NCBI GenBank assembly: GCA_964016885.1
Contig: OZ024740.1
Location: forward strand, 419,058,001 to 419,122,000
Source: Eledone cirrhosa
Lineage: Eukaryota
Length of the DNA: 64,000 nucleotides
Direction: 5' to 3'
The translations under genes and the position numbers were made by a program. This document shows positions 1 to 64,000 of this stretch, piece by piece. Position 1 is the first letter of the stretch. Each line of letters starts with the position of its first letter. The notes under the pieces were generated by a model that saw only the letters and a program-made list of their open reading frames with translations, searched no databases and was not told the origin of the DNA.

Positions 1-27
1 GACTGATTGGAGCAATAACAATCCCAT

Positions 28-135
<108 letters not shown>

Positions 136-1173
136 CAACATACCACTAACCATTTTGCTCAATTCTTCCTCCCCAGAGCATCTGTCCTCAGGAAATTTTT
201 TCCCTACTCCTGTTATTCCTACAACCATCAACTTGCAATTATTCAGTCTTGGAGTCTATGTGAAGGCCATGCAGTAGTTCCTTCTAATTAATCCATTTTT
301 TATTTTTTAACTAAAAGATAAACCTTGAAGTTAGTATTCTACCTTGGAGTTCTAGAATGTTGTCAGCACAGAAGAGTTTGAATATAATGAAGACAGAAGA
401 AAAAGAAGAAATAGCAGCTAAACCTTCATTATTTTTAACCTGCTTTGACAAGCTCTTCATATGATATAACCTCACAAGGTTTAGAGAATAAACAAAACAA
501 TATCAAAAACATTTAACATAAGAGCAACCAATTAGATTTAATAGAGAGGTTGCCCAGTACTCCTCGTGACGCTGCTGTCTTTTGCTCTGGTGTTGGCTCG
601 GTTGTTCACCCCTTCCTTTACATTTTCTTTAATATTGCAACATTAAAGGAATATATCCTTCTGAAAGAATCGCGAGCAATTTATAATGTTATCTAAGCAT
701 TCGTAATGTTATTTATGTATATATTTAAAACATATTTGTTATGTTATTCTACTGTAAATTTATTTATATGCTTTGTATATATAAAAAATGCATGTTATAC
801 AGACGGAATTTTTTTAAAAAGCCATGTAAGACTATATATTTGTGATTTCTATGTCTTAAGATTCCAGTGAACGGGTTTATGTACAATTTATTTAAATCTA
901 ATTGCTTGCTGATATGTGAAATGATTTTTGATATTGTTTTGATAAACCTTGTGAGCTTAAATCACATTTATATCTTATTTATTCTATGTAAGTTTGCTGA
1001 AGATATACAGTTTGTATGAAACATATATGATGTAGTTAATTGTTGATTAATAATTTCCTGTTGTTCTACAAATGCATGTGACATTATAACCATAGAAATG
1101 AAGGAATAAAAATATATAATTTCATATCCTTGAGTTTTTTCATATCCTTGAGCTTTTTCATATATATATATTT

Positions 1174-1306
1174 ATTTATTAAACTAACAGATTAAAGTTT
1201 AAGCAAAGAATCGCTGCTTTCACCCTTAGTGGGATCTTCTGAAGATCCCATTAAGGGTGAAACCAGCAATTTTTTGCTTAAACTTTAATCTGTTATTTTA
1301 ATAAAT
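1174..1306. repeat. ~66-bp-arm palindrome, probable Penelope-like terminal remnant
   Basis: Near-perfect inverted repeat centred on T1240 (gggatcttc-t-gaagatccc). The right half reads CTGAAGA-TCCC-attaa-GGGT-GAAAC, a hammerhead-like core. Confidence 0.7.
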
Positions 1307-1743
1307 ATTTGCTCTAGAGTATATATTTGATATATATTTTCCTTATCGAGCCCTCTTTGGATTTTAGTCTTCCCATTTATTATTATTACTATATCATCAT
1401 CATTGTTTAACGTCCATCTTCCACGCTTGCATGGGTTTGGACGGGAGTTTTCCCACTTGAGGCAAGATTGGTTGTCCTGCTCGTATAGGACTGTCTGGCG
1501 GGTTTTCTACGGCTGGATGCCCTTCCTAACACCAACCACGTTTACAGTGTGGACTGGGAGGTTTTTACCGTGTTACCTACACGGCCACATTACAGCGTGG
1601 ACTGTGTGTTTTTTTTCGTGACACCTACACGACCACATTTATTTCGGACTGGATGTTGTGGTACCAACATAACTTTACATCGAAAGGGGTGGTGTGGATG
1701 GGGTGGGCGTCGTGGGACGGGGGTGTATTTTTGTTAGAGGTGC

Positions 1744-4130
1744 CTACTGACTGTAGCTTTGTTCTTGGGCAAAGCGGGTCTTCTGTATTACTGTGTAGCG
1801 CCAAAGATCTCGGTCCAGTGACATTGTCTTGGAGAGGTGTAAGTGTGTGAGGTCGGAATTTATCAAGTCGTCCCAGTTTTTTCTGGGTCTGCCTACTCCG
1901 TGGCTACTGTCTATTTTTATCGCCCTGCACTTTTTTATACAGCTGTCGTCTTTCATGCGCATCACGTGATCATACCAACGTAGTCTTCTCTCAAGTAAAC
2001 AACATCTGATTCCTCTTATTCCTAATTTCTCCCTTAGTTCATTTATGCTTTGCCGTTCATGTATATTACTATTACACATCCAACGGAGCATGCAAGCTTC
2101 GTTCCTCTCCAGTCTGCGTATATCCTCTGCACACAATGCCCAGGTCTCACTGCCATGTAATATTGCTGTTCGTATGCAGGTATCATACAGCCTGCCTTTC
2201 ATTTTTAGAGAGAACCCTTTAGCGGACAATAGTGGTATTAGCTCTCTGAACTTTTTCCATCCCGTTCTGACTCTAGCTACTGTACTTTCAGAGCACCCTC
2301 CACCACTGCTGATTTTGTCACCCAGGTAACAGAAGGTGTCCACTATTTCTGTAGAACCATCTGTGCAATGGAATGAGCTAGTATTCTGTGGGCACTTGCT
2401 GCTACTTATTGCACCAGAGCACCGGCCACATATAAAATCTATATTATTAGTTAGCTTACCTGTGATCCCACTACATCTTTTATGCACCCATACTTTGCAT
2501 TTGGGACATAAAATGGAGTTTCTGCCTACTCCTTTCCTACACACTGAACATGGCCATTTCCCAGATGGGACCAGTGCCCTATTTTCCTTCCTACAAACTA
2601 GAACTTTAGTCTTAGACAGGTTAATTTTGAGGCCTTTTGATTCTAGGCCATGCTTCCATGTTTGGAATTTCTTCTCTAGTTCAGCCATTGATTCAGCTAT
2701 GAGTGTTAGATCATCTGCATATAGAAGTTCCCATGGGCAGCCGGTCTTGAACTCCTCTGTTATAGCCTGAAGGGCAATAATAAATAGTAGGGGGCTAAGG
2801 ACGGAGCCCTGATGAACACCAACTTTTACGCTAAATTCGTCACTATATTCGTTGTTATTTCTAACCTTGCTGACTGTTTCTTTATACATGGCTTGTATAG
2901 CTCTCACAAGCCATTCATCAACACCTAGTTTTCTAAGGGCCCACCAGATAATCGAGCGGGGGACTCTGTCAAAGCTTTCTCCAAGTCAACAAAAGCTAAG
3001 TATAGGGGTTTACTTTTAGCTAGGTACTTCTCCTGTAGTTGTCGTACAATGAAAAGAGCATCTGTTGTACTTTTACCTGACACAAACCCGAACTGCATTT
3101 CATCTAGATCAATTCGCTCTCTGATTAGTTGCGCTATAACTTTGTCTGTGACCTTCATGACCTGGTCGATTAATTTAATGCCTCTATAGTTTCCCCTATC
3201 TAGGGCATCTCCTTTACCCTTGTAGCAGTTAATGATGATGATGCTGCGCCAGTCCTTCGGAACGACCCCATTCTGTATGACTTGGTTAACTATGCGGGTG
3301 ACCATGGTGTGTCCCACCGTGCCAGATGCTTTCAGCATTTCAGAACTATTTCCAAAGGCCCAGCCGCCTTGCCTGTCTTCATGTCTTTGATCGCCTTACT
3401 TATTATACTACCTTCAACTTGCACTGCTGGTCCCTCTATTGGATCGATGTGGGGGAGACTGTCTTTCTCCCAATTATTCTCCTCATTTAGTAGCCTTTCG
3501 TAGTGACACTTCCAAGCTACCTTCTTATCAGTGTCAGTGATGGCAAGTACACCATCATCATTAAGGACACACTTCTTCCCGACAATATCACGGTTTTCCT
3601 TGACACATTGCCTAGCAATCCTGAACACCTCACGTTTTTGGTCCTCGCGTTGTAGAACATGCTTGAAATTTCTGTCCTCTGCTTCTCTTCTTGCGAAGTA
3701 CACTTGTCTCCTAGCTTCCCTCCTGGCCACTTGATAGTCTTCTCTACTTCTCCCATCCCGCCATGCTTTCCAAGCCTGCTTTTTGGCCTTGATTGACTCC
3801 TCCACCTTACTGTTCCACCACCAAGTTACTCTCCTCCTGCCTATAGGTTTGCTCCAGCCACAGGTTTCATCTGTCACCTTCAGCAGGTTAGCTTTCAGGA
3901 ATTCCCACTGTTCCTCTATATTGTACGACTCTAATTGCTCTTCCTTACTATCAAAAGCATCAAGTAATATGCTTTTAAATATTTACTGGCTGTGGGGTCC
4001 TTTAACTTCCATATTTTTCTCCTGAGGATAGTCCTCTTCTGTTGTCGAGTACTCTGGCATGTTCCCCTGATCTATAGGTGATCAAGTGATTGTCTCGTTT
4101 CTTGAAATTAGTGTTACAGATAGTTAGGTT
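1744..4130 (-). pseudogene. RTE ORF 3' part (linker, RT, Cys-rich insert, C-terminus), frameshifted
   Basis: ORF pieces 3332-3877, 2925-3338 and 1744-2907 are collinear parts of one RT polyprotein. The APE C-terminus appears deleted near 4055, where ITYRSGEHA joins the linker. Confidence 0.9.
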
Positions 4131-6226
4131 TGTAGCAGTTGCCCCCTTGTTGTGACACTCACAACACCATCTAGACAGGAAGTAGAACCCTTTCTGTAAC
4201 TTCCGATCAGAACCCTATAAAACTAACAACTTTAAGTTCTCACTCTCTCTTTAGCTCTTCCGGCGCCTGGCCCTCGCCAGGCGTCTTCTGCCAGCAGTGT
4301 TTGCCTGGCAATCAAAACGGTAACTACTAACTTTGCTTCATTCTTTCGTTTATTCATTGACATGTCAACTATACTGTTAAATTGTTGATTAAATATTATA
4401 CACACAAACCATGTCTCCTTGTTACATTCATACACACGAGTTCTCCGCTATATTGGTAACCCTGACGTGATACGAACACGCAGCCGTTCACTGTTATAAG
4501 TGGTCACCCCGAAAAAAAGAAAAAAATAGCGGAATCTGGTGTTGTGTGAGTAACATTACGAATACACAGCAAATTTATTGACAAACTATGAAAATACTCA
4601 GTCAAAGAAACGCACACACGCACATGTGAAACTTTCGTGCAGACACTCTTTTTCCCTAACGCAGCCACTAACTGTCGCAGTTTGCTGTATATATATATAT
4701 GTTTCTCCAAGAAACGAACACACCACGCACATGTGAAATTCGCGTTCAGACAGATTTTTTCTCTCACGCATCAACTAACTGTCGCATTTCACGATATATA
4801 TATGTTTCTCGTTTCTTACAACGAACACTTTCAAAACAAAAAAAAACAAAAAAACAAATTTGATATTTTTTTTTTAAAAACATTTCAACAGGAACATTTA
4901 TTTTCGATGAACCATTTTTTTTTTCTTCGTTTTCTTCATCGTTCAAGTTTTTTTTCAAAGTTCACACCAATAATTATGCTAAGTGAAGCCTTTCTTTTTC
5001 ATCATTGTCACTTTCACACACACATTTTTTCAAAATGGCTGCCAACGACCTGTTGCACTTTCATTTTCTCGCGCGTTAGAAATATTATTTTTTTCAACCT
5101 AACTTAACCTTGTATTGGCACGTGTAGGCAGCACAAATTCTCAACTCACGGAGATATCTCGACTCACAGAGATAGCCGCACGCCAGAGATAACGTTTCTC
5201 GCCAAGGATTCTTCAGCCTTAAGCTATATTCTCCTATTTGCCGGTTTAAAAATTTACCACGTAAATTTGCCGTTGAAGACTGCGCATTTATTCAGAATGC
5301 TTATTTCTTTGGTCGCTGGCCTCTTGACCATTCCAGGTCAACGCATTCTCAACATCGACCATCAACTTCGGCTGTTATTTCTAACACTTTGCGCAACTCA
5401 TTTTTTCCTAAAAAATTTTTTATTACTGTGAATTTAAACACCGAATACGCTCACTCCGCGAGACAACAACATCAACATCAACACAGCTTCACCAACAACC
5501 AAAACCAGCAGAACAAGCCAGAGAATTTATTTTTGCAGCACTCTTCCTGTGAGAAAATCCATTCGGAGGTTGGAAATTTCACGATATACCACAGAACAGA
5601 AACCACCTGCATTCATTCTCTGGAACACACTTTCTTTCCTGCTGTCATGTGGTTGCACACCTGTGAACTATATTTTGTACATTTGAACTTTGAGCTCTTC
5701 TCTTACTTTGTTACATTGTATCTTTAGGTGATGGATAGATAGATGTCCAGTCGTTCTCTGGCCAAGAGCAGTTGGCTACCTTGATATCTATCATTGATTT
5801 TTGCAAACATTCTTTTGTCGTAATTTTCATGCCTGTTACAACATTCTCGCCAACTTGCTACATATTTCATTCGATTTTTATATTCTAAAATTCTGGCGGG
5901 AGGTTATCTAGCAGTTGCCTCCCTTGTTGTGACACTCACAACACATCTAGACAGGAAGTAGAACCCTTTCTGTAACTTCCGGTCAGAACCCTATAAAACT
6001 AACAACTTTAAGTTCTCACTCTCTTTTGCCTTTCCGGCGCCTGGCCTTCGCCAGGCGTCTTCTGCCAGCAGCGTTTGCCTGGCAATCAAAACGGTAACTA
6101 CTAACTTTGCTTCATTCTTTCGTTTATTCATTGACATGTCAACTATACTGTTAAATTGTTGATTAAATATTATACACACAAACCATGTCTCCTTGTTACA
6201 TTCATACACACGAGTTCTCCGCTATA
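4131..6226 (+). mobile_element. Non-autonomous LTR retrotransposon, copy 1 (LTRs 4131-4452 and 5907-6226; TSD GGTT)
   Basis: ~320-bp direct repeats ending GCTATA; PBS from 4454; purine tract GGCGGGAGG 5895-5903; GGTT at 4127-4130 and 6227-6230; no gag/pol ORF recognised. Confidence 0.95.
4454..4489 (+). promoter_or_regulatory. Extended tRNA-Trp primer-binding site
   Basis: TGGTAACCCTGACGTGAT versus the canonical tRNA-Trp PBS TGGTGACCCCGACGTGAT (from memory); complementarity continues through the T-arm. Confidence 0.85.
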
Positions 6227-6730
6227 GGTTATTTGCGTCACAGAATTCCAGGATTCTGGAGCCTTCCTCATTTCTAGTACCAAACCCATAACCTCCATGG
6301 ATTCCGTCATAGCCGTCACAATGTTGTCCAACGTGACCATTTAGGTCGCCAGCAATAATTATGTAGTCACTGTCGGTTATTTGGGAGGTAGTGAGCATTA
6401 ATGACTCATAGAATCTGTCTTTTATAACGCCAGGCAGTCTGGATTGGGGTGCGTACGCAGATGTTACTGTCACAGTAGTTCTATTTAGGGCAAGTCTTAT
6501 TTTAATTATTCTTTCGTTCACTCTATTTACGTCTATTATCTTATCTGCCCATTTTTCAGCTAGCATGATTCCTACTCCACCCAGCCATTGTCATTTCTCA
6601 TTCAGAAAAGCTTATAGCATCGTTCTTTACCCACAATGAATCTAGCAGACCCACCCCTCCACCTGGTCTCTTGAACACAGCAAACATCGACCTCCTTACG
6701 TTCAAGCATTTCTACAACCTCGTTAGAGTG
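6227..6730 (-). pseudogene. RTE ORF 5' part (APE endonuclease)
   Basis: SNEVVEML..VQETRW..(stop)..GVGIML..SAYAPQ..GDLNGHVG..EFCDANNL. Removing 4131-6226 plus one GGTT restores EFCDANNLTICNTNF. Confidence 0.9.
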
Positions 6731-7313
6731 ACGGCAAAGCATAAATGAATTGAGAGAGAGACTGAGCATAAGAGGAATCAAACGCTGTGTGCAGGAGAGG
6801 CGGTTGCGTTGGTATGGACATGTGATGCGTATGAAGGATGACAGCTGCATAAAAAGGTGCAGAGCACTAGAAGTCGATGGAAACCGCGGAGTGGGGAGAC
6901 CCAAGAAGACCTGGGATGAGGTTTTAAAAGCCGACCTTACCCAATTACACCTCTCAAAGGTGATGGCACACGACCGTGACCTCTGGCGTCACACAGTAAT
7001 ACAGAAGACCCGACCCCCACGGGTACAAGCCGAAGCTGAAGCATATAGACAATATGCCCCCACACCCTCCCACTGCAAACTGGTCATGGAGGTGCCACGG
7101 CAAAAAAGGACCCAGCCCACACTGTAAAGTGGACGTGTAGGCGCCACGGAAAAAAAAGCACCCAGCACTCACTGTAAATGAGGTTGGTGTTAGGAAGGGA
7201 ATCCAGCTGTAGAAAGCAAGCCAGAATCAGTTCCCGGACACTGCCCACAACAGGACAACCCATGCTAGCATGGAAGAACGGACGTAAAACGGTAATGATG
7301 ATGATGATGATGA

Positions 7314-7317
<4 letters not shown>
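6731..7317 (+). mobile_element. 5'-truncated RTE LINE 3' fragment of a different subfamily
   Basis: ORF 6750-7127 (RRLRWYGHVMRM..GRPKKTW) is homologous to, but diverged from, the C-terminus of 1744-2907; ends in (atg)n. Confidence 0.9.
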
Positions 7318-7401
<84 letters not shown>

Positions 7402-7536
7402 TCTAATATTCTAGTATAGTAACCACCAGAAATGATGAGATTTATATTTTTAAAGAAAGATTTTATATAACCCATGCTAGCGTGGAAAATGGACGTTAAA
7501 CGAAGATGATGATGATGATATATATATATGAATGTA

Positions 7537-7611
<75 letters not shown>

Positions 7612-8076
7612 CAAAAATCTGTTAGGCGATATTTTGAACAATGAACTTGAAAAAATATCTAAGAGCAACTTCATAAGACATCTTGATAGGAAATAAATAG
7701 GAAGTTTTGTTGAGATTCCAAATCCAATATACAAGCCTGAAGCTAATATACATCTATCTTTTTCCATATATACAATATAGTAAACCACACCTTCAAACCC
7801 TCAAGATATATTGTGTCTTTCACTATATATACAATCTTTTGTCTGAATTTCTAATGTTTTTTTTTCATGCTACCATTTTTACAAACACCATATTTTGCAG
7901 CATTTTCAAAGAATCAATTGATTTCACAGAGACATTTTTAGAAAGCTTTCTTATGCTGCTTTCTTTTTAAATACACCCACCACAGGCACACACCTATGTA
8001 TGTACACACACACCCATATATATATATCAACAATGGATAAAAGCAAAAATCCCTGAGAAAAAATATTCTGCATGCA

Positions 8077-8164
<88 letters not shown>

Positions 8165-8284
8165 GAGAGAGAGAGAGAGAGAGAGAGATTGATATATGAT
8201 ATATAAGGATCATGCAGCTCAATGTGAGAATTTAAGCTAAAAATCAAAGACCTCAGAGGAGCTGCACACTGCTTATATACAGTG

Positions 8285-8315
<31 letters not shown>

Positions 8316-8317
8316 AT

Positions 8318-8866
8318 ATATTGTTATACTTGGGGAGGGTCATATTGTTTTAATATTGCCAGAAATAATAACTGAACACACTCACTGGTTGGTTGGATTT
8401 TGCTTCTGTATCTTTTATATCTCGATAGTTAATTTATTTGGCAGTCAATGTTTATCATTGATTGACCAGTGGTTAAGAATACAGATATAAATATATATAT
8501 ATATATAGTCTATCAAAGTTCTTTCGTTGCACATCTGCAACATCATCAGTAGTACTATTATGTTCCCTAGACATTACAATATAATAGAAGGAACATAATA
8601 ATACCACTGATGATGTTGCAGATGTGCAACGAAAGAACTTTGATAGACTATATATATATTTATATCTGTATTCTTAACCGCTGGTCATTCAATGAGAAAC
8701 ATTGATTGCCAAATAAATTAACTATAGAGATATAAAAGATACAGAAGCAAAAACCAACCAGTGAGTGTGTTCAGTTATTATTTCTGGCAATATTACAACA
8801 ATATGACCCTCCCCAAGTATAACAATATTTGTTTTGACACACGATTTCATATCAAAAACCTTGCAA

Positions 8867-8870
<4 letters not shown>
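8318..8870 (+). mobile_element. Short Penelope-like element: inverted terminal-region pair plus tail
   Basis: 8318-8566 is an inverted copy of 8590-8828, followed by a ~42-bp tail; homologous to 21170-21491; flanked by (TA)n. Confidence 0.85.
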
Positions 8871-8925
<55 letters not shown>

Positions 8926-9067
8926 TTAGGTTAATAGGAGTTAGGTATTGTATACCCGTGTCCCATTAAGGTATTGGCAGCATAATAATTAGCTCTATGC
9001 TTTGGAGCAGAGCCGTATATATGAAAAAGAACACAAGAGCGTCTACAACATCAAAAGATTTTTATTG

Positions 9068-9112
9068 GCTTACAATGTTTCTTCCTTACGTAACCGTAGG
9101 ATTCGTCAGAGC
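9068..9112 (-). ncRNA. Minimal type I hammerhead ribozyme (left arm)
   Basis: Reverse complement of 14033-14077. Confidence 0.65.
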
Positions 9113-10578
9113 TATAAAAGGGGTTTGATTGGTGTTATGGACTCTACCAACCAAACATTCAAGAACAAAGAGTAAAGAGAGTAAAGAGCAAAAGTAGGGG
9201 ACGATGAGTCTAATTTTGGTGCGGGAGGGTGGGGTGTGGGTCCTTGTTTACTAGCTGTGGTCATATTCATTCCCGGGAGTCGAGTGGTTAGCTGAACCAT
9301 AGATGGGGTGGCGTCGATAGTATGGTGCAGAGGGCGTGCAGAGGCTACACAAACACAAAGGGCATACAATATATATTAATAGTGTATAATAAGGCATGGG
9401 GAAGATTACACTATAATAAGGTATAAAAGTAAGAATATGGTAAAATATAAAGGAGGATAAAAGTGGAAATAATAAAGATTAAAAAATATATATATGTAAA
9501 AAAATATATATATGTAAAAAAATATATATAGAGAATATATAAAGAAATATAAGCGAATATTTGGAGGGGAAAACACAATGTAAAAAAACCGATTTTTTCA
9601 AATAAAAATAAAAATATAATAATTATGGGGGGAGAAAACGGGATAGAGAAATAGGATCAAATGTGATTAGTTGAGAGAATATAAGATGATAATAGTTATG
9701 TCAAGTTTATACATCTTAATAATAGATAATCTGTGTATCAGAGTTACAGAACCTTCAATTCACTTACAGGTTCAAGCCACGTGGCATAGACCATTGTTTA
9801 TCTGTGCGGTCATGCGCGTTTGTTTTTGACACCACAGCAGATGCACAAGTTCGTAAATTCCAATGCAGATAGAAATCTATTTTTGCTCACCCGGACATTG
9901 ACGGAGGATCCAATATTCCTAGTTCAATATGTGTGCGTGCATTGTATGCATGTATATTGTATATATATATATGTATATTGTATGCATGCGTATTATATTG
10001 TGTGTATGTGTATATGTGACATGTATGTGAATATATGTATGTATGCGTATGTGTGTGTATGTGTATTTGTCAGTGTATGATGTGTGTATATATGTGTATA
10101 TGTATGTATACTTTTCTGTAGAAATCCTCTCTATATGTGGTGTGTGGCACGAATTCCTCCTATAATACTCTTCTTTGAGAGGAGCACGATATGCAGAGTA
10201 ACACATATGTATTGTCGAAGTTGAAACTGAGAACCACCACCCCTCCTGCTAACCCAAATGTTTACTGAGGAACAGAACACCATTCTCCGCAATATAAGAG
10301 CGAAATGCGCTTGCCGGACTATTGATGACCATAACATCACATTCCAAGGTAATTGCAAAACACAGTGAATGCTATGCACGACCAGAACACCACAACATGC
10401 ACATCTGAGCAACACAGATATAATATCAATAGGCGAATCAACTGAATTTTTTGAGTTGAAATACATATGGATATGTGTCTGTGTGTATCGGACACACGTA
10501 CACATAAAGAAGCTGCTGACCTAAATGTACCTGTCATGCCTGTCTGAATTCCTAAGGGAATTTTCGACCAGTTGCTGT

Positions 10579-12689
10579 TATAGCGAGAATACTGGGTTGT
10601 ATGAATGTAACAAGGAATACATTGTTTGTATGTATAATATTTAATTAACAATGGTAGATAGTATTTTTGACATATCAAAGGAATAGATGTTAGAATGAAG
10701 CAAAGTTAGTAGTTACCGTTTTGATTGCCAGGCAAACGCGGCTGGCAGAGGACGCTTGGCTAAGGCCAGGCGCCTGTTGGCCAAATGAATGGCAGAGCCA
10801 AATGAATGGCAGAGCCAAATGTGAGGCTCTTGACCTGGTGCCGAAAAGGCAATGAGAGAAAGAGTGGTTAAAGTTGTTAGTTTTATAGGGCTCTGACCGG
10901 AAGTTGCAGAAAGGGCTCCACTTCCCGCCTAGATCCTAATCAAAACAAGGGAGACAACCGCTACATAACCTCCCGCCAGAATTTTAGTGTATAAAAATCG
11001 AAATGAAGATATGTAGCAAGTTGGCGAGAATGTTGTAACAGGCATGAAAATTACGACAAAAGAATGTTTGGAAAAATCAATGATAGATATCAAGGTAGCC
11101 AACCGCTCTTGGCCAGAGAACGACTGGACATCCATCTATCCATCACCCAAAGGTACAATGTAATAAAGTAAAAGTAATAGAAGAGCTCAAAGTTCAAATG
11201 TACAAAATATAGTTCACAGGTGTGCAATCACATGACAGCAGGAAAGAAAGTGTGTTCCAGAGAATGAATGCAGGTGGTTTCTGCTCTGTGGTATATCGTG
11301 AAATTTCCAACCTCCGAATGGATTTTCTCACAGGAAGAGAGCTGCAAAAATAAATTCTCTGGCTTTGGTGAAGCTGTGTTGATGTATTGCTGTTGCTGTT
11401 ATATTGCTGTTGCTGCTGCTGTTGTCTCGCTGAGTGAGCGTATTCGGTGTTTAAATTCACAGTAAAAAAAATTTTTTTAGAAAAAATGAGTTGCGCAAAG
11501 TGCTAGAAATAGCAGCCGAAGTTGATGGTCGATGTTGAGAATGCGTTGACCTGGAAGGGTCAAGAGGCCAGCGACCAGAGAAATAAGCATTCCCAATAAA
11601 TGCGCGGTTATCAACGGCAAATTTACATTGTAAATTTATAAACCGGCAAATAGAAGAATATAGCTTAAGGCTGAAGAATCCTTGGCGAGAAATGTTATCT
11701 CTGGCGTGCGGCTATGTCTGTGAGTAGAGACATCTCTGTGAATCGAGAATTTGTGCTGCCTACACGTGCCAATACAAGGTTGAAAAAAATAATATTTCTA
11801 ACGCGCGAGAAAATGATAGTGCAATTTTGAAAGTGACAATGATGAAAAAGAAAGGCTTCACTCAGCATAATTATTGGTGTGAACTTTGGGGAAAAAAAAA
11901 CTTGAACGATGAAGAAAACGATGAACAAAAAGGCAATGGTTCATCGAAAATAAATGTTCCTGTTGAAATGTTTTTTTAAAGAATATCAAATTTCTTTTTT
12001 TTTTTGTGTGTGTTTTGAAAGAGTTCGTTGTAAGAAACGAGAAACATGTATATATATCGTGAAATGCGACAGTTAGTTGATGCGTGAGAGAAAAAAGTCT
12101 GTCTGAACGCGAATTCCACATGTGCGTGTGTGCGTTTGTTTCTTTTACTGAGTATTTTCATAGTTTGTCGATAAATTTACTGTGTATTCGTAATGTTACT
12201 CACACGAAACCAGATGTGCTATTTTTTTCTTTTTTGGGGGTGACCACTTATAGCGATGAACGGCTGCGTGTTCGTATCACGTTAAGGTTACCAATATAGC
12301 GGGTTTACTGGGTCACCAATATAGCGAGAATACTGGGTTGTATGAATGTAACAAGGAATACATTGTTTGTGTGTATAATATTTAATTAACAATGGTAGAT
12401 AGTATTTTTGACATGTCAAAGGAATAGATGTTAGAATGAAGCAAAGTTAGTAGTTACCGTTTTGATTGCCAGGCAAACGCGGCTGGCAGAGGACGCCTGG
12501 CTAAGGCCAGGCGCCTGTTGGCCAAATGAATGGCAGAGCCAAATGTGAGGCTCTTAACCTGGTGCCGAAAAGGCAATGAGAGAAAGAGTGGTTAAAGTTG
12601 TTAGTTTTATAGGGCTCTGACCGGAAGTTGCAGAAAGGGCTCCACTTCCAGCCTAGATCCTAATCAAAACAAGGGAGACAACCGCTACA
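10579..12689 (-). mobile_element. Non-autonomous LTR retrotransposon, copy 2 (LTRs 12320-12689 and 10579-10965; TSD CTGT)
   Basis: Minus-strand TGTAGC...GCTATA LTRs; CTGT at 10575-10578 and 12690-12693; PBS stack 12235-12318; PPT near 10969-10977. Confidence 0.95.
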
Positions 12690-14032
12690 CTGTCTTGACC
12701 GATTGTAGTACCAGTGGGTGAATCAATTGAGTTTTTTTAGTTGAAATACATATAAATGTGTGTCTGTGTGTGTCGGACACACGTACACATAAAGAAGCTG
12801 CTGACATAAATGTGCCTGTCATGCCTGTCTGAATTCCTAAGAGAATTTTCAGTCAGTTGCTGACTTGACCGATTAACCCCACAATTACTACGTAGCGGTT
12901 CTTGCACGTGACTGCTGGACCCGGATGAAACGAAGACGAAGAATTTCCTTGCGTACCGTTTTGTACCACAGATGCGATCTCACCCTGCCTCGTTAATGTT
13001 CTATCGACACCAAAGTTCAACGTTCGGGTGAATAGAATTGAATACAACCACCAACAACATAGCTGGATGACCGATAATCACACCAAACCGGAGTACTGTG
13101 ATCCTTGTGATTTCCAGATATACAACCACTGACACTGTTACGAAGACCAGAAAACCATACTCCATAATATTGAACCAAGTGATTGATTTGTGCGACCAAA
13201 ATAACACCACACACATATTGAACTAGGAATATTGGATCCTCCGTCAATGTCCGGGTGAGCAAAAATAGATTTCTATCTGCATTGGAATTTACGAACTTGT
13301 GCATCTGCTGTGGTGTCAAAAACAAACGCGCATGACCGCACAGATAAACAATGGACTATGCCACGTGGCTTGAACCTGTAAGTGAATTGAAGGTTCTGTA
13401 ACTCTGATACACAGATTATCTATTATTAAGATGTATAAACTTGACATAACTATTATCATCTTATATTCTCTCAACTAATCACATTTGATCATATTTCTCT
13501 ATCCCGTTTTCTCCCCCCATAATTATTATATTTTTATTTTTATTTGAAAAAATCGGTTTTTTTACATTGTGTTTTCCCCTCCAAATATTCGCTTATATTT
13601 CTTTATATATTCTCTATATATATTTTTTTACATATATATATTTTTTTACATATATATATTTTTTAATCTTTATTATTTCCACTTTTATCCTCCTTTATAT
13701 TTTACCTTATTCTTACTTTTATACCTTATTATAGTGTAATCTTCCCCATGCCTTATTATACACTATTAATATATATTGTATGCCCTTTGTGTTTGTGTAG
13801 CCTCTGCACACCCTCTGCACCATACTATCGACGCCACCCCATCTATGGTTCAGCTAACCACTCGACTCCCGGGAATGAATATGACCGCAGCTAGTAAACA
13901 AGGACCCACACCCCACCCTCCCGCACCAAAATTAGACTCATCGTCCCCTACTTTTGCTCTTTACTCTCTTTACTCTTTGTTCTTGAATGTTTGGTTGGTA
14001 GAGTCCATAACACCAATCAAACCCCTTTTATA

Positions 14033-14077
14033 GCTCTGACGAATCCTACGGTTACGTAAGGAAGAAACATTGTAAGC
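14033..14077 (+). ncRNA. Minimal type I hammerhead ribozyme (right arm)
   Basis: gct-CTGACGA-a-tcctacg-gtta-cgtaagga-a-GAAAC-att-GTA-agc, then AATAAA; short stem III as in Penelope-associated hammerheads. Confidence 0.65.
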
Positions 14078-14118
14078 CAATAAAAATCTTTTGATGTTGT
14101 AGACGCTCTTGTGTTCTT

Positions 14119-14178
<60 letters not shown>

Positions 14179-14592
14179 TATCATCATCATATATATATAT
14201 ATATATAAGGAATTTATATCTAGTAACATTTATATACACACAGATGCATACTTATGCTAGCAAATATATAGGTTTTGTCTTATTAACAATGTGGTTCAAT
14301 GCATGGGGTTGCAGAACAATAATATGAGAGACGTAAAATAAGAAAATTATAAAATTAACTTACTTACTAAAAAATCACTTCCAACTAATTAGTTTCTGGA
14401 ATGGAGCCGCTGTCTTAATAACCACTCGCTTTCCACTGATTGACCTCGATGTCACGTGATTGATTCTTTTTGAATTTGCCACGGACGTAGAGGCAGTGAT
14501 TTTCTCAATGCATCGCTATTTCCATTCCACTGAATTATTTTTTAATAAGTTTCCAGTGTCCTCGCTATGCCTGGAGACCTATACGGAAAAAG

Positions 14593-14675
14593 ACTTTCCT
14601 GATGACGGAATGATTTTCAATATGTTTCTTCGGAAAATATATTTACTCCATTCCAGAAACTAATTAGTTGGAAGT
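14593..14675 (+). ncRNA. Type I hammerhead ribozyme
   Basis: actttc-CTGATGA-c-GGAATG..CATTCC-a-GAAAC-taatta-GTT-ggaagt; stems I, II and a palindromic stem III all pair. Confidence 0.8.
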
Positions 14676-15115
14676 GATTTTTTAGTAAGTAAGTTAATTT
14701 TAGAATTTTCTTATTTTACGTCTCTCATATATTGTTCTGCAACCCCATGCATTGAACCACATTGTTAATAAGACAAAACCTATATATTTGCTAGCATTGA
14801 TATGCATCTGTGTGTATATAAATGTTACTAGATATAAATTCCTTATAATTATCTCCAATTCATTTGTCGAGCAATATTTGGCCATGACTGCTACTATGGT
14901 AGTAAGCTAGCCGCTGTCTTAATAACCACTCGCTTTCCACTGATTGACCTCGATGTCACGTGATTGATTCTTTTTGAATTTGCCACGGACGTAGAGGCAG
15001 TGATTTTCTCAATGGCTTGGAATCCAGTCCACGCATCGCTATTTCCATTCCACTGAATTATTTTTTAATAAGTTTCCAGTGTCCTCGCTATGCCTGGAGA
15101 CCTATACGGAAAAAA

Positions 15116-15198
15116 ACTTTCCTGATGACGGAATGATTTTCAATATGTTTCTTCGGAAAATATATTTACTCCATTCCAGAAACTAATTAGTTGGAAGT
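15116..15198 (+). ncRNA. Type I hammerhead ribozyme, second copy
   Basis: Same sequence as 14593-14675, 523 nt downstream. Confidence 0.8.
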
Positions 15199-15243
15199 GA
15201 TTTTTTAGTAAGTAAGTTAATTTTAGAATTTTCTTATTTTACG

Positions 15244-15319
<76 letters not shown>

Positions 15320-15856
15320 ATATTTGGGGAGGGTCATATTTGCGTAATATTGCCAGAATTAATAACAGAACACACTCACTATTTGGTTGGTTTTCGCTTC
15401 TCGCTGTCTTTTATATATATATATCTGCGATCTAACTTACTCGGTCCTCAATGTTGCCATTGACTGACCGGCGGTCAAAAATAATACAGATACAATATAG
15501 ACAAACACATATATATATAGTTTACATAATTTACATAAATCTTTCGTTGCACATCTGCAACATCGTCAGTGGTGTTATATTCATTGTTCCTCCTGTTGTG
15601 TTGTATGTCTACGCCATTTTTTTTGTTCAGTCTGTCTATATATTTATTTATTTATTTGCTTGTTTGTTTATCTTATTTTATTTTGTCTTCTTTGCGCATG
15701 CGTTTGCGTGTGTGTATAGTGTTATGTGTGATGTGTGACTAGTGTGTATAGTGTTGTGTCTGCTGGGTGACTAGTGTGTGTTTATGTGCTTGTGTATGTA
15801 TTTATTTATCTTATTTTATTTATTTTATTTTATTTACTTATTTATTTATACTTCTC

Positions 15857-18800
15857 TTAGGTCAGTGTTGTTTGTTTGGTGTTGTTGTTGTTCCACTCAT
15901 TCTTTCTGTTTAGCTTTGGTCTTCTAATTTCTATTTCACTGGCCTCTCTGATTTGCCTATCTGCTGGGTCATTCCTATGTTTAGATATTATTCTAATTTC
16001 TATGTTGTCTATGTTACCGTCATGTTGTTGTCTAGCATGTTCGTATAGTACTGACCCGTTTTTTCGTCCTTTTAGTTCCCCCCAGTGTTGGTCTATCCTT
16101 TCACCTATGCTACGAGCTGTCTCACCTATGTATGTTGTTGTCGTGTTTCTGCAAGTACCCTCTGTACATCTTATGCTATAGACTACGTTTCTAGTTTTAC
16201 AGTTTATCCGGGGGTTCACCTTACATATGATACATTTCCTATTGGTACAGTGGGTTTTCTTAAAAGGGTAGGTTTTGCTGATCAGGGATTTTATGGTGGT
16301 TCCTGGCTTTTCTACCACCTTTATTTTTAAGTGGGTCTTTCTCAGGGCCTTTCTACACTGGTTAGCTAATTTCCCTCCAGGGGTGGCGTCTACAAACATG
16401 ACACTCTGATATCTCTGGTTGTCGTACCATGATGTGGCCTTCCCTATCTTATGTCTAGCCCTATCTAAGCTATTCCATGATTTGCTCCTGTATAGTGGGC
16501 AAATTCCTTTCATGTCCAGTTCTATGAGGGTCTTATACTTTTCCATGGCTCCTTCGTATACTCTGACTCTGTCTCTTTGGTTGTAGCCAGAGAACTGCAT
16601 GCGGTTGATGAAGTGTTGGATGTGTCCTTCCATTTCTGTTGGGTCGCACATGCTGGACACATTCTTCATCACTCGTACCAAATCTGCGATCAGAATATTA
16701 AACTTAGCACTACTGGACATTGCTGAGTTTTTGAGTATCAGGTATTTGGAGGCCATGGGTTTAGCATAGTGTGAGTGGAGAATTTGGGCTCTCTCGTCTA
16801 TAGTGTTAATCCAGAGTTCTGTGTCTAATACAGGTAGTCTATTGTTAGGGTGTTTGGAAGGGAAGTCTATAGTTACAGTTATACTCTGGTGTATGGAATT
16901 AGCTATCTGCTGGATGCTTTCCATCGTGCTACGTTCTAAATCAAACTTGTTAGTGCTCTCTAGTGGGGGTGTTCTTATAACTATATTGATATCGTCTACA
17001 TAACGAGAGTACATGATGAGGTCTATGGAGCTTTCATTAAGGAGATCTTTAAGTCTCCTTTCCCACCATACCATGAAAAGGTTGGCAACATCACCAGCTA
17101 TGCTGACGCCGATGGCTGCTCCCTCATTTTGGGTGTAGATTTTCTCATTGAACTTAAATATGTGGCCCTTTAGGGTAGTTTTGATACTAGCCCCTATTGC
17201 ATGTGCGACCATTTTTCTTACCTGATCAGTGTTTTGGGGGGTCAGTATAGCTTTGGTCCACCCAATCCACCTTCCTATGGGAGTCTTTTTAGCCATTGAG
17301 GTTATGGTGGGGGGTCTACCTCTTATAGGTCTACTAGGGCAGAAACATCTAAGGTCATGGCTGTCTAGGTAGTCAGTGTCGTAGGTAAGTCTAAGTAGGA
17401 GGCCCAGTTCGTCTGTGTCGACGTCGCAGAACTCCACCTCACTCTCAATGATCATCTCCACACATCTTTTCACAGCAAAATCAATGTTAATGGATGGGTA
17501 CAGTGACACCACATCCATGCTGCCTATTATGCAGTTGGATAGGCTCCTGTTTTTGTTGCACTCACTGATTCTGCTGAGGAGGTCCTCTGTACTTTCACAT
17601 ACATCTGGGGACATCTTGATTATGGGGCGTATAACCATTGAGAGGAAGTAGGAGATCCTGTAGTTGCTAGCTATATTAGCTCCGCATACGGGTCTTGTTG
17701 GTGGTCCTGTTGTCGGGTCGTCGACTGTCTTGTGGTCTTTGCGGAGCCCATACAAGGGTGGTATGCCATTGTTAGACGCCTGGAAGTTGTTGGCAGTGCG
17801 TCTGCTTGGCTTTAGGATGTCAGTCCACATCATCATGTGAGCGTTGAGGATTTTTTCTCTCCCATCGTGTGTTAGTTGTGCAACTTCGCTCGTGTTGGTG
17901 ATGTGGGGTTGCATTGCCTCGATGTAGTTCGGCATGCTATCTATTGACATCCTACCAGACTTATCTGTGGGTAGACACACTACCTCACCATCCCTTGTGC
18001 GCTGCTTGAGGCTAACCAAGCCTTCTACAGGTTTTATCCCAAGTTGTTGGGCCTCTGGTCTGCTCTGTCTCATAGTGTACCTGTCTACTACTTGTCTAAT
18101 CTTATTTCTAGCTATGGTGAACTGTGCCTCCGTCTCGTCATCTATTTGCTGTGGTATGCAAACTCTTTTATTAAAGGGTAACCTCGTAGGATAGATATTA
18201 CCCATCTTATATGTTTTGTCAGCTGGGTTGAAAAATAGTTTCTCTAAGGGGTTGTCGTTATTTCTATCGTCATAGTTGTGTGTGTTGCTATTATTGTTAT
18301 CATGGTGGTTGTTGTTGTTTCTATCATTAGCATTAATATTATTATTGTTATGATTGCTAGATGTATTGTTGTTTACTTCACCGTTATTGTTGTTGTTGTT
18401 ACTGCTATTTCTACCATTGTGGTTGTTACTATTATTATGTTTCTTGTTTTTGTTGATGTTGCTACATGTACTATTTCCATTATTACCACTGTGGTTATTG
18501 TTGTTGTTGTTGTTCGTATTGTTACCGTTATTACTACTGTGGTCACTGTTGCTGTGTCTGTGGTTAACGTTTCTATTATTATTATTATTGTGGTTGTTGT
18601 TGTTCTGTCTATCGCTAGTATTATTACCATTATCACTATTTCTCACTTTCCTGCCATTGTTATGGTTATGGCTGTTATTTCTATACCCAGAGTTATTGTT
18701 TATATTACTACTACCGTTATTATTGTTGTTGTTGTTTACCTTTGCATTCCAACGTATTTTTGTGAAACACTTTTCCAGCTCCGTTTTGCATTCCATAGGG

Positions 18801-19123
18801 TTAATCTTTTTGTAGATGGCAAATTTTGGTGGTAACTTTAGGATTTGTTGTTCTTGTTCACTGATTAAAGTGTTCCCATAGATATTTACTGTGTGGTCAT
18901 TGGTAAATTCTTCCGGTAGTTTTACATCACTCATACGGATGTTGTCGATGTTATCTGGGTATTTTTGAGAATATTCGATTTTCCTTTCTTGTAGTTTTTT
19001 CTTATTCATCCATTCTAATTTCTTCTTGAAATGCCTACAGCATTCGTTTTGAGCATATTTCGTTTCGCGTCGGATGACGCTCATGAAGTCATCTCTCTCG
19101 TTTGCTGTGATGAGATTTCTCAA
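15857..19123 (-). CDS. Penelope-like RT + GIY-YIG endonuclease, 5'-truncated at the inversion junction
   Basis: LPTDKSG, LYGLRKDHK, TRPVC, SMDVVSLY, QNEGAAIG, RYVDD, LPVLD; Cys linker CTNRKCIIC; VVYSIRC..YIGETAR..ER..QH..E..LN; 1088 codons open. Confidence 0.92.
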   Translation of the reverse strand: MRNLITANERDDFMSVIRRETKYAQNECCRHFKKKLEWMNKKKLQERKIEYSQKYPDNIDNIRMSDVKLPEEFTNDHTVNIYGNTLISEQEQQILKLPPKFAIYKKINPMECKTELEKCFTKIRWNAKVNNNNNNNGSSNINNNSGYRNNSHNHNNGRKVRNSDNGNNTSDRQNNNNHNNNNNRNVNHRHSNSDHSSNNGNNTNNNNNNNHSGNNGNSTCSNINKNKKHNNSNNHNGRNSSNNNNNNGEVNNNTSSNHNNNNINANDRNNNNHHDNNNSNTHNYDDRNNDNPLEKLFFNPADKTYKMGNIYPTRLPFNKRVCIPQQIDDETEAQFTIARNKIRQVVDRYTMRQSRPEAQQLGIKPVEGLVSLKQRTRDGEVVCLPTDKSGRMSIDSMPNYIEAMQPHITNTSEVAQLTHDGREKILNAHMMMWTDILKPSRRTANNFQASNNGIPPLYGLRKDHKTVDDPTTGPPTRPVCGANIASNYRISYFLSMVIRPIIKMSPDVCESTEDLLSRISECNKNRSLSNCIIGSMDVVSLYPSINIDFAVKRCVEMIIESEVEFCDVDTDELGLLLRLTYDTDYLDSHDLRCFCPSRPIRGRPPTITSMAKKTPIGRWIGWTKAILTPQNTDQVRKMVAHAIGASIKTTLKGHIFKFNEKIYTQNEGAAIGVSIAGDVANLFMVWWERRLKDLLNESSIDLIMYSRYVDDINIVIRTPPLESTNKFDLERSTMESIQQIANSIHQSITVTIDFPSKHPNNRLPVLDTELWINTIDERAQILHSHYAKPMASKYLILKNSAMSSSAKFNILIADLVRVMKNVSSMCDPTEMEGHIQHFINRMQFSGYNQRDRVRVYEGAMEKYKTLIELDMKGICPLYRSKSWNSLDRARHKIGKATSWYDNQRYQSVMFVDATPGGKLANQCRKALRKTHLKIKVVEKPGTTIKSLISKTYPFKKTHCTNRKCIICKVNPRINCKTRNVVYSIRCTEGTCRNTTTTYIGETARSIGERIDQHWGELKGRKNGSVLYEHARQQHDGNIDNIEIRIISKHRNDPADRQIREASEIEIRRPKLNRKNEWNNNNTKQTTLT

Positions 19124-20916
19124 TGGTTATACGCCCCATAATCAAGATGTCCCCAGATGTATGTGAAAGTACAGAGGACCTCCTCAGCAGAATCAGTGAG
19201 TGCAACAAAAACAGGAGCCTATCCAACTGCATAATAGGCAGCATGGATGTGGTGTCACTGTACCCATCCATTAACATTGATTTTGCTGTGAAAAGATGTG
19301 TGGAGATGATCATTGAGAGTGAGGTGGAGTTCTGCGACGTCGACACAGACGAACTGGGCCTCCTACTTAGACTTACCTACGACACTGACTACCTAGACAG
19401 CCATGACCTTAGATGTTTCTGCCCTAGTAGACCTATAAGAGGTAGACCCCCCACCATAACCTCAATGGCTAAAAAGACTCCCATAGGAAGGTGGATTGGG
19501 TGGACCAAAGCTATACTGACCCCCCAAAACACTGATCAGGTAAGAAAAATGGTCGCACATGCAATAGGGGCTAGTATCAAAACTACCCTAAAGGGCCACA
19601 TATTTAAGTTCAATGAGAAAATCTACACCCAAAATGAGGGAGCAGCCATCGGCGTCAGCATAGCTGGTGATGTTGCCAACCTTTTCATGGTATGGTGGGA
19701 AAGGAGACTTAAAGATCTCCTTAATGAAAGCTCCATAGACCTCATCATGTACTCTCGTTATGTAGACGATATCAATATAGTTATAAGAACACCCCCACTA
19801 GAGAGCACTAACAAGTTTGATTTAGAACGTAGCACGATGGAAAGCATCCAGCAGATAGCTAATTCCATACACCAGAGTATAACTGTAACTATAGACTTCC
19901 CTTCCAAACACCCTAACAATAGACTACCTGTATTAGACACAGAACTCTGGATTAACACTATAGACGAGAGAGCCCAAATTCTCCACTCACACTATGCTAA
20001 ACCCATGGCCTCCAAATACCTGATACTCAAAAACTCAGCAATGTCCAGTAGTGCTAAGTTTAATATTCTGATCGCAGATTTGGTACGAGTGATGAAGAAT
20101 GTGTCCAGCATGTGCGACCCAACAGAAATGGAAGGACACATCCAACACTTCATCAACCGCATGCAGTTCTCTGGCTACAACCAAAGAGACAGAGTCAGAG
20201 TATACGAAGGAGCCATGGAAAAGTATAAGACCCTCATAGAACTGGACATGAAAGGAATTTGCCCACTATACAGGAGCAAATCATGGAATAGCTTAGATAG
20301 GGCTAGACATAAGATAGGGAAGGCCACATCATGGTACGACAACCAGAGATATCAGAGTGTCATGTTTGTGGACGCCACCCCTGGAGGGAAATTAGCTAAC
20401 CAGTGTAGAAAGGCCCTGAGAAAGACCCACTTAAAAATAAAGGTGGTAGAAAAGCCAGGAACCACCATAAAATCCCTGATCAGCAAAACCTACCCTTTTA
20501 AGAAAACCCACTGTACCAATAGGAAATGTATCATATGTAAGGTGAACCCCCGGATAAACTGTAAAACTAGAAACGTAGTCTATAGCATAAGATGTACAGA
20601 GGGTACTTGCAGAAACACGACAACAACATACATAGGTGAGACAGCTCGTAGCATAGGTGAAAGGATAGACCAACACTGGGGGGAACTAAAAGGACGAAAA
20701 AACGGGTCAGTACTATACGAACATGCTAGACAACAACATGACGGTAACATAGACAACATAGAAATTAGAATAATATCTAAACATAGGAATGACCCAGCAG
20801 ATAGGCAAATCAGAGAGGCCAGTGAAATAGAAATTAGAAGACCAAAGCTAAACAGAAAGAATGAGTGGAACAACAACAACACCCAAACAAACAACACTGA
20901 CCTAAGAGAAGTATAA
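19123..20916 (+). CDS. Duplicated 3' half of the same RT/GIY-YIG ORF
   Basis: Protein identical to the C-terminal ~590 aa of 15857-19123 except for a terminal 1-bp indel. Confidence 0.85.
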   Translation: MVIRPIIKMSPDVCESTEDLLSRISECNKNRSLSNCIIGSMDVVSLYPSINIDFAVKRCVEMIIESEVEFCDVDTDELGLLLRLTYDTDYLDSHDLRCFCPSRPIRGRPPTITSMAKKTPIGRWIGWTKAILTPQNTDQVRKMVAHAIGASIKTTLKGHIFKFNEKIYTQNEGAAIGVSIAGDVANLFMVWWERRLKDLLNESSIDLIMYSRYVDDINIVIRTPPLESTNKFDLERSTMESIQQIANSIHQSITVTIDFPSKHPNNRLPVLDTELWINTIDERAQILHSHYAKPMASKYLILKNSAMSSSAKFNILIADLVRVMKNVSSMCDPTEMEGHIQHFINRMQFSGYNQRDRVRVYEGAMEKYKTLIELDMKGICPLYRSKSWNSLDRARHKIGKATSWYDNQRYQSVMFVDATPGGKLANQCRKALRKTHLKIKVVEKPGTTIKSLISKTYPFKKTHCTNRKCIICKVNPRINCKTRNVVYSIRCTEGTCRNTTTTYIGETARSIGERIDQHWGELKGRKNGSVLYEHARQQHDGNIDNIEIRIISKHRNDPADRQIREASEIEIRRPKLNRKNEWNNNNTQTNNTDLREV

Positions 20917-21488
20917 ATAAATAAGTAAATTAAATAAAATAAATAAAATAAGATAAATAAATACATACACAAGCACATAAACACACACTAGTCACCCAGC
21001 AGACACAACACTATACACACTAGTCACACATCACACATAACACTATACACACACGCAAACGCATGCGCAAAGAAGACAAAATAAAATAAGATAAACAAAC
21101 AAGCAAATAAATAAATAAATATATAGACAGACTGAACAAAAAAAATGGCGTAGACATACAACACAACAGGAGGAACAATGAATATAACACCACTGACGAT
21201 GTTGCAGATGTGCAACGAAAGATTTATGTAAATTATGTAAACTATATATATATGTGTTTGTCTATATTGTATCTGTATTATTTTTGACCGCCGGTCAGTC
21301 AATGGCAACATTGAGGACCGAGTAAGTTAGATCGCAGATATATATATATAAAAGACAGCGAGAAGCGAAAACCAACCAAATAGTGAGTGTGTTCTGTTAT
21401 TAATTCTGGCAATATTACGCAAATATGACCCTCCCCAAATATAACAATATCTGTTTCGACACACGATTTCATATAAAAAACCTCGCAA

Positions 21489-21534
<46 letters not shown>

Positions 21535-21581
21535 TATCATCATCATCATCATCATATATATATATATATAATATATATAAT

Positions 21582-21914
21582 GGACGCACATGGCTTAGTG
21601 GTTAGAGCATTGGCCTTGCAATCGAAAGGTTGAGTTGAATTCTCAGACTGGGCGATGTGTTGTTTTCTTGAGCAAGACACTTTATTTCACATTGCTCCAG
21701 TTTACTCAGCTGTAGAAATGAGATGATAGGGGCTGGGGTCCCTATCATTCCTCTGCAAAGTGGTCGTGGAAGTGTCACGGCAAAAAAGCACCCAGCACTC
21801 ACTGTAAATGAGGTTGGTGTTAGGAAGGGCATCCAGCTGTAGAAATCAAGCCAGAATCAGTTCCCGTCCCACCCTTGCAAGCAGGGAAAAGCGGATGTAA
21901 AATGAAATGATGAT
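21582..21914 (+). mobile_element. tRNA-derived CORE-type SINE with RTE-derived tail
   Basis: A box TGGCTTAGTGG, degenerate B box GTTGAATTC; CTTGAGCAAGACACTT..CTCAGCTGTAGAAATG resembles the MIR CORE; 3' part matches RTE UTR ~7143-7235. Confidence 0.85.
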
Positions 21915-21917
21915 AAT

Positions 21918-22024
<107 letters not shown>

Positions 22025-22025
22025 T

Positions 22026-22379
22026 AAGACACAGTTTCCTTTAGCAAGACACTGTTTCCTTGAGCAAGACACTTGTTTCCTTGAGCAAGACACTTTATTT
22101 CACTTTGCTCCAGTTCACTCAGCTGTAGAAATGAGATGATAGGGACTGGGGTCCCTATCATTCCACTGCAAAGTTGTCGTGGAGGTGCCATGGCAAAAAA
22201 GTACCCAGCCCACACTGTAAAGTGGACATGTAGGCGCCACGGAAAAAAAGCACCCAGCACTCACTGTAAATGAGGTTGGTGTTAGGAAAGGCATCCAGCT
22301 GTAGAAATCAACCCAGAATCAGTTCCCGTCCCACCCTTGCAAGCAGAGAAAAGCGGACGTAAAATGAAATGATGAATGA

Positions 22380-22383
<4 letters not shown>
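22026..22383 (+). mobile_element. 5'-truncated copy of the same SINE
   Basis: CORE segment with three tandem copies of gtttccttgagcaagacact, longer RTE-like tail, (atg)n end. Confidence 0.85.
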
Positions 22384-22421
<38 letters not shown>

Positions 22422-22670
22422 GTTATTCCAGGTTGAGTCGGAAGTAACCACAGTAAGTAAGGTACTCAATACATAGCAGAGTATAACAGTTTTAATATAT
22501 GAATGAATTTAATATATGAATGAATGAAACAGTTCTAGTCCTGTAGAATCTCATCTATATTAAAACTATATATATATGTATATATATATACCCATGCTAG
22601 CGTGGAAGAACGGACGTAAAACGGTGATGATGATGATGATGATATATATATATATACATATATATACATG

Positions 22671-23484
22671 GTTTGTTTACCCTAGCGTCCCCTTTATTTA
22701 CGTGTCCCAACGACTCTTTTTAGCCGTTGCTCGCACCAACCTGAGGTATATGGCCTTTAATGCGACGAAATGCCTACGACGGTTGGAAGGCCACTGATGA
22801 GGACAAACTTTTTCATATGTAACCCATTTGCAGCGCCGCAGCTCCATTATTATCATATTTACACATATATTCTTTCCTCCACTGCCACCGTCTTTTTCGT
22901 TCTATGTATCTTTACCCTTTCTAGCAGTCTCTCTCTCTCTGTTAGCCTCTTCCTCACCTTCCACTCACTCATTCTCTGTCACTACCTCTCCTCCTCCCCT
23001 TTCTTCTCGTTTGACCTGTCCGTAATCCTTTTCTCGCGGGCACTTGGCCAAGCCGGTATGAATTTTTTTTTCTCTCTCTCTCTCTCGTCTGCCACTTCAC
23101 AGAACTTATGTTTACCGAATTCGCAGACCAGACCCCTTCTTCCTCCCGTTAGACCTGTGCGAAATTCCTTCCTTGCTCACATTTCAACCAGGTTTGATGG
23201 TCTTTATTCTCTCGTTCACGATTCCACCGAATTTATATTCATAGAAATCTGGGACTTGTTTCCTTCTTCATCACTTTCTGTTGCTTAAACCATTTTGTTT
23301 GTTTACCCTAGCGTCCCCCTTATTTACGTGTCCCAACGACTCTTTTTAGCCATTGCTCGCACCAACCTGAGGTATATGGCCTTTAATGCGACGAAATGCC
23401 TACGACGGTTGGATGGCCACTGATGAGGACAAACTTTTTCATATGTAACCCATTTGCAGCGCCGCAGATCCATTATTATCATAT
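22671..23484 (+). mobile_element. Non-coding element with ~188-bp direct repeats (22671-22858, 23297-23484)
   Basis: Near-identical repeats 626 bp apart flank a pyrimidine-rich spacer; TA-rich flanks; repeats contain CTGATGAG and CGAAA motifs. Confidence 0.7.
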
Positions 23485-23558
23485 ATATACATACATATAT
23501 ATATATCATCATCATCATTTTACGTCTGCTTTTCCCTGCTTGCAAGGGTGGGACGATA

Positions 23559-23903
23559 TATCATCATCATCATCATCATCATCATTTTACGTCTGCTTTT
23601 CCCTGCTTGCAAGGGTGGGACAGGAACTGATACTAGCTTGATTTCTACAGCTGGATGCCCTTTCTAACACCAACCTCATTTACAGTGAGTGCTGGGTGCT
23701 TTTTTGCCGTGGCACCTCCACGACCACTTTGCAGTGGAATGATAGGGACCTCAGTCCCTATCATCTCATTTTTACAGCTGAGTAAACTGGAACAACGTGA
23801 AATAAAGACTCTTGCTCAAGGAAACAACACATCACCCGGTCCGTGAATTGAACTCACAACCTTTCGGTTGCAAGGCCAGTGCTCAAACCACTAAGCCATA
23901 TGC
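23559..23903 (-). mobile_element. CORE-type SINE, reverse orientation
   Basis: Reverse complement homologous to 21582-21914; extra tail stub ~23505-23555; partial older copy ~24780-24897. Confidence 0.85.
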
Positions 23904-24302
23904 ATATATATATATATATACAGTATATATATATATATTTTATTTTATTACATAATAAACAACACAATATAATAATATTGTGTCTATCTTCCACGCTAGC
24001 ATGGGTTAGATGGGAATTGTCCCACTTGAGGCAAGATTGATCGATCCGATTTGATGACAGTGGATCGACTGTCAATATATATATATCATCATCATATATA
24101 TACAGTAGGATCTTACATGCTAAATATGGGAAAATTTCAATCAACTGAGATTGTCCTCACTATTTGAAAACTAAAATCCCCTTTAGGAGTGTTTAGATTT
24201 AAAAACATCAAACAAGGAAGAAAACTCTGACAATTTCTGTTGATACAAATGTTTGGCCTTACAACAAGTGAGCAAGTAATAGGAAAATACATCTGTGTTA
24301 TA

Positions 24303-24485
24303 GGATTGGCAGTATCGGTAGAGGGTCAGATGCCATGCTTTGCAGCACAGAGTTATGTCCCTTTATGGACTGAGTTCAAATCCCACCCAGGTTAACTTTG
24401 CCTTTCATCCTTACAGGGACAATAAAATAAAGTACCAATGTATTGGGTAATTGCTGGCTTTGTACCAAAAGTAGAAACAATTATT
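24303..24485 (+). mobile_element. Second, older tRNA-like SINE family
   Basis: TGGCAGTATCGG (A box-like), GAGTTCAAATCC (B box), then AACTTTGCCTTTCATCC; related truncated copy ~25190-25305. Confidence 0.6.
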
Positions 24486-25305
24486 AACTTTATCCTTATT
24501 GTAGTCAAGCTCTTTAGCAGTACAGGTATGTGTTGAACTTGTCTCAATTTAACGCAAGAATAAGTTCATTTCATTTTCATTGCCAATTCTTTCAGGTAAA
24601 ATATGGATATTAAAACTTACCACCCCCTTTATCATAAAATATATCATATTTCATACCTATAGTGATTGATTAATTGACAAGATCCCAGACCTCATTTACT
24701 GACTGATCAATCAAATCAGACAAAGGAAACAACGTTTCCATTAGTCTTTCCATTGATGATACTATCTACCAGTAACAATTCCTTGCAGATGGAACAATAT
24801 AAAATGAAGTGTCTTGCTCAAGGACATAACACATCACCTGGCCCAGGAATCAAACTCGCAACGTTGGTAGTCCAGTTCTCTAACCACATGCCTTCACGTG
24901 ACTATATAAGAATCATTTACAAATGGAAAGATACAATGCAGTTATTAATAAGAAGAGTTGAAATTAATGTATGTGAGATTTCACAGCTCTAGCATCACTC
25001 CTTCAGAGGCTGACCAAGATACTCTCATGGAATGACAAAATGAGGTTTATTTTTCAACATAGTTTCAGGAAAGAAACAATGCAAATAAGAAGAGTTAAAA
25101 TTAATGCCTGCAAAATTTCACAGCTCTAGCACCACTCTTTATAGACAACCTATGAACTTTTCAGCCTACCCTCGTATCTACTACTAACGAGGCAGTGTGT
25201 TGGCAGGATCATTAGAACATCAGATAAAATACCTTGCAGTATTTAGTTCCAACCCTTTATATTTCTAAGTTCAAATTGTGCCAAAGTCAACTTTGCCATC
25301 TTCCT

Positions 25306-28300
25306 CATCAATATACTAAACTATACCACCCTATATAGTCACTTTAATAAACTATACCTACCCTATATAGTCAATATAATAAACTATACCTACCCTATTT
25401 AGTCAATTTACTAAACTATACCTACCCTATATAGTTAATTTACTAAACTATACCCACCCTATATAGTCAACTATACTATACCCAACCTATATAGTCACTT
25501 TACTAAACTATACCACCCTATATAGTCAACTAAACTATACCACCCTATATAGTCAACTAAACTATACCTACATTATATAGTCAATATACTAAACTATACA
25601 TACCCTATATAGTTAACTAAACTATACCCACCCTATATAGTCACTTTACTAAACTATACCAGACGATATAGTCAATATACTAAACTATACCTACCCTATA
25701 TAGTTAACTAAACTATACCCACCCAATATAGTCACTTTACTAAACTATACCACCCTATATAGTCAATATACTAAACTATACCTACCCTATATAGTTAACT
25801 AAACTATACCAACCCTATATAGTCACTTTACTAAACTATACCACCCTATATAGTCAATATACTAAACTATACCTACCCTATATAGTCAATATACTAAACT
25901 ATACCTACACTATATAGTCAACTAAACTATACCTACCCTATATAGTTGTAGCAGTAGCCTCCCTTGTTGTGACTCATAACCCCAATAGATTAACAACATC
26001 TAGACGGGAAGTAGAACCCTTTCTGTAACTTCCGGTCAGAACTCTATAAAACTAACAACTTTAAGTTCTGATTCTCTCATTTGCCCTTCCGGCGCCTGGC
26101 CTTCGCCAGGCGTCTCGCGTTTGCCTGGCAATCAAAACGGTAACTACTAACTTTGCTTCATTCTTTCATCTATTTCATTGACATGTCAACTATATTGTTA
26201 AATTGTTGATTAAATATTATACACACAAACTATGTCTCCTTGTTACATTCATACAACCCAGTATCTTCGCTATATTGGTAACCCTGACGTGATACGAACA
26301 CGCAGCCGTTCATCGCTATAAGTGGTCACCCCGAAAAAAGGAATAAATAGCAGAATCTGGTGTTGTGAGTAGCATTACGAATACACAGCAAATTTATTGA
26401 CAAACTATGAAAATACTCAGTAAAAGAAACGAACACACCACGCACATGTGAAATTTTCGCACAGACAGACTTTTTCTCTCACGCATCAACTAACTGTCGC
26501 ATTTCACGATATATATATATGTTTCTCGTTTCTTACAACGAACACTTTCAAAGAAAAAAAAAAAAAAAAAAAAAAAAGAAATTTGATATTCTTTAAAAAA
26601 CATTTCAACAGGAACATTTATTTTCGATGACCATTGCCTTTTTTTTTTTTTTTCATCGTTTTCTTCATCGTTCAAGTTTTTTTTTCCAAAGTTCACACCA
26701 ATAATTATGCTAAGTGAAGCCTTTCTTTTTCATCATGGTCACTTTCACAATTGCACTATCATTTTCTCGCGCGTTAGAAATATTATTTTTTCAACCTAAC
26801 TTAACCTTGTATTGGCACGTGTAGGCAGCACAAATTCTCGACTCACAGAGATAGCCGCACGCCAGAGATAACGTTTCTCGCCAAGGATTCTTCAGCCTTA
26901 AGCTATATTCTCCTTTAAAAATTTACCACGTAAATTTGCCGTTGAAAACTGCGCATTTATTCAGAATGCTTATTTCTTTGGTCGCTGGCCTCTTGACCCT
27001 TCCAGGTCAACGCATTCTCAACATCGACCATCAACTTCGGCTGTTATTTCTAGCACTTTGCGCAACTCATTTTTTCTGAAAAAAAATTTTTTACTGTGAA
27101 TTTAAACACCGAATACGCTCACTCCGCGAAACAACAACATCAACACAGCTTCACCAACAACCAAAACCAGCAGAACAAGCCAGAGAATTTATTTTTGCAG
27201 CACTCTTCCTGTGAGAAAATCCATTCGGAGGTTGGAAATTTCACGATATACCACAGAACAGAAACCACCTGCATTCATTCTCTGGAACACACTTTCTTTC
27301 CTGCTGTCATGTGATTGCACACCTGTGAACTATATTTTGTACATTTGAACTTTGAGCTCTTCACTTACTTTATTACATTGTATCTTTGGGTGATGGATAG
27401 ATAGATGTCCAGTCGTTCTCTGGCCAAGAGCGGTTGGCTACCTTGATATCTATCATTGATTTTTGCAAACATTCTTTTATCGTAATTTTCATGCCTGTTA
27501 CAACATTCTCGCCAACTTGCTACATATTTCATTCGATTTTTATATTCTAAAATTCTGGCGGGAGGTTATCTAGCAGTAGCCTCCCTTGTTGTGACTCATA
27601 ACCCCAATAGATTAACAACATCTAGACGGGAAGTAGAACCCTTTCTGTAACTTCCGGTCAGAACTCTATAAAACTAACAACTTTAAGTTCTGATTCTCTC
27701 ATTTGCCCTTCCGGCGCCTGGCCTTCGCCAGGCATCTCGCGTTTGCCTGGCAATCAAAACGGTAACTACTAACTTTGCTTAATTCTTTCATCTATTTCAT
27801 TGACATGTCAACTATACTGTTAAATTGTTGATTAAATATTATACACACAAACTATGTCTCCTTGTTACATTCATACAACCCAGTATCTTCGCTATATAGT
27901 CAACTAAACTATACCTACCCTATATAGTCAATATACTAAACTATACCACCTTATAAAGTCAACTAAACTATACCTACCCTATATAGTCAATATACTAAAC
28001 TATACCCACCCTATATAGTCAACTAAACTATACCACCCTATATAGACAATATACTAAACTATACCACCCTATATAGTCAACTAAACTATACCCACCCTAT
28101 ATAGTCAATATACTAAACTATATCCACTCTATATAGTCAACTAAACTATAGCTACCCTATATAGTCAACTAAACTATACCACCCTATAGAGTCAATATAC
28201 TAAACTATATCCACTCTATATAGTCAACTAAACTATAGCTACCCTATATAGTCAGCTAAACTATACCCACCCTATATATTCACTTTACTAAACTATACCC

Positions 28301-31300
28301 ACCCTATATAGTCAATATACTAAACTATACAACCCTATATAGTCAATATACTAAACTACACCACCCTATATAGTCAACTAAATTATACCCACCCTATATA
28401 GTCACTTTACTAAACTATACCAACCCTATATAGTCAACTAAACTATACCACCCTATATAGTAAATATACTAAACTATACCTACCCTATATAGTCAACTAA
28501 ACTATAATTACCCTATATAGTCAACTAAACTATACCCACCTTATATAGTCAACTAAATTATACCTACCCTATATAGTCAACTAAACTATACCTACACTAT
28601 ATAGTTAACTAAACTATACCCACATTATATAGTCAACTAAACTATAACCACCCTATATATTCAACTAAACTATACCCAAACTATATAGTTAACTAAACTA
28701 TACCTACCCTATATTGACAATATACTAAACTATACCCACCCTATATAGTCAACTAAACTATACCTACCCTATATAGTAAATATACTAATCTATACCTACT
28801 CTATATAGTCAACTAAACTATAACTACCCTATATATTCAACTAAACTATACCTACCCTATATATTCAACTAAACTATACCACCCTATATAGTCAACTAAA
28901 CTATACCTACCCTATGTATTCAACTAAACTATGCCTACCCTATATAGTCAATATAATAAATTGTACCACCCTATATAGTCAATATACTAAACTATACCCA
29001 CCCTATATAGTCAACTAAACTATACCACCCTATATAGTCGATATACTAAACTATACCTTCACTATATAGTCAACTAAACTATACCTACCCTATATAGTCA
29101 ATATACTAAACTATACCTGCCCTATATAGTCAACTAAACTATACCACCCTATATAGTCAACTAAACTATACCTACCCTATATAGTCAATATACTAAATTA
29201 TTCCCACCCTATATAGTCAACTAAATTATACCACCCTATATAGTCAACTAAACTATACCTACCCTATATAGTCAATATACTAAATTATTCCCACCCTATA
29301 TAGTCAACTAAACTATACCTACCCTATATAGTCAATATACTAAATTATTCCCACCCTATATAGTCAACTAAACTATACCACACTATATAGTTAACTAAAC
29401 TATACCTACCTTATAAAGTCAACTAAACTATACGTACCTTATATAGTCAACTAAACTATAGCTACCCTATATAGTTAATTAAACTATACCTACCCTATAT
29501 ATTTAAGTAAACTATACCACACTCTATAGTCAATATACTAAACTATACCACGCTATATAGTCAATATACTAAACTATACCTGCCTTATAAAGTCAACTAA
29601 ACTATACCTACCCTACATAGTCAACTAAACTATACCTACCCTATATAGTCAACTAAACTATACCCACCCTATATAGTAAATAAAAATTACTATCCTATAT
29701 AGTCAATATACTAAACTATACGTACCTTATATAGTCAACTAAACTATACCTACACTATATAGTCAACTAAACTATACCACCCTATATAGTCACTTTACTA
29801 AACTATACCCACCCTATATAGTCAACTAAACTATATCACCCTATATAGTAAATATACTAAACTATAACTACACTATATAGACAACTAAACTATACCTACC
29901 CTATATAGTCAACTAAACTATACCTACCCTATATAGTCAACTAAACTATACCCACCTTATATATTCAACTAAACTATACCCACACTATATAGTCAACTAA
30001 ACTATACCCACCCTATATAGTTAACTAAACTATACCTACCCTATATAGTCAATATACTAAACTAGACCCACCCTAAATAGTCAACTAAACTATACCTACC
30101 CTATATAGTAACTTTACTAAACTATACCCAACCTATATAGTAAATATACTGAACAATACCTACCCTATATATTCAACTAAATTATACCTACCCTATATAG
30201 TCAACTAAATTATACCTACCCTATATATTCAACTAAACTATACCACCCTATATAGTCAATATACTAAACTATACGCACCCTATATAGTCAACTAAACTAT
30301 ACCACCCTATATAGTCAATATACTAAACTATACCTACACTATATAGTCAACTAAACTATACCTACCCTATATGGTCAATATACTAAACTATACCCACCCT
30401 ATATAGTCACCTAAGCAATACCACCCTATATAGTCAATATACTAAACTATACCTACACTATATAGTCAACTAAACTATACCTACCCTATATGGTCAATAT
30501 ACTAAACTATACCCACCCTATATAGTCACCTAAGCAATACCACCCTATATAGTCAATATACTAAACTATACCTACCCTATATAGTCAACTAAACTATACC
30601 TACCCTATATAGTCAACTAAACTATACCTACCCTATATGGTCAATATACTAAACTATACCCACCCTATATAGTCACCTAAGCAATACCACCCTATATAGT
30701 CAATATACTAAACTATACCCACCTTATATAGTTAACTAAACTATACCCACCCTATATAGTCAACTAAACTATACCTACCCTATATAGATAACTAAACTAT
30801 ACTTACCCTATATAGTTAATTAAACTATACCTACCCTATATAGTTAACTAAACTATACCACCCTATATAGTCAATATACTAAACTATGCCACCCTATATA
30901 TTCAATATACTAAACTATACCTACCTTATAAAGTCAACTAAACTATACCCACCCTATATAGTCAACTAAACTATACCCACACTATATAGTCAACTAAACT
31001 ATACCTACCCTATATAGTCAATATACTAAACTATACCCACCCTATATAGTCAACTAAACTATACCACCCTATATAGTCAATATACTAAACTATACCTACC
31101 CTATATAGTCAACTAAACTATACCACCCTATATAGTCAATATACTAAACTATACCCACCCTATATAGTCAACTAAACTATACCTACCCTATATAGTCAAC
31201 TAAACTATACCTACCCTATATAGTTAACTAAATTATACCCACCCTACATAGTCAACTAAACTATACCCACCCTATATAGTCAATATATTAAACTATACCC

Positions 31301-34300
31301 ACTCTATATAGTCAACTAAACTATAGCTACCTTATATAGTCAACTAAACTATACCACCCTATATAGTCAATATATTAAACTATACCCACTCTATATAGTC
31401 AACTAAACTATAGCTACCTTATATAGTAAACTAAACTATACCACCCTATATAGTCAATACTCTAAACTATACCCACCCTATATAGTCAACTAAACTATAA
31501 CCACCCTATATATTCAGTTTACTAAACTATACCTAACCTACATAGTCAACTAAACTATACCTACCTTATAGAGTCAACTAAACTATACCTACCCTATACA
31601 GTTAACAAAACTATACCTACCCTATATAGTAAATAAACTAAACTATACCACCTTATATAGTCAATTAAACTATACCTACCCTATATAGTAAACTAAACTA
31701 TACCACCCTATATAGTCAATATACTAAACTATACCTACACTATATAGTCAACTAAACTATACCTGCCCTATATAGTCAATATACTAAACTATACCTACAC
31801 TATATAGTCAACTAAAGTATACCTTCCCTATATAGTCAACTAAACTATACCTACCCTATATAGTCAACTAAACTATAGTTTAATTAACTATATAGGGTAG
31901 GTACCCTATATAGTTAATTAAACTATACCTACCCTATATAGTTAACTAAACTATACCACCATATATAGTCAATATACTAAACTATACCACCCTATATAGT
32001 CAATATACTAAACTATACCCACCCTATATAGTCAACTAAGCTATACCTACCTTATATAGTCAACTAAACTATACCTACCCTATATAGTTAACTAAACTAT
32101 ACCTACCTATATAGTCAACTAAACTATACCTACCCTATATAGTTAACTAAACAATACCCACCTATATAGTCAACTAAACTATACCTACCCTATATAGTAA
32201 ACAAAACTATACCTACCCTATATAGTAAATAAACTAAACTATACCACCTTATATAGTCAACTAAACTATACCTACCCTATATAGTAAACTAAACTATACC
32301 ACACTATATAGTCAATATACTAAACTATACCTACACTATATAGTCAACTAAACTATAACTGCCCTATATAGTCAATATACTAAACTATACCTACACTATA
32401 TAGTCAACTAAACTATACCTGCCCTATATAGTCAATATACTAAACTATACCTACCTCTATATAGTCAACTAAACTATACCACCCTATATAGTCAATATAC
32501 TAAACTATACCTACCTTATAGAGTCAACAAAACTATACCTGCCCTACATAGTCAACTAAACTATACCTACCCTATATAGTCAACTAAACTATACCCACCC
32601 TATATAGTCAGTATACTAAACTATACACACTCTATATAGTCAACTAAACTATACCTACCCTATATAGTCAATATACTAAAGTATAGCACCTTATATAGTC
32701 AACTAAACTATACCTACCCTATATAGTCAATATACTAAAGTATAGCACCTTATATAGTCAACTAAACTATACCCACCCTATATAGACAATATACTAAACT
32801 ATACCACCCTATATAGTCAATATACTAAACTATACCACCCTATATAGTCAATATACTAAACTATACCACCCTATATAGTCAATATACTAAACCCTACCTA
32901 CCCTATATAGTTAACTAAACTATACCCACCCTATATAGTCAACTAAACTATACCACCCTATATAGTAAATATACTAAACTATACCTACCCTATATAGACA
33001 ACTAAACTATACCTACCCTATATAGTCAACTAAACTATACCTACCTATATAGTCAACTAAACTATACCTACCCTATATAGTCAACTAATCTATACCCACC
33101 TTATATATTCAACTAAACTATACCCACCCTATATAGTCAACTAAACTATACCCACCCTATATAGTTAACTAAACTATACCTACCCTATATAGTCAATATA
33201 CTAAACTATACCTGCCCTAAATAGTCAACTAAACTATACCTACCCTATATAGTAACTTTACTAAACTATACCCAACCTATATAGTAAATATACTGAACAA
33301 TACCTACCCTATATATTCAACTAAACTATACCTACCCTATATAGTCAACTAAACTATACCTACACTATATAGTCAACTAAACTATACCTACCCTATATGG
33401 TCAATATACTAAACTATACCCACCCTATATAGTCAACTAAACAATACCTCCCTATATAGTTAATTAAACTATACCTACCCTATATAGTTAACTAAACTAT
33501 ACCACCATATATAGTCAATATACTAAACTATACCTACCCTATATAGTCAACTAAACTATACCAGACTATATAGTCAATATACTAAACTATACCTACCCTA
33601 TATAGTTAACTAAACTATACCCACCTAAATAGTCAACTAAAGTATACCTTCCCTATATAGTCAACTAAACTATACCTACCCTATATAGTCAACTAAACTA
33701 TACCTACCCTATATAGTTAATTAAACTATACCTACCCTATATAGTTAACTAAACTATACCACCATATATAGTCAATGTACTAAACTATACCACCCTACAT
33801 AGTCAATATACTAAACTATACCCACCCTATATAGTCAACTAAGCTATACCTACCTTATATAGTCAACTAAACTATACCTACCCTATATAGTTAACTAAAC
33901 TATACCACCTTATATAGTCAACTAAACTATACCTACCCTATATAGTAAACTAAACTATACCACCCTATATAGTCAATATACTAAACTATACCTACACTAT
34001 ATAGTCAACTAAACTATACCTGCCCTATATAGTCAATATACTAAACTATACCTACACTATATAGTCAACTAAACTATACCTGCCCTATATAGTCAATATA
34101 CTAAACTATACCTACCTCTATATAGTCAACTAAACTATACCACCCTATATAGTCAATATACTAAACTATACCTACCTTATAAAGTCAACAAAACTATACC
34201 TACCCTACATAGTCAACTAAACTATACCCACCCTATATAGTCAGTATACTAAACTATACCCACTCTATATAGTCAACTAAACTATACCTACCCTATATAG

Positions 34301-37300
34301 TCAATATACTAAAGTATAGCACCTTATATAGTCAACTAAACTATACCTACCCTATATGGTCAACTAAACTATACCCACCCTATATAGACAATATACTAAA
34401 CTATACCACCCTATATAGTCAATATACTAAACTATACCACCCTATATAGTCAATATACTAAACTATACCACCCTATATAGTAAATATACTAAACCCTACC
34501 TACCCTATATAATTAACTAAACTATACCCACCCTATATAGTCAACTAAACTATACCACCCTATATAGTAAATATACTAAACTATACCTACCCTATATAGA
34601 CAACTAAACTATACCTACCCTATATAGTCAACTAAACTATACCTACCTATATAGTCAACTTATCTATACCTACCCTATATAGTCAACTAATCTATACACA
34701 CCTTATATATTCAACTAAACAATACCCACCCTATATAGTCAACTAAACTATACCCACCCTATATAGTTAACTAAACTATACCTACCCTATATAGTCAATA
34801 TACTAAACTATACCTGCCCTAAATAGTCAACTAAACTATACCTACCCTATATAGTAACTTTACTAAACTATACCCAACCTATATAGTAAATATACTGAAC
34901 AATACCTACCCTATATATTCAACTAAACTATACCTACCCTATATAGTCAATTAAACTATACCTACACTATATAGTCAACTAAACTATACCTACCCTATAT
35001 GGTCAATATACTAAACTATACCCACCCTATATAGTCAACTAAACTATACCTACCCTATATAGTCAACTAAACTATACCTACCCTATATAGTTAACTAAAC
35101 TATACCCACCCTACATAGTCAACTAAACTATACCCACCCTATATAGTCAATATATTAAACTATACCCACTCTATATAGTCAACTAAACTATAGCTACCTT
35201 ATATAGTCAACTAAACTATACCACCCTATATAGTCAATATATTAAACTATACCCACTCTATATAGTCAACTAAACTATACCACCCTATATAGTCAATATA
35301 CTAAACTATACCCACCCTATATAGTCAACTAAGCTATACCTACCTTATATAGTCAACTAAACTATACCTACCCTATATAGTTAACTAAACTATACCCACC
35401 TATATAGTCAACTAAACTATACCTACCCTATATAGTTAACAAAACTATGCCTACCCTATATAGTAAATAAACTAAACTATACCACCTTATATAGTCAACT
35501 AAACTATACCTACCCTATATAGTAAACTAAACTATACCACCCTATATAGTCAATATACTAAACTATACCTACACTATATAGTCAACTAAACTATACCTGC
35601 CCTATATAGTCAATATACTAAACTATACCTACACTATATAGTCAACTAAACTATACCTGCCCTATATAGTCAATATACTAAACTATACCTGCCCTAAATA
35701 GTCAACTAAACTATACCACCCTATATAGTCAATATACTAAACTATACCTACCTTATAAAGTCAACAAAACTATACCTTCCCTACATAGTCAACTAAACAA
35801 TACCTACCCTATATAGTCAACTAAACTATACCCACCCTATATAGTCAGTATACTAAACTATACCCACTCTATATAGTCAACTAAACTATACCTACCCTAT
35901 ATAGTCAATATACTAAAGTATAGCACCTTATATAGTCAACTAAACTATACCTACCCTATATGGTCAACTAAACTATACCCACCCTATATAGACAATATAC
36001 TAAACTATACCACCCTATATAGTCAATATACTAAACTATACCACCCTATATAGTCAATATACTAAATTATACCACCCTATATAGTCAATATACTAAACCC
36101 TACCTACCCTATATAGTTAACTAAACTATACCCACCCTATATAGTCAACTAAACTATACCACCCTATATAGTAAATATACTAAACTATACCTACCCTATA
36201 TAGACAACTAAACTATACCTACCCTATATAGTCAACTAAACTATACCTACCTATATAGTCAACTAAACTATACCTACCCTATATGGTCAATATACTAAAC
36301 TATACCCACCCTATATAGTCAACTAAACAATACCACCCTATATAGTCAATATACTAAACTATACCTGCCCTATATAGTCAACTAAACTATACCAGACTAT
36401 ATAGTCAATATACTAAACTATACCCACCCTATATAGTCAACTAAACTATACCTACCCTATATAGTCAACTAAACTATACCTACCCTATATAGATAACTAA
36501 ACTATACCTACCCTATATAGTTAATTAAACTATACCTACCCTATATAGTTAACTAAACTATAGCACCCTATATAGTCAATATACTAAACTATACCACCTC
36601 ATTTAGTCAACTAAACTATACCTACCCTAAATAGTCAACTAAACTATACCACCCTATATAGTCAATATAATAAACTGTACCTACACTATATAGTCAACTA
36701 AACTATACCTTCCCTAGATAGTCAATATACTAAACTATACCTACCCTATATAGTTAACTATACTATACCCACACTATATAGTCAACTAAACTATACCTAC
36801 CCTATATAGTCAATATACTAAACTATACATACCCTATATAGTTAACTATACTATACCCACACTATATAGTCAACTAAACTATACCCACCATATATAGTCA
36901 ATATACTAAACTATACCCACTCTATATAGTCAACTAAACGATACATACCCTATATAGTCAATATACTAAACTATACCTACCCTATATAGTTAACTATACT
37001 ATACTCACACTATATAGTCAACTAAACTATATCTACCCTATATAGTCAATTAAACTATAGCTACTCTATATAGTCAACTGAACTATACCCACCATATATA
37101 GTCAATATACTAAACTATACCTACCCTATATAGTCAACTAAACTATACCTACACTATGTAGTTAACTGAACTATACCCACCCTATATAGTCAATACACTA
37201 AACTATACCCGCTCTATATAGTTAACTAAACTATAGCTACCCTATATAGTAAATACACTAAACTATACCCACCCTATATATTCACTTTACCCAAACTATA

Positions 37301-40300
37301 CCCACCCTATATAGTCAATATACTAAACTATACCACCCTATATAGTCAATATAATAAACTATACCACCCTACATAGTCAACTAAACTATACTCACCCCAT
37401 ATAGTCACTTGACAAAACTATACCCACACTATATAGTCAACTAAACTATATCCACCTTATATAGTCAACTAAACTATACCTACCGTATATAGTCAACTAA
37501 ACTATACCCACCTTATATAGTCAACTAAATTATACCAACCCTATATAGTCAACTAAACTATACCCACCCTATATACTTAACTAAACTATACCCACCCTAT
37601 ATAGTAAATATACTAAACTATACTTACCCTATATAGTCAACTAAACTATACCTACCCTATATAGTCACTTTACTAAACTATATCCACCCTATATAGTAAA
37701 TATACTAAAACTATACCTACCCTATATAGTCAACTAAACTATACGTACACTATATAGTCAACTAAACTATACCTACACAATATAGTCAACTAAACTATAC
37801 CTACCCTATATAGTCAACTAAACTAAACCCACCCTATATAGTAAATATACTAAACTATACCTACCCTATATATTCAACTAAACTATACCTACCCTATATA
37901 GTCAACTAAACTATACCTACCCTATATAGTCAATATACTAAACTGTACCCACCCTTTATAGTCAACTAAACTATACCACCCTATATAGTCAATATACTAA
38001 ACTATACCCACCCTCAATAAATGAACCAAACTATACCTACCCTATATAGTCAATATACTAAACTATACACACCCTATATAGTCAACTACACTATACCTAC
38101 CCTATATAGTCAATATACTAAGCTATACCCACCCTATATAGTCAACTAAACTATACCACCCTATATAGTCAATATACTAAACTGTACCCCCCTATATAGT
38201 CAACTAAACTATACCACCCTATAGAGTCAATATACTAAACTATACCCACGCTTTATAGTCAACTAAACTATACCACTCTATATAGTCAATATAATAAACT
38301 ATACCTACCCTATATAGTCAACTAAACTATACCACCCTATATAGTCAATATACTAAGCTATACCCACCCTATATAGTCAACTAAACTATACCACCCTATA
38401 TAGTCACTATACTAAACTATACCTACCCTATATAGTTAACTAAACTATGCCTACCATATATAGTTAACTAAACTATACCTAACCTATATAGTTAAGTAAA
38501 CAATACCTACCCTATATAGTTACCTAAATTATACCCACACTATATAGTCAACTAAACTATACCTACCCTATATAGTTAACTAAATTATACCTACCCTATA
38601 TAGTTAACTAAACTATACCTACCCTATATCGTCAACTAAACAATACCTACCCTATATAGTCAACTAAACTATACCTACACTATATAGTTAATTAAAATAT
38701 ACCTACCCTATATAGTTAACTAAACTATACCCCCCTATATAGTCAATATACTAAACAATACCCACCCTATATAGTCAATATACTAAACTATACCACCTTA
38801 TATAGTCAACTAAACTATACCTACCCTATATAGTCAATATACTAAACTATACCCACCTTATATAGTCAACTAAACTATACCTACCCTATATAGACAATAT
38901 ACTAAACTATACCACCCTATATAGTCAACTAAATTATACTTACCCTATATAGTCAATATACTAAACTCTACCTACCCTATATGGTCAACTGAACTATACC
39001 CACTCTATATAGTTAACTAAACTATAGCTACCCTATATAGTCAACTAAACTATACCATCCTATATAGTCAATACACTAAACTATACCCACCCAAATATAG
39101 TCATCTAAACTATACCCACCCTATATAGTCACTTTACTAAACTATACCCACCCTATTTTATCAACTAAACTATACCACCCTACATTGTAAATATACTAAA
39201 CTATACCTACCCTATATAGTCAACTAAACTATACCTACCCTATATAGACAATATACTAAAATGTACCACCCTATATAGTCAACTAAACTATACCCACACT
39301 ATATAGTCAATATACTAAACTATACCACCCTATATAGTCAATATACTAAACTATAACACCCTATATAGTCAACTAAACTATACCACCCTATATAGTAATT
39401 ATACTAAACTATACCCATCTTATATAGTCAACTAAACTATACTCCCCCTATATAGTTAATTAAACTATGCCTACCCTATATAGTTAACTAAACTATACCT
39501 ACCCTAAATAGTCAATATACTAATCTATACACCCTATATAGTCAACAAAACTATACCTACCCTATATAGTCAATATACTAAACTATACCCACCCTATATA
39601 GTCAACTAAACTATACCTACCCTATATAGTCAACTAAACTATACCTACCCTATATAGTTAACTAAACTATACCCACCCTATATAGTCAACAAACTATAGC
39701 TACCCTATATAGTTAACTAAACTATACCTACCCTATATAGTTCACTAAACTATACCTACCCGATATAGTAAACTAAACTATACCTACCCTATATAGTCAA
39801 TATACTAAACTATACCAACCCTATATAGTTAATTAAACTATACCTACCCTATATAGTTAACTAAACTATACCACCCTATATAGTCAATATACTAGACTAT
39901 AACACCCTATATTGACAATATACTAAACTATACACACCCTATATAGTCAATATACTAAACTATACCCACTCTATATAGTCAACTAAACTATACCTACCCT
40001 ATATAGTCAACTAAACTATACCTACCCTATATAGTCAATATACTAAACTATACCAACTTATATAGTCAACTAAACGATACCTACCCTACATAGTCAACTA
40101 AACTATACCTGCCCTATATAGTCAACTAAACTATACCTACCCTATGTAGTTAACTGAACTATACCCACCCTATATAGTCAATATACTAAACTATACCCGC
40201 TCTATATAGTCAACTAAACTATAGCTACCCTATATATCAACTAAACTATACCTACCCTATATAGTCAACTAAACTATACCTACCCTATGTAGTTAACTGA

Positions 40301-43300
40301 ACTATACCCACCCTATATAGTAAATACACTAAACTATACCCACCCTATATAGTCAACTAAACTATACCCACCCTATATATTCACTTTACTAAACTATACC
40401 CACCCTATATAGTCAATATATTAAACTATACCACCCTATATAGTCAATATAATAAACTATACCACCCTACATAGTCAACTAAACTATACCCACCCCATAT
40501 AGTCACTTTACAAAACTATACCCACCGTATATAGTCAACTAAACTATATCCACCTTATATAGTCAACTAAACTATACCTACCCTATATAGTCAACTAAAC
40601 TATACCTACCGTATATAGTCAACTAAACTATACCCACCTTCTATAGTCAACTAAACTATACCTACCCTATATAGTCAACTAAACTATACCCACCCTATAT
40701 AGTTAACTAAACTATACCAACCCTATATAGTCAATATACTGAACTATACCCACCCTATATAGTCAACTAAACTATATCTACACTATATAGTCACTTTACT
40801 AAACTATACCCACCCTATATAGTAAATATACTAAACTAAACTTACCCTATATAGTCAACTAAACTATACCTACCCTATATATTCAACTAAACTATACCTA
40901 CCCTATATACTCAATATACTAAACTGTACCACCCTATATATTCAACTAAACTATACCACCCTATATAGTCAATATACTAGACTATACCCACCCTATATAG
41001 TCAACTAAATTATACCACCCTATATAGTCAATATACTAAACTCTTCCTACACTATATAGTCAACTAAACTATACCTACCCTATATAGTCAATATACTAAA
41101 CTATACCCACCCTATATAGTCAACTAAACTATACCTACCGTATATAGTCAACTAGACTATACCTACCCTATATAGTTAACTAAACTATACCCACCTATAG
41201 AGTCAACTAAACTATACCTACCCTATATAGTTAACTAAACTATACCTACCCTATATAGGTAACTAAACTATACCACCCTATATAGTCAATATACTAAACT
41301 ATACCCACCCTATATAGTCAACTAAACTATACCTACCCTATATAGTCAACTAAACTATACCTACCCTATATAGTCAACTAAACTATACCTACACTACATA
41401 GTCAACTAAATTATACCTACCCTATATAGTTAACTAAACTATACCCACCCTATATAGGTAACTAAACTATACCACCCTATATAGTCAATATACTAAACTA
41501 TACCTACACTATATAGTCAACTAAACTATACCTACCCTATATAGTCAATATACTAAACTATACCTGCCCTATATAGTCAATTAAACTATACCTACCCTAT
41601 ATAGTCAACTAAACTATACCCACCCTATATAGTCAATATACTAAACTACACCCACACTATATAGTCAACTAAACTATAGCTACCCTATATAGTCAACTAA
41701 ACTATACCTACCCTATATAGTCAACTAAACTATGCCTACCCTATATAGTCAATATACTAAAATGTACCACCCTATATAGTCAAATAAACTATACCCACAC
41801 TATATAGTCAATATACTAAACTATACCACCCTATATAGTCAATATACTAAACTATAACACCCTATATAGTCAACTAAACTATACCACCCTATATAGTAAT
41901 TATACTAAACTATACCCATCTTATATAGTCAACTAAACTATACTCCCCCTATATAGTTAATTAAACTATACCTACCCTATATAGTTAACTAAACTATACC
42001 TACCCTAAATAGTCAATATACTAATCTATACACCCTATATAGTCAACAAAACTATACCTACCCTATATAGTCAATATACTAAACTATACCCACCCTATAT
42101 AGTCAACTAAACTATACCTACCCTTTATAGTCAACTAAACTATACCTACCCTATATAGTTAACTAAACTATACCCACCCTATATAGTCAACAAACTATAG
42201 CTACCCTATATAGTTAACTAAACTATACCTACCCTATATAGTTCACTAAACTATACCTACCCGATATAGTAAACTAAACTATACCTACCCTATATAGTCA
42301 ATATACTAAACTATACCTACCTTATATAGTTAATTAAACTATACCTACCCTATATAGTTAACTAAACTATACCACCCTATATAGTCAATATACTAAACTA
42401 TTACACCCTATATAGTCAATATACTAAACTATACCCACCCTATATAGTCAACTAAACTATACCTACCCTATATAGTCAATATACTAAACTATACCAACTT
42501 ATATAGTCAACTAAACGATACCTACCCTACATAGTCAACTAAACTATACCTACTCTATATAGTCAACTAAACTATACCTACCCTATATAGTTAACTCAAC
42601 TATACCCACACTATATAGTCAACTAAACTATACCACCCTATATAGTCAATATACTAAACTATACCACCTCATTTAGTCAAATAAACTATACCAACCCTAT
42701 ATAGTCAACAAAACTATACCACCCTATATAGTCAATATACTAAACTATACCAACTTATATAGTCAACTAAACGATACCTACCCTACATAATCAACTAAAC
42801 TATACCTGCCCTATATAGTCAACTAAACTATACCTACCCTATGTAGTTAACTGAACTATACCCACCCTATATAGTAAATACACTAAACTATACCCACCCT
42901 ATATAGTCAACTAAACTATACCCACCCTATATATTCACTTTACTAAACTATACCCACCCTATATAGTCAATATATTAAACTATACCACCCTATATAGTCA
43001 ATATAATAAACTATACCACCCTACATAGTCAACTAAACTATACCCACCCCATATAGTCACTTTACAAAACTATACCCACCGTATATAGTCAACTAAACTA
43101 TATCCACCTTATATAGTCAACTAAACTATACCTACCCTATATAGTCAACTAAACTATACCTACCGTATATAGTCAACTAAACTATATCCACCTTATATAG
43201 TCAACTAACCTATACCTACCCTATATAGTCAACTAAACTATACCTACCGTATATAGTCAACTAAACTATACCCACCTTCTATAGTCAACTAAACTATACC

Positions 43301-46300
43301 TACCCTATATAGTCAACTAAACTATACCCACCCTATATAGTTAACTAAACTACACCTACCCTATATAGTCAATATACTAAACTATATCCACCCTATATAG
43401 TCAACTAAACTATATCTACACTATATAGTCACTTTACTAAACTATACCCACCCTATATAGTAAATATACTAAACTAAACTTACCCTAGATAGTCAACTAA
43501 ACTATACCTACCCTATATATTCAACTAAACTATACCTACCCTATATACTCAATATACTAAACTGTACCACCCTATATATTCAACTAAACTATACCACCCT
43601 ATATAGTCAATATACTAAACTATACCCACCCTATATAGTCAACTAAACTATACCTACCCTATATAGTCAATATACTAAACTATACCCACCCTATATAGTC
43701 AACTAAACTATACCTACCGTATATAGTCAACTAGACTATACCTACCCTATATAGTTAACTAAACTATACCCACCTATAGAGTCAACTAAACTATACCTAC
43801 CCTATATAATTAACTAAACTATACCTACCCTATATAGGTAACTAAACTATACCACCCTATATAGTCAATATACTAAACTATACCCACCCTATATAGTCAA
43901 CTAAACTATACCTACCCTATATAGTCAACTAAACTATACCTACCCTATATAGTCAACTAAACTATACCTACACTACATAGTCAACTAAATTATACCTACC
44001 CTATATAGTTAACTAAACTATACCACCCTATATAGTCAATATACTAAACTATACCTACACTATATAGTCAACTAAACTATACCTACCCTATATAGTCAAT
44101 ATACTAAACTATACCTGCCCTATATAGTCAATTAAACTATACCTACCCTATATAGTCAACTAAACTATACCCACCCTATATAGTCAATATACTAAACTAC
44201 ACCCACACTATATAGTCAACTAAACTATAGCTACCCTATATAGTCAGTTAAACTATACCACCCTATATAGTGAATATACTAAACTATACCTACACTATAT
44301 AGTCAACTAAACTATACACACCCTATATAGTCACTTACTAAACTATAGCCTCCCTATATAGTCAACTAAACTATACCACCCCATATAGTCAACTAAACTA
44401 TACCACCCCATATAGTCAACTAAACTATACCTACCCTATATAGTTATCTAAACTATACCTACCCTAAATACTCAATATACTAAACTATACCACCCTATAT
44501 AGTCAATTAAACTATACCTACCCTATATGGTCAACTAAACTATACCCACTCTATATAGTTAACTAAACTATAGCTACCATATATAGTCAACTAAAATATA
44601 CCACCCTATATAGTCAATGTACTAAACTATAACCAACCTATATAGTCAACTAAACTATACCACACTATATAGTTAACTAAACTATACGTACCTTATATAG
44701 TCAACTAAACTATACCTACCCTATATAGTTAACTAAACTATACCCACCTATATAGTCAACTAAACTATACCTACCCTATATGGTTAACTAAACTATACCT
44801 ACCCTATATAGTCAATTTACAAAACTATACCACCTTATATAGTCAACTAAACTATACGTACACTATATAGTCAACTAAACTATACCTACCCTATATAGTC
44901 AACTAAACTATACCTACCCTATATAGTCAATATACTAAACTATACCAACTTATATAGTCAACTAAACGATACCTACCCTACATAGTCAACTAAACTATAC
45001 CTACTCTATATAGTCAACTAAACTATACCTACCCTATATAGTTAACTCAACTATACCCACACTATATAGTCAACTAAACTATACCACCCTATATAGTCAA
45101 TATACTAAACTATACCACCTCATTTAGTCAACTAAACTATACCAACCCTATATAGTCAACAAAACTATACCACCCTATATAGTCAATATACTAAACTATA
45201 CCAACTTATATAGTCAACTAAACGATACCTACCCTACATAGTCAACTAAACTATACCTACCCTACATAGTCAACTAAACTATACCTGCCCTATATAGTCA
45301 ACTAAACTATACCTACCCTATGTAGTTAACTGAACTATACCCACCCTATATAGTCAATATACTAAACTATACCCGCTCTATATAGTCAACTAAACTATAG
45401 CTACCCTATATATCAACTAAACTATACCTACCCTATATAGTCAACTAAACTATACCTACCCTATGTAGTTAACTGAACTATACCCACCCTATATAGTAAA
45501 TACACTAAACTATACCCACCCTATATAGTCAACTAAACTATACCCACCCTATATATTCACTTTACTAAACTATACCCACCCTATATAGTCAATATATTAA
45601 ACTATACCACCCTATATAGTCAATATAATAAACTATACCACCCTACATAGTCAACTAAACTATACCCACCCCATATAGTCACTTTACAAAACTATACCCA
45701 CCGTATATAGTCAACTAAACTATATCCACCTTATATAGTCAACTAAACTATACCTACCCTATATAGTCAACTAAACTATACCTACCGTATATAGTCAACT
45801 AAACTATACCCACCTTCTATAGTCAACTAAACTATACCTACCCTATATAGTCAACTAAACTATACCCACCCTATATAGTTAACTAAACTATACCAACCCT
45901 ATATAGTCAATATACTGAACTATACCCACCCTATATAGTCAACTAAACTATATCTACACTATATAGTCACTTTACTAAACTATACCCACCCTATATAGTA
46001 AATATACTAAACTAAACTTACCCTATATAGTCAACTAAACTATACCTACCCTATATATTCAACTAAACTATACCTACCCTATATACTCAATATACTAAAC
46101 TGTACCACCCTATATATTCAACTAAACTATACCACCCTATATAGTCAATATACTAGACTATACCCACCCTATATAGTCAACTAAATTATACCACCCTATA
46201 TAGTCAATATACTAAACTCTTCCTACACTATATAGTCAACTAAACTATACCTACCCTATATAGTCAATATACTAAACTATACCCACCCTATATAGTCAAC

Positions 46301-49300
46301 TAAGCTATACCTACCGTATATAGTCAACTAGACTATACCTACCCTATATAGTTAACTAAACTATACCCACCTATAGAGTCAACTAAACTATACCTACCCT
46401 ATATAGTTAACTAAACTATACCTACCCTATATAGGTAACTAAACTATACCACCCTATATAGTCAATATACTAAACTATACCCACCCTATATAGTCAACTA
46501 AACTATACCTACCCTATATAGTCAACTAAACTATACCTACCCTATATAGTCAACTAAACTATACCTACACTACATAGTCAACTAAATTATACCTACCCTA
46601 TATAGTTAACTAAACTATACCCACCCTATATAGGTAACTAAACTATACCACCCTATATAGTCAATATACTAAACTATACCTACACTATATAGTCAACTAA
46701 ACTATACCTACCCTATATAGTCAATATACTAAACTATACCTGCCCTATATAGTCAATTAAACTATACCTACCCTATATAGTCAACTAAACTATACCCACC
46801 CTATATAGTCAATATACTAAACTACACCCACACTATATAGTCAACTAAACTATAGCTACCCTATATAGTCAACTAAACTATACCTACCCTATATAGTCAA
46901 CTAAACTATGCCTACCCTATATAGTCAATATACTAAAATGTACCACCCTATATAGTCAAATAAACTATACCCACACTATATAGTCAATATACTAAACTAT
47001 ACCACCCTATATAGTCAATATACTAAACTATAACACCCTATATAGTCAACTAAACTATACCACCCTATATAGTAATTATACTAAACTATACCCATCTTAT
47101 ATAGTCAACTAAACTATACTCCCCCTATATAGTTAACTAAACTATACCTACCCTAAATAGTCAATATACTAATCTATACACCCTATATAGTCAACAAAAC
47201 TATACCTACCCTATATAGTCAATATACTAAACTATACCCACCCTATATAGTCAACTAAACTATACCTACCCTTTATAGTCAACTAAACTATACCTACCCT
47301 ATATAGTTAACTAAACTATACCCACCCTATATAGTCAACAAACTATAGCTACCCTATATAGTTAACTAAACTATACCTACCCTATATAGTTCACTAAACT
47401 ATACCTACCCGATATAGTAAACTAAACTATACCTACCCTATATAGTCAATATACTAAACTATACCTACCTTATATAGTTAATTAAACTATACCTACCCTA
47501 TATAGTTAACTAAACTATACTACCCTATATAGTCAATATACTAAACTATAACACCCTATATAGTCAATATACTAAACTATACCCACCCTATATAGTCAAC
47601 TAAACTATACCTACCCTATATAGTCAATATACTAAACTATACCAACTTATATAGTCAACTAAACGATACCTACCCTACATAGTCAACTAAACTATACCTA
47701 CTCTATATAGTCAACTAAACTATACCTACCCTATATAGTTAACTCAACTATACCCACACTATATAGTCAACTAAACTATACCACCCTATATAGTCAATAT
47801 ACTAAACTATACCACCTCATTTAGTCAAATAAACTATACCAACCCTATATAGTCAACAAAACTATACCACCCTATATAGTCAATATACTAAACTATACCA
47901 ACTTATATAGTCAACTAAACGATACCTACCCTACATAATCAACTAAACTATACCTGCCCTATATAGTCAACTAAACTATACCTACCCTATGTAGTTAACT
48001 GAACTATACCCACCCTATATAGTAAATACACTAAACTATACCCACCCTATATAGTCAACTAAACTATACCCACCCTATATATTCACTTTACTAAACTATA
48101 CCCACCCTATATAGTCAATATATTAAACTATACCACCCTATATAGTCAATATAATAAACTATACCACCCTACATAGTCAACTAAACTATACCCACCCCAT
48201 ATAGTCACTTTACAAAACTATACCCACCGTATATAGTCAACTAAACTATATCCACCTTATATAGTCAACTAAACTATACCTACCCTATATAGTCAACTAA
48301 ACTATACCTACCGTATATAGTCAACTAAACTATATCCACCTTATATAGTCAACTAACCTATACCTACCCTATATAGTCAACTAAACTATACCTACCGTAT
48401 ATAGTCAACTAAACTATACCCACCTTCTATAGTCAACTAAACTATACCTACCCTATATAGTCAACTAAACTATACCCACCCTATATAGTTAACTAAACTA
48501 CACCTACCCTATATAGTCAATATACTAAACTATATCCACCCTATATAGTCAACTAAACTATATCTACACTATATAGTCACTTTACTAAACTATACCCACC
48601 CTATATAGTAAATATACTAAACTAAACTTACCCTAGATAGTCAACTAAACTATACCTACCCTATATATTCAACTAAACTATACCTACCCTATATACTCAA
48701 TATACTAAACTGTACCACCCTATATATTCAACTAAACTATACCACCCTATATAGTCAATATACTAAACTATACCCACCCTATATAGTCAACTAAACTATA
48801 CCTACCCTATATAGTCAATATACTAAACTATACCAACTTATATAGTCAACTAAACGATACCTACCCTACATAGTCAACTAAACTATACCTACTCTATATA
48901 GTCAACTAAACTATACCTACCCTATATAGTTAACTCAACTATACCCACACTATATAGTCAACTAAACTATACCACCCTATATAGTCAATATACTAAACTA
49001 TACCACCTCATTTAGTCAAATAAACTATACCAACCCTATATAGTCAACAAAACTATACCACCCTATATAGTCAATATACTAAACTATACCAACTTATATA
49101 GTCAACTAAACGATACCTACCCTACATAATCAACTAAACTATACCTGCCCTATATAGTCAACTAAACTATACCTACCCTATGTAGTTAACTGAACTATAC
49201 CCACCCTATATAGTAAATACACTAAACTATACCCACCCTATATAGTCAACTAAACTATACCCACCCTATATATTCACTTTACTAAACTATACCCACCCTA

Positions 49301-52300
49301 TATAGTCAATATATTAAACTATACCACCCTATATAGTCAATATAATAAACTATACCACCCTACATAGTCAACTAAACTATACCCACCCCATATAGTCACT
49401 TTACAAAACTATACCCACCGTATATAGTCAACTAAACTATATCCACCTTATATAGTCAACTAAACTATACCTACCCTATATAGTCAACTAAACTATACCT
49501 ACCGTATATAGTCAACTAAACTATATCCACCTTATATAGTCAACTAACCTATACCTACCCTATATAGTCAACTAAACTATACCTACCGTATATAGTCAAC
49601 TAAACTATACCCACCTTCTATAGTCAACTAAACTATACCTACCCTATATAGTCAACTAAACTATACCCACCCTATATAGTTAACTAAACTACACCTACCC
49701 TATATAGTCAATATACTAAACTATATCCACCCTATATAGTCAACTAAACTATATCTACACTATATAGTCACTTTACTAAACTATACCCACCCTATATAGT
49801 AAATATACTAAACTAAACTTACCCTAGATAGTCAACTAAACTATACCTACCCTATATATTCAACTAAACTATACCTACCCTATATACTCAATATACTAAA
49901 CTGTACCACCCTATATATTCAACTAAACTATACCACCCTATATAGTCAATATACTAAACTATACCCACCCTATATAGTCAACTAAACTATACCTACCCTA
50001 TATAGTCAATATACTAAACTATACCCACCCTATATAGTCAACTAAACTATACCTACCGTATATAGTCAACTAGACTATACCTACCCTATATAGTTAACTA
50101 AACTATACCCACCTATAGAGTCAACTAAACTATACCTACCCTATATAATTAACTAAACTATACCTACCCTATATAGGTAACTAAACTATACCACCCTATA
50201 TAGTCAATATACTAAACTATACCCACCCTATATAGTCAACTAAACTATACCTACCCTATATAGTCAACTAAACTATACCTACCCTATATAGTCAACTAAA
50301 CTATACCTACACTACATAGTCAACTAAATTATACCTACCCTATATAGTTAACTAAACTATACCACCCTATATAGTCAATATACTAAACTATACCTACACT
50401 ATATAGTCAACTAAACTATACCTACCCTATATAGTCAATATACTAAACTATACCTGCCCTATATAGTCAATTAAACTATACCTACCCTATATAGTCAACT
50501 AAACTATACCCACCCTATATAGTCAATATACTAAACTACACCCACACTATATAGTCAACTAAACTATAGCTACCCTATATAGTCAGTTAAACTATACCAC
50601 CCTATATAGTGAATATACTAAACTATACCTACACTATATAGTCAACTAAACTATACACACCCTATATAGTCACTTACTAAACTATAGCCTCCCTATATAG
50701 TCAACTAAACTATACCACCCCATATAGTCAACTAAACTATACCACCCCATATAGTCAACTAAACTATACCTACCCTATATAGTTATCTAAACTATACCTA
50801 CCCTAAATACTCAATATACTAAACTATACCACCCTATATAGTCAATTAAACTATACCTACCCTATATGGTCAACTAAACTATACCCACTCTATATAGTTA
50901 ACTAAACTATAGCTACCATATATAGTCAACTAAAATATACCACCCTATATAGTCAATGTACTAAACTATAACCAACCTATATAGTCAACTAAACTATACC
51001 ACACTATATAGTTAACTAAACTATACGTACCTTATATAGTCAACTAAACTATACCTACCCTATATAGTTAACTAAACTATACCCACCTATATAGTCAACT
51101 AAACTATACCTACCCTATATGGTTAACTAAACTATACCTACCCTATATAGTCAATTTACAAAACTATACCACCTTATATAGTCAACTAAACTATACGTAC
51201 ACTATATAGTCAACTAAACTATACCTACCCTATATAGTCAACTAAACTATACCTACCCTATATAGTCAATATACTAAACTATACCAACTTATATAGTCAA
51301 CTAAACGATACCTACCCTACATAGTCAACTAAACTATACCTACTCTATATAGTCAACTAAACTATACCTACCCTATATAGTTAACTCAACTATACCCACA
51401 CTATATAGTCAACTAAACTATACCACCCTATATAGTCAATATACTAAACTATACCACCTCATTTAGTCAACTAAACTATACCAACCCTATATAGTCAACA
51501 AAACTATACCACCCTATATAGTCAATATACTAAACTATACCAACTTATATAGTCAACTAAACGATACCTACCCTACATAGTCAACTAAACTATACCTACC
51601 CTACATAGTCAACTAAACTATACCTGCCCTATATAGTCAACTAAACTATACCTACCCTATGTAGTTAACTGAACTATACCCACCCTATATAGTAAATACA
51701 CTAAACTATACCCACCCTGTATAGTCAACTAAACTATACCCACCCTATATATTCACTTTACTAAACTATACCCACCCTATATAGTCAATATATTAAACTA
51801 TACCACCCTATATAGTCAATATAATAAACTATACCACCCTACATAGTCAACTAAACTATACCCACCCCATATAGTCACTTTACAAAACTATACCCACCGT
51901 ATATAGTCAACTAAACTATATCCACCTTATATAGTCAACTAAACTATACCTACCCTATATAGTCAACTAAACTATACCTACCGTATATAGTCAACTAAAC
52001 TATACCCACCTTCTATAGTCAACTAAACTATACCTACCCTATATAGTCAACTAAACTATACCCACCCTATATAGTTAACTAAACTATACCAACCCTATAT
52101 AGTCAATATACTGAACTATACCCACCCTATATAGTCAACTAAACTATATCTACACTATATAGTCACTTTACTAAACTATACCCACCCTATATAGTAAATA
52201 TACTAAACTAAACTTACCCTATATAGTCAACTAAACTATACCTACCCTATATATTCAACTAAACTATACCTACCCTATATACTCAATATACTAAACTGTA

Positions 52301-55300
52301 CCACCCTATATATTCAACTAAACTATACCACCCTATATAGTCAATATACTAGACTATACCCACCCTATATAGTCAACTAAATTATACCACCCTATATAGT
52401 CAATATACTAAACTCTTCCTACACTATATAGTCAACTAAACTATACCTACCCTATATAGTCAATATACTAAACTATACCCACCCTATATAGTCAACTAAG
52501 CTATACCTACCGTATATAGTCAACTAGACTATACCTACCCTATATAGTTAACTAAACTATACCCACCTATAGAGTCAACTAAACTATACCTACCCTATAT
52601 AGTTAACTAAACTATACCTACCCTATATAGGTAACTAAACTATACCACCCTATATAGTCAATATACTAAACTATACCCACCCTATATAGTCAACTAAACT
52701 ATACCTACCCTATATAGTCAACTAAACTATACCTACCCTATATAGTCAACTAAACTATACCTACACTACATAGTCAACTAAATTATACCTACCCTATATA
52801 GTTAACTAAACTATACCCACCCTATATAGGTAACTAAACTATACCACCCTATATAGTCAATATACTAAACTATACCTACACTATATAGTCAACTAAACTA
52901 TACCTACCCTATATAGTCAATATACTAAACTATACCTGCCCTATATAGTCAATTAAACTATACCTACCCTATATAGTCAACTAAACTATACCCACCCTAT
53001 ATAGTCAATATACTAAACTACACCCACACTATATAGTCAACTAAACTATAGCTACCCTATATAGTCAACTAAACTATACCTACCCTATATAGTCAACTAA
53101 ACTATGCCTACCCTATATAGTCAATATACTAAAATGTACCACCCTATATAGTCAAATAAACTATACCCACACTATATAGTCAATATACTAAACTATACCA
53201 CCCTATATAGTCAATATACTAAACTATAACACCCTATATAGTCAACTAAACTATACCACCCTATATAGTAATTATACTAAACTATACCCATCTTATATAG
53301 TCAACTAAACTATACTCCCCCTATATAGTTAATTAAACTATACCTACCCTATATAGTTAACTAAACTATACCTACCCTAAATAGTCAATATACTAATCTA
53401 TACACCCTATATAGTCAACAAAACTATACCTACCCTATATAGTCAATATACTAAACTATACCCACCCTATATAGTCAACTAAACTATACCTACCCTTTAT
53501 AGTCAACTAAACTATACCTACCCTATATAGTTAACTAAACTATACCCACCCTATATAGTCAACAAACTATAGCTACCCTATATAGTTAACTAAACTATAC
53601 CTACCCTATATAGTTCACTAAACTATACCTACCCGATATAGTAAACTAAACTATACCTACCCTATATAGTCAATATACTAAACTATACCTACCTTATATA
53701 GTTAATTAAACTATACCTACCCTATATAGTTAACTAAACTATACTACCCTATATAGTCAATATACTAAACTATAACACCCTATATAGTCAATATACTAAA
53801 CTATACCCACCCTATATAGTCAACTAAACTATACCTACCCTATATAGTCAATATACTAAACTATACCAACTTATATAGTCAACTAAACGATACCTACCCT
53901 ACATAGTCAACTAAACTATACCTACTCTATATAGTCAACTAAACTATACCTACCCTATATAGTTAACTCAACTATACCCACACTATATAGTCAACTAAAC
54001 TATACCACCCTATATAGTCAATATACTAAACTATACCACCTCATTTAGTCAAATAAACTATACCAACCCTATATAGTCAACAAAACTATACCACCCTATA
54101 TAGTCAATATACTAAACTATACCAACTTATATAGTCAACTAAACGATACCTACCCTACATAATCAACTAAACTATACCTGCCCTATATAGTCAACTAAAC
54201 TATACCTACCCTATGTAGTTAACTGAACTATACCCACCCTATATAGTAAATACACTAAACTATACCCACCCTATATAGTCAACTAAACTATACCCACCCT
54301 ATATATTCACTTTACTAAACTATACCCACCCTATATAGTCAATATATTAAACTATACCACCCTATATAGTCAATATAATAAACTATACCACCCTACATAG
54401 TCAACTAAACTATACCCACCCCATATAGTCACTTTACAAAACTATACCCACCGTATATAGTCAACTAAACTATATCCACCTTATATAGTCAACTAAACGA
54501 TACCTACCCTACATAGTCAACTAAACTATACCTACCCTACATAGTCAACTAAACTATACCTGCCCTATATAGTCAACTAAACTATACCTACCCTATGTAG
54601 TTAACTGAACTATACCCACCCTATATAGTAAATACACTAAACTATACCCACCCTGTATAGTCAACTAAACTATACCCACCCTATATATTCACTTTACTAA
54701 ACTATACCCACCCTATATAGTCAATATATTAAACTATACCACCCTATATAGTCAATATAATAAACTATACCACCCTACATAGTCAACTAAACTATACCCA
54801 CCCCATATAGTCACTTTACAAAACTATACCCACCGTATATAGTCAACTAAACTATATCCACCTTATATAGTCAACTAAACTATACCTACCCTATATAGTC
54901 AACTAAACTATACCTACCGTATATAGTCAACTAAACTATACCCACCTTCTATAGTCAACTAAACTATACCTACCCTATATAGTCAACTAAACTATACCCA
55001 CCCTATATAGTTAACTAAACTATACCAACCCTATATAGTCAATATACTGAACTATACCCACCCTATATAGTCAACTAAACTATATCTACACTATATAGTC
55101 ACTTTACTAAACTATACCCACCCTATATAGTAAATATACTAAACTAAACTTACCCTATATAGTCAACTAAACTATACCTACCCTATATATTCAACTAAAC
55201 TATACCTACCCTATATACTCAATATACTAAACTGTACCACCCTATATATTCAACTAAACTATACCACCCTATATAGTCAATATACTAGACTATACCCACC

Positions 55301-58300
55301 CTATATAGTCAACTAAATTATACCACCCTATATAGTCAATATACTAAACTCTTCCTACACTATATAGTCAACTAAACTATACCTACCCTATATAGTCAAT
55401 ATACTAAACTATACCCACCCTATATAGTCAACTAAGCTATACCTACCGTATATAGTCAACTAGACTATACCTACCCTATATAGTTAACTAAACTATACCC
55501 ACCTATAGAGTCAACTAAACTATACCTACCCTATATAGTTAACTAAACTATACCTACCCTATATAGGTAACTAAACTATACCACCCTATATAGTCAATAT
55601 ACTAAACTATACCCACCCTATATAGTCAACTAAACTATACCTACCCTATATAGTCAACTAAACTATACCTACCCTATATAGTCAACTAAACTATACCTAC
55701 ACTACATAGTCAACTAAATTATACCTACCCTATATAGTTAACTAAACTATACCCACCCTATATAGGTAACTAAACTATACCACCCTATATAGTCAATATA
55801 CTAAACTATACCTACACTATATAGTCAACTAAACTATACCTACCCTATATAGTCAATATACTAAACTATACCTGCCCTATATAGTCAATTAAACTATACC
55901 TACCCTATATAGTCAACTAAACTATACCCACCCTATATAGTCAATATACTAAACTACACCCACACTATATAGTCAACTAAACTATAGCTACCCTATATAG
56001 TCAACTAAACTATACCTACCCTATATAGTCAACTAAACTATGCCTACCCTATATAGTCAATATACTAAAATGTACCACCCTATATAGTCAAATAAACTAT
56101 ACCCACACTATATAGTCAATATACTAAACTATACCACCCTATATAGTCAATATACTAAACTATAACACCCTATATAGTCAACTAAACTATACCACCCTAT
56201 ATAGTAATTATACTAAACTATACCCATCTTATATAGTCAACTAAACTATACTCCCCCTATATAGTTAATTAAACTATACCTACCCTATATAGTTAACTAA
56301 ACTATACCTACCCTAAATAGTCAATATACTAATCTATACACCCTATATAGTCAACAAAACTATACCTACCCTATATAGTCAATATACTAAACTATACCCA
56401 CCCTATATAGTCAACTAAACTATACCTACCCTTTATAGTCAACTAAACTATACCTACCCTATATAGTTAACTAAACTATACCCACCCTATATAGTCAACA
56501 AACTATAGCTACCCTATATAGTTAACTAAACTATACCTACCCTATATAGTTCACTAAACTATACCTACCCGATATAGTAAACTAAACTATACCTACCCTA
56601 TATAGTCAATATACTAAACTATACCTACCTTATATAGTTAATTAAACTATACCTACCCTATATAGTTAACTAAACTATACTACCCTATATAGTCAATATA
56701 CTAAACTATAACACCCTATATAGTCAATATACTAAACTATACCCACCCTATATAGTCAACTAAACTATACCTACCCTATATAGTCAATATACTAAACTAT
56801 ACCAACTTATATAGTCAACTAAACGATACCTACCCTACATAGTCAACTAAACTATACCTACTCTATATAGTCAACTAAACTATACCTACCCTATATAGTT
56901 AACTCAACTATACCCACACTATATAGTCAACTAAACTATACCACCCTATATAGTCAATATACTAAACTATACCACCTCATTTAGTCAAATAAACTATACC
57001 AACCCTATATAGTCAACAAAACTATACCACCCTATATAGTCAATATACTAAACTATACCAACTTATATAGTCAACTAAACGATACCTACCCTACATAATC
57101 AACTAAACTATACCTGCCCTATATAGTCAACTAAACTATACCTACCCTATGTAGTTAACTGAACTATACCCACCCTATATAGTAAATACACTAAACTATA
57201 CCCACCCTATATAGTCAACTAAACTATACCCACCCTATATATTCACTTTACTAAACTATACCCACCCTATATAGTCAATATATTAAACTATACCACCCTA
57301 TATAGTCAATATAATAAACTATACCACCCTACATAGTCAACTAAACTATACCCACCCCATATAGTCACTTTACAAAACTATACCCACCGTATATAGTCAA
57401 CTAAACTATATCCACCTTATATAGTCAACTAAACTATACCTACCCTATATAGTCAACTAAACTATACCTACCGTATATAGTCAACTAAACTATATCCACC
57501 TTATATAGTCAACTAACCTATACCTACCCTATATAGTCAACTAAACTATACCTACCGTATATAGTCAACTAAACTATACCCACCTTCTATAGTCAACTAA
57601 ACTATACCTACCCTATATAGTCAACTAAACTATACCCACCCTATATAGTTAACTAAACTACACCTACCCTATATAGTCAATATACTAAACTATATCCACC
57701 CTATATAGTCAACTAAACTATATCTACACTATATAGTCACTTTACTAAACTATACCCACCCTATATAGTAAATATACTAAACTAAACTTACCCTAGATAG
57801 TCAACTAAACTATACCTACCCTATATATTCAACTAAACTATACCTACCCTATATACTCAATATACTAAACTGTACCACCCTATATATTCAACTAAACTAT
57901 ACCACCCTATATAGTCAATATACTAAACTATACCCACCCTATATAGTCAACTAAACTATACCTACCCTATATAGTCAATATACTAAACTATACCCACCCT
58001 ATATAGTCAACTAAACTATACCTACCGTATATAGTCAACTAGACTATACCTACCCTATATAGTTAACTAAACTATACCCACCTATAGAGTCAACTAAACT
58101 ATACCTACCCTATATAATTAACTAAACTATACCTACCCTATATAGGTAACTAAACTATACCACCCTATATAGTCAATATACTAAACTATACCCACCCTAT
58201 ATAGTCAACTAAACTATACCTACCCTATATAGTCAACTAAACTATACCTACCCTATATAGTCAACTAAACTATACCTACACTACATAGTCAACTAAATTA

Positions 58301-61300
58301 TACCTACCCTATATAGTTAACTAAACTATACCACCCTATATAGTCAATATACTAAACTATACCTACACTATATAGTCAACTAAACTATACCTACCCTATA
58401 TAGTCAATATACTAAACTATACCTGCCCTATATAGTCAATTAAACTATACCTACCCTATATAGTCAACTAAACTATACCCACCCTATAGAGTCAATATAC
58501 TAAACTACACCCACACTATATAGTCAACTAAACTATAGCTACCCTATATAGTCAGTTAAACTATACCACCCTATATAGTGAATATACTAAACTATACCTA
58601 CACTATATAGTCATCTAAACTATACACACCCTATATAGTCACTTACTAAACTATAGCCTCCCTATATAGTCAACTAAACTATACCACCCCATATAGTCAA
58701 CTAAACTATACCACCCCATATAGTCAACTAAACTATACCTACCCTATATAGTTATCTAAACTATACCTACCCTAAATACTCAATATACTAAACTATACCA
58801 CCCTATATAGTCAATTAAACTATACCTACCCTATATGGTCAACTAAACTATACCCACTCTATATAGTTAACAAAACTATAGCTACCATATATAGTCAACT
58901 AAAATATACCACCCTATATAGTCAATGTACTAAACTATAACCAACCTATATAGTCAACTAAACTATACCACACTATATAGTTAACTAAACTATACGTACC
59001 TTATATAGTCAACTAAACTATACCTACCCTATATAGTTAACTAAACTATACCCACCTATATAGTCAACTAAACTATACCTACCCTATATGGTTAACTAAA
59101 CTATACCTACCCTATATAGTCAATTTACAAAACTATACCACCTTATATAGTCAACTAAACTATACGTACACTATATAGTCAACTAAACTATACCTACCCT
59201 ATATAGTCAACTAAACTATACCTACCCTATATAGTCAATATACTAAACTATACCAACTTATATAGTCAACTAAACGATACCTACCCTACATAGTCAACTA
59301 AACTATACCTACTCTATATAGTCAACTAAACTATACCTACCCTATATAGTTAACTCAACTATACCCACACTATATAGTCAACTAAACTATACCACCCTAT
59401 ATAGTCAATATACTAAACTATACCACCTCATTTAGTCAACTAAACTATACCAACCCTATATAGTCAACAAAACTATACCACCCTATATAGTCAATATACT
59501 AAACTATACCAACTTATATAGTCAACTAAACGATACCTACCCTACATAGTCAACTAAACTATACCTACCCTACATAGTCAACTAAACTATACCTGCCCTA
59601 TATAGTCAACTAAACTATACCTACCCTATGTAGTTAACTGAACTATACCCACCCTATATAGTCAATATACTAAACTATACCCGCTCTATATAGTCAACTA
59701 AACTATAGCTACCCTATATATCAACTAAACTATACCTACCCTATATAGTCAACTAAACTATACCTACCCTATGTAGTTAATTGAACTATACCCACCCTAT
59801 ATAGTAAATACACTAAACTATACCCACCCTATATAGTCAAATAAACTATACCCACCCTATATATTCACTTTACTAAACTATACCCACCCTATATAGTCAA
59901 TATATTAAACTATACCACCCTATATAGTCAATATAATAAACTATACCACCCTACATAGTCAACTAACCTATACCCACCCCATATAGTCACTTTACAAAAC
60001 TATACCCACCGTATATAGTCAACTAAACTATACCACCCTATATAGTAAATATACTAAACTATACCTACCCTATATAGTCAACTAAACTATACCTACCCTA
60101 TATAGTCAACTAAACTATACCAACCCTATATAGTTAACTAAACTATACCTACCCTATATAGGTAACTAAACTATACCACCCTATATAGTCAATATACTAA
60201 ACTATACCCACCCTATATAGTCAACTAAACTATACCCACCCTATATAGTCAACTAAACTATATCCACCTTATATAGTCAACTAAACTATACCTACCCTAT
60301 ATAGTCAACTAAACTGTACCTACCGTATATAGTCAACTAAACTATACCCACCTTCTATAGTCAACTAAACTATACCTACCCTATATAGTCAACTAAACTA
60401 TACCCACCCTATATAGTTAACTAAACTATACCTACCCTATATAGTCAATATACTAAACTATACCCACCCTATATAGTCAACTAAACTATATCTACACTAT
60501 ATAGTCACTTTACTAAACTATACCCACCCTATATAGTAAATATACTAAACTAAACTTACCCTATATAGTCAACTAAACTATACCTACCCTATATATTCAA
60601 CTAAACTATACCTACCCTATATACTCAATATACTAAACCGTACCACCCTATATATTCAACTAAACTATACCACCCTATATAGTCAATATACTAAACTATA
60701 CCCACCCTATATAGTCAACTAAACTATACCACCCTATATAGTCAATATACTAAACTCTTCCTACACTATATAGTCAACTAAACTATACCTACCCTATATA
60801 GTCAATATACTAAACTATACCCACCCTATATAGTCAACTAAACTATACCTACCGTATATAGTCAACTAGACTATACCTACCCTATATAGTTAACTAAACT
60901 ATACCCACCTATAGAGTCAACTAAACTATACCTACCCTATATAGTTAACTAAACTATACCTACCCTATATAGGTAACTAAACTATACCACCCTATATAGT
61001 CAATATACTAAACTATACCCACCCTATATAGTCAACTAAACTATACCTACCCTATATAGTCAACTAAACTATACCTACCCTATATAGTCAACTAAACTAT
61101 ACCACCCTATATAGTAAATATACTAAACTATACCTACCCTATATAGTCAACTAAACTATACCTACCCTATATAGTCAACTAAACTATACCTACCCTATAT
61201 AGTTAACTAAACTATACCTACCCTATATAGGTAACTAAACTATACCACCCTATATAGTCAATATACTAAACTATACCCACCCTATATAGTCAACTAAACT

Positions 61301-64000
61301 ATACCTACCCTATATAGTCAACTAAACTATATCCACCTTATATAGTCAACTAAACTATACCTACCCTATATAGTCAACTAAACTATACCTACCGTATATT
61401 GTCAACTAAACTATACCCACCTTCTATAGTCAACTAAACTATACCTACCCTATATAGTCAACTAAACTATACCCACCCTATATAGTTAACTAAACTATAC
61501 CTACCCTATATAGTCAATATACTAAACTATACCCACCCTATATAGTCAACTAAACTATATCTACACTATATAGTCACTTTACTAAACTATACCCACCCTA
61601 TATAGTAAATATACTAAACTAAACTTACCCTATATAGTCAACTAAACTATACCTACCCTATATATTCAACTAAACTATACCTACCCTATATACTCAATAT
61701 ACTAAACCGTACCACCCTATATATTCAACTAAACTATACCACCCTATATAGTCAATATACTAAACTATACCTACCCTATATAGTCAACTAAACTATACCT
61801 ACCGTATATAGTCAACTAAACTATATCCACCTTATATAGTCAACTAACCTATACCTACCCTATATAGTCAACTAAACTATACCTACCGTATATAGTCAAC
61901 TAAACTATACCCACCTTCTATAGTCAACTAAACTATACCTACCCTATATAGTCAACTAAACTATACCCACCCTATATAGTTAACTAAACTACACCTACCC
62001 TATATAGTCAATATACTAAACTATATCCACCCTATATAGTCAACTAAACTATATCTACACTATATAGTCACTTTACTAAACTATACCCACCCTATATAGT
62101 AAATATACTAAACTAAACTTACCCTAGATAGTCAACTAAACTATACCTACCCTATATATTCAACTAAACTATACCTACCCTATATACTCAATATACTAAA
62201 CTGTACCACCCTATATATTCAACTAAACTATACCACCCTATATAGTCAATATACTAAACTATACCCACCCTATATAGTCAACTAAACTATACCTACCCTA
62301 TATAGTCAATATACTAAACTATACCCACCCTATATAGTCAACTAAACTATACCTACCGTATATAGTCAACTAGACTATACCTACCCTATATAGTTAACTA
62401 AACTATACCCACCTATAGAGTCAACTAAACTATACCTACCCTATATAATTAACTAAACTATACCTACCCTATATAGGTAACTAAACTATACCACCCTATA
62501 TAGTCAATATACTAAACTATACCCACCCTATATAGTCAACTAAACTATACCTACCCTATATAGTCAACTAAACTATACCTACCCTATATAGTCAACTAAA
62601 CTATACCTACACTACATAGTCAACTAAATTATACCTACCCTATATAGTTAACTAAACTATACCACCCTATATAGTCAATATACTAAACTATACCTACACT
62701 ATATAGTCAACTAAACTATACCTACCCTATATAGTCAACATACTAAACTATACCTGCCCTATATAGTCAATTAAACTATACCTACCCTATATAGTCAACT
62801 AAACTATACCCACCCTATATAGTCAATATACTAAACTACACCCACACTATATAGTCAACTAAACTATAGCTACCCTATATAGTCAGTTAAACTATACCAC
62901 CCTATATAGTGAATATACTAAACTATACCTACACTATATAGTCAACTAAACTATACACACCCTATATAGTCACTTACTAAACTATAGCCTCCCTATATAG
63001 TCAACTAAACTATACCACCCCATATAGTCAACTAAACTATACCACCCCATATAGTCAACTAAACTATGCCTACCCTATATAGTTATCTAAACTATACCTA
63101 CCCTAAATACTCAATATACTAAACTATACCACCCTATATAGTCAATTAAACTATACCTACCCTATATGGTCAACTAAACTATACCCACTCTATATAGTTA
63201 ACTAAACTATAGCTACCATATATAGTCAACTAAAATATACCACCCTATATAGTCAATGTACTAAACTATAACCAACCTATATAGTCAACTAAACTATACC
63301 ACACTATATAGTTAACTAAACTATACGTACCTTATATAGTCAACTAAACTATACCTACCCTATATAGTTAACTAAACTATACCCACCTATATAGTCAACT
63401 AAACTATACCTACCCTATATGGTTAACTAAACTATACCTACCCTATATAGTCAATTTACAAAACTATACCACCTTATATAGTCAACTAAACTATACGTAC
63501 ACTATATAGTCAACTAAACTATACCTACCCTATATAGTCAACTAAACTATACCTACCCTATATAGTCAATATACTAAACTATACCAACTTATATAGTCAA
63601 CTAAACGATACCTACCCTACATAGTCAACTAAACTATACCTACTCTATATAGTCAACTAAACTATACCTACCCTATATAGTTAACTCAACTATACCCACA
63701 CTATATAGTCAACTAAACTATACCACCCTATATAGTCAATATACTAAACTATACCACCTCATTTAGTCAACTAAACTATACCAACCCTATATAGTCAACA
63801 AAACTATACCACCCTATATAGTCAATATACTAAACTATACCAACTTATATAGTCAACTAAACGATACCTACCCTACATAGTCAACTAAACTATACCTACC
63901 CTACATAGTCAACTAAACTATACCTGCCCTATATAGTCAACTAAACTATACCTACCCTATGTAGTTAACTGAACTATACCCACCCTATATAGTCAATATA
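25306..64000. repeat. Satellite array, 28-bp consensus CTATATAGTCAACTAAACTATACCTACC with 27/31/32-bp variants and higher-order structure
   Basis: Continuous tandem monomers to the window end, interrupted only by LTR copy 3 and one inverted monomer. Confidence 0.98.
25947..27896 (+). mobile_element. Non-autonomous LTR retrotransposon, copy 3 (LTRs 25947-26274 and 27569-27896; TSD TAGT)
   Basis: 328-bp LTRs with about 4 differences by eye; TAGT at 25943-25946 and 27897-27900; PBS from 26276; PPT just before 27569. Confidence 0.96.

Follow-up and report, generated by a model that had tools for sequence, protein, structure and literature searches.

A private 25-nt joint of two lineages behind the 5' LTR of a non-coding Gypsy-related retrotransposon in Eledone cirrhosa

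One of three copies of an LTR retrotransposon in a 64,000-nt stretch of the Eledone cirrhosa genome (GCA_964016885.1, OZ024740.1, positions 419,058,001-419,122,000, forward strand; hereafter the window) carries a third unit of LTR end and tRNA-Trp PBS behind its 5' LTR. This third unit of copy 2 is a rare copying scar, not a growing array. It is read as a private 25-nt joint of two family lineages, probably produced by an out-of-register template switch at a shared ACCC during reverse transcription.

The element is an abundant, non-coding, Gypsy-related LTR retrotransposon of about 2.1 kb, non-autonomous and TRIM/LARD-like. All three copies in the window have a direct LTR pair with termini TGTAGC...GCTATA and short inverted termini, as established by repeat search and reading, and are flanked on both sides by 4-bp TSDs (GGTT, ACAG and TAGT). 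The PBS adjoining the 5' LTR complements the host tRNA-Trp(CCA), and a PPT adjoins the 3' LTR. The features of the three copies are as follows.

12690..12693 (5' side) and 10575-10578 (3' side), minus strand: TSD ACAG of copy 2, read directly
12320..12689, minus strand: 5' LTR of copy 2, TGTAGC...CGCTATA, 370 nt, read directly; a direct repeat with the 3' LTR at about 98.5-99%; its end, ...AACCCAGTATTCTCGCTATA, lies at 12320
12295..12319, minus strand: private 25-nt extra unit of copy 2, consisting of T (12319), TGGTGACCC (12318-12310) and AGTAAACCCGCTATA (12309-12295)
12313-12310, minus strand: lineage joint inside the extra unit, shared ACCC
12294, minus strand: spacer T before unit A
12262..12293, minus strand: unit A of copy 2, TGGTAACCTTAACGTGATACGAACACGCAGCC, complementary over 32 nt to the 3' end of tRNA-Trp; carries the TGGTAACCTTAACG... 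variant and matches the host tRNA at 27/32
12249..12261, minus strand: internal 13-nt LTR-end remnant GTTCATCGCTATA, found family-wide
12235..12248, minus strand: spacer AG (12248-12247) and unit B TGGTCACCCCCA (12246-12235), a truncated 12-nt PBS, 10/12 to tRNA-Trp, followed by an A-rich run
10966..12234, minus strand: non-coding internal region of copy 2, with PPT GGCGGGAGG at 10969-10977
10579..10965, minus strand: 3' LTR of copy 2, 387 nt, with an internal 17-nt tandem duplication that is not in the 5' LTR
4131..6226, plus strand: copy 1, two units; LTRs 4131-4452 and 5907-6226; TSD GGTT at 4127-4130 and 6227-6230; unit B at 4501-4512
25947..27896, plus strand: copy 3, two units; LTRs 25947-26274 and 27569-27896; TSD TAGT at 25943-25946 and 27897-27900; unit B at 26323-26334

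Copy 3 was inserted into a 28-nt satellite, the flanks of copy 2 run unbroken within a local tandem repeat, and the inner GCTATA of copy 1 has decayed to GTTATA. The open reading frames of copy 2 reach at most 113 aa, and none of the seven tested gave a Pfam match. An Rfam scan of 10300-12950 returned no match at E<=1, and ARAGORN found no tRNA gene in positions 1-28500 of the window. No intact autonomous partner was found. Of the coding relatives, L161, which encodes a gag-like DUF7041 and a protease, has its LTR and the 3' part of its internal region in common with the family and retains only those domains. L160 has the Gypsy domain order (RVP, RVT_1, RT_RNaseH_2, Integrase_H2C2 and a weak rve) and the family terminus ...CGCTATA-AG-PBS(Trp); the LTR terminus and the PBS are all that it shares with the family.

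Both the class of element and the enzymology behind it are already known, and no new kind of system is described here. Like other TRIM/SMART/LARD-like elements, the family has two LTRs, a PBS, a PPT and a TSD, lacks coding capacity and is of a type mobilised in trans by a coding relative. Animal TRIMs with a 4-bp TSD and a Gypsy-type PBS matching a tRNA 3' end are reported in the excerpt of one published account (PMC10886601). With a length of about 2.1 kb and LTRs of 320-390 bp, the present element exceeds classic TRIMs in size, and it differs from TRIM/SMART/LARD-like elements in the fixed stack behind its 5' LTR, where a 32-nt complement to tRNA is followed by a remnant of the LTR end and then by a second PBS. 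Phrase searches of the open-access literature, which are weak evidence, found neither stacked LTR-end and PBS units nor inherited read-through of a tRNA described for LTR retrotransposons.

A sequence-only reading of the window had described three LTR-end and PBS units in copy 2 (12235-12325, minus strand) and two in copies 1 and 3, with the second PBS at 4501-4512 and 26323-26334; direct reading confirmed both the unit numbers and the positions. The motif GCTATAN{1,2}TGGT occurs six times in the window against 0.63 expected, a count reached in none of 100 shuffles, because the window holds three copies of one element. Across the genome, two units are the fixed family layout: LTR end, spacer, 32-nt complement of the tRNA-Trp 3' end, 13-nt LTR-end remnant, AG and 12-nt PBS. 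This state was present in all 30 of the best genomic matches and in 51 of 54 distinct copies read, the sampled loci having been picked by search patterns or PBS state and being biased accordingly. Exact matches to unit A numbered 456 in the 3-Gb genome versus 0 in the control, such pattern-search counts being lower bounds. Candidate 5' LTR/PBS junctions of the family come to about 1,700 genome-wide. In an AG-type subfamily the internal remnant reads GTTCATTGTTATA, in agreement with the subfamily's own LTR end ...TTGTTATA, and unit B is a perfect 12/12 match of the TGGTGACCCGA type. The sole one-unit candidate found, L127, is either a deletion or the ancestral form. A candidate older 'unit C' farther downstream (TGGTGTTGTG...TTACGAATACACAGC) was rejected; its local alignment to the tRNA complement scored 10, a score equalled by 138 of 500 shuffles, and the best alignment lay elsewhere.

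The extra unit is private to copy 2. With up to 3 mismatches allowed, a 35-mer spanning it occurs at one place in the 3-Gb genome, and the 25-nt unit is present neither in any of the 30 best loci nor in the other junctions read. The two sides of the unit have different relatives. On the outer side of the joint (LTR, T and TGGTGACCC) copy 2 matches one lineage, the U5 half of its LTR agreeing at 185/185 positions with L055, L056 and L057 and at 184/185 with L033. From ACCC inward, 120 of 120 nt are identical to the native LTR-tip/PBS junction of L128, the next best relative reaching 95%; the following 600 nt are 99.5% identical to L128, and the internal region 99.4-99.5%. The LTRs of L128 differ from those of copy 2 by about 7-10%. 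The inner 19 nt of the extra unit are a genuine LTR tip of the L128 lineage: the tip ...ACCCAGTAAACCCGCTATA forms a genuine LTR end at four genomic places, among them both LTRs of L128, and the rare unit-A variant of copy 2 is also found in L128. The continuation of the LTR-proximal unit, via ACCC microhomology, into a variant of the LTR tip, as noted in the sequence-only reading, is thus borne out, the variant being the L128 tip.

Copy 2 is therefore a chimera, with its LTRs and the first TGGTGACCC from one lineage and everything from ACCC inward (tip, spacer, PBS and internal region) from another. L033 and L128 are the nearest relatives within the sample of an overall mosaic family and not proven parents; relatives were placed by nearest-relative tests and not by a tree, because the family is mosaic and the sample was chosen by PBS state. 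The two LTRs of copy 2 differ at 5 of 323 aligned positions, with one gap event and identical tips (only rows in which the LTR lay wholly inside the compared span were used). The TSD ACAG flanks copy 2 at either end and its LTRs, with their identical tips, are about 98.5% alike; the chimera therefore appears to have integrated as one piece. A second case, L032, has an LTR of the same lineage as copy 2, an extra unit of 46 nt, 45 of which match perfect-PBS lineages, and 120 inner nt identical (120/120) to L145.

Under the favoured template-switch reading, one particle would have packaged two different family RNAs. DNA copied from the first template, comprising U5, T and nine nucleotides at the start of the PBS (or of the tRNA primer), would then have paired anew, shifted by 25 nt, with the DNA or RNA form of the second template, on which the U5 tip was still present, and the U5 tip and PBS of that template would thereby have been copied again behind the LTR. 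The strand that switched may have been either one. Since the initiating genome loses its U5 RNA to degradation in the standard course of reverse transcription, the model would require either another RNA that was still intact or minus-strand DNA extended into U5. When the 5' and 3' LTRs of 25 young elements are compared, the last ~20 nt of U5 differ at 21 of 501 positions versus 38 of 5000 in the LTR body, the U5-tip differences being clustered in a few of the 25. These values suggest that the last ~20 nt of U5 may often be copied from a template other than that of the rest of the LTR, and frequent copying of the second template's U5 tip is a premise of the switch model. Other loci are rearranged at the same place, namely L136 (LTR-PBS-PPT-LTR), L158 (a snap-back into an inverted LTR), and L155 and L127 (units deleted). 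These four are taken as further strand-transfer scars in favour of the switch model, with L127 possibly ancestral as described above.

Chimeric progeny of co-packaged RNAs, with crossovers at short homologies that are frequent near the obligatory strand transfers, have reportedly been described in retroviruses by Temin, Hu and Pathak. The present case differs from retroviral template-switch recombination in that the products are germline fossils whose two parental lineages can be identified in one genome, and in that the joint is 25 nt out of register and falls exactly at the U5/PBS border. Errors of the second (plus-strand) transfer have been described chiefly in in vitro systems and in viral DNA forms that lead to a dead end. 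Since both parental lineages survive in one genome, the joint is legible at single-base resolution: it comprises a microhomology of 4 nt with the register shifted by 25 nt, and the U5 tip of the second parent is retained behind the copy 2 LTR. Mixing of templates at the U5 tip bears on the dating of insertions by LTR divergence and on PBS annotation.

The template-switch reading rests on sequence comparison, and a DNA-level route may give the same joint, the divergence numbers being small. A two-unit insertion could have been converted or break-repaired from an L128-like copy, with one end of the tract 25 nt off register via ACCC, and this post-insertion patch has a small chance of being correct. 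It would leave the LTRs, TSD and flanks of copy 2 untouched, as seen, and it is consistent with an internal region that is about 0.5% from L128 compared with about 1.5% between the copy 2 LTRs, values that rest on only 3 and 5 differences. However, the tract would have to cover the whole internal region and end near both LTR edges, which are the obligatory strand-transfer sites. Furthermore, the same boundary recurs in L032 and in the tip-only 5'/3' discordances, a pattern that fits a mechanism of the replication cycle better than scattered conversion.

The sequence-only reading had proposed instead that repeated aberrant plus-strand transfers each add a tRNA-templated PBS beside the LTR and push older units inward, giving an ordered array in which divergence from the tRNA rises with distance from the LTR. 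This proposal is improbable. In its favour, the LTR-proximal PBS is the most tRNA-like in copy 2 (9/9) and in L032 (18/18 versus 15/18), the family layout resembles tRNA positions 13-32 placed between two copies of LTR end, AG and 12-nt PBS, and a match of L153 to the other tRNA-Trp isodecoder suggests fresh tRNA templating. Against it, nearly all copies have exactly two units, and each extra unit is confined to one insertion and has not been inherited by others. Only ten extra-unit copies were found; they are rare, private and independent, and their nearest relatives are ordinary copies. Eight of the ten are duplications of an existing 46-47-nt unit in which the parental mismatches to the tRNA are kept. 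Among these, the units added in L092-L096 retain parental mismatches, with a new GACATG change in L096, indicating that a neighbouring unit was copied and not the tRNA. The expected polarity is likewise absent, the LTR-proximal unit being more tRNA-like than the inner one in two of the ten multi-unit copies, equal in four and less so in four, and typical unit B (11/12) is closer to the tRNA over 12 nt than unit A (10/12).

An aberrant strand transfer in reverse transcription does best explain copy 2, and to that extent the origin proposed in the sequence-only reading stands, although the plus strand is not singled out and repetition finds no support. The same reading had named an invariant unit number apart from this copy, or simple tandem duplication of the extra units, as outcomes speaking against accretion; two fixed units with rare extras are what the family has, while simple duplication is excluded for copy 2. 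Its perfect 9-nt match to tRNA-Trp is real, but a tRNA origin is not required, as copies with the same tip natively read ...CGCTATA-T-TGGTGACCCTG (L035, L052 and L053).

Slippage, in which the 25 nt of copy 2 itself (AACCC...TTGGT) were duplicated in tandem after insertion and then mutated, is very improbable. Ordinary copies do have AACCC direct repeats 25 nt apart, and the 46-nt duplications of L092, L094 and L095, with 0-1 differences between units and 0-1 mismatch between LTRs, may have arisen in this way. In copy 2, however, the 25-nt repeats differ at 4/25 positions versus 5/323 between the LTRs, where about 0.4 differences would be expected (Poisson P(>=4) ~7e-4), and every difference exactly reproduces the L128 lineage, as does the rare CCTTAACG PBS variant lying deeper inside. 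This divergence, together with the 120/120 match to L128, contradicts a simple post-insertion tandem duplication. An assembly artefact, in which reads of two family members were mis-joined inside the repeat, is scarcely credible: the family has hundreds of near-identical copies and short-read contigs do not bridge the junction (all are short and none spans the stretch), but the element is whole, its LTRs match, a TSD is present and its flanks run without a break through the local tandem repeat; a mis-join would not yield a microhomology-bounded 25-nt duplication; and contigs of runs X3 and X4 show no listed difference over the unique bins 12294-12317, X1, X3 and X4 being one sample and possibly the source of the assembly.

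The family layout and the long tRNA-Trp complements of several LTR families suggest that inheritance of primer-tRNA read-through is possible. Host tRNA-Trp(CCA) genes form two clusters according to ARAGORN, and, once CCA is added to the host gene, its reverse complement agrees with TGGTGACCC at 9/9 positions and with unit A of copy 2 at 27/32. Unit A is a contiguous 32-nt complement of the mature tRNA 3' end that extends beyond nt 18 to tRNA position 45, and it includes the TGG of the CCA, which tRNA-Trp genes do not encode. In the best copies (L032 unit 1 and L063) it matches the host tRNA-Trp at 31/32, the sole mismatch lying opposite A58.

For HIV-1 and tRNA-Lys3, the excerpted account in PMC8599865 states that plus-strand synthesis covers the last 18 nt at the 3' end of the primer, where m1A58 normally halts it, that failure of this stop carries synthesis into the tRNA and yields a product mismatching the minus strand, and that complementarity in HIV genomes is kept up to the nucleotide before position 54. 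Unit A resembles such a read-through strong-stop product, with a single mismatch at position 58. In contrast to HIV-1, the complementarity here spans 32 nt (to tRNA position 45), is fixed in a germline family and has a duplicated LTR end plus a second PBS behind it. A tentative possibility is that PBS regions of the tRNA-Trp-primed LTR elements of this genome are germline fossils of plus-strand strong-stop DNA extended past the m1A58 stop; unit A would be a 32-nt read-through with A misincorporated opposite m1A58, and L153 a second one from the other isodecoder. If so, the m1A58 block would be leaky for tRNA-Trp in the germline, and read-through and mis-registered transfer products would have been integrated and inherited. 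From PBS-proximal sequence one could then read, as from a natural record, which primer isodecoder was used, how the tRNA was modified and whether packaging was heterozygous.

The Helenus, Ajax and Cassandra TRIMs are also described, in the excerpt of PMC10886601, as non-autonomous elements that include tRNA- or 5S-related sequence, placed inside the LTR and read as a pol III promoter. The tRNA-derived sequence of the present family is instead antisense, outside the LTR and at the PBS, and no tRNA-like or 5S-like sequence within the LTR, as in Helenus and Cassandra, was found by Rfam (10300-12950) or ARAGORN (1-28500). At position 19 of unit A, opposite tRNA A58, the 100 copies listed have A in 96, G in 4 and T in 0, and other LTR families of the genome have the faithful T. 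Complements of 24-42 nt to tRNA are kept by several unrelated LTR families, and L153 contains a stretch matching the second tRNA-Trp isodecoder. T58 was seen in one degenerate tRNA-Trp gene, located in L111.

Read on the minus strand, the junction behind the 5' LTR of copy 2 contains three units of LTR end, spacer and tRNA-Trp primer-binding site (PBS), as the sequence-only reading had claimed. Its parts, by direct reading, are as follows.

Last base at 12320, minus strand: end of the 5' LTR of copy 2, ...AACCCAGTATTCTCGCTATA
Behind the 5' LTR, minus strand: T, TGGTGACCC, AGTAAACCCGCTATA and T, in that order
Further inward, ending at 12235, minus strand: TGGTAACCTTAACGTGATACGAACACGCAGCC, GTTCATCGCTATA, AG and TGGTCACCCCCA, in that order

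Direct reading likewise confirmed two units in copies 1 and 3, with the second PBS at 4501-4512 and 26323-26334, respectively, where the same reading had placed it; both copies are without 25 of the junction bases of copy 2. The motif GCTATAN{1,2}TGGT occurred six times in the window against 0.63 expected, an excess due to the presence of one element as three copies.

In all three window copies, the direct LTRs measure 320-390 bp and have the termini TGTAGC...GCTATA, the internal sequence is ~1.3 kb long, a polypurine tract (GGCGGGAGG) precedes the 3' LTR, and the target-site duplications are of 4 bp (GGTT, ACAG and TAGT). The longest ORF of copy 2 is 113 aa at most, none of the seven copy 2 ORFs tested had a Pfam match, and neither an Rfam match nor a tRNA-like gene was found in this copy. 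The element is abundant in the 3.0 Gb genome (1,658 and 1,790 first-look candidates in two genome searches, with 40 scored in each). Two coding relatives were recovered at loci elsewhere in this genome (loci are hereafter given L-numbers). L161, of 2.8 kb, encodes a gag-like domain (DUF7041) and a retroviral protease and has a single PBS of 18 nt; its LTRs are ~79% alike to those of the family, as are, at ~82%, the ~440 nt of internal sequence adjoining the 3' LTR. L160 is a degenerate element with the domain order protease, RT, RNase H and integrase, and its terminus, ...CGCTATA-AG-PBS, is as in the family. These features make the element a small derivative, without coding capacity, of a Gypsy-like lineage; both this class of element and its enzymology are already known. 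It differs from Helenus, Ajax and Cassandra, which have small-RNA-like promoters within their LTRs.

A pattern search for the tRNA yielded 66 genome places, most in two clusters on contig 4, and members of both clusters were identified by ARAGORN as tRNA-Trp(CCA). The clusters (G000:C4, about 277.40-277.44 Mb and 353.39-353.49 Mb, G000 being this genome) together hold about 55 genes, with two main isodecoders (T-loops GTTCGAATC and GTTCAAATC) and degenerate members. The reverse complement of the common genes with CCA reads TGGTGACCCCGACGTGATT(C/T)GAACACGCAGCC, then TTCTGATCTGG. In typical copies, unit A, the 32-nt tRNA complement, matches this at 29/32, failing at positions 5, 10 and 19; the best cases (unit 1 of L032, and L063) reach 31/32, the sole mismatch being position 19, opposite tRNA A58. 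Unit B, the inner PBS, matches at 11/12 and is followed by an A-rich stretch.

Two units are the fixed state of the family. The two-unit layout was present in all 30 best matches to the copy 3 junction and in 51 of 54 distinct copies read, the exceptions being copy 2, with 25 extra nt, L032, with 46, and L059, in which the LTR end alone is duplicated (33 nt). When spacer plus unit A was searched as a degenerate pattern, the genome gave 456 exact matches and the reversed control none. Among the first 100 matches listed, position 19 of unit A was A in 96 and G in 4, never T, and the PBS types were AACCCTG (75), GACCCCG (9), GACCCTG (9), AACCCTA (6) and AACCCCG (1). These censuses comprise exact-pattern searches and about 180 loci picked by the same patterns, so that frequencies are rough and are lower bounds. 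The family is a mosaic.

The layout is most legible in a sister subfamily with an AG spacer (16 genome matches, 12 read), the cleanest example being LTR...TTGTTATA-AG-TGGTGACCCCGA CGTGATACGAACACGCAGCC GTTCATTGTTATA-AG-TGGTGACCCCGA-AAAA. Here tRNA positions 13-32 and a few LTR-tip bases lie between two direct copies of a 22-nt stretch made up of the LTR end, AG and a 12-nt PBS that matches perfectly. Two origins could equally give this arrangement: plus-strand strong-stop DNA running to tRNA nucleotide 32 and joined to minus-strand DNA 13 nt into U5, or an ancestral block of LTR end, AG and 32-nt PBS that was duplicated over 47 nt and whose inner copy later lost nucleotides 13-32. In the Gypsy family of L160 the tRNA complement likewise ends at exactly 32 nt, and this extent may therefore be inherited.

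The third unit of copy 2 is private: with up to 3 mismatches allowed, a 35-mer spanning it has no second match in the genome. The tip variant on the inner side, ...ACCCAGTAAACCCGCTATA, forms the true end of an LTR at four exact genome places, among them both LTRs of the L128 element. From ACCC inward, copy 2 and the native L128 junction (...AGTAAACCCGCTATA-T-TGGTAACCTTAACGTGAT...) do not differ. Inward of the joint, the first 120 nt of copy 2 match L128 at 120/120 (95% for the next-best locus) and the next 600 nt at 99.5%. The LTR of copy 2 has other relatives: its U5 half is identical to L055, L056 and L057 over 185/185 positions and to L033 over 184/185, all 14 informative sites in its last ~140 nt separate it from L128, and its tip is found in L035, L052 and L053, with the native junction ...CGCTATA-T-TGGTGACCCTG. 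Given an outer match to one lineage and an inner match to another, the joint reads, from sequence comparison, as lineage X up to PBS position 9 and then lineage Y from U5 position -19, joined at an ACCC common to both and 25 nt out of register. The proposed ACCC microhomology leading from the proximal PBS into an LTR-tip variant thus held, the tip being an L128-type LTR terminus. The chimera integrated as one unit, as shown by its unbroken target-site duplication and by two LTRs of the X type.

The simplest account, every step of which we infer, is that a particle packaging both X and Y RNA made the joint. X would have served as template for minus-strand strong-stop DNA, because both copy 2 U5s are type X, and Y would have templated the bulk of the minus strand, past its PBS into its U5 tip. 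DNA with the end ...U5(X)-T-TGGTGACCC, its PBS part derived from either the tRNA primer or X, would then, at the second transfer, have paired through ACCC with the Y U5 tip and not the Y PBS. Behind the LTR, the Y tip, spacer and PBS would thus have been copied a second time. Among 25 young elements, U5 tips differed between 5' and 3' LTRs at 21/501 positions (38/5000 in the LTR body), clustered in a few elements, and such discordance, expected if a second RNA sometimes templates the 5' tip, supports the premise. The template-switch premise is also supported by other scars at the same border and by L032, a mosaic of the same LTR lineage as copy 2, whose extra unit of 46 nt agrees with perfect-PBS lineages at 45/46 and whose inner 120 nt match L145 at 120/120. 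A DNA-level patch, namely ectopic conversion from an L128-like copy with one end misaligned, seems improbable. A mutated self-copy as the source is ruled out by the two 25-nt repeats, which differ at 4 positions where ~0.4 are expected from the 5/323 differences between the copy 2 LTRs (Poisson P(>=4) about 7e-4).

Several other rearrangements were observed. L136 (G000:C1:71731000-71734300) has an LTR-PBS-PPT-LTR tandem at the same border, L158 has 20 nt of PBS and then an inverted LTR (snap-back), unit B is deleted in L155, and unit A is missing in L127.

The array had been proposed to accrete by repeated aberrant plus-strand transfer, each new PBS being added next to the LTR and older ones pushed inward; a rise in divergence from the tRNA with distance from the LTR was the suggested check. 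Across the whole genome, pairs of GCTATATTGGT motifs at a spacing of 8-38 nt were found 89 times; 11 of these matches (9 loci) were element junctions and the remainder unrelated satellites; with L159 of the sister subfamily, ten multi-unit copies were available. Eight have one extra unit of 46-47 nt, L096 has three, and the 25-nt unit is found in copy 2 only. Their nearest relatives are ordinary copies, apart from the LTR lineage shared by copy 2 and L032, and the extra-unit events were therefore independent and not passed on. Added units in L092-L096 retain the family's mismatches to the tRNA, and those of L096 also have a common new GACATG change; they therefore copy the neighbouring unit, not the tRNA. 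The LTR-proximal unit was more tRNA-like than the next in two copies (copy 2, L032), equal in four (L063, L092, L094, L095) and less in four (L062, L093, L096, L159). Neither lineage-wise growth nor polarity is borne out. Against the proposal, unit number is near-fixed; in its favor, the number is not strictly invariant and the extra unit of copy 2 did not arise by simple duplication after insertion. Between the LTR-proximal extra unit of L062 (G000:C1:103394362) and its neighbor there are 9 differences, four of them A-to-G (AA to GG, twice), a pattern that looks like local hypermutation or editing.

At position 19, the element has A in place of the T of a faithful tRNA copy. According to a passage in PMC8599865, m1A58 is the signal for plus-strand strong-stop, and in its absence synthesis continues and the product mismatches the other strand. 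A passage in PMC4787781 describes misincorporation by reverse transcriptases bypassing m1A, m1A followed by A giving mismatches with a low C signal. The host tRNA-Trp T-loop is TTCGAATC, so that A58 is followed by A. The A at position 19 is possibly, if doubtfully, a fossil of m1A58 bypass, the modification of the host tRNA-Trp being putative. Against this, a degenerate tRNA-Trp gene in L111 has T58, together with another mismatch, and in several other LTR families tRNA-Trp complements 24-42 nt long keep the faithful T at 19. Long CCA-bearing complements of this kind, well beyond 18 nt, are found at L162-L181 (G000, various contigs) and L152/L160; there were 61 genome matches, and 11 of the 20 loci read, those of the L160 Gypsy family, end at 32 nt. 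In L153 (G000:C4:7105544, AG-type), unit A reads ...GATTTGAACAC, then a different remnant, and matches the GTTCAAATC isodecoder over 26 nt with faithful T at positions 19 and 20, as the product of a read-through that was either independent or re-templated.

Phrase searches of the open-access literature, which are weak evidence, found no description of a family-wide stack of LTR end and PBS behind the 5' LTR, of inherited tRNA read-through in LTR retrotransposons, or of a strand-transfer joint with both parents readable in one genome.

Throughout the family, the ~12 nt just ahead of the terminal CGCTATA form a hypervariable stretch (ATCTT, ATTCT, ACTCT, AACCC, AATCT and others; e.g. L014, L093, L130, L138, L139 and L142), and in young elements these tips differ between 5' and 3' LTRs at about 5 times the body rate, in clusters. 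The 3' LTR of copy 2 has a 17-nt tandem duplication (GGCTCTGCCATTCATTT twice, window about 10784-10817) that its 5' LTR is without, a genuine post-insertion, slippage-type change. The flanks of copy 2 (10421-10577 and 12706-12862) are 89% identical, its insertion site being the boundary between two units of a local ~170 bp tandem repeat. The interior of copy 1 has a ~107-nt tandem duplication (4602-4703 / 4709-4810). Copy 3, with its TAGT duplication, sits inside a satellite of 28-nt units (25308-25946 and 27892-63996; about 1,244 copies, 83% matches), at whose left edge higher-order forms of 32 and 91 nt occur. The window also contains a short dispersed repeat with three to four occurrences (7070-7236 vs 21750-22328) and two pairs of 200-230-nt direct repeats, 523 and 626 nt apart (14505-15255 and 22671-23496).

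Follow-up and report, generated by a model that had tools for sequence, protein, structure and literature searches.

The window, the stretch of 64,000 nucleotides analysed here, carries on its forward strand a 5′-truncated insertion at 22671..23484, which amounts to 1.3 units of a tandem repeat (one 626-nt unit plus 188 nt). The insertion has an AT-rich microsatellite on both flanks and stops at what we call the long (tail) end. Two copies of a hammerhead-like motif lie within it, at 22731-22801 and 23357-23427; both were located in the sequence with the 626-nt spacing that the earlier note had given, and both fall within a 200-nt direct repeat of 97% identity. Over the first 188 positions, copy 2 departs from copy 1 four times, once within stem I. 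A 21-mer taken from the motif matched twice in the window and not once in 100 shuffles.

The hammerhead core is intact in both copies, in the order cleavage site, GAAA, CUGAUGA. Eckert et al. (2023) distinguish three hammerhead blocks, S, G, and C, and have validated a permuted type SGC (PMC10085705); in their terms, this is the order S-G-C. We wrote a structure descriptor with this order, a stem I of at least 5 bp, a stem III of at least 4 bp, and paired 10.1-11.1. It matched just two places in the window, both of them the motif copies, and it matched twice in 150 sequences of simulated DNA of 28 kb, both strands included. Among the 23 Rfam matches up to E=10 in 20000-26000, none belonged to a hammerhead family. 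On this and the comparative evidence below, the motif is probably a self-cleaving hammerhead in S-G-C order whose stem II is split after its first pair, carried by a repeat that Penelope-like elements likely spread.

Anatomy of the predicted ribozyme domain

All features described here are on the plus strand. The first domain opens with the 5′ strand of a putative closing helix, P0 (22703..22707), with a predicted partner at 22802-22805 in the window subfamily, and a leader hairpin (22708..22729) of 8 bp, with one A-C mismatch in that subfamily. A relocated strand (22731..22741) then supplies the 5′ strands of stem II′ (22731-22734 with 22762-22765) and of a 6-bp helix through which stems I and II interact (22736-22741 with 22781-22786). 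Block S (22744..22757) holds the 5′ strand of stem III (22744-22749), H17 (A22750), and the 5′ strand of stem I (22751-22757), from which a linker of 4 nt leads to the 3′ strand of stem II. Block G (22762..22775) is made up of the stem II′ 3′ strand, C11.1 (22766), GAAA (22767-22770), and the stem III 3′ strand. The block C region (22781..22805) begins with the 3′ strands of the interaction helix (22781-22786) and of stem I (22787-22793) and continues (22794..22805) with CUGAUGA (22794-22800), G10.1 (22801), and the 3′ strand of P0 (22802-22805). A tail of about 40 nt (22818..22858) spans the distance from the short to the long insertion end.

The second domain (23329..23431) has all positions shifted by 626, with H17 at A23376, a G-to-A change in the leader hairpin (23352), and an A-to-T change in stem I (23414); its terminal tail (23444..23484) runs into (AT)n. 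Cleavage is predicted 3′ of H17, at A22750 in the first copy, and a non-coding 626-nt unit RNA, linear or circular, would then extend from cleavage site to cleavage site (22751..23376). The earlier note had placed H17 at these same two nucleotides, and the four pairings that it called possible all exist. Its letters for stem I in copy 2 need correction: it gave AAGGCCA where the sequence has ATGGCCA, so that stem I of this copy consists of 5 bp followed by a U-U mismatch.

The unusual part of this architecture is stem II. Seen from the CUGAUGA side, it consists of the 10.1-11.1 pair only, and the rest of stem II, together with the stem I-II helix, is formed with the strand 5′ of the cleavage site. 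Eckert et al. assume that blocks are never interrupted, and their descriptor needs at least two further stem II pairs after N10.1 (PMC10085705). In that register, both window copies have none. The published descriptor misses the motif because block C is interrupted after N10.1, and the suggestion that such a motif would be invisible to standard descriptors is borne out for this descriptor, as far as the accessible text gives it, as well as for Rfam. The window motif could be described as an SGC ribozyme that was opened between 10.1 and 10.2, its ends joined by 2 nt; in the published ribozymes, as they appear in the accessible text, the ends adjoin stem III and the interaction helix.

Conservation and covariation among genomic copies

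We searched the genome (3.0 Gb in 1796 contigs) and obtained 11,383 exact matches to the core patterns, a figure that counts ribozyme copies rather than insertions and is a lower bound, against no match to the reversed-pattern controls. An exact 25-mer of the motif occurred 1699 times. Sorted by the nucleotides at 11.1/10.1, the matches are U-A in 8387 copies, U-G in 1917, C-G in 929, and C-A in 150, the last being spread as a mismatched form. The pair 10.1-11.1 can accordingly form (as A-U, G-U, or G-C) in 11,233 of the 11,383. The 150 C-A copies could also be read as having a bulged A before G10.1, similar to the inserted U in the SGC descriptor as its accessible text gives it. The element and its tandem junction were present as well in contigs of two sequencing runs, contigs which offer no view of ends or expression. 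No metagenome contig matched either of two patterns; among viral contigs, a loose pattern found at least 120 loci, and 0 of the 120 matches listed passed the descriptor.

Pattern searches uncovered subfamilies with identities down to 74-79% in the ribozyme domain. For an alignment we picked 41 rows by hand (40 distinct) so as to cover the range of subfamilies; two rows whose interaction helix carries a 1-nt insertion were excluded, as was one locus not caught by the extraction pattern. We tested the core as C3 U4 G5 A6 N7 G8 A9, G12 A13 A14 A15.1, and U16.1 H17, and it was invariant apart from N7 and H17. In the 40 distinct rows, H17 was the sole variable one among 12 core columns (A in 35, C in 5, both of them allowed), and 19 of 32 non-core unpaired columns varied.

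The helices changed in a compensated manner. In a first set of 178/180 copies, in which overlapping loci may be counted twice, double changes were present in stem I, stem III, and 10.1-11.1, and stem II′ and the interaction helix were invariant. Subfamilies found later do show changes there: in stem II′, 5 of 40 rows have U-A in place of C-G, and in the interaction helix, 8 of 40 have G-C in place of C-G. Each of these two helices has one double change, which according to the tree is probably one event each. Four pairs of stem I, one of stem III, and four of the eight in the leader hairpin carry double changes. Every helix that had been proposed thus shows a double change between subfamilies, the outcome of the covariation analysis over genomic copies that the earlier note had set as a check. 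Together with the invariance of the core outside H17, this speaks for its suggestion of a permuted, pseudoknotted hammerhead in a retrozyme-like repeat.

Across the alignment, 94.5% of the 1438 model cells were paired, compared to 28-47% in slid registers, and 102 cells held a double change, against 36.6 ± 6.6 in shuffles. The number of pairs with a double change (12) was not beyond shuffles (10.0; 52/500). Because the rows are related, we tested columns as well as rows: of the 36 model pairs, 12 vary on both sides, 2 on one side, and 22 on neither (P = 7.3 × 10−8). The hammerhead helices alone gave 8, 2, and 14 (P = 6 × 10−5), and slid registers gave P ≥ 0.09 at the same threshold. Mutual information placed the model pairs at ranks 6, 8, 26, 28, 39, 42, 43, 57, 212, 351, 746, and 973 of 1081, a ranking which does not single them out and is uninformative since shared ancestry dominates its top. 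Four of the helices had been named from a single copy before any variants were known; we took the leader hairpin and P0 from the very alignment on which they are scored, so their scores lean toward the model. Pairing is incomplete at helix ends: terminal pairs are often open in stem I (13 of 40 rows) and stem III (25 of 40), and the end of the interaction helix is unpaired, as C-C or C-A, in 6 of 40.

Relation to known hammerheads and competing readings

The closest known system is type SGC. As described in the accessible text of Eckert et al. (PMC10085705), it comes from metatranscriptomes and occurs in no genome of a known organism; it cleaves in vitro at 0.007-0.19 per min, needs all four helices, and has a stem I-stem II linker of about 3 nt (0-8 nt) along with a helix joining the other sides of both stems. 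The element shares with HRIMA-1 and its variants the S-G-C order, the short linker, the I-II helix, and the intact core. It differs from them, on that description, in the interruption of block C after N10.1, with the stem II 5′ strand and the interaction strand lying 5′ of block S, in its leader hairpin and likely closing helix, and in its more than 11,000 copies in an animal genome. With types I, II, and III (CGS, GSC, SCG) it has in common the CUGANGA, GAAA, and UH core and three helices around it, but its cyclic block order is the opposite one and its core would be pseudoknotted in a single strand.

The earlier note had held that the order fits none of types I-III. That is correct, the order being S-G-C and not the cyclic C-G-S, but it had already been described as type SGC. 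The block order is thus known and the split architecture appears to be new, with the qualification that the HRIMA-1 alignments or Craig File S1 could hold a split-stem case. In the literature searched, the term "type-SGC" appeared in one paper only, and neither an animal genome nor a retrozyme was reported to carry an S-G-C hammerhead, most subscription journals being outside the coverage. None of the terms tried for extra-helix hammerheads was found in PMC10162972, and the accessible part of PMC13725137 cites alternative permutations without detail. Non-circularly permuted ribozymes described so far, in the sources as far as accessible, come from environmental contigs plus one bacterial candidate.

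The reading we favor, with moderate confidence, is a monomeric pseudoknotted hammerhead that would cut multimeric transcripts after H17 into unit RNAs. One domain of about 103 nt would fold on its own, with stem II′ stacked on the single 10.1-11.1 pair and the chain after N10.1 turning into P0. The leader hairpin sits between a nearly invariant 4-nt strand (22704-22707) and stem II′, and the complement of this strand follows N10.1. In the most diverged subfamilies, P0, the leader hairpin, and stem II′ abut with zero nucleotides between them. They likely make up a four-way junction, with the 10.1-11.1 pair as its fourth arm. P0 is invariant or nearly so in the 40 distinct rows and has no double change, which is why we treat it as putative. 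The window subfamily lacks the A at 10.1 and a G pairs with C11.1, and P0 would there be shifted by one position. In pseudoknot-free partition functions, the nested parts (P0, hairpin, interaction helix, and stem III) were predicted in most rows; the pair probability of P0 exceeded 0.4 in 34 of the 41 and was 0.33 and 0.23 in the two window copies. For window copy 1, the minimum-energy fold without pseudoknots is a competing one in which stems I and III are missing.

Stem III and the interaction helix are tied to each other on both strands (by 2 and 5 nt) and are far apart in the canonical hammerhead fold, which counts against the single-strand model. The steric doubt raised in the earlier note, whether four helices can coexist in a monomer, is eased by the in vitro cleavage of SGC ribozymes with the same junction and is not removed by it; Eckert et al. 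note an equal puzzle for some of these ribozymes (PMC10085705).

This double tether would be relaxed, and canonical hammerhead topology restored, in a domain-swapped dimer, the other form that the earlier note had considered. Its partners would be two units of one tandem transcript or two separate RNAs, and each active site would combine S and C of one partner with block G and stem II′ of the other. One paper, going by its title, reportedly deals with a Penelope dimer. Covariation is blind to the distinction between intra- and intermolecular pairs, the units do occur in tandems of up to at least 21, and some retrozyme hammerheads act as dimers (PMC7229834). We nevertheless judge the swap unlikely: SGC ribozymes with a matching junction cleave co-transcriptionally, some with 0 nt between interaction helix and stem III (PMC10085705), P0 would close a single self-contained domain, the nested parts are predicted within one strand in most subfamilies, and stem III is not palindromic.

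More doubtful again is a conserved fold that cleaves marginally or not at all and is kept because the Penelope reverse transcriptase recognises it next to its two start sites. About 15 nt separate the end of the domain from the short end, and G-U and C-A occur at 10.1-11.1. Hammerhead cleavage was dispensable for insertion in vitro in the case of one Penelope element and its protein (PMC11167929), and of 9 predicted Xenopus retrozymes only 1 showed cleavage (10.64898/2026.07.22.740005). It is not obvious, however, why binding should depend on the NUH triplet, and the catalytic core is invariant across subfamilies that are 74-79% identical, with H17 only ever A or C. A chance look-alike in a repeat family, with covariation that merely reflects shared descent, could draw on the small number of lineages, the hold of ancestry on mutual information, and the missing Rfam match, but is very improbable given that in the model pairs the variable columns are found on both sides (P = 7 × 10−8), a pattern absent from slid registers, and that the four helices had been put forward on the strength of a single copy, ahead of any variants.

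If the hammerhead does cleave, then animal retroelements, too, make use of non-circular permutations, and do so in very many copies; blocks could then no longer be assumed to be uninterrupted, so that descriptor searches, the SGC one included, undercount hammerheads. We put forward a broader proposal tentatively, and think it somewhat less likely to be right than wrong as a whole: an S-G-C hammerhead that has its opening within block C, that leads into a four-way junction after one pair of stem II, and that acts as a monomer would not fit the six-permutation scheme, and no non-circularly permuted ribozyme would have been known from an animal genome before; it would drive a large Penelope-mobilised retrozyme family; and hidden permutations would explain some Penelope-like elements that appear to lack hammerheads (the "half-core" cases, Craig et al. 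2021). The subfamilies supply naturally occurring variants, both compensated and intermediate, with which the fold could be tested, and also a search idea for Penelope clades reported without hammerheads. The invariance of the core across diverged non-autonomous lineages bears on whether Penelope-linked hammerheads aid transposition.

The repeat, its spread, and its neighbors

We extracted 102 distinct tandem units of 445-806 nt, each with one ribozyme, and there was no conserved reading frame among them. A protein-coding reading was rejected, as a 172-aa frame was open that far in 2 of 29 subfamily-A units and had no Pfam match. A viroid-like rod was rejected as well: folded as a circle, the unit reached -104.9 kcal/mol, compared to -96.8 ± 6.8 kcal/mol for 30 shuffles. 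In most subfamily-A arrays the units agree with one another in their stem I variant, but the window and one other locus (L002) have one unit of each kind. The L073-L074 array (G000:C1:132609000-132623600) comprises at least 21 units, all on the same strand, with two variants of the unit frequently in alternation, suggesting a dimeric higher-order repeat.

Two fixed 3′ ends recur. Of 242 copies, 60 reach (TA)n about 15 nt past CUGAUGA (the short end) and 96 at about 55-65 nt (the long end), making 156 that enter (TA)n at one or the other; 85 continue, mostly into the next unit, and 1 does something else. Where insertions lie back to back, 23 of 25 have one long and one short end. The ends we met are of the Penelope type, with 5′ truncation, partial tandems, an inverted 5′ copy, a tail of about 40-50 nt, and (TA)n targets. 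The tandem repeat is therefore likely to have been spread by Penelope-like elements.

In the cycle that we propose, multimeric transcripts would be cut after H17 into unit-length RNAs, possibly circularised. A Penelope-type reverse transcriptase would begin at a (TA)n nick, from a point within the unit that lies about 68 or 108 nt to the 3′ side of the cut, and would copy across the ribozyme junction with a circle or an uncleaved multimer as template. Copying across the junction would produce truncated tandems with an inverted short-end copy on the 5′ side. Frangione et al. (2024) tied the tail of a Penelope element to two internal reverse-transcription start sites (PMC11167929).

The element resembles the animal non-LTR retrozymes (PMC7229834; 10.64898/2026.07.22.740005) in its non-coding tandems with one hammerhead per unit, a GC content below 50%, thousands of copies, and the link to Penelope-like elements. 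Those retrozymes carry type I hammerheads, as the accessible texts have it, which the element here does not, and their units measure about 170-400 nt (PMC7229834) or 51-972 nt (10.64898/2026.07.22.740005), against the 445-806 nt known here from DNA. Penelope-like elements (PMC8557442; PMC11167929) share with it the 5′ truncation, partial tandems, inverted 5′ copy, a tail at one end, (TA)n targets, and a ribozyme near the 3′ end. Unlike them, judging from the accessible texts, it has no ORF, its hammerhead is neither canonical nor minimal type I, and it has no homology to the autonomous elements tested. It would thus behave like a type-SGC hammerhead in a non-LTR retrozyme but departs from the former in its interrupted block C and from the latter in not having a type I ribozyme.

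The genome is rich in GIY-YIG elements (10,596 candidates, 150 scored). Among 50 GIY-YIG loci, none had an autonomous element ending in the ribozyme; two held a ribozyme, in both cases as a separate insertion past a (TA)n run. No recurring ORF-linked form was present upstream of 297 ribozyme matches. Individual candidates for a partner were rejected. L098 and L106 resembled pLTRs, but the neighboring element has its own 3′ end, with a (TA)n run in between. At L126 and L158, a ribozyme piece is joined to an element with its own canonical hammerhead. L019, L161, and L180 each turned out to be a truncated insertion, lying within or next to another element. In the 3′ UTR (about 1.4 kb) of the L106/L098 Penelope-like family, which has tail-type ends, there was no hammerhead core by eye or descriptor.

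Other repeats surround the insertion in the window. On the minus strand, 15857-19126 is a Penelope-like element with an open 1089-aa frame of reverse transcriptase and a GIY-YIG-like part, tentatively assigned to Neptune from a cysteine-linker feature. It lies back to back with an inverted partial copy (19114-20916, plus strand), and each pLTR of the pair has a minimal hammerhead core in canonical order (about 21191-21220 on the plus and about 15570 on the minus strand). A LINE-type reverse transcriptase fragment (1744-2985, minus strand) has a PHD finger directly after the reverse transcriptase (PF00078, PF00628). Copies of a tRNA-derived SINE, presumably cephalopod-like, at 21586-21905, 22073-22390, and 23505-23903 flank the element in inverted orientation, with arms of 275 nt that are 92% complementary. 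Such tRNA-derived SINEs, together with Neptune-like elements, characterise the genome as that of an animal. A satellite of about 32 nt occupies 25308-26012, and the 36 kb from 28001 to 64000 show a constant strong GC skew (about -0.73) and look like a long satellite array.

Elsewhere in the genome, at L150:2863-5190 (the L126 region) and L157-L158, a short-end ribozyme piece forms the inverted 5′ arm of another Penelope-like element, which carries its own canonical hammerhead at these two loci; the recurrence suggests template switching between two RNAs. At L158, about 390 nt upstream of the ribozyme and on the other strand, a small hammerhead in canonical order sits at the junction. Its stem II is built from both 4-nt strands of the putative P0, which may hint at how the permuted form arose.
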